Notes: a model not told the origin generated them from the letters alone. A DNA stretch of 20,000 nucleotides from an uncultured virus (IMG/VR IMGVR_UViG_3300017970_000189) (IMGVR_UViG_3300017970_000189), one strand, 5' to 3'; counted from the stretch's first letter, positions 1 to 20,000 are shown. Translations and numbers: made by a program.

Positions 1-175
1 TTCCAATTCACCTCAAACCAAAATCACACGCACTGTTCGCTCGAGGCTGTTTAGATATGATCCGGAGGAGTGGATAACCGCCATGACCAACTCTCTTCCG
101 GCATCACGATCTCCCAACCTCGGACTCGTGAGCCACTCGGGCTTCTATCCCCTTATACTCTTTAGGTGTGTCAGA

Positions 176-829
176 TTAGGACACACTCTCCTTTTTCTTC
201 TGTCTTTTTTGTTCACCTAAACTCAGCACACGGAATTTCGCCCTGCTCTCATGGAAGGCCTTCCACCGGTCCTCTAGGTTTGGATCCGCAATTTCCCTCT
301 TCCCCTCTATCCACGGCCCCAGCGGGAGATCATGCTTTTCCAATCCTTCGACTTCCATGAACTCCATGAGAATACTTTCAAAATCTTCCCCCACGTACTC
401 CACCACCGCCTGCTCCCTGGTCATTCTCTCTCCGCTCACCGGGCATTCGATCTCTTCGTCCCACAAAAACACCTTCTCCTTCGCCTCCCAAATCTGCCGC
501 TCCACCGCCCTCCTGAGCGCCTTCCTGAAATCCCCCAGCTCCGATGGCTCCGTCACGCACTTGAGATAACTAAAATCCGTCTCCGTCCCATCCACCCGGA
601 TCACCTCGAAGCACCGATTCCCATATTCCGAGGTCGTCACCCGGAACGCCTTCACCCCAGGTCCGATCTTCCTCTCCCCCTCTGGATGCCGCTTCACCAG
701 TTCCAGCAGAAAAACATGCTCCGGAGGGTCAAGTTCTACGCCCAAAGTCGCCGCATGAAGCATCCCCTTGATCCTGGCCAGGAGCTCCTTTTTCGTTTTG
801 AAGACCTCCTTGCCGATCCGGATTTCCAT
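176..829 (-). CDS. DCL/DUF3223-family protein with a C-terminal degenerate HNH-like domain (217 aa)
   Basis: Motifs LVKRHPEGERKIGPGV and YGNRCFEVIRVDGTETDFSYLKCV match the DUF3223 (DCL) signature; C-terminal CPVSG...VVEY...W..FH...RVL resembles an HNH-like fold. Starts 2 bp after the helicase stop. Confidence 0.8.
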   Translation of the reverse strand: MEIRIGKEVFKTKKELLARIKGMLHAATLGVELDPPEHVFLLELVKRHPEGERKIGPGVKAFRVTTSEYGNRCFEVIRVDGTETDFSYLKCVTEPSELGDFRKALRRAVERQIWEAKEKVFLWDEEIECPVSGERMTREQAVVEYVGEDFESILMEFMEVEGLEKHDLPLGPWIEGKREIADPNLEDRWKAFHESRAKFRVLSLGEQKRQKKKESVS

Positions 830-831
830 CT

Positions 832-2517
832 CTAACCTACTTGCTCCGGGTTCGGCACTTCTTCAGGAACCGGATAGTCATAAAAATCCTTCGCCCAATT
901 CACCCGGTTTTCCCAGCAAATATTCACGTCTGTCTCCGTCCGGGTCACCGCCACATAAGCCAGCCGGTGCTCCGTCTCAAAGTCCTCCCAGCACCGTCCG
1001 CTCATCTCCGTGAACACCACCGTCTGCTCCGCCTGTCGCCCCTTCGCCCCGTGAATCGTCGTGATCCTCGGAATCTTCCTTTCGTCCTCACCCTCGTATT
1101 CCAGCGCATACCCGTTCGCGCTCAATCGATCGTAGTACCTAAAATCGTTCGTATAGTTCAGGACCTGATAGTTTCTCTCCGCAATCACGCGAGCCCCTTC
1201 CCCGGTCAGAATCTTCGCCTGCACCAGATCCTGCAAGCTCACCGCCCCTTTCACCTTCTCCTCCAACCTGCTTTTTGCCCCCCTCACCAGCAGGTCGACC
1301 TTGATTTTCGTTCCCTCATCGACAATATGGGATTTCATCCCATCCTCGATAAGGACCGCTGCCTGGGACCCGCTAATGGTCTTTCCTGCGGAAAGATCCT
1401 GAATAGCCTCCCAGATCCGAATCCTTTTCGTGAACGACAAAGGATCTAGCCCTCTCTCATTTCTAAATGGAAGCCCGGCATCGATATAAGCCTGCGCCAC
1501 ATTCTGACACCCCAGGACATGCCGGTGCAGGATCATGATATCCCCAGGCATCGGCTCAAACGTCCCGGTCACCAGAATCCTCCCCTCCCGTCCACTCACC
1601 CCAATGATCTCCTTGGGATGTCGATGAGCCACACGATTGATAATCTGCGTAGAGAAGTTCACGATGTTTTGCCCAAAACGCTTCGTTTGGCGAAGCTGGA
1701 TTTGGATAGACGCACGCTTCGCTCTCTCGAGGAAAAGCTCAGCGCTCGCGCCGCTCCACTTGTAGATAGCCTGGTCGTCGTCCCCCAACCACCAGATCTC
1801 TTCTGCCTTGGAAAGTACGCGGTCGATTAGGAGGTGATGGATCCCAGAAAGATCTTGGCATTCGTCTAACAGCACGTATCGGATGTCATCGAAGGCAGGC
1901 ATCTCCCGGACCCCGTACTCCAGCATATCCGTGAAGTCGATCAGGCCGTCCGCCAGTTTGAACTTCTCGTATTTCTCCACGAAGTTCTGGTAGATGTTGA
2001 GCCCCATGTTCTGGACTCCCAGCATCATAAGTCCTTCGTTGTTCGGCATCACCCGGGCCTTGTCGAGATCGTCGACCGACTGGGCCTTCGTTCGGGTCAT
2101 TTGGTACGCTGCGAGCGCGGTATCCCATTCCGTACGACCTTGGTTCTTCATCTGGGCGTAAACCTCGGCTAGGTCTTCCCAATCGTAGACCGAATAGGTC
2201 CCGTCCATACTGAAGACCTTGGCGAACTGTTTCATGTCGCCGGTATTGATCAACCGAACGTCCGCCCGGTTCTTATGGAGCCCCCTCCAACAGAGACTGT
2301 GAACCGTCCGGAAGTAGGGAAACATCTGGATCATCCGTGTATCATCTTCAGTTTCAAAGACCTTCACCGCAGCAGCCTTCGCCGCGGCTTTCGTGAAGGC
2401 TAAGAAGGCGATCCTCGTCGGATCGACTCCAGATTCCATCCAATTGCGTACCAATGTGATAGCACTTGACGTCTTCCCAGTACCAGGAGGGCCCCATACT
2501 ACTCGTTCCAAAGGCAT
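832..2517 (-). CDS. Superfamily 1 UvrD/REP-like DNA helicase, phage type (561 aa)
   Basis: Walker A GPPGTGKT, motif Ia AFTKAAA, FRTVHS, Walker B LLDECQD, motif III GDDDQAIY, motif IV QTKRF, motif V TIHGAKG, motif VI YVAVTR. Confidence 0.93.
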   Translation of the reverse strand: MPLERVVWGPPGTGKTSSAITLVRNWMESGVDPTRIAFLAFTKAAAKAAAVKVFETEDDTRMIQMFPYFRTVHSLCWRGLHKNRADVRLINTGDMKQFAKVFSMDGTYSVYDWEDLAEVYAQMKNQGRTEWDTALAAYQMTRTKAQSVDDLDKARVMPNNEGLMMLGVQNMGLNIYQNFVEKYEKFKLADGLIDFTDMLEYGVREMPAFDDIRYVLLDECQDLSGIHHLLIDRVLSKAEEIWWLGDDDQAIYKWSGASAELFLERAKRASIQIQLRQTKRFGQNIVNFSTQIINRVAHRHPKEIIGVSGREGRILVTGTFEPMPGDIMILHRHVLGCQNVAQAYIDAGLPFRNERGLDPLSFTKRIRIWEAIQDLSAGKTISGSQAAVLIEDGMKSHIVDEGTKIKVDLLVRGAKSRLEEKVKGAVSLQDLVQAKILTGEGARVIAERNYQVLNYTNDFRYYDRLSANGYALEYEGEDERKIPRITTIHGAKGRQAEQTVVFTEMSGRCWEDFETEHRLAYVAVTRTETDVNICWENRVNWAKDFYDYPVPEEVPNPEQVG

Positions 2518-2540
2518 ACGTTCTCACTTTTAAGAATCAT

Positions 2541-2737
2541 GTATGCGCGCGCATACGCGAGACGTAACGTTACAAGGTAACAAGTCCTTATGCGCGCCGG
2601 ATAAGTGTAACACCGTTACGGCGTGTGTTACGTTACTGTGACGGATTCCTCCTATGATGTAACGTTGTAACGCTGTAACGGCTTATATACGATTTTACCA
2701 TTGACGAATTATGTCCTCGCGTATGCGCGCGCATACG
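2541..2737. other. Putative origin of replication
   Basis: Non-coding gap between primase and helicase. Two copies of the 16-bp palindrome GTATGCGCGCGCATAC (2541-2556, 2721-2736) form a 21-bp inverted repeat around ten GTAAC/GTTAC pentamers (2564-2679). GC skew changes sign across this region. Confidence 0.7.
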
Positions 2738-2753
2738 TGTTTTGGTTAAATCC

Positions 2754-4634
2754 TTACGAATCTGCATCTGGAGCGTTTCCTACGGGAAAAAGGTCCTCAG
2801 TGGGGTCCTCAGGTACGACTACCGGGGTGGGTTTATGGTCGGAAGGGGTAACGGCTGGGGTGGTTGGGGAGGGGGTCCCGTGACCGTTCCCGTTACCGTT
2901 TGTTCCTCCACCCTGGATGATGGACTTCATCCAGAGACGTTGGACGCCGCCGCCCCTGCTGAAGCGTTTTGTATCGCTCTTCCAGCCCATGTCCTTGAGC
3001 TTCTCCCGAAGGTGATTTTTAGTGATTTTGGCATCGGTTTCGCCCATGAACTCGTGAAACGTGGCGAACTTGAAGAACTGGTGCTCGTCGTCGAACCCGG
3101 GGTACTTCTTGAGGAGCCCGACATCCGGGTCCTTCTTGGCTTCCGCGAGGAATTCTTCGAGGGCGAGTTCGATGGCTCCGGCCGGCCGGGAGTCCTCTGG
3201 AGCCTCCTTTTCTTCGTAAAGATTGTTCTTCTTGGCCTCGTCGATCATGGTCATCCACTCCGAATCGTGAAGGTCCGAGGTAAGGGGTAGGCCATGTTGG
3301 TCAAGGACTTCCTGACGGAAGTCCTTGAATTTTGAGAAGCGGGAGTTGTCCAGGGTGATGATGTATTCCTTGGCCTCCCTTTCGAGAGTAACGGTCCAAC
3401 GGGATGGCTGGGACTTGAACTGGATGAGATGGAGGAACTTGAAGTCGACGGGTTGTTCGTCTCGGCGATGGCCTTTTTTCCTGGGAAGGCGGGTATTGAT
3501 GCTCTTCAAAAGTTTTTCGTAGCTGGCCCGGATCGGGCCTTCCGGGTGCTTGTCGTGGATGAGTTCTTCGATATGCTTCCTGCCGGTAAGACCCTTGAGA
3601 TTCAGATTTTTGTAGGTATCCGCGACGTCCTTGAGCCTTTTTTTCGTGTCGCCTTTGTTGAGTTCAGAGGCAATTTCGACGACTTTTCTCGTGCAGCTTT
3701 CCTTGACCCCGGTCCGGATGAACCAGCCGGCGACGGACATGGCCATATTGTGGCGATCGCCTTCGATCCAGATCTGGGAGACGAGTTTGCCGAGTTCTTG
3801 GATGGTTTCCTCGGGGAGTTCGATCGTGGGGGTGGGGAGGGGATCTGGAGTACCTTCCGGGGAGGCAGCCTGTTGGAGGAAGGTCTCGGAAGGGGTGGCA
3901 TCGGCCTTGGGGGTAGCTGGCGAAGAGGGAGTCGGGGAGGCGGAGGGTGAGACGGGAGCTCCGACCAAGCGGCGTTCTTCCTCGATCGGGAGGAAGTCGA
4001 AATCATCCAGGTTGTAGCGGAATTCGGGATGCCACCAGGAGATTTCGACGGTTCGTACGGGATCGTAATTGAAATTTGTGGTCCAGGGGATGCGGAGGAC
4101 GCGGGCGAGATCGATGGACTGGGTATCGGCGCCGAAGAATTTGGCGAGGGCCCGGTTGATGGCCTTGAGGTGCCAGAGATCGTTGCCGGTGACGAGCTCC
4201 TTGGTGAGCCAGAAGACTTGGATACCGCCTCCCGAGCGGACGATGATGGAAGGTTTCCGGGGGAATTCGAGGAGGGCTTTCCGGGCGATTTCCTCGGGGA
4301 CGGTTTTGCCTTTGTGGCCCTGGTCGGCAAAGTCGAATTCGGCCCAGATGCAGCCTGAGGAGAGGGCGAGGGCTTCGGTGCCGCGGGAGTTTGAGGCCCA
4401 TTTTTCCCGGCGGAGGCAGACGCCCATGTAGACGTTGTTCGAGCGGTTGTGATTGGTAGCGGAGGAGAGGAAGCTGTCGATGGAGTCCGGGTAGGAGAAG
4501 GGGTACGCGACCTTGAAGCCCTCTTTGCGCAGTTTCGAGCCGATGATGGTGAGTTCTGCTACGCCCTTCTCATCGCCCCAAATCGCCTGAAGGAACTCCT
4601 TAGCCGATATTTGAGGAACGGCCGGGGGAGCCAT
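2754..4634 (-). CDS. RepB'-like (AEP superfamily) DNA primase with PriCT-like helical domain and uncharacterised C-terminal region (626 aa)
   Basis: Motifs NVYMGVCLR, IWAEFD, PSIIVRSGGGIQVFW and DLARVLRIPWTTN are typical of RepB primase-like domains; Pro/Ser/Thr linker; EGDRHNMAMSVAGWF resembles PriCT-1. No helicase Walker A motif. Confidence 0.8.
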   Translation of the reverse strand: MAPPAVPQISAKEFLQAIWGDEKGVAELTIIGSKLRKEGFKVAYPFSYPDSIDSFLSSATNHNRSNNVYMGVCLRREKWASNSRGTEALALSSGCIWAEFDFADQGHKGKTVPEEIARKALLEFPRKPSIIVRSGGGIQVFWLTKELVTGNDLWHLKAINRALAKFFGADTQSIDLARVLRIPWTTNFNYDPVRTVEISWWHPEFRYNLDDFDFLPIEEERRLVGAPVSPSASPTPSSPATPKADATPSETFLQQAASPEGTPDPLPTPTIELPEETIQELGKLVSQIWIEGDRHNMAMSVAGWFIRTGVKESCTRKVVEIASELNKGDTKKRLKDVADTYKNLNLKGLTGRKHIEELIHDKHPEGPIRASYEKLLKSINTRLPRKKGHRRDEQPVDFKFLHLIQFKSQPSRWTVTLEREAKEYIITLDNSRFSKFKDFRQEVLDQHGLPLTSDLHDSEWMTMIDEAKKNNLYEEKEAPEDSRPAGAIELALEEFLAEAKKDPDVGLLKKYPGFDDEHQFFKFATFHEFMGETDAKITKNHLREKLKDMGWKSDTKRFSRGGGVQRLWMKSIIQGGGTNGNGNGHGTPSPTTPAVTPSDHKPTPVVVPEDPTEDLFPVGNAPDADS

Positions 4635-4702
4635 CCGGATCCTCTCTCACACTCCAAGACTTCAGAATTCGTTTAACGACGCATCTCGAGGTCCCTTGGG
4701 AA

Positions 4703-4860
4703 TCCGGGAACCACGAAAGCCATGCCGCCGCGCGCGTTCGGTCGCTTGATCCAGACGTGCTCGGTCTGCGCACTGAACACGGAGGAAGAAGGCGAGGCGG
4801 AACGACGGCACGGCTTTCGGGATTCGCGGACCATTTCGCTCTCTCCGGTTCAGTGCGCAG
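4703..4860 (-). ncRNA. Candidate structured 5' leader (cis-regulatory RNA) of the primase gene
   Basis: Inverted repeat 1: 4766-4784 with 4843-4860 (13 bp perfect plus 5 bp after a 1-nt bulge). Inverted repeat 2: 4703-4730 with 4803-4830 (23/28 Watson-Crick; 3 of the 5 mismatches are G-U on the - strand). Confidence 0.55.
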
Positions 4861-4865
4861 GTCAA

Positions 4866-4893
4866 AGTGTATCCCTGAGGAAAAAAGAGTCAA
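4866..4893 (-). promoter_or_regulatory. Sigma70-like promoter for the replication operon
   Basis: On the - strand TTGACT (4893-4888), 16-bp spacer, TACACT (4871-4866), with AT-rich sequence upstream. Predicted start near 4860 coincides with the first base of the leader hairpin. Confidence 0.6.
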
Positions 4894-5019
4894 GGCGATT
4901 CGTTCATATTCTCTTAAAAATTTGATCGCTTTTTGTGTGTCAGCGAATTAGGAGTCACTAGGAATTGTGTTCGACGGTTTTGAGTGGTGGAGAGAGGGGC
5001 TGGATTCGGTGGGTGAGTA

Positions 5020-5028
5020 TGATAGAAT
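5020..5028 (+). promoter_or_regulatory. Extended -10 promoter, probably giving a leaderless transcript
   Basis: TG-a-TAGAAT at 5020-5028, 6 nt before ATG 5035; no Shine-Dalgarno sequence in between. Confidence 0.5.
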
Positions 5029-5034
5029 CGCGGC

Positions 5035-5589
5035 ATGCCGATCGTGCTCTACACGAACGAAAAGCTTGAGGTGGGGAGCGTTGTGGACACGAGGAAATTT
5101 TGTGGGCTGAACGCGGAGGCGTTGAGAGGGGGAACGCGGGAGGAGCAGGAGGTGGAGGGTTTTCTGGAGGAAGTGAGGGAGGAACATTTTCCGGAAGCGC
5201 CGGATCGGCTGTGTTCGGTGGTGGGGATTCCGATCCCGAGGATGACGGGGCGCGTGAGGGAGGGGGATGTTGCCAGCGGAAAATGGTTTGCATTCACCGA
5301 GATCGAGACTCCCGAGCCTCCAGGGTGGGGAGAGTATTGTTACCACATTGTGGGCGAGCGGGGCTCGAAGCGTGTTTCGGTGGATGAGGGGTGGGTGGGG
5401 AAACTGGTGGAAGATTGGAATGGGCTTCGGGGAAGTTTCGAGAGGTGGAAACTGGCGAGTGACTACTGGGCGGGGAAGATATTTAGGGAATATTCGGTTC
5501 TCATTCAAGGGCCGATCAGGGTGGTGAGCGAGTGCGGAAGAGCGCACGGGGGACGCAGATTGAAGCCGATGATTTGGGAGGCGGACTGA
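5035..5589 (+). CDS. DUF2441-like protein, possibly ADP-ribosyltransferase-like fold (184 aa)
   Basis: EGFLEEVREEHFPEAPDRL and ASDYWAG...VLIQGPIRVV resemble the E..R...FP..PSRL and A..YW.G...L..G.V.V pattern of DUF2441 proteins. Confidence 0.5.
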   Translation: MPIVLYTNEKLEVGSVVDTRKFCGLNAEALRGGTREEQEVEGFLEEVREEHFPEAPDRLCSVVGIPIPRMTGRVREGDVASGKWFAFTEIETPEPPGWGEYCYHIVGERGSKRVSVDEGWVGKLVEDWNGLRGSFERWKLASDYWAGKIFREYSVLIQGPIRVVSECGRAHGGRRLKPMIWEAD

Positions 5590-5590
5590 G

Positions 5591-5947
5591 ATGAGATATC
5601 GGGTGGTGAATTTGCTGGGGCAACCGCTGCAAACGACTCCGTACAGCCAGGCCCAGCGTCAGCATCTGCCGTGCCCGGATCTTCCTGCCGAAGGGGCGCC
5701 GCCGGAGAGTTGCGCGCAGGTTTCGGACGGTGGGATCATCTGCGAGGACGGGACGTATTATCCGTCGTATTGTGCGGCGCCGAGGGTGACGGAGCCGAGC
5801 CTGGCGCCTTATGTTCAGAGCCAGGGGTTTTATGTTCCGCAGCCGCCGGCGAAGGCGAGTCTGGAAGCGGAGACAGGGACGGCATTTCCGTGGCTTGCGG
5901 TAGGGATTTCCGCGGCGAGCATCGTGGGATCGATCCTCTTCAGCTAG
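5591..5947 (+). CDS. Hypothetical protein with 4 Cys and a C-terminal transmembrane anchor (118 aa)
   Basis: ATG 1 bp after the upstream stop, preceded by GGAGG; C-terminal FPWLAVGISAASIVGSILFS is hydrophobic. Confidence 0.75.
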   Translation: MRYRVVNLLGQPLQTTPYSQAQRQHLPCPDLPAEGAPPESCAQVSDGGIICEDGTYYPSYCAAPRVTEPSLAPYVQSQGFYVPQPPAKASLEAETGTAFPWLAVGISAASIVGSILFS

Positions 5948-6145
5948 AGCAAAGCAGCGGCGGAAAAGCCTCCAGGAAGCGCGAAATCGATCCGAGACGA
6001 GTCCCAGGTCGTCTTAGCCCGGGGAAATGCGTTAAATCCAAACCGAAAACTGAGAGATGGGTTAGGTGTGCGCGCCTGGCGTCCGGTGAAGCAGACGCCT
6101 GAGAGAGGTGGATCGGGCAGCATGTCCTATAGGACGGGAGGGAGG

Positions 6146-6574
6146 ATGGCAAAAGAACCCTTCGAAAGAGATCTTTCACCCAAAGTGAAGCTCTTCTACG
6201 GCTACAAGGATGGCCGGTGTGAGCTTAAGATCATGACTCCCATAGGACTAAGTGTGCCTGTCACAGTTCCTTCAGAAGCGATCCCCACGATCAAGAAGGT
6301 TTTTGATGAGGCGTACCTATGGGACATGAAGGCGGAGGAGGAGCGGAAGGATGGGAAAGGAGATCTGGAGCGGGTGATCGAGGTGAGGGCGAAGGTGGTG
6401 TACGGTTTCCCGGATGGGCATGTGGTGATTTCGGTGAGGCCGGTGAAGGTGGCTCCGTGGTTGTCGGTGGAGATCACGCGGGAGGAGTTGATTGAGGGGA
6501 AGAAGGCGATGGACGAGGTCAATCTATGGAACCTGATGCCTGTGGAAGTGAGGGAAATGCAGGGTGCGGCGTAG
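6146..6574 (+). CDS. Hypothetical protein with two tandem ~70-aa repeats (142 aa)
   Basis: In the 6068 ORF frame; ATG 6146 follows GGGAGGGAGG. The halves align: ER...K..YG..DG...KK..DE..LW. Confidence 0.75.
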   Translation: MAKEPFERDLSPKVKLFYGYKDGRCELKIMTPIGLSVPVTVPSEAIPTIKKVFDEAYLWDMKAEEERKDGKGDLERVIEVRAKVVYGFPDGHVVISVRPVKVAPWLSVEITREELIEGKKAMDEVNLWNLMPVEVREMQGAA

Positions 6575-6596
6575 GTTGGAGGGGTTTTCATGAGGT

Positions 6597-6805
6597 CCTA
6601 TAGGTGTGATGGGGCTAAAAGGAGAGCGGAATTGAAGGTTTCCTATGGACACCTATAGGAGAGATGGTGAACGTAAAAAAAGGGGCGGGACCTATAGATG
6701 GGCGGGTGCTAGGAGGCGAGTAGGCGTGTCCTATAGGTCCGCTAGGAGATTGAGCGAATTTCGCAGGAAAACGGTCTTTTTTGGCGTGAGACTGATCTCC
6801 TATGG
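6597..6805. repeat. Cluster of CCTATAGG palindromes and variants
   Basis: CCTATAGG at 6597, 6652 and 6730; CCTATAGA at 6691; CCTATGG at 6642 and 6799, in a largely non-coding gap. Confidence 0.75.
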
Positions 6806-6831
6806 AAGGGAGATTTGTAATGGAGGGGGCA

Positions 6832-7161
6832 ATGAATCTAAGTAGTCAGCCGAATCCAGGTGATCAGCCGAGTCCCGGCGTGTTGAACGCAGGCGGGTTA
6901 AATCCAAGCGATCCGGAGGAACTGTTAAACCGACACTGCGAATGGCTTAAGACCATCGCTAACTATCTTTGTGTGGGGTGTAATAGGCCGAGGGAACGGA
7001 AGACGCTGCGGATAATCGGGCTTTGGTTTCCGGCGAAGGAGTACAAAAAGTCGGGAGTGACGAGCTATTCGCTCTGCAACGAGTGTGAGAAGCTGACTAA
7101 AAAGGAGATTTACGACAGGGTGGAGGCTTGGGGGGTGGAAAGAGGATATTTCGAGCTGTGA
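6832..7161 (+). CDS. Small zinc-finger protein (CxxC...CxxC); start may be 6802, 6820 or 6832
   Basis: CVGC and CNEC pairs; GGAGG precedes ATG 6832; stop overlaps the next GTG start (GTGA). Confidence 0.7.
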   Translation: MNLSSQPNPGDQPSPGVLNAGGLNPSDPEELLNRHCEWLKTIANYLCVGCNRPRERKTLRIIGLWFPAKEYKKSGVTSYSLCNECEKLTKKEIYDRVEAWGVERGYFEL

Positions 7162-7598
7162 ATACTCCCGAATACACGCCGTGGGTGGAGCACGTCTATG
7201 CATCGCTCCGGTGGGCGGAAGGGTCGATCCGGAAGCTGCACGAACTCCTGGAGTCGGAGACGCTGGATGACGAGGTGCGGAGCCGGGCGGCGCGCGCGAT
7301 CGGGTGGATCGATTCGGCCCGGAAGGAGGCGTTCTTTGCTTTTGAGAAGATGGGGAATTACGGCTCGAACCAGCGCCAGTCGAAGCTGGATGTTTCTTCT
7401 ATAGGAGAGGAGACAAAAATAAAGATGCTGAGGTTGAACGCGACGTACCTGGAGGCTTCGGTGGAATCTGTGGAGGGGAATGCGAGCTACGATTCCCTAA
7501 GGAGCACCATGCTTTACCTGGTGGAGACGATGAGGCGGGAAGCGGATGAGATCGAGAGGGAGCGGAAGAGGAGTCTGGAAGGGCCGCCTGGGGCATAA
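7158..7598 (+). CDS. Hypothetical alpha-helical protein (146 aa)
   Basis: GTG at 7158 overlaps the upstream TGA and is in frame with ORF 7128-7598; AGAGGA upstream. Confidence 0.65.
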   Translation: MNTPEYTPWVEHVYASLRWAEGSIRKLHELLESETLDDEVRSRAARAIGWIDSARKEAFFAFEKMGNYGSNQRQSKLDVSSIGEETKIKMLRLNATYLEASVESVEGNASYDSLRSTMLYLVETMRREADEIERERKRSLEGPPGA

Positions 7599-7767
7599 GA
7601 GGATCTATAGGAGGGGGAAGAAAAAAGGAAAAGCGGCGCAGCGGGATCTATAGGAGAGCGCGGGCGCGGCGGCGCACGCACGGGAAGGATGGAGTCCTCC
7701 GCGGGATGCGGTCCTTCGGGTGTGGGAGGGGTCCGGGAGCGCGAGAAGAATTTTTTGCATTTTCTGC

Positions 7768-7796
7768 TTGACTTGGCACGATTGCGCGGTTATAAA
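7768..7796 (+). promoter_or_regulatory. Near-consensus sigma70 promoter of the putative structural operon
   Basis: TTGACT (7768-7773), 17-bp spacer, TATAAA (7791-7796), preceded by an AT-rich UP-like tract (7746-7764). Confidence 0.8.
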
Positions 7797-7907
7797 TCAC
7801 ATCGACTCCTCCCCCGGAGTCTACCAGCGTAACGTAGTTTGTTGAGGTAGACGTTCTCAAGGCATCGCAGTTTTTTCCGTCGCAGTGGTTGTCGCCGGGA
7901 GAAAACG

Positions 7908-10154
7908 ATGCCAGGATCCAAGCGCCCTTTCACCGCCGAGCAGAAGGAGCGCATCCTCTATCAGGCCTCTCAGAATATCGGGATTTCTGAGATCGCGCGC
8001 GAACTCAACGTCGAGCCTCGTCGCGTCAGCGGCTACATCCGGACCATGGTCAACGCCGGGAAGGTTCCGGATCTTCCTGCCTTCAGGTCGACCTCTCCGG
8101 AAGTCGTGGCGATGGGAAGCATCCAGGCTCCGGTCATGCCGGTTCCGCCTCAAGCAGCCGTAGCTGCCCCTCCGGTAGTGCCGCCAGTCGCGCCTCAAGC
8201 GGCGCCCGCGCCTCAACCGACGGCTCAAACCGTGCCTGCGCAACCGGTTTATGTAACGCCGCCCGCGGCAGCTCCCGTGGGCGACGGCTGGTACGGCGGC
8301 CGTCCGATCTATGGAAGCATTTCGGGATTCCAGAATCCTCTCCAGCAGGTGAAGACGGTCGTCGAGCGGAAGATTCCGAACGACGGGATCCTGGGCGAGC
8401 ACTACGGCGAGATGAGCCGCGAGCGCATCTGTGAAATTTACGGGGAAGGCCTCTACAAGGTGATCCGTTCGGAACCCGGCAAGCCTCCCGTCGAGCATGA
8501 AGTCCTGGCGAGCGCCGCTTATGGGCCGCCGAAGATACCGAAGAGGACGGTCTCCAGTTTAGAGGGACAGGGACGCTCTGGCTTCCAGCGTCCTTGGATG
8601 TCCCAGCAGCGTCCGTGGGACCGGGGAGGGGAGGAGGACGACGGGCGTCCGGCGCGTCCTTATGCCCCGCCGTCCTACTATAACCGCCCGGATCCCGGTG
8701 CCTACGATTATCGCCATAACTCGATGGCGGATGCCGCGGCCGCCGCGACGACCGAAGCGATCAAGCAGATGGGAACGCTGCACGAAAAGACGATCGAGCA
8801 GCTCGAAAAATCGCGTTCGAACGGCCCGGACTCGTTCATGACGAACTTCCTGAAGGAGCAGCAGACGGCCTGGCAGCAGAAATATCAGGAAGATGAACGG
8901 CGCCGGGCAGAGGAGCGGAAGGACGAGGAAGCCAAGTGGGAGCGCCGGCAGCGCGAAATCGACGCGGACTACCGGCGCCGGCAGGACGAGGCCCGCGGGG
9001 CCCACGAGCGCGAACTCGACCGCCTGAAGGCGGAGACCGCCGCGCGCGAAGCCGCCGCGAAGGAAGAGCGCAAGATGCTCATGGAGCTCGAGGACAAGAA
9101 GCTCCAGGTGATCCGCGATGAGCACAAGATGCGCCAGGAGGCCCTCCAGGAGGAGCTCAAGCGGAACCGCGAGGAGCTGAAGGAGATTCAGGAGAAGACC
9201 GAGAAGCGCATCTCGGAAGTCAACCAGACGACCGCAGCCCATATCGCCGAGTCGAACGAGCGCCTGGAGAAGGAGCTCGAGCGCGAGCGCGAAAACCTGG
9301 AGCGCGAGCACAAGCTCAAGGAAAAGGCGATGGACCAGCGCAACAACCTTGAGCAGCAGATCATTGAGATCAAGAAGGAGTCCCTCCAGAACCAGGGAGG
9401 CGACCAGATCTTCCAGACCATCAATACCGTGATCAAGGAGTTCTCCAAGGGCCTAGAGAAGATCGTCGATCTGAAGAAGATCGAGGCGATGACTCCGGAG
9501 GCCCAGGCGGCCGCCGTGGCCCGCGGAGCGATCGACGGGAACGTGATGGGCGAGCCGAAGAGGGAGCCGGCCGAGGCTCCCAAGCCGCAGCAGCAGCAGA
9601 ATAATCAGGCGGCTCCTCCTCCGCCAAATGCCCAGGCGACCAAGGTTAATGGGAACGGTAACGGTGCATCCGCTGCTCCCAAGGGGGAACAGAAAAGCGA
9701 GGAGAGCCAGATGGAGCAGATCATCCAGGACATGCTGGACAAGCCCTTCTTCAAGCAGGTCCTCAAGGAGTGGTGCTTCCACATCAAGCGGGAGCAGGAC
9801 CCCACGACCTTCGCCAACATGTTCATGGAGTGGATGCGCGACCCCCTCGACCACGAAGGCCGCAAAGCCACCACCATGTTCGCGAATTTCATGAAGCCGC
9901 GCGAATGGTCGGACATGCTGAAGGTCATGAGTCCCAAGCTCGATAAGGACACGGTCAAGGTCTTCCAGAGCGAGGCGGCAACAGACTTCTACGATGGCTT
10001 CAAGGCCATGGTAGTGGAGCAGATCCGGGATTACTGGGAACAGTTCCTGGCCGCGAGGAAGGCTCAGCGCGCGGCCCAGACGGCGGCTGGAGAGGCTCCT
10101 GGGGCGGAAGCGCCCAGCGAGGCCGCCGCTCAGGAGGGCAACGGCAAGAAGTAA
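7908..10154 (+). CDS. Large protein: N-terminal HTH, Pro/Ala-rich linker, long E/K/R/Q coiled coil, C-terminal helical domain (748 aa)
   Basis: FTAEQKERIL...ISEIARELNVEPRRVSGYI is an HTH pattern; GGGAG RBS; strong GC3 codon bias; TAATG overlap with the next gene. Confidence 0.85.
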   Translation: MPGSKRPFTAEQKERILYQASQNIGISEIARELNVEPRRVSGYIRTMVNAGKVPDLPAFRSTSPEVVAMGSIQAPVMPVPPQAAVAAPPVVPPVAPQAAPAPQPTAQTVPAQPVYVTPPAAAPVGDGWYGGRPIYGSISGFQNPLQQVKTVVERKIPNDGILGEHYGEMSRERICEIYGEGLYKVIRSEPGKPPVEHEVLASAAYGPPKIPKRTVSSLEGQGRSGFQRPWMSQQRPWDRGGEEDDGRPARPYAPPSYYNRPDPGAYDYRHNSMADAAAAATTEAIKQMGTLHEKTIEQLEKSRSNGPDSFMTNFLKEQQTAWQQKYQEDERRRAEERKDEEAKWERRQREIDADYRRRQDEARGAHERELDRLKAETAAREAAAKEERKMLMELEDKKLQVIRDEHKMRQEALQEELKRNREELKEIQEKTEKRISEVNQTTAAHIAESNERLEKELERERENLEREHKLKEKAMDQRNNLEQQIIEIKKESLQNQGGDQIFQTINTVIKEFSKGLEKIVDLKKIEAMTPEAQAAAVARGAIDGNVMGEPKREPAEAPKPQQQQNNQAAPPPPNAQATKVNGNGNGASAAPKGEQKSEESQMEQIIQDMLDKPFFKQVLKEWCFHIKREQDPTTFANMFMEWMRDPLDHEGRKATTMFANFMKPREWSDMLKVMSPKLDKDTVKVFQSEAATDFYDGFKAMVVEQIRDYWEQFLAARKAQRAAQTAAGEAPGAEAPSEAAAQEGNGKK

Positions 10155-10951
10155 TGGACGGAAGATTGGACGGAAACAGAATCCGCGGCTACGCGCAGGC
10201 GAGCCGCCGGCAGATGGGGAGTGCCGCTCCGGCGAGCACTTCGGCGCTCAACGCTCCTTCTCCGGACACCGGAGAGGTGCGTCATACGGCGCTTCCGGAC
10301 ACTTTCGACGGCATTCGCTTTGAGATCGGCAGGATGGTCCGCTATGTGCAGGATGCGGCGTACGATCAGGTCGTCCGGCGTCACACGAGCGACATCTGCT
10401 CCCAGTATCGGGCGATGGTGGTTTCGATGAATGGTCCGGCTCCCTCGAGCGAGGACGCCATGTGCGCCGAGGCGATCGATGCCTGGTGTCGGGACCACTT
10501 CGTCTACGTGAACGACCCTCCCAACGTCGAAGTCATCCAGACGCCGCGGCGCATGATCAAGCAGACCAAGATCCCGAAGGACGTGATCCGTTTCCTCTGC
10601 GAGCCGTTCTACGAGGCTCTCGAGGAGGCAGGAATTTCTTTCGACCGTAATGCCTATGTTCCTCCCGATCTCTACATCGGCGACTGTGACGAAGCGGCGT
10701 GCGCGATGCTCGGGATGTGCGCCTGCGTGGGATTGTCCGAAGGGGGCGGCAGGGTGGGCAGCAGCGAGGAAGGGGTCAGCTTGCGCCCGCTCCAGTACCG
10801 CTTCGGCGGGAACGACGGGACGCTCCACCACGTCTGGGGCTACATCGGCGTGAACGGAAACCTGGTGGATGCCGATCATACCGAGCCGGACTTCAAGCTG
10901 GGAGATCACTCCAGGTTCGAGGCCTTCGAGGCCGTGGAGGTCCCGGTATGA
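10154..10951 (+). CDS. Transglutaminase-like cysteine protease/acyltransferase with an intact triad (265 aa)
   Basis: YVNDP..VEVIQTP, GDCDE (Cys), HHVW (His) and DAD (Asp) motifs typical of the transglutaminase-like superfamily. Confidence 0.85.
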   Translation: MDGRLDGNRIRGYAQASRRQMGSAAPASTSALNAPSPDTGEVRHTALPDTFDGIRFEIGRMVRYVQDAAYDQVVRRHTSDICSQYRAMVVSMNGPAPSSEDAMCAEAIDAWCRDHFVYVNDPPNVEVIQTPRRMIKQTKIPKDVIRFLCEPFYEALEEAGISFDRNAYVPPDLYIGDCDEAACAMLGMCACVGLSEGGGRVGSSEEGVSLRPLQYRFGGNDGTLHHVWGYIGVNGNLVDADHTEPDFKLGDHSRFEAFEAVEVPV

Positions 10952-11589
10952 GAGGCCTGGGAAGAGCCGACGTCCATCCCGAGATTGGCCGCGCAAGGGC
11001 GACCTCGGAGATGGTCCGGTTCGACTACGGCCGGATGGCCGACCAGGTCCAGAATGCGCGGAAGGATGGGATGTTGATCGATTTCTCCCGCCTGATCTGC
11101 GCCCATTTCGGAAAAATCGTGGAAGAGATGTCCGCCCGGGAAGGACGGCCGATCTCGGCTCACAACAACAAGACGCTGTTCCTGGAAGCGATCGACATCT
11201 GGTGCCGGAAGCGCTTCTGCAACCACGGAAGGCAGGGAGCATCCTGGACGACGAGCCCGATCGATGTGATCAAGCATGCGATGGGGCCGTTCTACGGATC
11301 CATGGAGCTCGAAGACCCTTCGCGCTACCGGATGAGCCGCCAGCCGATGCCTCCAGCCTATGTAGGGACCCACGAGGATGCGATAGCGACCGCGCTCGGA
11401 CTCTGCGCGTGCCTCGAAATCCAGCCGCTCCAGTTCCGCCTGGGCATGAACGAAGGGGTTCCGGAACACATCTGGGGCCGGGCCCAGGCGGATGGGAAGT
11501 GGTACGACGTGGATTTTTCGAGCCCCGAGTTCAAGCTGGGGGACCACCGGAAGTTCAGCGAGTACGAGGAAGTGGAGATCCCGCTATGA
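10948..11589 (+). CDS. Transglutaminase-like paralog lacking the catalytic Cys (213 aa)
   Basis: ATGA overlap start at 10948 in the 10699 frame. Colinear with the upstream gene (EAID.WCR, PFY, PLQ.R.G, H.WG, P.FKLGDH..F...E.VE.P), but GDCDE has become GTHED. Confidence 0.85.
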   Translation: MRGLGRADVHPEIGRARATSEMVRFDYGRMADQVQNARKDGMLIDFSRLICAHFGKIVEEMSAREGRPISAHNNKTLFLEAIDIWCRKRFCNHGRQGASWTTSPIDVIKHAMGPFYGSMELEDPSRYRMSRQPMPPAYVGTHEDAIATALGLCACLEIQPLQFRLGMNEGVPEHIWGRAQADGKWYDVDFSSPEFKLGDHRKFSEYEEVEIPL

Positions 11590-12266
11590 TCCCGCTTCCC
11601 ATCGTCCGGTATCGCCTGGGGGCTGAGGAGCTGATCGAGCTCGGCCGCACGGGGCAGGCCTTGAAAGGGCATGCGCCGTTCCTGGCGAACCGGCCTCGGA
11701 TGAGGCTGGGAGCGGCCGCGGGGAGAGATGTTGAATCCCTGGCGACAGAGAATGGGGCGGTCCTGACGGATGCCCTTTCGACCGATCTTCATCTCCTGGA
11801 AAAACTTTCGCCGGTGTCGGTCGACATCATGTCGAAGAGCGATCTCGTGGCGTTCAGGGCGGTCGGGGACCTCCTCGACCACGTTCCCTCGATCGACATG
11901 CTTCTGGGACAGATCCTGCTCCTAGGGAATGCGTCCGTCAAATTCGGGCTTCCGCTCCCCGCCAAGGTGGCAAGCGGATTCGACAATATCTTGAGCGGAA
12001 TCGCGGGCGTTCTCGCGGCGACCGGAAGCGGGGCCCAGAACCAGAGGGTGCTCGATCTGGCCCGAGAAGAGATCCTTTCCAAGGTGCCCGATCAGGATGG
12101 AATGAAAGCCGTTTTGAACGCCGCAGGCGTCACAGGCGATGACCTTGTTCCGGTGAACAGGCTGTCCGGAATTGCGCCGGCGAACCCTCCCCCCGCGGGC
12201 GCGCAAGGATCGTCCGAGCTTGGAAGCGCGAGACGGGATGTCCTGCTCCTGCTTTCCAGAGGATGA
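11586..12266 (+). CDS. Hypothetical hydrophobic helical protein, possibly virion- or membrane-associated (226 aa)
   Basis: ATGA overlap start at 11586 with GGAG upstream, in the 10869 frame; the upstream extension of that ORF is a shadow of the TGase-like genes. Confidence 0.7.
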   Translation: MIPLPIVRYRLGAEELIELGRTGQALKGHAPFLANRPRMRLGAAAGRDVESLATENGAVLTDALSTDLHLLEKLSPVSVDIMSKSDLVAFRAVGDLLDHVPSIDMLLGQILLLGNASVKFGLPLPAKVASGFDNILSGIAGVLAATGSGAQNQRVLDLAREEILSKVPDQDGMKAVLNAAGVTGDDLVPVNRLSGIAPANPPPAGAQGSSELGSARRDVLLLLSRG

Positions 12267-12330
12267 CAGGTCCAGGGGAGATTGGCGGTCGGGTCTGTAG
12301 CCCGGCCGGCACTTTTGTAGGAGAAGAAAA

Positions 12331-13086
12331 ATGGCCAAGAAGCAGCCTTCGAAGGGCGCCGGCCGGAAGGCAGAGAGCGGGAACGTGATCGTCGATCTCG
12401 GAGAAGACATCGACAAGAAGATCCGTTCCGCCGTCGGGGATGCGAGGCGGAGCATGGAGCGGACCGAGATGGGCCGTCCAGGCGAGTTCCGTTCCGGCGG
12501 GTTCCGCCCCGGAGTGTTCGGACATCGCCCCGGCGGCTACCGTCCCGGCGGGTATCGTCCCGGGGGATATCGCCCCGGCATGTTCGGCGGCTACCGTCCG
12601 TGGTATGCCGACCGGACGGGCCGCGGCGGCTCGATGGGCATGGCGTTCATGACCGAGCCGGTAAAGCCCGTTCAGATGCTGGGCGGACTCGCGCTCGGCG
12701 TGGTGGGCAACCGCGCGCTCGTGCGCGTGACGCCGGATCTGATCGGGCATCCGTCGGAGGTGATCCACACGGGCATCGCCTTCGTGGTGGGCCTCGTGCC
12801 GGTCCTGGTGAGGCCGAATTCGATCACGGTCGGCGTGGCGATCCCCGGCGCCGTATATTTCGCCGGAGCGCTCGTCGATTTCGCGATGAACAAGGTCGGG
12901 ATCAAGAAGCCCACGCTCTCCGGAGCGGAGGCTCCGGCGCAGGCTCAGCCCCAGGCATTGCGTGGAGGGGCGGATGCGGCCTTGGCCGCCCGCCAGAAGT
13001 TGGCGCATCTTCAGTCGCAGATTCAGCAGCCGGTGCAGCAGCAGCAGTACGCCGGCAACCCGCGCGCGGTCGCGTACGCGCAGTAG
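12331..13086 (+). CDS. Putative membrane protein with RPGG(Y/F) repeats (251 aa)
   Basis: AGGAG RBS; basic N-terminus with RPGGY x3 and variants; 2-3 hydrophobic segments; Gln-rich C-terminus. Confidence 0.8.
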   Translation: MAKKQPSKGAGRKAESGNVIVDLGEDIDKKIRSAVGDARRSMERTEMGRPGEFRSGGFRPGVFGHRPGGYRPGGYRPGGYRPGMFGGYRPWYADRTGRGGSMGMAFMTEPVKPVQMLGGLALGVVGNRALVRVTPDLIGHPSEVIHTGIAFVVGLVPVLVRPNSITVGVAIPGAVYFAGALVDFAMNKVGIKKPTLSGAEAPAQAQPQALRGGADAALAARQKLAHLQSQIQQPVQQQQYAGNPRAVAYAQ

Positions 13087-13286
13087 CGCTTAGCCGCGCG
13101 GCGGGGGTGGCTGTCGCTTGGCCGTCCGGGGGAGGAGCTCTCAAAAAGAGGGCTTTGAGGACGGGGAGCGACGCCCCCCCTGTCCGTGCCAATGAAGTCT
13201 GAAGTTTGATGAAGTGATGAAGTGAGAGGCCCGCCCGGGGAAGTGTTTCCTCGGGACCGAACGGAAACAGAAAAGCGGAGAACCAT

Positions 13287-14006
13287 ATGTTCAGACCCCC
13301 CGAGTATGCAGCGCTGATCAACCCGATCGCCTGCAATGCGTTCGCCATGCGGTGCGAAGGCCGCGCCGACGTCAAGCAGACCGTGACGGTGGACACCGGG
13401 CTCACCCCCGGCGGCACCCCGATCACGCTCAACAGCCTGGACTTCACGACGCAGAGCGCGGTCTGCGACGCGAAGATGTTCGTGCTCCCGTACGTGGAGC
13501 TCGTGACCCCGGTGTCCCCGGACTACCTGGGCCAGTTCCACACGGCGCTGCTCACCTTCTCGATCGACGGCGAAAAGGTGATCAACCAGAGCGCGATCCA
13601 GAACCACCTGCTGTGCCCCGCGTGCCTCGTGGCCGCGCAGCCCACGAACCTGGGCGTGCTCCTGATCGCCGGCGTGTCGGAGGATGAGCTTCTCGGCGGC
13701 TGCCAGATGTTCTTCCTGCCCAACGGCACCCGGACCCAGGCGCAGATCACGGGCATCCCGACCGGAGCGGGCGTCCTCCGGATCAACACGGGCATGATCC
13801 TGGCGAACTACACCACGAAGGCCCGCCAGGGCTGCTTGTTCGGCGTCGGCGCGCTCGACGCTCAGCAGCAGGCGTACCCGGTCACGTATCCGTGCCCGGC
13901 GACCTTCGGCGCGGCGATGCAGCCCGCGACGACTCCGGCGATCCCCGCGAGCGGCCCCACGGCCGGCCCCGCGATGGGTCCCGCGAACGTCGGCGGCGGC
14001 CGCTAG
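13287..14006 (+). CDS. Beta-rich protein, candidate single jelly-roll major capsid protein (239 aa)
   Basis: Alternating beta-strand patterns (LLTFSIDGEKVI, FFLPNGTRTQAQITG, VLRINTGMIL), very high GC3, long 5' UTR and strong 3' hairpin. The CDS itself is solid; the capsid call is inference. Confidence 0.5.
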   Translation: MFRPPEYAALINPIACNAFAMRCEGRADVKQTVTVDTGLTPGGTPITLNSLDFTTQSAVCDAKMFVLPYVELVTPVSPDYLGQFHTALLTFSIDGEKVINQSAIQNHLLCPACLVAAQPTNLGVLLIAGVSEDELLGGCQMFFLPNGTRTQAQITGIPTGAGVLRINTGMILANYTTKARQGCLFGVGALDAQQQAYPVTYPCPATFGAAMQPATTPAIPASGPTAGPAMGPANVGGGR

Positions 14007-14037
14007 TTCGGCGCGTACCTGGCGTTTTGACCGGTTT

Positions 14038-14063
14038 GGGGAGGGCCCGAAAGGGCCCTCCCC
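14038..14063 (+). terminator. Perfect 11-bp GC-rich hairpin with GAAA tetraloop (leaky terminator or 3' stabiliser)
   Basis: GGGGAGGGCCC-GAAA-GGGCCCTCCCC followed by only TT, 31 bp after the 14006 stop. Confidence 0.7.
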
Positions 14064-14088
14064 TTCCGGCATCTAAAAGAGGTGCGCA

Positions 14089-14688
14089 GTGTATCCGCAA
14101 TCCCCGAATCCCGGAGTGGTTTGCCCCCAGGTCACGGTTGCGGACTACCTTGCGGCTTGCAAGTGCAAGGGCGGCGCTCCGACCGCCTTCCAGCATCTCG
14201 GAAACGGAGAGCCTTCCCAGTTCCTGAAGGACCTGGTTTGCCTCTTTTCCACCATCGGGGCTCTCGAACCCCTTTCGGCCAGATGGCCGGGGGCTTGCGA
14301 TCTCGTCACGGTCTTCGATAAGACCGTCGAGATTCCTCCCGCGACGCTCAATTCCCTCGGTCAGCTCGTCCCGGGCGAAAAAAAATTGATTCAGATCTGC
14401 GCTCCCATGGGACAGGCGCTGGTCGTCGAGAAGCTCCGGGCGCGGCCGGTCAACCTGACGGCGGTCCAAAAAGGCGACATCGTGTTCAAACGCCTGGCCG
14501 TCTTCGGGTTCAGCGAAGGGTTCTGCCCGCCGGGGGAACCGGCGGATGGTGATGATCTGGGCACGTTCCAGAATATTGAGCATGTGCTGCTTTCCCCGGA
14601 ATCCGGCTTCGATGTCCACGCGAGAAACTCCGATCTTTACAGCCCGGGGCTGATCCACATCTACGCCAGGATGTGGGCGACCTGCTAG
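14089..14688 (+). CDS. Beta-rich protein, candidate second jelly-roll (minor capsid) protein (199 aa)
   Basis: GAGGTG RBS and GTG start; strands IQICAPMGQALVVEKL, VLLSPESGFDVHARN and LIHIYARMW. The structural call is inference. Confidence 0.5.
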   Translation: MYPQSPNPGVVCPQVTVADYLAACKCKGGAPTAFQHLGNGEPSQFLKDLVCLFSTIGALEPLSARWPGACDLVTVFDKTVEIPPATLNSLGQLVPGEKKLIQICAPMGQALVVEKLRARPVNLTAVQKGDIVFKRLAVFGFSEGFCPPGEPADGDDLGTFQNIEHVLLSPESGFDVHARNSDLYSPGLIHIYARMWATC

Positions 14689-14722
14689 CAAAAACTTCTG
14701 TGGTGCGGACGAAAGGAAGAGG

Positions 14723-15187
14723 ATGGACGGCTTTGTAATCCAGACCCGGCAGAAGGCGGATGTCCTCTTCCAATCCATCACCCCGCTTCCCGCGGGACAG
14801 GTATTCACCTCCGCCATCGCCCGGGTCGCCGGATACGGAGAGATCGCGATCCTGGCCATTTCCGACCAGCCGTTCACGATCGTGGTGACCGAGGCGATTG
14901 AGCTGCCTCCGACGCTTTATCAGCCGCAGGAAGCGCTCGTGCCGACTCCGCTCCCGCCGCCATTGCCTCCGCCGACTCCGACGCCTCCGGCCGCGGCGCC
15001 GCCGATCGGGGTCGGGACGTTCGGACAGACTCAGCCGACGATCAATTCCGCCCTGGTCGGCGGAAGGCAGCAGGTCGCCATGAGGATCCAGCCGTTCGGG
15101 ACCTTCATGCAGATGGTGCTCACCAATACCGGAGTGGCGAGCGAGACCCTGCTCAATTTCCAGGTTCTGGGCATCCCGGTGTCATGA
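14723..15187 (+). CDS. Beta-sandwich-like protein with a polyproline insert, candidate vertex/penton-like protein (154 aa)
   Basis: Strands EIAILAISDQPFTIVV and FMQMVLTNTG...LNFQVLG flank PTPLPPPLPPPTPTPP; purine-rich RBS region. Confidence 0.5.
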   Translation: MDGFVIQTRQKADVLFQSITPLPAGQVFTSAIARVAGYGEIAILAISDQPFTIVVTEAIELPPTLYQPQEALVPTPLPPPLPPPTPTPPAAAPPIGVGTFGQTQPTINSALVGGRQQVAMRIQPFGTFMQMVLTNTGVASETLLNFQVLGIPVS

Positions 15188-15220
15188 GCCCGGTGATGGA
15201 GTATTCGGAGAGGGAGACCG

Positions 15221-16144
15221 ATGGCTGGAGAGGTCCTCAAATTCCCGAGGCCGGAAAAGGATAATTCCGGGCAGAAGGAGAGAGAACTTACCTCCGGCGT
15301 TCGGGAACCCAAGGTTCTCGAAAAGTTCGACCTGGGACGAAGCCAGGACCTCCTCGTCGTCGTCCAAAGAATCACCTCGGGCTGCCAGGCACTCCTTGAG
15401 TTCATCCACGCCAATCGGGATCTGTCGAGAAAGGCCGGAATCGAGACGATCGCTATCGAACTCGCTGCCTCCCTGGAAGGGGAGCCTTTCGAACGGATCA
15501 TGGATGCGCTCGAGGAGGCCGCAGGAAGCGGAGAAGAGCTTCACCTCACCACGGAAGGCCTCGCCAGACTCCGGAGGATGGAGACGCTTCTGGCCGAGGC
15601 ATCGAACAACATCAACCGCTTCACCTATGGGGGCCAAAGACTTGCGGAGGTCGCTCGGGCTCGGGCCGACCGGGAGGTCGGCCGGGCGAAGCTCGGGCTC
15701 AAGGTGGCGGAGAAACGCCTGGAGGCGCTGCGGGAAAAATACAAGATCCGGGATTACGCCGCGGAGAAGGAGATCGCGCTCATGGCGGGATCCCCGGAGT
15801 GGATGACCGTTCAGGCCAAGGAACGGGTGCGTCTGGAAGGGGAGCAGCGGAAGGTCGAAATCGAGATTGCGGAGAAGAAACTGGCCGCGCTTCGGGATGA
15901 GGCGGAAGTGCAAGGCTATGCGGCCCATAGAGAAGCGGACATCCTGGCCGGAATAGATGAACTGAACGACGTCGAGCTGGCAGAAGCCGCTCCTATAGAT
16001 CGCCAAGCAGCGCCTGGGATGAACTCGAACGCTCTCCTATGGGGGTCGGTGATTGCTTTCGGCGCCGTGGCTGTCACGCTCGTGATCATCGCAGCAACAA
16101 CGGCAGCGTCGAGAGAAAAAGCCGCCCCCCATGAGCGACCTTGA
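15221..16144 (+). CDS. Coiled-coil protein with a C-terminal transmembrane helix (307 aa)
   Basis: GGAGGGAG RBS; heptad-like E/K/R/L region; hydrophobic [22 protein letters not shown] near the C-terminus. Confidence 0.8.
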
Positions 16145-19100
16145 TAAAAACATGCGGGGTGGCCGGATTCGCCGCCTGGGCGAACCGGAAGCTCCGGATG
16201 ATGCCGCGCGCCTGCAGGACATCTACTCCATCGTAGGGACCTGCATCCAGGGTCTCTCTGGGCGCGAGGTATTTGCAGGATTCGCCGGCCGCGGTTCGCC
16301 TGGCGTGACGGGGCCTCCCGGCCCCTCCGGCGTCACCGGACCGCCGGGAACGGCGACCGGAGCTCAAGGGGCGACGGGAGCCCAGGGCGCCACGGGTGCT
16401 CAAGGCGAGACGGGCATCCAGGGCGTCACGGGTCCCCCGGGTCCACAAGGACCGCAAGGACCGCAAGGACCCCAGGGTCCTCAAGGATTTCAAGGACCCC
16501 AAGGGTTTCAGGGCGCTCAAGGTCCGCAGGGATATCAGGGTCCGCAGGGCGGCTTTGGAAATCAGGGTTTCCAAGGGTCACAGGGCTTCCAAGGTCCTAT
16601 AGGACCTCAGGGTCCGCAAGGTCTGCAAGGACCGCAGGGACCGCCTGGAACTCAAGGACTTCAGGGTTTTCAAGGTCCGCAGGGACCTCAGGGACCGCAA
16701 GGGTTTCAGGGGCCGCAGGGTCCTATAGGAGTACAGGGCGCTCAAGGTTTCCAAGGCCCTCAGGGATCGCTCGGGCCACAGGGTTTCCAAGGGCCTCAAG
16801 GTCCTATAGGAGTACAGGGCGCTCAGGGCCCGCAAGGTCCGCAGGGCCCAGCCGGCCCACAGGGCCCTCAAGGGCTTCAGGGACCCCAAGGCTTCCAAGG
16901 ACCGCAGGGTCCGCAGGGCTTCCAAGGACCCCAGGGTTTCCAGGGCCCACAGGGTCCGATCGGGTTCCAGGGCCCGCAGGGACTCCAGGGCCCGCAAGGA
17001 TTTCAGGGGCCGCAGGGTCCTATAGGAGCTCAGGGCGCTCAAGGTTTCCAAGGTCCACAGGGACCGCTCGGGCCACAGGGCTTCCAAGGGCCACAGGGTC
17101 CGATTGGATTCCAAGGAGCGCATGGCACTCAGGGTTCTCAGGGCGCACAGGGACCCCAGGGCCCGCAAGGCCCGCAAGGACTTCAGGGTCCTCAGGGATT
17201 CCAGGGTCCACAAGGTGCGCAGGGCTTCCAAGGACCCCAGGGCTTCCAGGGCCCACAGGGTCCGATCGGTTTCCAGGGACCTCAGGGCCCGCAGGGACTC
17301 CAGGGTCCTCAGGGTTTCCAAGGCCCGCAGGGCTCGATCGGATTCCAGGGCGCTCAAGGTTTCCAAGGCCCTCAGGGTCCGCTCGGGTCACAGGGTTTCC
17401 AAGGGCCACAGGGTCCGATTGGATTCCAAGGAGCGCAGGGCACTCAGGGTTCTCAGGGCGCACAGGGACCTCAAGGACCACAGGGTCCACAAGGACCCCA
17501 GGGTCCGCAGGGACCGCAAGGACTCCAGGGCCCTCAGGGATTCCAGGGCCCGCAGGGCTTCCAAGGGCCCCAGGGATTCCAGGGTCCGCAGGGTCCGATC
17601 GGGTTCCAGGGACCTCAGGGCCCGCAGGGCCCACAGGGACTCCAGGGCCCGCAAGGATTTCAGGGGCCGCAGGGTTCTATAGGAGCTCAGGGCGCTCAAG
17701 GTTTCCAAGGACCGCAGGGACCGTTCGGGCCACAGGGCTTCCAAGGGCCACAGGGTCCGATTGGATTCCAAGGAGCGCAAGGCGCGCAGGGATCTCAAGG
17801 CCCACAGGGTCCACAAGGACCCCAGGGTCCGCAGGGCCCACAGGGACCTCAGGGCCCGCAAGGACTTCAGGGTCCTCAGGGGTTCCAGGGTCCACAAGGT
17901 GCGCAGGGCTTCCAAGGGCCCCAGGGATTCCAGGGCCCACAGGGTCCGATCGGTTTCCAGGGACCTCAGGGCCCGCAGGGACTCCAGGGTCCTCAGGGTT
18001 TCCAAGGGCCACAGGGTCCGATTGGATTCCAAGGAGCGCAGGGCACTCAGGGTTCTCAGGGCGCGCAGGGACCTCAAGGCCCACAGGGTCCACAAGGACC
18101 CCAGGGCCCGCAAGGTGTTCAGGGCCCTCAGGGACTTCAGGGACCCCAAGGATTCCAAGGTCCGCAGGGGCTGCAGGGCTTCCAAGGACCCCAGGGATTC
18201 CAGGGACCTCAGGGTCCGATCGGTTTCCAGGGACCTCAGGGTCCGCAGGGACTCCAGGGCCCGCAAGGATTTCAGGGGCCGCAGGGTTCTATAGGAGCTC
18301 AGGGCGCTCAAGGTTTCCAAGGACCGCAGGGACCGCTCGGGCCACAGGGCTTCCAAGGGCCACAGGGTCCGATTGGATTCCAAGGAGCGCAGGGCACTCA
18401 GGGTTCTCAGGGCGCACAGGGATCTCAAGGCCCTCAGGGTCCACAAGGCCTGCAAGGAGCGCAGGGACCTCAAGGATTCCAGGGTCCCCAAGGCGCTCAG
18501 GGCTTCCAGGGTCCTCAGGGTTTCCAGGGCCCGCAGGGACCGATCGGCTTCCAGGGTCCACAAGGACTCCAGGGACCCCAGGGACCTCAGGGTTTCCAAG
18601 GACCGCAGGGCTCGATTGGATTCCAGGGAGCGCAGGGCACTCAGGGTTCACAGGGCGCTCAAGGATCTCAAGGTCCTCAGGGACCACAGGGTCCTCAAGG
18701 ATTCCAGGGTCCCCAAGGACCACAGGGCGCGCAGGGTAATCAGGGTAATCAGGGGACGCAAGGCGTTCAAGGTCCTCAAGGTCCGCAGGGACCACAAGGG
18801 CCTCAGGGACTTCAGGGCCCTCAGGGATTCCAGGGTCCTCAAGGTGCGCAGGGCTTCCAAGGGCCCCAAGGTTTCCAGGGCCCGCAGGGCCCGATCGGAT
18901 TCCAAGGACCTCAAGGACTTCAGGGTCCCCAGGGTCCTCAGGGATTCCAAGGCCCGCAGGGCTTGATCGGATTCCAGGGCGCGCAGGGCGCTCAAGGATC
19001 TCAGGGCCCGCAGGGCCCACAAGGACCGCAAGGTCTCCAAGGACCACAGGGCCCACAGGGCTTCCAAGGGCCGCAGGGCCCACAAGGATTCCAAGGTCCC

Positions 19101-20000
19101 CAGGGTTTCCAGGGCCCGCAGGGACCGCTCGGGTTCCAGGGCGCGCAGGGACTTCAGGGGACGCAGGGCGTTCAAGGCCCGCAGGGTCCACAAGGACTTC
19201 AGGGCCCTCAGGGATTCCAGGGTCCTCAAGGTGCGCAGGGCTTCCAAGGACCCCAAGGTTTCCAGGGCGCGCAGGGACCGCTCGGGTTCCAGGGACCTCA
19301 AGGACTCCAAGGGCCACAGGGATTCCAAGGGCCCCAGGGTTCGATCGGATTCCAGGGCGCTCAGGGTCTTCAGGGACCTCAAGGCTTCCAAGGTCCTCAG
19401 GGATTCCAGGGTCCGCAGGGCCCGCTCGGATTCCAGGGAGCGCAAGGTGCGCAAGGTGCTCAGGGACTACAAGGTCCGCAGGGTCCGCAAGGACCACAAG
19501 GTCTCCAAGGTCCGCAGGGTCCGCAGGGCTTCCAAGGACCACAGGGCGCGCAGGGACCTCAAGGCTTCCAGGGACCCCAAGGTTTCCAGGGTCCGCAGGG
19601 ACCGATTGGATTCCAGGGGCCTCAGGGACTCCAAGGGCCACAGGGCTTCCAAGGACCTCAAGGCTCGATTGGATTCCAGGGTGCGCAGGGAGCTCAAGGC
19701 TCTCAGGGTCCGCAAGGTCTACAGGGTCCGCAAGGTGCGCAAGGACCGCAGGGCGCGCAAGGACTTCAGGGACCACAGGGACCACAGGGACTTCAGGGTC
19801 CCCAAGGATTCCAAGGGCCACAAGGTGCTCAAGGATTCCAAGGCCCTCAGGGATTCCAGGGTCCACAGGGTCCGCTTGGGTTCCAGGGACCGCAAGGACT
19901 CCAAGGGCCGCAGGGCCCACAGGGATTCCAAGGACCGCAGGGCTCGATCGGATTCCAGGGAGCGCAGGGTGCGCAGGGTGCTCAAGGATCTCAGGGACTA
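16131..20000 (+). CDS. Giant collagen-like fibre protein, 3'-truncated by the window (>=1290 aa)
   Basis: Manual translation from ATG 16131: [31 protein letters not shown]...GSPGVTGPP...GPQGFQGPQ. No stop seen; Gly phase at 16359 matches Gly phase at 19995. Absent from the ORF track because there is no stop. ATG 16152 is an alternative start. Confidence 0.93.
16359..20000 (+). repeat. 9-bp GGN-NNN-CAR coding tandem repeat with higher-order units of ~260-350 bp and ~610-660 bp
   Basis: GGTCCGATTGGATTCCAAGGAGCGCA recurs at 17097, 17412, 17754, 18015 and 18366; TATAGGAGCTCAGGGCGCTCAAGGTTTCCAAGG recurs at 17021, 17678 and 18290. Confidence 0.9.

Follow-up and report, generated by a model that had tools for sequence, protein, structure and literature searches.

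Can the RNA in front of a phage primase gene hold a structure that governs replication? For a few enterobacterial plasmids it is textbook knowledge that the structure of a leader RNA controls synthesis of the replication initiator; in uncultured phages such control is, to our knowledge, almost unexplored. The question is raised here by a 20,000-nt stretch of DNA (the window, in what follows), which reads as part of an uncultured virus-like or phage-like element from peat. The sequence of this phage-like replicon, which comes from peat metagenomes, is carried by four runs, all of them DNA. An earlier note on the window described two helices with interleaved arms upstream of a primase gene and proposed a new cis-regulatory RNA with crossing or mutually exclusive helices. 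This was a fair description: the structure is conserved with compensatory changes and has no match in Rfam. We conclude that the primase leader probably consists of two long interlocked RNA helices kept by relatives, and that it probably represents a new regulatory RNA.

The primase gene, its promoter and its relatives

The leader lies in a 400-bp gap that separates two divergent gene sets, directly upstream of the primase gene (2754–4634, minus strand). The minus strand also carries the genes for a UvrD-type helicase (832–2517) and a DUF3223 protein (176–829), while plus-strand genes run from 5035 onward, the last of them coding for a collagen-like tail-fibre protein. The primase has 626 amino acids, with a probable RepB'-type primase domain at the N terminus: its N-terminal 200 residues match RepB'-type and phage DNA primases, the protein matches the PHROG family ‘DNA primase’ (2.3e-11), and residues 8–213 could be placed on annotated phage and plasmid primases by tblastn. 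The Pfam model PF16793 (RepB'-type) scored 17.5 bits on the window's protein, below its cut-off of 24.3, and was matched at E ≤ 0.01 by 17 of 39 members of the primase family (best, 1.5e-07). This family comprises about 50 proteins, whose conserved N terminus backs the start codon at 4634. Apart from the RepB'-type primase family, the window protein has no other family match, and no PDB sequence match was obtained for it.

On the plus strand, 14 ORFs between 5035 and 16144 were tested; 13 of them gave no PHROG match at E ≤ 0.001 and none gave a Pfam match at E ≤ 0.01. The tail-fibre protein (16131–20000), open at the window end and at least 1290 amino acids long, is full of collagen-like repeats and matches many PHROG tail-fibre families. 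The divergent promoter region, between the −35 hexamer of the leader and the first plus-strand ORF, is bracketed by an inverted repeat of 17 nt with 82% complementarity (4895–4911 and 5015–5031), which may be an operator.

Alignment-based scans of metagenome, genome and viral contigs revealed three further family members among the matches listed, L001, L161 and L081. The last is cut at the N terminus and was left out, so that the comparison set consists of the window, L001 and L161. The primase of L001, from a 78.6-kb metagenome contig, is 38% identical to that of the window; the primase of L161, from a 236-kb IMG/VR record (CheckV completeness 90), is 44% identical. In both relatives a UvrD-type helicase gene follows the primase gene and a DinG-like helicase gene precedes it on the same strand, with a gap of about 270 nt between the DinG-like helicase and the primase. 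The upstream neighbour thus differs, being a divergent operon in the window and a DinG-like helicase in L001 and L161. The UvrD-type helicase of L001 (4710–6719) contains an intein with a LAGLIDADG endonuclease domain, and that of the window (832–2517) does not.

A sigma70-like promoter was found on the minus strand at 4866–4893, with the −35 hexamer TTGACT (4893–4888), a 16-nt spacer and the −10 hexamer TACACT (4871–4866). It is the sole such site in 4400–5200, where shuffled sequences average 0.2. L001 has TTGACT-16-TAGACT at the same aligned place, and L161 has TTGATC-16-TAGACT, which is below the threshold of the promoter scan; both hexamers are conserved across the three sequences (alignment A2). 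The first arm of the helices, 1a, begins 6 nt past the −10 hexamer in the window and 7 nt past it in each relative, in agreement with the earlier placement of this arm at the predicted transcription start. From its sequence, this promoter should start transcription at about 4860–4858. The same scan of 4400–5200 revealed no terminator-like site in the leader, and an intrinsic terminator or attenuator was rejected on these grounds. What had been called a primase leader is indeed borne out as the 5′ leader of the primase gene: positions 4860–4635 of the minus strand would form an untranslated leader of about 226 nt in the primase mRNA, transcribed from its own conserved sigma70-type promoter.

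Interleaved helices in three diverged leaders

The order of arms given in the earlier note, 1a, 2a, 1b, 2b on the minus strand, was reproduced together with all coordinates and counts. Helix 1 joins 1a (4860–4843), which starts at the predicted 5′ end of the transcript, to 1b (4784–4766) through 18 bp and has one bulge, in the 3′ arm; its duplex energy is -33.0 kcal/mol on either strand. Helix 2 joins 2a (4830–4803) to 2b (4730–4703) over 28 positions, 23 of them Watson–Crick pairs, 3 G-U pairs and 2 mismatches. Calculated duplex energies of helix 2 are -44.4 kcal/mol on the minus strand and -37.5 kcal/mol on the plus strand, so the G-U pairs are functional on the minus strand only, as had been claimed. 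Between 2a and 1b lies a CU-rich linker (4785–4802).

Such helices are improbable by chance. Among all inverted repeats within 150 nt in the 20 kb, helix 2 exceeds the others in length and only the core of helix 1 is perfectly complementary; among 82,775 window pairs scanned per strand, helix 2 ranked second in strength on the minus strand. The best helix of the leader (-44.1 kcal/mol, compared with -28.1 in shuffles, sd 2.7) and the best second helix interleaved with it (-39.1, compared with -17.8, sd 8.2) were each reached by none of 150 dinucleotide shuffles. The nested fold of a 247-nt stretch is unexceptional (z = -1.81, with 11 of 200 shuffles folding equally well), since a nested fold counts just one of two crossing helices.

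The same architecture occupies the same genomic place in the diverged relatives, where the gap before the primase gene aligns to the window leader with a mean column identity of 62%. Blind helix searches returned a helix of -46.2 kcal/mol with an interleaved one of -37.7 kcal/mol in L001, and -43.7 with -37.9 kcal/mol in L161; in neither case did any of 100 shuffles reach either value. As natural controls we took 220 stretches of 260 nt from other loci. The weakest best-helix energy among the three leaders (-43.7 kcal/mol, L161) was reached by 1 of the 220 and the weakest second-helix energy (-37.7 kcal/mol, L001) by none; no stretch reached both together. Helix 2 extends over 28, 28 and 21 positions in the window, L001 and L161, with one or two non-pairing positions in each, and the linker between 2a and 1b measures 18, 15 and 20 nt. 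An AAUG and the core of arm 2b, CGGCGGCA, are invariant in the alignment of the three leaders.

RNAalifold recovered helix 2 as the consensus structure. In alignment A3 (25 pairs, 75 cells, 500 shuffles), 92% of helix 2 cells are paired, compared with 83.6% (sd 2.4) in shuffles, none of which reaches the observed value; sliding the partner by 1–3 columns lowers pairing to 35–43%. Both partners have changed in five pairs, of which two show three pair types; 40 of 500 shuffles reach this number of double changes, and the covariation score of 0.467 (0.300 in shuffles) is reached by 5 of 500, values that carry little statistical power because they come from only three sequences. For helix 1, MAFFT alignments A4 and A5 split or shifted arm 1a and gave no common register, and covariance model R2 retained the faulty one, since the stems differ by small insertions. 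We read covariation of helix 1 in our own ungapped register, counted from an invariant AAC/GTT at the top. In this register the lower stem has 13 of 13, 10 of 10 and 11 of 12 Watson–Crick pairs in the three sequences, and positions 4, 5, 7 and 12 have changed on both sides, giving 3–4 double changes. Arm sequences differ among the three leaders, and pairing is retained in both helices.

Over the three sequences helix 2 contains 11 G-U pairs and 2 A-C mismatches, or 9 and 2 when shared positions are counted once. The excess of G-U over A-C favours an RNA of the primase sense strand over a signal in duplex DNA.

In a second peat sample (run X2), a strain variant carries changes at 4658, 4666, 4667 and 4693, and has none in 4703–4820, which covers arms 2b and 1b and most of 2a. 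The variant is a single contig at a depth of 5.3, and its pattern is weak evidence for a selected structure.

A single-protein scan of IMG/VR gave no further primase relatives. When the leader alignment served as nhmmer query against 240 loci and later against 21, the only matches were L001, L161 and L253, the last being a second fetch of the L161 record. The 21 loci were those found when the core of helix 2 was run as a DNA pattern over IMG/VR; among them the leader profile matched L253 only. Covariance model R1, built on helix 2, found no further member in the window and 260 loci (1.25 Mb), its best other match (E = 0.021) being in a pattern-picked locus; the 236-kb record and the genome containing L081 likewise gave no second copy. 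The primase family was not found in 400 other genomes of the phylum of that genome, and blastn and tblastn against phage and plasmid records returned no full-length relative.

A probable cis-acting leader and its rivals

Between arms 1a and 2a starts a small ORF of 53 codons (4673–4834, minus strand; AUG 4834–4832, stop 4675–4673), codons 2–10 of which are spanned by arm 2a. It is preceded by a purine-rich Shine–Dalgarno-like tract, beginning GGAGAGAG (4836–4845, minus strand), which falls into the upper extension of helix 1. All three sequences have, between 1a and 2a, a GGAG-containing purine tract followed 7–13 nt later by an AUG, and in all three the GGAG pairs with CUCC of the 15–20 nt linker to give an extended helix 1 of -41.7 (window), -38.0 and -40.5 kcal/mol. 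The ORFs have 53, 20 and 40 codons, and conserved blocks are read in different frames, which indicates that leader nucleotides are conserved for pairing and not for a peptide; a conserved protein-coding region was rejected for the same reason. The small ORF gave no Pfam match. If it is translated, the act of translation would matter and not the product. Its stop codon lies 38, 84 and 26 nt before the primase AUG, and the distance of 84 nt in L001 argues against simple translational coupling. The primase gene has its own Shine–Dalgarno-like sequence, GAGAGAGG (4641–4648, minus strand), 6 nt before the AUG, and purine-rich tracts precede the primase AUG of L001 and L161 likewise. Just upstream of its primase Shine–Dalgarno tract, L161 carries two TGTAACG repeats (2460–2480), whose likeness to iteron cores raises the possibility of initiator binding at this place too.

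On balance, we favour a cis-acting leader that sets primase output through the structure of the mRNA 5′ end and gated ribosome entry at the small ORF. The leader would be a selected RNA structure of two long helices with interleaved arms. Helix 1 would start at the very 5′ end, its upper extension tying the GGAG before the small-ORF AUG to the CU-rich tract, and helix 2 would join bases just past this AUG to a segment about 100 nt downstream. The fold would then act in cis on the amount of primase, through stability of the mRNA 5′ end and ribosome entry at the small ORF, and translation of the latter would open arms 2a, 1b and 2b and bring ribosomes closer to the primase start. Both helices are predicted to form in vivo and to affect primase synthesis, and a role in replication control is suggested by the position of the leader.

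How the two helices would share one molecule can be considered from their energies and linkers. The arms of helix 1 and helix 2 share no bases. Nested folds with helix 1 only and helix 2 only have -104.9 and -103.1 kcal/mol in the window, -91.2 and -96.4 in L001, and -78.7 and -89.9 in L161, placing the two states within 2–11 kcal/mol of each other. Summed helix energies compare with the nested minimum as -77.4 versus -71.8 kcal/mol in the window and -72.2 versus -74.6 in L001; the summed figure for L161 used core arms only. With linkers of 12–46 nt (L1), 15–20 nt (L2) and 16–35 nt (L3), both lower stems could, in our reasoning, exist together. By the same reasoning, the extended helix 1 and the full helix 2 should be unable to coexist, and a 28-bp helix inside the loop closed by helix 1 would face a winding problem that might be overcome because arm 1a has a free 5′ end. 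Further points weigh against the favoured reading. In either proposed state the initiation region of the small ORF is partly hidden. Whether helix 1, helix 2, both or neither were imposed, or arms were masked, modelled access to the primase ribosome site showed no consistent change, and the best upstream pairing partner of this site lies at a different place in each of the three sequences.

More tentatively, the leader could be an H-type pseudoknot or a two-fold flip and thereby an undescribed class of replication-control RNA in uncultured phage-like replicons of about 30 kb to 236 kb, a proposal that we find doubtful. As a pseudoknot, both helices would be present on one molecule, and stems of at least 13 bp and at least 21 bp would cap the primase transcript at its 5′ end; such a fold would be feasible because arm 1a, as the free 5′ end, can thread in last. 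Alternatively, the leader would flip between two folds of nearly equal energy. Coexisting helices would stretch what counts as a feasible pseudoknot, and alternating ones would make a switch whose arms share no bases.

The long helices can also be read as static processing or stability signals and not as a switch, helix 2 and the extended helix 1 being targets of RNase III; by cutting off the 5′ domain, the enzyme would determine how long the primase mRNA lasts or how well it is translated. RNase III cleaves about 20 bp or more of near-continuous double-stranded RNA, and its cleavage in phage early leaders sets mRNA half-life or translatability in just this way. The helices of 18–28 bp with one or two internal mismatches present in all three sequences would suit the enzyme (helix 2, long enough for a substrate in each sequence, makes nearly three turns), as would the finding that imposed helices had no consistent effect on access to the ribosome site. 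The reading also fits the scans of the three leaders, which found no terminator and, on the antisense strand, no promoter-like or terminator-like site, by simple consensus scans that miss weak or non-sigma70 promoters. However, independent cleavage sites need no interleaving, and the arm order and the short middle linker are kept in all three sequences; the conserved GGAG and AUG between the arms would be left unexplained as well. We regard RNase III targeting as a rather unlikely account of the leader.

An arrangement in which segments 1a and 2a precede 1b and 2b is awkward within one molecule and simple between two. The 5′ part (1a and 2a) might accordingly be split off to yield a small RNA that binds arms 1b and 2b of other transcripts, a cis-encoded immunity or copy-number RNA by analogy with the CI RNA of P4. 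The arms of the P4 CI and C4 systems are far shorter than those found here. Location in a primase operon leader would be shared with P4, going by the excerpted account of that system (PMC4825925). Against this, the leader matches neither C4 nor CI nor another family of Rfam, 2a is not followed by a terminator or a recognisable processing signal, and P4 employs one segment with two targets and not two arm pairs. A released small RNA is improbable.

Could the repeats act as DNA? They might be inverted half-sites for a DNA-binding protein or single-strand hairpins used by the primase at an origin. RepB'-type primases of IncQ plasmids do start at single-strand hairpin sites, and half-sites of a dimeric protein, specific to each relative, would change together too. 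Nevertheless, the G-U over A-C excess is strand-specific, which is unexpected for duplex half-sites; interleaved arms of 18–28 nt at a spacing of 70 nt do not look like operators; and helix 1 starts at the predicted +1 in all three sequences. In addition, a much better origin candidate exists at 2517–2754, with the same layout in each relative, which makes a DNA role of the leader very improbable.

This 237-bp gap between the primase and helicase genes is, judging by its sequence, probably an iteron-type replication origin. It holds 7 of the 13 CGTTAC sites of the window, in both orientations (expectation for the entire 20 kb, 2.66). The CGTTAC sites are flanked by two identical copies of a perfect 16-nt palindrome (2541–2556 and 2721–2736), no helix in the window is stronger than the one formed by the flanks (-49.9 kcal/mol on the plus strand), and the cumulative GC skew has its minimum here. 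An iteron-like origin at this place weakens the idea of the leader as the origin, which was rejected. The corresponding gaps contain CTAACA-type repeats in L161 (4780–5125, at least 8 copies by eye) and GTCGGTAT-type repeats in L001 (4546–4710, 4 copies); different repeats in the same layout fit origins specific to each element. Positions 1–7000 of the window have a very strong GC skew, from -0.35 at 1–1000 to +0.33 at 5001–6000, with a sign change near 2500–3000; the coding strand of the primase gene is C-rich and that of the helicase gene G-rich.

Finally, the notion of a small protein gene (53 aa, 4834–4673) with incidental helices, to which the AUG and upstream purine-rich tract in all three sequences would be suited, is scarcely credible, given peptides of unequal length with no conserved frame over the conserved nucleotide blocks, the missing Pfam match, and changes that preserve pairing and not codons.

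The cis-acting leader that we favour belongs to a promoter–leader–primase–origin–helicase module that occurs in replicons of very different size. Here the L161 record of 236 kb is rated 90% complete, and the likely source contig of the window has about 30 kb (29,959 nt). Two long crossing helices are unusual in themselves, and the unit travels with its own promoter before a primase–helicase–origin module.

Comparison with known leader RNAs

Rfam was searched, as the earlier note had suggested; nothing in the window reached the gathering score, and 4550–5050 gave no match even at E ≤ 5. The novelty of the leader therefore holds with respect to Rfam families, and a riboswitch-like aptamer was rejected. 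No curated Rfam family of P4 CI or P1 C4 immunity RNA matched the leader either.

Among phages, the pseudoknot of T4 gene 32 and the RNase III site of the lambda N-leader are structures close to or at the 5′ end of a replication or early mRNA that set translation or stability; they are short pseudoknots or single hairpins, unlike the leader described here. In IncI1, IncB and IncL-M plasmids, a short loop contact is made beside the rep ribosome site. Here, in contrast, the helices have 18 and 28 bp, and arm 2b stops short of the primase AUG by 68 nt in the window and by 31 and 46 nt in the relatives.

Plasmid leaders control the synthesis of replication initiators by stem-loops, leader peptides and pseudoknots, as outlined in excerpts of three accounts (PMC8053102, PMC12365149, PMC5304414). 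According to two of these, also in excerpt, the rep leaders (repZ/repA) of IncI1, IncB and IncL-M plasmids combine a leader peptide, an antisense RNA and a pseudoknot (PMC8053102, PMC12365149). As far as these excerpts extend, the likeness lies in a structured leader of the initiator gene, a short internal ORF and a crossing pairing proposed as control; the differences are that no sequence, Rfam or protein homology was found here, and that the ORF neither overlaps nor abuts the primase gene, from which it is separated by the gaps given above. The earlier interpretation stands in part, as a conserved and probably novel primase-leader RNA, and its comparison with IncI/IncB plasmids is retained as an analogy only, in view of the length of the helices, the position of the ORF and the failure of the simple consensus scans to find an antisense promoter.

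In R1, with its CopA/CopT-tap system, and in IncI2, synthesis of the initiator needs translation of a leader peptide that starts in or next to a stem-loop, and in the IncI2 repR–repA leader the protein PcnR stabilises the first stem-loop and blocks the leader-peptide start (both from excerpts of PMC8053102). The start of the small ORF in or by a stem-loop is a likeness to both. Coupling in these plasmids, as the excerpts describe it, involves a leader ORF that overlaps the rep start, as opposed to a gap of 26–84 nt here. By analogy, the leader would resemble plasmid rep leaders in function, and it belongs to none of those families.

In P4, the excerpted source reports, complementarity of the CI RNA with seqA and seqC in the leader of the alpha primase operon shuts off the replication genes (PMC4825925). 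Shut-off there is described as premature termination via a processed small RNA, in contrast to the two arm pairs and lack of a terminator-like site here. We nevertheless see in the P4 CI RNA, by analogy, the closest phage precedent for complementarity inside a primase-operon leader.

REx-C modules of Pseudomonas plasmids are, in the excerpts of PMC5304414, portable units of a promoter, stem-loops, an optional leader peptide and a rep ribosome site that are placed before unrelated rep genes. As depicted there, they rely on local hairpins and a putative antisense RNA rather than on long interleaved helices, and no sequence similarity to them was found. The likeness, so far as the excerpts allow it to be drawn, is that the unit described here retains its own promoter while its upstream neighbour changes. 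By this analogy, REx-C would be the closest concept for a promoter-plus-leader unit such as the one in front of these primase genes.
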